In this document: piece after piece, positions 1-20,000 of the stretch | How the letters are laid out: every line of letters starts with the position of its first letter | How positions within the stretch are numbered: position 1 is the first letter of the stretch | Assembly: GCA_013239625.1 (NCBI GenBank) | Contig: MU053881.1 | Span: forward strand, 3,719,565 to 3,739,564 | Direction of reading: 5' to 3' | Source of the DNA: Lama guanicoe | Taxonomy: Eukaryota | Length of the DNA: 20,000 nucleotides | Program-made: the position numbers and the translations under genes | The notes under the pieces: model-generated | The model's database searches: none | Told to the model about the DNA's origin: nothing | The model's input: the letters and a program-made list of their open reading frames with translations, nothing else

Positions 1-660
1 TCTTAACCCGGAGTCGGCGTCTCCGGATCCCCCACCCCGGACTGAGATCGCCCGAGGCTGCGGGGTCCGAGAGGCGCCGGGAAGGAAGCTCGGCGGACGG
101 GCTAATTAGGGACCCAACTTGGCGGCTGACGTCGAAACCGGGAAGAGCTTTGGCCTTTGGAAAAAGCATCCCATAAAAGAGGCTGGCTGGGGTGGCCCGG
201 CGGGGTGGCAGAGGCGCACCATAGGGGAGGTTTGGGGCGCTCCCGCGGCTCACGCCGGCTCGGGAGTGCGCGGCAGAGCGGGAGGAAGGAAGTCGGTCTG
301 TCCCCAGCCTCGGAGCAGAGTCCTGGGTTTGGATCACGCTCCGCGCTGGAGCTGCGGGACCTCCGAGACTCGCTGCCCGCCCCTGGGAGGCTCTCCGCCC
401 AACCGGGAAATGGAGTTGCCGGCGCCCACCTCTAAACTGGGTGTCGGCACAAAGGAAACTGGGACGGAAGCGCTAGTTCTAGTAGGTGCCAGGTGCCAAT
501 CTTCCCACCGCGCACTGGCTGCAGCACGAAGTTCTCGAATCCCTTTCGACTCGTTCCCAGGATCACCGGAGCTTCTCAGCCGAAAACAGACCTCGGAAAG
601 GTACCCTCCGTGGCCACTTGGTTTATTTGTGCAACAGAGAGCGGAATTTGAGATCCTCCC
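1..660. promoter_or_regulatory. CpG island downstream of MSX2 (continues beyond the window start)
   Basis: Dense CpG and high GC; GGCGCC 73-78, CTAATTAG 102-109, TGACGTCG 127-134. Confidence 0.7.
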
Positions 661-1371
661 CCGCCTCTCCCACCCATTACCACTTCATTTTCATGGTGGT
701 ATCTTAAAACCCCAGCCTGGCCCCCGTCCTGTACCCAGCGGAAAGGGAGGCTGCAAAGCAAAGGCGACTCGAATGTTCTACCTGCCCCCTACAAATCGAA
801 AAGAGCGTTTGTTCAAGGCTCATCTCCTTGGAAGGAGATAGGAATGGTAAACGGAATGTGATTTGACCCAGTCCTGAAAGGGCAGCAGGCGTCCCCCCTT
901 CCCCCGCCCTTGTCAATGAGTCTGGCTACCATCTCCATTTGCAGAGAGCTTATATAGGTTCCTTTCCCTCAGCTTTAAGTTTGTCGTTGTCTTGGTAGCG
1001 GAGAGATTTCAAGTTCAAGATTTTTCCCTCAATCATGTCCAAACCCCTGAGATTCTGGCTGATCCCTTGGCCCTGCCACGTCTAAGCTCATCTTTCAGTT
1101 TCAAAAACTCCTAATAGCAATTTCCCACAAGTAACACAAGCTGCCAGAGGAAGGATTTCAAAGTATTTTGCCATTTTCAATGGATTTCCCTACCTCAGTC
1201 TGAATCTAGCCACAACTCTTGATTGATTCACATTACAATCATAATAAAAATCACCAGCCCCACCTCCCCAATCTGGGTGGCATTTTGGGGGCTAAATCCG
1301 GCCAAGGAACAGAGAGCGCCTCTTAAAAATAATTGTGACTTTGGACAGCCTTGACCACAATAAAACAAACG

Positions 1372-1382
1372 TTTAATTTAAT
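1372..1382 (-). terminator. Distal poly(A) signal: two overlapping ATTAAA
   Basis: Plus-strand tttaatttaat equals minus ATTAAATTAAA. Upstream UGUA (1434-1431) and U-rich tract; U/GU-rich sequence immediately 3' (gtttgttttattgtgg). Confidence 0.65.
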
Positions 1383-2348
1383 TCAGAATAAGAGATAAGA
1401 AATAACTCTTCAATAAAATATATAAAATTATACAAGGCACCCTTTCAAAGGGATAAACGTATACTGGGGGGTGGTGGGGAGCGCTGGATAGAAAGACGAA
1501 ATACCAGGGAGCTATGTGAGCTGCTTGACAACACCATTTTTAGCAAGTCAAAACATGGCTTTACCCTCTGCCCCCAACATGTTAAAAAGTATATAAATTT
1601 TCCTAATAAGTTTAGCGCATACAATAGGTACACACACACATAAAGCATTGTTTTTTTTTCTTTTGGGATCTATTCATTGTTCAAGAATATTTGGCATATA
1701 GGTAATGGTTACAAGATATTCATTTTTTTTTCAAGCAGAGAATTAACTACACCCCCCCAACCCAAAAATCACCTTTGCAATGTCTGAGGATTGACGTACC
1801 TAGTAGTTCACAGAAACCATCAATTCCTCCCCGACATGCTTTAACTTTTCACTCTCCAATTATCTGAAATGGAGTTAAGCAACAGCCTTGAGAGGAATTA
1901 GGAAAGACTTCTATTTTCCACCTTACCCCCAGGCACTTTCAAGATTCTTCTCATCCCCCTTTTATTGATCTTACAAAAACTTTTAACAATGTGTGACGAT
2001 ATGGAGAGGGAGGAAAAAAACAGGGCCAAATATGGTCGTATCTAAAGAGTTTTTTAATGCATGTAAAAAATGCAAAACCATGGCGAGTCCCTTGGAGGGC
2101 TCCCTACTGATGCACAGTGTCTGATTCTCAGGTTTGTTTTCCATAGGTAAAAGTTAGTCCTTCTATTCAAATCACCCAATTTCAGCAAAATTAGCCAATA
2201 AGTTGTCTCCCCCTAAAAGAAAAAACAGACTTAAGCAGTCTCTTTTTAGGAAGGTGATATAGAGAAAAAAAGGAAATCTATATGTATATAAATTTTGCTT
2301 TTCAAAATAATTTGATTTTTACATCTGCTGTATAAAAATGTATTATAT

Positions 2349-2354
2349 TTTATT
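2349..2354 (-). terminator. Proximal poly(A) signal AATAAA
   Basis: Plus-strand tttatt in an AT-rich block about 275 nt after the stop codon. Confidence 0.5.
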
Positions 2355-2626
2355 ATATATAGACTTATATATAAAAACCATCAGAGCCAATCTCTGTGAA
2401 AGGAGAAGGGGGTGTCTGGAAGATGACACCAAGAAAACGGGGCTTTGGTGTCTCCAGTCTAAAGAACCGATTCGCACTATGTCTGTGGCCCTGTCGACCT
2501 AGGCGTGGAGGGTGGTGCATACAAGGTTTGCAGAGCAGAGGGCTGGCGTGAGACTGTCTTCTTGGAGAGGGAGGGGGAAGGTGTTTAAACAAGCATCCAT
2601 CACGGAGTCTATTGAGCTGGTCTTCC

Positions 2627-7700
<5,074 letters not shown>

Positions 7701-9051
7701 TTCTTAAAAAGGTACCACGCGCCTACACCCACCCCACCAGCCCCCCCCCCAAAAAGCCGCCAGACACTGCAACTGACATTGCAGCAACATTTATGAAGCT
7801 CCTACTATGGGCCCAAACTGGGCCAACTTAACAATTTTAGGCATCAGCACTGAAAGCACGGGCCAGCATCCCTGCTAAAGGAAACACTCCACGCTCGGCG
7901 CTTATAAGAGAAGATATTTTCTCTATTAGCAAGTGCCCCACAGCGTCCGCTATCACTATAACTCCCCTAGGAGAGGGGCCAGAGCAAGCCGGAGATGGTG
8001 GTCACGGCTGTCCTCTCCCAAATAGTTCCGACTGGAAAATACAAACCAGTGCTCTCCATCTCTTCCACTGGGAAACAAAGCCAGCGCGCTCTCAGAAACT
8101 TGGAATCCGCGAGTTTCTTTCCCCTGAATCTCCTCTGTGGACAACGTCTAGACTTTTTTTCTCAAGACCACATGTACTGTGTGTTCATGCGTTTGTTTGA
8201 GTCTATGTCTGTCATGTGTGTCAGGGTGCCAGTGTTTGCCTTCAAGGGGGAGGAGGAGGGAGGAAAAGGCATCGATAGTATCTAACGCTTCCCCCGCCTC
8301 CCCTTCCCTTGCAAATCTCACAAATGCTGGGTGCCAAGTTTGCACACCCGAGGCCTGTGTATCTTTTGGTGAAGCACATTTTCAGTCATTGCACCTGGTT
8401 AAAAAAAAATAAAGTATAGATATCCTTACCCCACTTCAAATTATACCCTGGGTAATTATATCTCAAAGCCTTAGTGATGACTGTCTCAGTCCAGGAAAAG
8501 GGAGAGCAAGCTTCCAATTCGCAGAGGCCTCCAATCTCTCTGCAGGCCGCTGGGCCAGCACCTGTGGCTTCAAAGGACTCTGTCCAGGCTGTAGCTGCCT
8601 TTTCATATATCTGACCGATTACCCCTACAAGTGATGAGGTGAAGGGAAGTGTCCCAGCTCAGGCACCTCGGCACAGCAGAGGCTAGCTGAGCAGTTTCCA
8701 AAACCTTGGGAGGAGGGGACCTTTTTTTTAATTACTTAAATGAGCAAAGCTCAGAGTTACCTTCCAGTTCAAGAGTTTTGGAAACTTGACCCCCCCGCCC
8801 CCAGATCCACTTCCCAGAGCACCTCTCTGATGCACTGCTTCCTTCACCCCAAACCTCTGCCTGTAGGGAAAATATGCTGGCCTAGGATAACCAGGTGTTA
8901 TCTGAATCTTGGAGGATAAATACATTAGGCACTGGCCGGCCACTTAATTCTGTTTGATTAGAAATGGTCCTGAAAAAAAGTTAAAAAGTAAAGACGTTCT
9001 AACCACAGCCTTCTAAAAACTTCTAGGTCCCTCTCCCACCACTACAAACAA

Positions 9052-9055
<4 letters not shown>

Positions 9056-9142
<87 letters not shown>
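9056..9142. repeat. (TA)n microsatellite, about 43 units with two interruptions
   Basis: Directly visible; interrupted by a taaa and a tg. Confidence 0.98.
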
Positions 9143-9145
<3 letters not shown>

Positions 9146-10429
9146 AAAATGGAAGCTCAGAGAAAAAAACACAACTATGAAAGCCATCTGGAGATATGTG
9201 CATTATGCATTTTCCCCTTGAGTCACACTTGATGATAGTTGACGATATGCATCTCAAATACAGTACAGGTAGAGCCAGATCTAAGTTCCGTGCCTTCTAG
9301 AGATACCTAGCAAGATGCAGGCTATATGTTTTGAAAGCAAACCTGAAATTCGTTTAGCCCTCAGCTGCCAAAATGTACAAAAGGATTCAGTGTTCAGTTG
9401 GGCTCTACCCAGCCAGAGTTTTGTAAATGTTCCTGAAAACTGTTTGTTAATATTTGTCGATTTAGGGGTGTGCAGGCTCATTCCTGGGATTTTTTAAAAT
9501 CAATACTCCTAGAACTCTTCTATTTTGATGAATTTTTCTGGGACAAGATAAGGTAGGTTCTCCTCCCTAAGCTCTGGTCCTGATGTCCAGGTAGAGGAAG
9601 AAAATGATGAAGCCAGACATGAGAAAACAGTAAAGATTTAAAACAACAAACAAACAGCTGGTGTTCAAAGCCAGGGTGCCAAGCTCTGGCCGTGAGCAGG
9701 AGAGATGTCCATGGAGCAACGTGTCTGCCCGTCCAGTCTTCTGCCAGCTCCCTCCCGAAAGCTCCCTCCTGGACTGGAGACAATTCTGGAAAGCGTCTCT
9801 CTTCTGCTCTGAAAAGAGTGCAACCTCAACACAGGTCTAGCCCTTTATGGAAAGTCCTGTCTGGGCATTTGCTCCTGCGTTGCCTGCGTTTTCAGCATAT
9901 CGTATTCACCTCTTCCTGGCCGCGAGACGCTGGTCGCGTTACTTCTCCTCCTTAGCCTGATTTTTAATGTCTAAAATGAGAGATCATAACTCCTAACCAG
10001 GATGGCTGTCGTTGCAATTCAATTCAAGGAGCTACATAAAATAACTAGCAGGTGTAGGGGATCCCCGCCCCCCCCAAAAAACCCTCACCATAATATTGTA
10101 TATCAAAAAGCAGCAACAATTCATCGAATGCGTTCTCTCTGCCACATAGCCTCAAAGAGGCGCGTCGCCCCCTATCACGGAGTTCACGATGGGTTCTTCG
10201 TAAAATCTCCGGGACCGAGAATTTGGCTCGCTCGGAAAAGTGTCAGCTAGAGGCTGGCTTTGGCACTTAGGGGTCATTCAGTAAAGGTTAGTTCCTGGTG
10301 ACATATTCGCAGGCAGAAACGTGAGGTTCCCATCGGAATTCAGTCACTACAAATCGTCAACTCTGCGTTAGTACCTAGACCTGCCCTCCAGGATCTCATT
10401 TGTTTCTTCCAACACACCGCTCCGGGCAG

Positions 10430-10475
10430 AAATTATTTCCCCTATTTTACAGATGAGAAGCCTGAGGCTAGGAAG
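10430..10475 (-). mobile_element. MIR core fragment
   Basis: attatttcccctattttacagatgagaagcctgaggct is the reverse MIR core. Confidence 0.8.
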
Positions 10476-10897
10476 CGCTAATTCTGCGGCCGGGTCACGC
10501 GGGCAGGAGGCGGAGGACCCGAGCATCCCCCCTCGCGGCACCGGCCCCCGCTCGCAGACCCGCGGCGCCCCACCTTCCCGCGCGCCCCGGGCGTGCTGCA
10601 CGCGCCCCGGCGGGGAGAGGAGCAGCCGCGCACGCGCACCGCAAGTCCCGGTGCGAACGCCGAGCAGGACTGACGGCGCGCGGACCGCCGCGTTCGCAAC
10701 CCCCAGGACCGATCGCCGGATCCCGGCGACTCGGAGGAGGCGGGGGAGGGGCGGAGGAGGGGGCTGTAGCCGGGCCAGGGCTGCGGGCAGGCGCCAGGCG
10801 CGGGGAGATGAAAGGCGGGCTCCGGGGGAAGGGGCTGCGCCGGGTGACCGGCTCCAGCCGCGCCGGGCGCCCCGCCCCCGCCCCGCCCCGCCCCCGC

Positions 10898-10950
10898 TGC
10901 CCCGGGCAGAGGCGGCTGCCCGCGCCGGAGCCGCGTTAATTGCTCTCGGC
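10898..10950. promoter_or_regulatory. Probable orthologue of the Msx2 BMP-responsive element (GC-rich Smad1/5 sites plus TTAATT homeodomain site)
   Basis: gcagaggcggctgcccgcgccggagccgcgTTAATTgctct: a lone TTAATT (10936-10941) abuts GCCG/GGCG-rich sequence about 3.6 kb upstream. This fits the architecture and position I recall for the mouse ~52-bp element. Confidence 0.75.
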
Positions 10951-10975
10951 CCCGGCACTCAGCCTGCGCGGAGCC

Positions 10976-11060
10976 GGGACAACCTCGCTCCAGGAGGAAT
11001 GACAATTCGCCCTAATGGGACAACCTCGCTCCCAGAGGAGTGACAATTCCTCCTAATGGG
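10976..11060. repeat. Diverged tandem duplication, 2 x 41 bp
   Basis: gggacaacctcgctccaggaggaatgacaattcgccctaat (10976-11016) versus gggacaacctcgctcccagaggagtgacaattcctcctaat (11017-11057); 36/41 identical by manual count. Confidence 0.95.
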
Positions 11061-11179
11061 CCGCTCGTTAGCGGCCTATTCTCCCGAACCCGGGTATCAG
11101 AAGCGGGCAGACAAGCGGGCGCCAAGGTCCGCCTGGAATTCCACAACACCGCTCCCCCACCATCCCCCCTCCCCCGTCT

Positions 11180-11260
11180 TTCGCTGTGTGACCTCGGGCA
11201 AAAGACTGCTCCTCTCTGAGCTCATTTTTCTTACCTGTGCTGTGCGGATCAGGAATGGTG
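11180..11260 (+). mobile_element. MIR fragment
   Basis: gctgtgtgacctcgggcaa...cctctctgagctcatttttcttacctgt. Confidence 0.7.
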
Positions 11261-11549
11261 TAAGACTAGACCTCAGTTGAGCGTGTGTATTTCCAGGCAT
11301 TTGAGAAATCACCTTCCGAGTTACAGAGCAGGAAGGCGAGTAGACGGGCACTCTGCACTCGGGGTCGCTGCTTGGGGTTCTTTGAGGGGAGCGGGGGAAG
11401 GGGTGACATCTCTTGCTTATGCAGTTCTGGACTCTCCAATCGGTTTACCACGGCCCCCGCCGGCTAAGGTCAGGACCCAGGTCTGGAGAGAAGGGGCCTT
11501 TGCCAAAGCGCTACACGGATTACACAAGCTAACTGAAGCCTGGGTTTTA

Positions 11550-11640
11550 ATGGCTCCCCATTGTACAGATAAAGAGGTCGAGGCACGGACAGGAGAGTGG
11601 CTGGCCTGGGATCTGCTGTGGGCCGTGTCTAATTCGACGG
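11550..11640 (-). mobile_element. MIR fragment
   Basis: ccccattgtacagataaagaggtcgaggcac...agtggctggcc. Confidence 0.6.
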
Positions 11641-11980
11641 GGCCCTCCTCGAAGAAGCCCACAATAGGAACATTCTCGCAGGAGGGAGGAAGAAATGGAG
11701 GCAAATGCGGTGCCTCCCTGTGGGTGCACAGTCTCAGAGAGGAATGGTCCAGTCCAGCTCGTGGAGACTTCTAGTTGTTTATGGCCACAGCAGGTGTGAG
11801 GTTTGTGAAAGGCGAAAGAGCCTTGATTTCTGCTCCTTCTGTAGTTCAATGTTCAAATCCACCCCAGACTTATTAACCATTTGCCACCATCACTGCACTG
11901 GGGTCCTCAGTATCCTCTTTCAGAAAAGACGGTTGCTGGTGAGGACTAGGTGAGAAGCCTTATAAAAAAGCAGGTAACAT

Positions 11981-12115
11981 GGGGGAGGGTGTAGCTCAGC
12001 AGTAGAACACATGCTTAGCATGCACAAGGTCCTAGGTTCAATCCCCAGAACCTCCAATAAAAAATAAAATAAAAAATTAACTTAAAAATACATAAAGAAA
12101 CCCAATTACCTCCCC
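11981..12115 (+). mobile_element. tRNA-derived SINE, Vic-1-like (camelid)
   Basis: ggggagggtgtagctcagcagtagaacacatgcttagcatgcacaaggtcctaggttcaatccccag has Pol III A-box and B-box, followed by an A-rich tract and a cccaattacctcccc tail. Resembles the camelid SINE consensus as recalled. Confidence 0.8.
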
Positions 12116-12224
12116 TGCTCCATCAGGCACCCCACTCTGGAGTGGCAGTAATGGTTCTGCTTGTAGCTTCCTGGAGGGTTGAAACAGGATTGAGCCACTG
12201 ATTTCCTGTGGGACTCCGCAGAAT

Positions 12225-12310
12225 TCGCTTCACCTCTCTGTACCGCATTTCCTCATCTGTAATGTTGGAGTATCTAGCATTTAGTAAATGTTGGCTATTA
12301 TTATCATTTC
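12225..12310 (+). mobile_element. MIR fragment
   Basis: cttcacctctctgtaccgcatttcctcatctgtaatg...tagtaaatgttggctattattat. Confidence 0.7.
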
Positions 12311-14057
12311 TTAAATCATTACTTTATTTATTTTTATTTTAGCCTTTTGGTTGTCATTTATTGACTTCTTTCCCTGGAACTCTGATTTGTGCAGACCTAA
12401 ACATCGTGAAATGGTCCAATGAAATTTATATTGAAAATTTCAGTATCCGGCAGTGTTATTTCATGATAAGTGGCTACAATTTTTACCCACCCCAATCCCA
12501 CCCCTGAACTGAAAATATATTCCAGTGTGACTGTCATTTCCGAAATCATTCTTGATAATATTTTTTCCCACCCTTTTCAACAGATCTGCCTGACAGCACA
12601 GACACCTGTGACCCAGTGATCCAAAGTTGGATAATGTGAGGCCTGAGAAGCTCACTTTTCAGAGCCTTTTTTTTTCTTTTTTCTGAAAAATGGGAATAAC
12701 TTCCCACCTCTTGAGAAGGAAGTGGATTAACAACTCTGTCAAGTGAGGGATGGGGATCAAGGGAGGAAGAAATGGTTTAGTCAAACAGCATGAAGTAGCT
12801 CTCAATTCCCAGCCCCTGGGCACAGCTTGCTGGCACCTTCCCAACCCCTGCCTGCACTGGAGAGAGAGATGCCCACAAGCAGGGCCCAGGCCCCTGACTT
12901 TTGTCTGCACAGAAACACCCAGAGGGCTCCCTGGAAGAGGTGACTCTAGGAAGCAGTTTTATGGAACCAGTGCAGCCATCCAGGAGGGCACCGAGGGTTT
13001 GCATCTTGCCCCGCCGCCATTTACAAATCTCTGCCTCCCCGGCCCCACCCCATCTCAGTTTGCCCATCTGTAAAACCAGGAAAATTACCCATACTAAACT
13101 GGGCTGAGATGAGCTTTAAACCAGGCTTCGGTAACTGTCAGCTCCCTCTCATACCTTAAGCAACCCTGTGATGAAAAGGCCCTCATTCCTCCTTAAGGAG
13201 GAGAAAATTCAAGCTTAAGGCTTGATAAGAGTTTCTCACAACTAGTAAATACCTGGCAGAGATGCAGATCAGGGTTTGGCTGAGTCTAAAAATGTCTGTA
13301 TCTTGCCTGAGGCAGAAGCTGCTGTGTAGGTGGGAGGGAAGGCATCTGGAATTGCTCAGAGCAACGATGAAGTATCTACTTTTGCTATTTTCTTCCAATT
13401 AGACAGATGGAACTGTAGAGTCTGGGAGGGGCTCAATTACAAGTGAGGGCACCGGGAGAAAGTGCATCTTGCCTTATGGATTGCCAAAGAGTTTGACGGG
13501 AATCTGAAATCTCTCTTATCTGGTGGCCTCCAAATTGCTTTGGCTTCAGACCGTAGCTGACTGGGCACGGGCGCGGAGGGGAAAAGGAAATTTGGGGAGT
13601 TACTTCATAGACATAATTATATTTTTTTAAATTAAGGAAACTAGAATCTCTTCCAGTTGCTCCACCCCCAGTCGCTTGGTGGGGAATAAGCAAGATTTGC
13701 TTTACCTTTAAGGATGAAGACAATTAGAAGCAATTATTCAAAATTTTATTAGTCATTTCTAGGGGAGGGGTTGGGGCATTGGAGCTAAGCTAAAGCTTAC
13801 TTTTTTGTTTTTTGGTTTTTTTGATTTCACCCTCACAGTGATGATATAAATGCAAAGCATCCTGAGATGTAAGCTTCAGAAAGCCCTTTCCACATTCAGG
13901 ACTTCACTTGCTCCTCAGAATTGAAGTTGGGCTCCAGATACCCTGCCCCAGAGCTACCCTGCGCCTTCTGGCTTCGAGGACCCTCTGATGCAGAGACCTA
14001 GCCTGGATCCATTTAGGTCTGATCAGGGTCCCTGAAATTTGTCATGTGCCCTGAAGA

Positions 14058-14111
14058 TCACCTGACACAGTGAGGGGACTCAATAACCATTGGTTGAGTA
14101 AATGAATAAAT
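14058..14111 (+). mobile_element. L2 3' end fragment
   Basis: cctgacacagtgaggggactcaataaccattggttgagtaaatgaataaat resembles the L2 terminus. Confidence 0.65.
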
Positions 14112-14369
14112 CTAGAAATGAAAACAGTGGCAGAAACTGGAAGTATTACTCACCTGCCTCCAAAGGGCACCTTTCCCAGCGACTTGGAATGAACCTTGAA
14201 TTGGGAGGGGTAACCACTGGAACTGACACTAGATTCTTGCGGAGAGAGGTCAGACTTTTAAATTGTCCCCAAAGAAAAACTGAAATCTTTCTTTGCCCCA
14301 AACCCTTAACTCGCTAGAATTTCAATTAATCTTCACCACTTCCCCACCTCCCGCCCCCCGCCATAAATA

Positions 14370-14490
14370 GTTACTCCTTTCACAGATGGAGAAAGAGTTT
14401 GGGAGTTTGTCATCTGCCCAAGGTCATGCAGCAATGAAGTGACCTAGTCAGCATTTGACCCCAGGTGAATCTGACTCCAAACCCCAAACT
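14370..14490 (-). mobile_element. MIR fragment
   Basis: tttcacagatggagaaa...tgcccaaggtcatgcagc...atttgaccccagg...tctgactccaaa. Confidence 0.75.
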
Positions 14491-14729
14491 GGTTTCTCTT
14501 TATCCTCCTTCAGATCTCATTTCTCTGGTCCCTGATTTCACGAAGCCAGAGACACTCAACCTCACGCTGGTTATCTTCCCCGCTCACTTTAGCAATAGCT
14601 TGACTTTGTGGCACTTTCCAGCTTTCCCCAAACAAGAGCGTGTTTCTGTGCTAGAAAAGAAAAAAGATAAGAAGACCTAAATGTAGTCATAAAAATATAA
14701 ACTCATAGTTTGAGTTTCTTCTCTCCCTG

Positions 14730-14860
14730 GTAATAGCAATCAGCACTTACTGAGCATGGAGGATACACCAGGCTCTGTCCTAAGGCACTGCCATGTACTA
14801 ACTCATTCAGTCCTCACCGCAACCCTCTGTGATAGCTGCTGCTTTATCTGCATTTTCCTG
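14730..14860 (-). mobile_element. MIR fragment (3' part)
   Basis: cacttactgagca...ccaggctctgtcctaaggcact...actcattcagtcctcaccgcaaccct. Confidence 0.7.
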
Positions 14861-15609
14861 AATGGCCATCTGCTTCTCAGACTTGGAAAATCTAGATAAA
14901 TATAATTTCTCTTTCTAATTGTGCCCGTGCGAAGAGGTCATTCTCTCCCTATCCTCTGCCTACCCTCCAACCTTAGAAAATAAAAGTCACCATCATCTAA
15001 ATAGAAAAATGAATTTTAGTAGATCCACAAACTTTAAATAGTGTCAGGCCTTCCTCCATCAGGTTGCTACTCCTGTTCATTACCGTGTGTATGGGAGTTT
15101 GATAAAAGTGGAACATTTTCCCTTTTCTGTCTGTCCGAAGCACATGACTCTTTGCAGATGGATTTGCCGTTTTTGTGGGGAGGGTGGGAAATTAAAAAGC
15201 AAGGACCTGGACCTCAGCCAAGAACAAGGGTCCTGGTCCGTGCATGTCACTCATTTGCCAGGTGACTTTAAGTAGGTCCTCCCCTTCTCAGGGTTCCTGA
15301 TTCACCCCCCTGGCAAAACAAGCTTTCAGTTTTTCTTTGTGGGCAGTTTAAACGTCTGACCCCTTCTAAGCAAGAATCCAGCATCCATCCCATTGTTAAG
15401 ACTCAGAGCCTCCCCCTCCAGATTCAAGGCGCCTTTCCTGTCTCTTCTGGTTCTGTGGTTCTCTGATAAAGGGCTGAGTGGAAAACCCATCCTGCTCCTT
15501 GTCCTGTCTCCCACCAGGCTGACTGAGGGTTCCAGGAGGGGGGAGGCATAAAGTGGAAAGGTCACAGGCGGTGGGCGGGGGGAGCTAGTGGGAACCCCTG
15601 TTGTATCCT

Positions 15610-15720
15610 GTGCAGCTGTGTGTCCTGGGGCAAGTGGTCCCACTTCTCTGAGCTAAGCCTCACTCTCCCCATCAGGACGCTGGGGCTAAGTGTCCCTATT
15701 GCAGGGTGATTGGAGGATGA
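15610..15720 (+). mobile_element. MIR fragment
   Basis: gctgtgtgtcctggggcaagtggtcccacttctctgagc...ctcactctccccatc. Confidence 0.6.
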
Positions 15721-16479
15721 ATGAGCCCATGGGTATAAAACTCGGGGAGCAGCTTGTCCCCTCCTGTCCCCTGGTGCTGGTCTCCTGTGTGAGAAGGGAA
15801 AAATGTTCCTGACTCAGCAGATGAGGAGGCTGGGAGGGAACTCCGTGGATCATGGTGAATGACACAATCAGAGCTGACCTGGGTGGTGTGCACAATTTCG
15901 AAGAGGCTTATGAACCTTACACTTGCTAAGAATCCTCGGGGCTTTCGGGCAGCCCAAGGGAGCTTTGCCCTGTGGTGGCGCAGCCCTTCCCAGAGAAAGA
16001 ATTTCAGGGAATCCCTGGACCAGGTGTGAAGTAACAAGAAAGTGATGCCCTTTGCAGTGATCTGATAATCCTCCCATTATACTCAGGGGACCGTCTTGGT
16101 CCAGCTTTGGTACCTCGGCACTGCTGGCTAACATCTCGTGGACAAAGCACCAGGCTTCAGTCTTCAGGGGGGAGCAGCAACGAGCCAGGTTAGAGCGACA
16201 TAGTTTTGCTTCCCCTCTGTTTATTTTCAGAGTGAACCCATCTATGGTTGATGAAGAGCCCTGCGATATAAATTCCCCTTTACGAATCATTTTCTTGTTG
16301 TCGCTGTTGTTTTAAAACGAGAGTTGATTTAAAGTTAAACGTGAATTAACTCATCCTCCCGTTGGTATTGGGATAAGGCCGATGATCATAATGATTGTTC
16401 TTCAACAGGGGAGCCAGTGGTGTAGGCAGGATGCCTGCGTCTCAGGTTAGCACTGATTGACAGAAGCGAGCACTGCCTT

Positions 16480-16700
16480 TCCAACAGCACCAAACCGGGT
16501 TGGATTCCTGCTCCACCTCCTCCTAGCGGGGTGGCCTTAGGCAAGTTGCCTCCCCTCTCTGGACTTTGGATTCCTTATCTGTAAAGCTAGGGGGTGGTGA
16601 TCCTGCTGAGTTTCTAGGTTTGCAGCGAGAATCTACTCCAGAGATAATAGGTAGATGGCCATACCGCACTGGAGATAGGGAGCTGTTAGTATTATTAGTA
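16480..16700 (+). mobile_element. MIR element
   Basis: gggttggattcctgctccacc...gtggccttaggcaagttgcc...ctctctggactttggattccttatctgtaaa...tgttagtattatta. Confidence 0.7.
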
Positions 16701-17869
16701 AACAATGAAGGGGAGAGTTTGGTCAAAACACTAGCTTATTTACCCCAGACTCGGTTATCTGCTAGTTTAGTAGTAATTGTAAAAAAATGGGAGCTCAGGG
16801 GAAACCTGAGTTCTCTTTAAAAATCACTTACCCTGGTTACGCAGCTCCATCTCAGTGTCCGCACACGCAGACGGTCCAGCACACACTTCCACGATATTCA
16901 CAGAACTTCATTCTACTCTGTAGGCAAAATTAAGATGCCGAGAAGTTGCAAATAAGGCAGAAAATGTTTTCCTTTGTCTTTTTCATAAATGATTAAACAC
17001 ATTGCCTGATCTGTCCTTTTTTTCCCCTACCTTTCATCCTTCCTCCGCTTCCCTCCCGTCCTCCCTCTGTGTCTTCCTCCTCTTCTGTGTGCTGAGTTAG
17101 TGCTGCACCTGGAAAACAGACGTTACCCAGGCAGCTTCCTGAGAAGTTCCGAAGAGTCTCCCACTCTAGTGCCAAGACAGCCTTATTATCAAGCACCCCG
17201 TTACCCCATACTGATGTCAAAACTACTGCCCCAAAGCCAGATTCATCTCGCAGGATGCTTTTCCTTCACTGTTACAAGTGTGGTCCTGAAGGCCTCTTCT
17301 GAAACCTCTGAATATGTTGCCAAAATATTTAAAAATCAGGAGACTTTCGCTTGACATCTGGAATTCTGGCTTCTCTGTGTCAGTCTGCAGGTGACTGGCC
17401 CCAGCAAGCACTGTTTTTGTTTGTTTGTTTTTGTTTTTGCTTTTTTTTTGGTGATGGGACATGCCTTCTCCAGGCCTCCCCGGCCAGTGTGCACACCCTA
17501 CGATGACACATAATGGGATGTGTTTCCTGAAGGTTCAGGGGACATGTGGGATGGTGGGGTGCCCAGACAAGGACTGCCCGCTCCATCTTGGGTGTCGGGG
17601 CAAGGCTACTGGAGGAAGTGACATTTGGAAGGAGCCATGAAGGATGTTGCCAGGTTGAGAAGGGGAGAGAGTTGCTGGCAAAATGGACAGAATGTGAAAA
17701 GGGATAAGAGCTGGAATGACCTGTGACCTGTGTGTTTATGTCAAGAGGCCAGAGAGAAGGCAGGGGTGGGGTGGAGGACGAAGGAGGAAGGCTGGGGAAA
17801 GGGTGGCAGAGGGGAGCTGGAGAGTCATGATGAAGGGTTTTTCTTCTTCGCCGTTCCTTCCTTTTCTTT

Positions 17870-18369
17870 CTGTCATCTTTTATTAAATTCTTCCTTTATA
17901 ATTTCAAAAGTAATCCGTATTCATGATAACCAGTGAACAATTCCAAGGTATGTAAGCAATGAATAACCTCTCTCATTCTTTTTGCATCAACATAACTCTT
18001 GTATCTCCTTAGACACTCCTAATTCTATCCAAACACAAAATAGCATACAGAAGACTGGACACTGATGGTGTTTTGTGTGCATGTGTGTGTGTGCGCCTCT
18101 ATCTGTGTAATGATCTGTGTAACTTGCTTTCTTGTCTAATTCATATTACAGACATATCAGGTCAATCTAATTCATTCTTCTTCTGTTTCATAGTAGGGGT
18201 ATACTAGAATTCATTTAACCATTTCCTTAGTGATGGACATTTTTTCTGCCAAATTTTGCCTACTGCCAAAAATTCTTGAAAAAAAAATCCTTGCAAACCT
18301 TCATATTTACTCTCTTTAAAGTTATTATTTCTGAAACTGTGATTGCTGGAGCCAAGGGTGTATATAGTT
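17870..18369 (-). mobile_element. Old, degraded L1M(E)-like fragment, part 1 (left boundary approximate)
   Basis: tttaaccatttccttagtgatggacattt and gattgctggagccaagggtgtata resemble antisense L1M 3' sequence. Confidence 0.6.
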
Positions 18370-19029
18370 TTTTCTCAAATTCCCAGTTTACGCCTCCTCC
18401 TCTCCCCACTTTGGTAACCATAAGAATTATTTCTGTCTGTGAGTCTGTTTCTTATTCTGTAAATAAGTTCATTTGTCTCATTTTTCTAGATGTCACATAT
18501 AAATGATATCATATAGTATTTGTCTTTTTCTATCTGACTTACTTAGTATAATCGTCCGTGTGTCCATCCATGTTGCTGCAAAGGCATTATTTTTTTGGCT
18601 GAGTAATATTCCACTGTATAAATATAGCACAACTTCTTTATCCAGTCATCTGTGAATGGAAATTTAGGTTGCTTCCATGTCTTGACTACTGTAAACAGTG
18701 CTGCTGTGGACACTGGGGTGCAGATGTCTTTTCAAATTAGAGTTTTCTCTGGATATATGCCCAGGAGTGGGATTGCTGGATCTTAGGGTAACTATTTTCA
18801 GTTTTTTAAGGAACCTCCATACTGTTCTCCATAGTGGCTACACCAATTTACATTCCCACCAGCAGCGTAGGAGGGCTCCCTTTTCTCCACCCCCTCTCCA
18901 GCATTTATTATTTGTAAGCTTTTTGATGGTGGCCATTCTGACTGGTGTGACCTCCTTCTGACCTCACTGTAGTCTTGATTTGCATTTCTCTAATAATTAG
19001 CAATGTCGAGCATCTTTTCAAGAGCCTGT
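18370..19029 (-). mobile_element. LINE-1 3' fragment (3' UTR plus end of ORF2), younger subfamily
   Basis: Antisense L1 hallmarks: ttggtaaccataag, ccatccatgttgctgcaaa, gggattgctggatc, ccatactgttctccatagtggctacaccaatttacattcccaccagcag, ttgatttgcatttctctaataattag. Confidence 0.9.
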
Positions 19030-19190
19030 AAGATGTGTGTATTCTTAATCTGAACAGATATTGCCAAATTATTTTCAAAACACCCCTTTCTGGTGCACAC
19101 TTGCACTAGCAGCATTCTTTTCTCCCCCAGCTCTGCTAGAACTCGATAGCATTGCTCTGGTTTAATTTCTGCTGTTTTTTGGAGAGTTTT
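19030..19190 (-). mobile_element. Old L1M(E)-like fragment, part 2 (continuation after the nested L1)
   Basis: gatattgccaaattattttcaaaa...tgcacacttgcactagcagc continues the old L1 pattern interrupted at about 18369. Confidence 0.55.
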
Positions 19191-19717
19191 TTGAGGAGAG
19201 TAATAGAGTTCTGTACCCATTTGAGAAGCTCTCTGGGGGAGCATTCTGGAAAATAGGGAGGTGGGGGAAATGCAGGAAGCAACAGGACCATGAGGAGGCT
19301 GTTGCAGGTTGGTTGTGTGAAGAGGGGAGCCACAGTGGGAATGGGACGACGAGGAGGGAATCGAGAGGTAAGTGGTGAAGAAGCAGAGATGCTGGTTAGC
19401 ACATCCCAGGCCTAAAGTGGTACCCTGCCGGATCTCAGGTCTGACTGTGCCTAAGGAGCTGGAGTGTAGCCTGTCCCCTGCTGTTCCTCATGTTCCTAGT
19501 GGCCGGTCACCCCAAGATTCCTGTCCTCCAAGTTCAGCTTCAATAGCCTCACACGTCTGGAGTCCTGGGCCAGAGCAGCAGGCCCCTTAGAAGTACAGTC
19601 TCGCTCCATCATGCTCAGAATCTGGGTGGGTGGTGGGCAGGGTGGGGCTGGGCAAGGCGGGTGGACAGACAGACACGCTTCTGTGCAGGGCAAACCTGGG
19701 AGCCAGCCTTGCCAATT

Positions 19718-19994
19718 AAATCACTGGTGACTTCACAAAGCAGCTTGCTAATTAGCAGCGCTGTTTCCTCTAATCCTCACTGATTTGCTTTTTAACCTAT
19801 GTGGCACCTGGCGACAGGTGTGTCAGAAGCTGCAACCACAAAATTCTAAGGCTTACGTTCCTAGAAAAGTCCAAAATCACTGGTCACAAAGCAGCTTGCT
19901 AATTAGCAGCGCTGTTTCCTCTAATCCTCACTGATTTGCTTTTTAACCTATGTGGCACCTGGCGACAGGTGTGTCAGAAGCTGCAACCACAAAA
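19718..19994. repeat. Direct duplication with identical 111-bp cores (19733-19843 and 19884-19994)
   Basis: Cores are base-for-base identical at offset 151. Both are preceded by aaatcactgg (19718 and 19874), with a 5-bp indel between that flank and the core; unique 30-bp spacer at 19844-19873. Confidence 0.97.
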
Positions 19995-20000
19995 CAAAAT

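Follow-up and report, generated by a model that had tools for sequence, protein, structure and literature searches.

Upstream of the homeobox gene MSX2 in a Lama guanicoe assembly, a short segment of DNA stands twice in succession, and the question raised is whether this arrangement exists outside the assembly, how it arose, and whether it doubles an element that controls MSX2. The window (the whole 20,000-nt stretch of DNA that was analysed) contains both MSX2 coding exons and, close to its end, both copies of the segment. The feature is real in the assembly; its most probable origin is a rare, recent slippage event that duplicated a candidate regulatory module, and an assembly error is only slightly less probable. 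At present it stands as a putative two-copy variant for which the case for a regulatory role is made by motifs (Table 1).

Table 1. Positions in the window of the duplicated unit, the sites within and beside it, and the MSX2 coding exons.
Feature	Position	Strand	Basis
Copy 1 (156 nt) of the duplicated unit; a single-copy allele likely has this form	19718..19873	+	Repeat alignment; word share 0.93 vs 0.933
Copy 2, head-to-tail behind copy 1, probably continuing past the window end	19874..20000	+	Repeat alignment
Exact core, copy 1, 111 nt	19733..19843	+	Self-comparison
Exact core, copy 2, 111 nt	19884..19994	+	Self-comparison
5 nt in copy 1, absent from copy 2; two equivalent placements	19728..19733	+	Alignment
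5-nt direct repeat, copy 2 only	19995..19999	+	Alignment
Duplication junction	19871..19884	+	Second parse with CCAA is conjectural
30-nt tail of copy 1	19844..19873	+	Best other window match 10 nt
Homeodomain word TAATTG across 5' breakpoint, absent from copy 2	19713..19718	-	Motif scan
Palindromic homeodomain/POU-type site, copy 1	19746..19757	.	Motif scan
Palindromic homeodomain/POU-type site, copy 2	19897..19908	.	Motif scan
TAATCC	19771..19776 (second copy 19922-27)	+	Motif scan
Inverted E-box pair, overlapping AGGTGT and TGTCA	19805..19825 (second copy 19956-76)	.	Motif scan
AACCACA	19834..19840 (second copy 19985-91)	+	Motif scan
MSX2 coding exon 1, putative target gene	6916..7294	-	Intact frame
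MSX2 coding exon 2 with Msx homeodomain	2627..3051	-	Pfam PF00046; 1ig7 match

Both coding exons are intact and belong to a minus-strand Msx homeobox gene; the homeodomain of exon 2 has its best solved match in the Msx-1 homeodomain (1ig7; E 6e-30; 56 of 58 residues identical), and we take the encoded protein to be MSX2. Copy 1 of the unit begins 12,424 nt upstream of the ATG, in agreement with the distance of about 12.5 kb given in the first-pass annotation. Between the gene and the unit lie several other structures. An interrupted TA microsatellite of 91 nt (9052-9142) is located 1.8 kb upstream of the MSX2 start, followed by an 80% GC island 3.3-3.7 kb upstream; at the edge of this island, beside a TTAATT word, is an older 41-nt tandem duplication (10976-11057; 88% identical), in a region that we take to be probably the known BMP-responsive upstream MSX2 module. 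A tRNA-derived SINE occupies 11979-12120 (Rfam tRNA-like match at 11985-12056, below the gathering score) and presumably resembles a camelid SINE family. Two inverted repeat arms of 53 nt (14245-14297 and 15312-15364; 85% complementary; 1014 nt apart) are possibly the worn ends of an old DNA transposon. Just gene-ward of the unit, 18380-19030 and 19200-19400 have the look of, respectively, a piece of LINE-1 and what is left of an older LINE-2.

Comparison of the window with itself finds the two 111-nt cores identical at every position, with a start-to-start offset of 151 nt, as the first-pass annotation had reported. Because the next longest exact direct repeat in the window, outside the TA run, is 16 nt, a repeat of 111 nt is far beyond chance expectation. 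The same annotation had called the copies perfect and 100% identical, a description that fails outside the cores, where two 5-nt indels separate copy 1 from copy 2. At an offset of 156 nt, a further 11 nt of homology is found on the 5' side (19718-19728 = 19874-19884); close to the start of copy 2, 5 nt are missing, with the gap at 19728-32 or 19729-33 (1 nt of ambiguity), and behind the core copy 2 carries 5 extra nt that directly repeat the bases just before them. The offset-156 register is regained after 19999, visible at the window's last base only, and for this reason copy 2 probably runs past position 20000. The simplest reading looks like a 156-nt unit with a second copy directly behind it, adjacent and in the same orientation in the assembly, and cut by the window end. 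The 30 nt between core 1 and copy 2 had been regarded as part of a unique junction; they do have no clear template elsewhere in the window (a templated filler was sought, and the best match was 10 nt), but, judging from the one base at the window end, they are probably the tail of the unit and not a foreign spacer.

The single base on which the return to offset 156 rests also leaves room for the window end to have cut some other structure, either a longer minisatellite or a 151-nt insertion (30-nt filler plus 121-nt copy) with ordinary flank after 19994. We consider this very unlikely: the 30 nt would be a filler whose best match in the window is 10 nt, and Tandem Repeats Finder calls no array at the unit, of which under two full copies are visible. 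Readings of the unit as coding DNA, a structured RNA, or a hairpin were also rejected. It contains no ORF of at least 30 aa, except one that ends at 19730, there is no Rfam match over it, and its DNA folding z-score (-0.73) gives no hairpin.

The duplication event appears to be young, or else homogenised, because the 128 sites that align between the copies show not one substitution (upper 95% bound 2.3%), and the earlier description of it as very recent is supported to that extent. The ways in which the copies do differ suggest a mechanism. Three slips explain copy 2, a large one backward and two of 5 nt, the first forward and the second backward, with copy 1 as the inferred ancestral state. 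Passages of PMC2583991 describe serial replication slippage as a source of complex changes that range from 21 bp to several kb, in which forward slips delete and backward slips duplicate. We tentatively favour, at somewhat below even probability, an allele that is real yet rare or private and that likely arose in one such serial slippage event, in which a candidate regulatory module was doubled. In this scheme, the nascent strand would have slipped back by about 156 nt (159 nt if a CCAA microhomology was used); shortly after re-priming, 5 nt (possibly a further 3 nt) would have been skipped; and 111 nt would then have been copied faithfully before a 5-nt backward slip, after which synthesis would have continued. 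The outcome would be a doubling of the homeodomain/POU palindrome, the K50 word, the E-box pair, and the RUNX word, with the upstream TAATTG left single.

The small scale, the duplicating backward slip, and the further slips in both directions are like serial replication slippage/FoSTeS as set out in passages of PMC2583991; unlike in that model, the microhomology here is either weak or a matter of how the junction is parsed, and the ancestral allele is deduced. There is 1 nt of microhomology at the gap, and either none or 4 nt at the junction, which counts to some degree against slippage: directly to the left of 19718 there is no homology at the junction, whereas in a second, conjectural parse CCAA at 19712-15 equals CCAA at 19871-74, and this 4-nt microhomology is then followed by a 3-nt skip. 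In favour of a real allele, the indels are clean, the window is without any N, and hard stretches nearby (the 91-nt TA run and the 80% GC island) were assembled through without a gap.

Two coincidences stand against a real allele, and an artefact could explain both: the 5-nt indels are equal and opposite, so that they cancel in length, and the core offset of 151 nt equals a common short-read length. The differences between the copies also cluster beside the junction. A false duplication, in which two alleles or overlapping contig ends of one locus, two 5-nt indels apart, were joined in tandem, is a distinct possibility, if a somewhat doubtful one. The first-pass annotation had suspected an artefact because of 100% identity, and this reason is wrong, since two 5-nt indels separate the copies; an artefact can still arise from the joining of two alleles. 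According to passages of PMC9516828, heterotype false duplications are the commonest kind, some of them lying on one scaffold and some having been joined through erroneous gap filling. The present feature is like the heterotype and homotype false duplications treated there in having adjacent, near-identical copies and junction words that went unseen in independent runs; it is unlike them in having no gap or N between the copies, whereas the false duplications in those passages are mostly gap-separated, which is typical but not universal (PMC9516828). Moreover, the hard stretches nearby were assembled through, and two alleles that differ by two 5-nt indels with no SNP in 127 nt would be unusual.

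Public sequencing runs bear on all of these readings. The query was 19200-20000 (801 nt), sampled as 74 words; the search gives word shares without positions. It listed 24 runs, of which 18 contain the region, and the other six, with none of the words or not indexed, were left out. The 18 runs span four organism labels and six studies; 12 of them (four labels, five studies) share 0.93 of the words, none is higher, and the remaining six share 0.80-0.91. Because three runs of one sample range from 0.81 to 0.85, the lower shares point to depth rather than genotype. The junction or copy 2 is required by 46 of 690 distinct 31-mers, and an allele made up of the flank and copy 1, with no junction, predicts a share of 0.933, or 4.9 missing words vs the 5 seen. 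Other single-copy models predict 0.87-0.91, and a fully indexed carrier predicts 1.0. The probability of exactly five missing words is 0.19 under the single-copy model vs 0.13 for one private substitution elsewhere. The 151-nt insertion considered above predicts a share of 0.899 (P 0.11 for five missing words), and of the models compared, the copy-1 model comes closest to the observed share.

Since none of the 18 runs exceeds 0.93, the value predicted for the single-copy allele, the duplication appears to be uncommon among the runs searched; this argues, indirectly given that the shares come without positions, against a fixed lineage trait, and the lineage-specific change that the first-pass annotation had entertained is disfavoured as a fixed one. 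No carrier was seen among the 18 runs. We regard a duplication that is common or fixed in one camelid species or lineage, and doubles an MSX2 enhancer there, as quite unlikely, even though one private substitution in the query would also leave five of the 74 words missing, contigs can collapse or drop short repeats, and the window's own species may be under-sampled among the runs. The uniform ceiling across four labels and six studies runs counter to it, as does the lack of any substitution between the copies. If real, the duplication is also unreported in the literature searched, outside of which most subscription papers fell, and the kind of change is already known.

How far a carrier would have been seen depends on the index. 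One passage of the Logan preprint states that only isolated contigs shorter than 150 bp were discarded, and another that contigs longer than 150 bp were reported. Given that the former drops only isolated short contigs, the junction contig of a carrier should usually be indexed; if contigs shorter than 150 bp were omitted, a carrier would be predicted to share about 0.77 of the words (16.8 missing), not 0.93. The ceiling of 0.93 is equally expected whether the allele is real and rare or the assembly is in error. In favour of a false duplication, all of the words occur together in no run, and the ceiling is what a single-copy locus predicts; in addition, an allele of the copy-2 type predicts about 0.87, and one run has 0.88, which low depth explains equally well.

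The tentatively preferred slippage allele would double a set of candidate sites. Every motif named in the first-pass annotation was found in the place given for it, and those in the core recur 151 nt further on, with two amendments. TGTCA is present as located, but extended by one base it reads GTGTCA (TGACAC in reverse complement) and not the full MEIS consensus, which is TGACAG, and the MEIS assignment is a weak one; CAATTA does precede copy 1, but it straddles the 5' breakpoint and was not carried into copy 2. We take TAATCC to be a K50 homeodomain word, AACCACA to be a RUNX word, the inverted CACCTG and CAGGTG words to be an E-box pair, and the AGGTGT that overlaps this pair to be T-box-like; the pair also overlaps what we assume is a weak CTCF-like word (19798-19816, minus strand), with mismatches at strong positions. 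A 12-nt palindrome is not rare as such, with three others in the window outside the TA run. The 12-mer at 19746-19757 is the core of the Sox2 enhancer oligo ATTA-3, at which Emx2 and Brn2 bind in EMSA, according to passages of PMC3413107. Because the Sox2 enhancer site built around this 12-mer binds Brn2 and Emx2, POU factors may be added to its candidate readers. A scan of metagenome contigs with an 18-nt pattern gave nine loci, none of which matches the unit beyond 18-26 nt, a chance level.

The density of such sites was scored with consensus words, not with matrices. With a panel of 27 classes, which includes the five named in the first-pass annotation, the core has seven classes, a level reached by none of 1949 overlapping upstream windows and by 8 of 3000 shuffles; this enrichment is partly circular, as the panel includes classes picked after the fact. 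When the 5-mer is dropped, the core has 6 of 26 classes, a level reached by 1 of 176 non-overlapping windows, and four of those six classes had been picked by the first-pass annotation. For the 22 classes that it had not named, the core has two vs a mean of 1.62, and 88 of the 176 windows have at least two. The motif excess is confined to the classes chosen in the first-pass annotation.

The human counterpart of the unit was placed by distance only, with the GC island at 10.5-11 kb of the window provisionally taken as the counterpart of the proximal upstream MSX2 peak. On this basis, the human orthologue is expected about 9-12 kb beyond that peak (hg38 174,719,849-174,722,347). Passages of PMC9805427 report an in-vitro human neural-crest super-enhancer that starts at hg19 chr5:174,134,714. 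This start is some 12 kb further out than the proximal MSX2 peak and, converted with the hs1256 offset, lies at about hg38 174,707,700. VISTA hs1256 itself and the HAND1-paper enhancer were considered and set aside, as they lie at hg38 174.733-174.736 Mb and not at this position, presumably on the other side of MSX2, to judge from the position of the gene. The expected interval, placed as it is by distance only, falls inside the super-enhancer described in those passages (PMC9805427). In the human embryonic-face H3K27ac catalogue of 13,983 candidates, as excerpted from PMC10917818, no peak starts or ends in hg38 174.700-174.7198 Mb, and for mouse chr13:53.478-53.490 Mb no differential peak is found among the matches listed from the same source. 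A selection signal in dogs, located 67 kb upstream in passages of PMC6065024, was rejected as too distant. The main text of a bat limb-enhancer preprint, in the passages drawn on, has two Msx2 accelerated regions without coordinates, and none of the passages of PMC13013843, PMC6065024, and PMC3558506 places an element at this site.

We infer, from motifs, that the duplicated module could well be a candidate MSX2 enhancer of some tissue, a proposal that we hold at a little less than even confidence. The narrower proposal of the first-pass annotation, a craniofacial or osteoblast-specific enhancer, is an unlikely motif-based candidate: the motif excess is found only in the classes that were chosen there, the expected interval is without a peak in the H3K27ac catalogue of the embryonic face, and the disease-linked duplications upstream of MSX2 lie far from it.

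Small duplications of this kind have been described beside other homeobox genes. In Highland cattle, a 76-bp non-coding duplication near HMX1, found by resequencing and located in an ultra-conserved element, is perfectly associated with crop ears, according to passages of PMC3806818. The present duplication is likewise small, lies in non-coding DNA close to a homeobox gene, and comes from a domestic ungulate, and the HMX1 effect is proposed there to be a gain of regulatory dose; unlike it, the MSX2 duplication is known from the assembly alone, and the conservation and the trait link belong to HMX1 (PMC3806818). A 197-bp tandem duplication at HOXC10 underlies Crest in chicken, where passages of PMC8022956 report PCR and Sanger confirmation, presence in all 54 crested birds and in none of 433 non-crested ones, and ectopic expression. 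The MSX2 duplication is similar in size, is also tandem, adjoins a homeobox gene, and has small secondary differences between its copies; genotyping, frequency, and expression effect are those of HOXC10, in contrast to the assembly sequence that documents the feature here (PMC8022956). In humans, non-coding duplications of 0.6-1.5 Mb upstream of MSX2 are linked in passages of PMC13478909 to a cleidocranial-dysplasia-like phenotype, with a critical region at hg19 173.85-173.89 Mb. The gene is the same, and there upstream dose changes can alter skull development; unlike the present duplication, that critical region is about 250 kb beyond the start of the neural-crest super-enhancer and not at this 12-kb position (PMC13478909).

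The meaning of the feature for camelid biology follows from these comparisons at different strengths. As an artefact, the feature would amount to a minor assembly error in a developmental locus. Should the allele exist and the module act as an enhancer, a single PCR would type the allele, and a compact MSX2 control element would be defined; if the module is an MSX2 enhancer, its doubling would at most modestly shift MSX2 dose in one tissue. As described in parts of the respective sources, small enhancer duplications beside homeobox genes cause visible traits in livestock (PMC3806818; PMC8022956), and upstream MSX2 duplications alter skull closure in people (PMC13478909). There is only a slight prospect that an allele segregating in South American camelids doubles an undescribed neural-crest or ectodermal MSX2 enhancer and thereby shifts skull, tooth, limb, or fleece form. 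Such a segregating trait allele, if true, would be for MSX2 what the crop-ear duplication is for HMX1 and the crest duplication for HOXC10, and it would pinpoint a 156-nt MSX2 enhancer.
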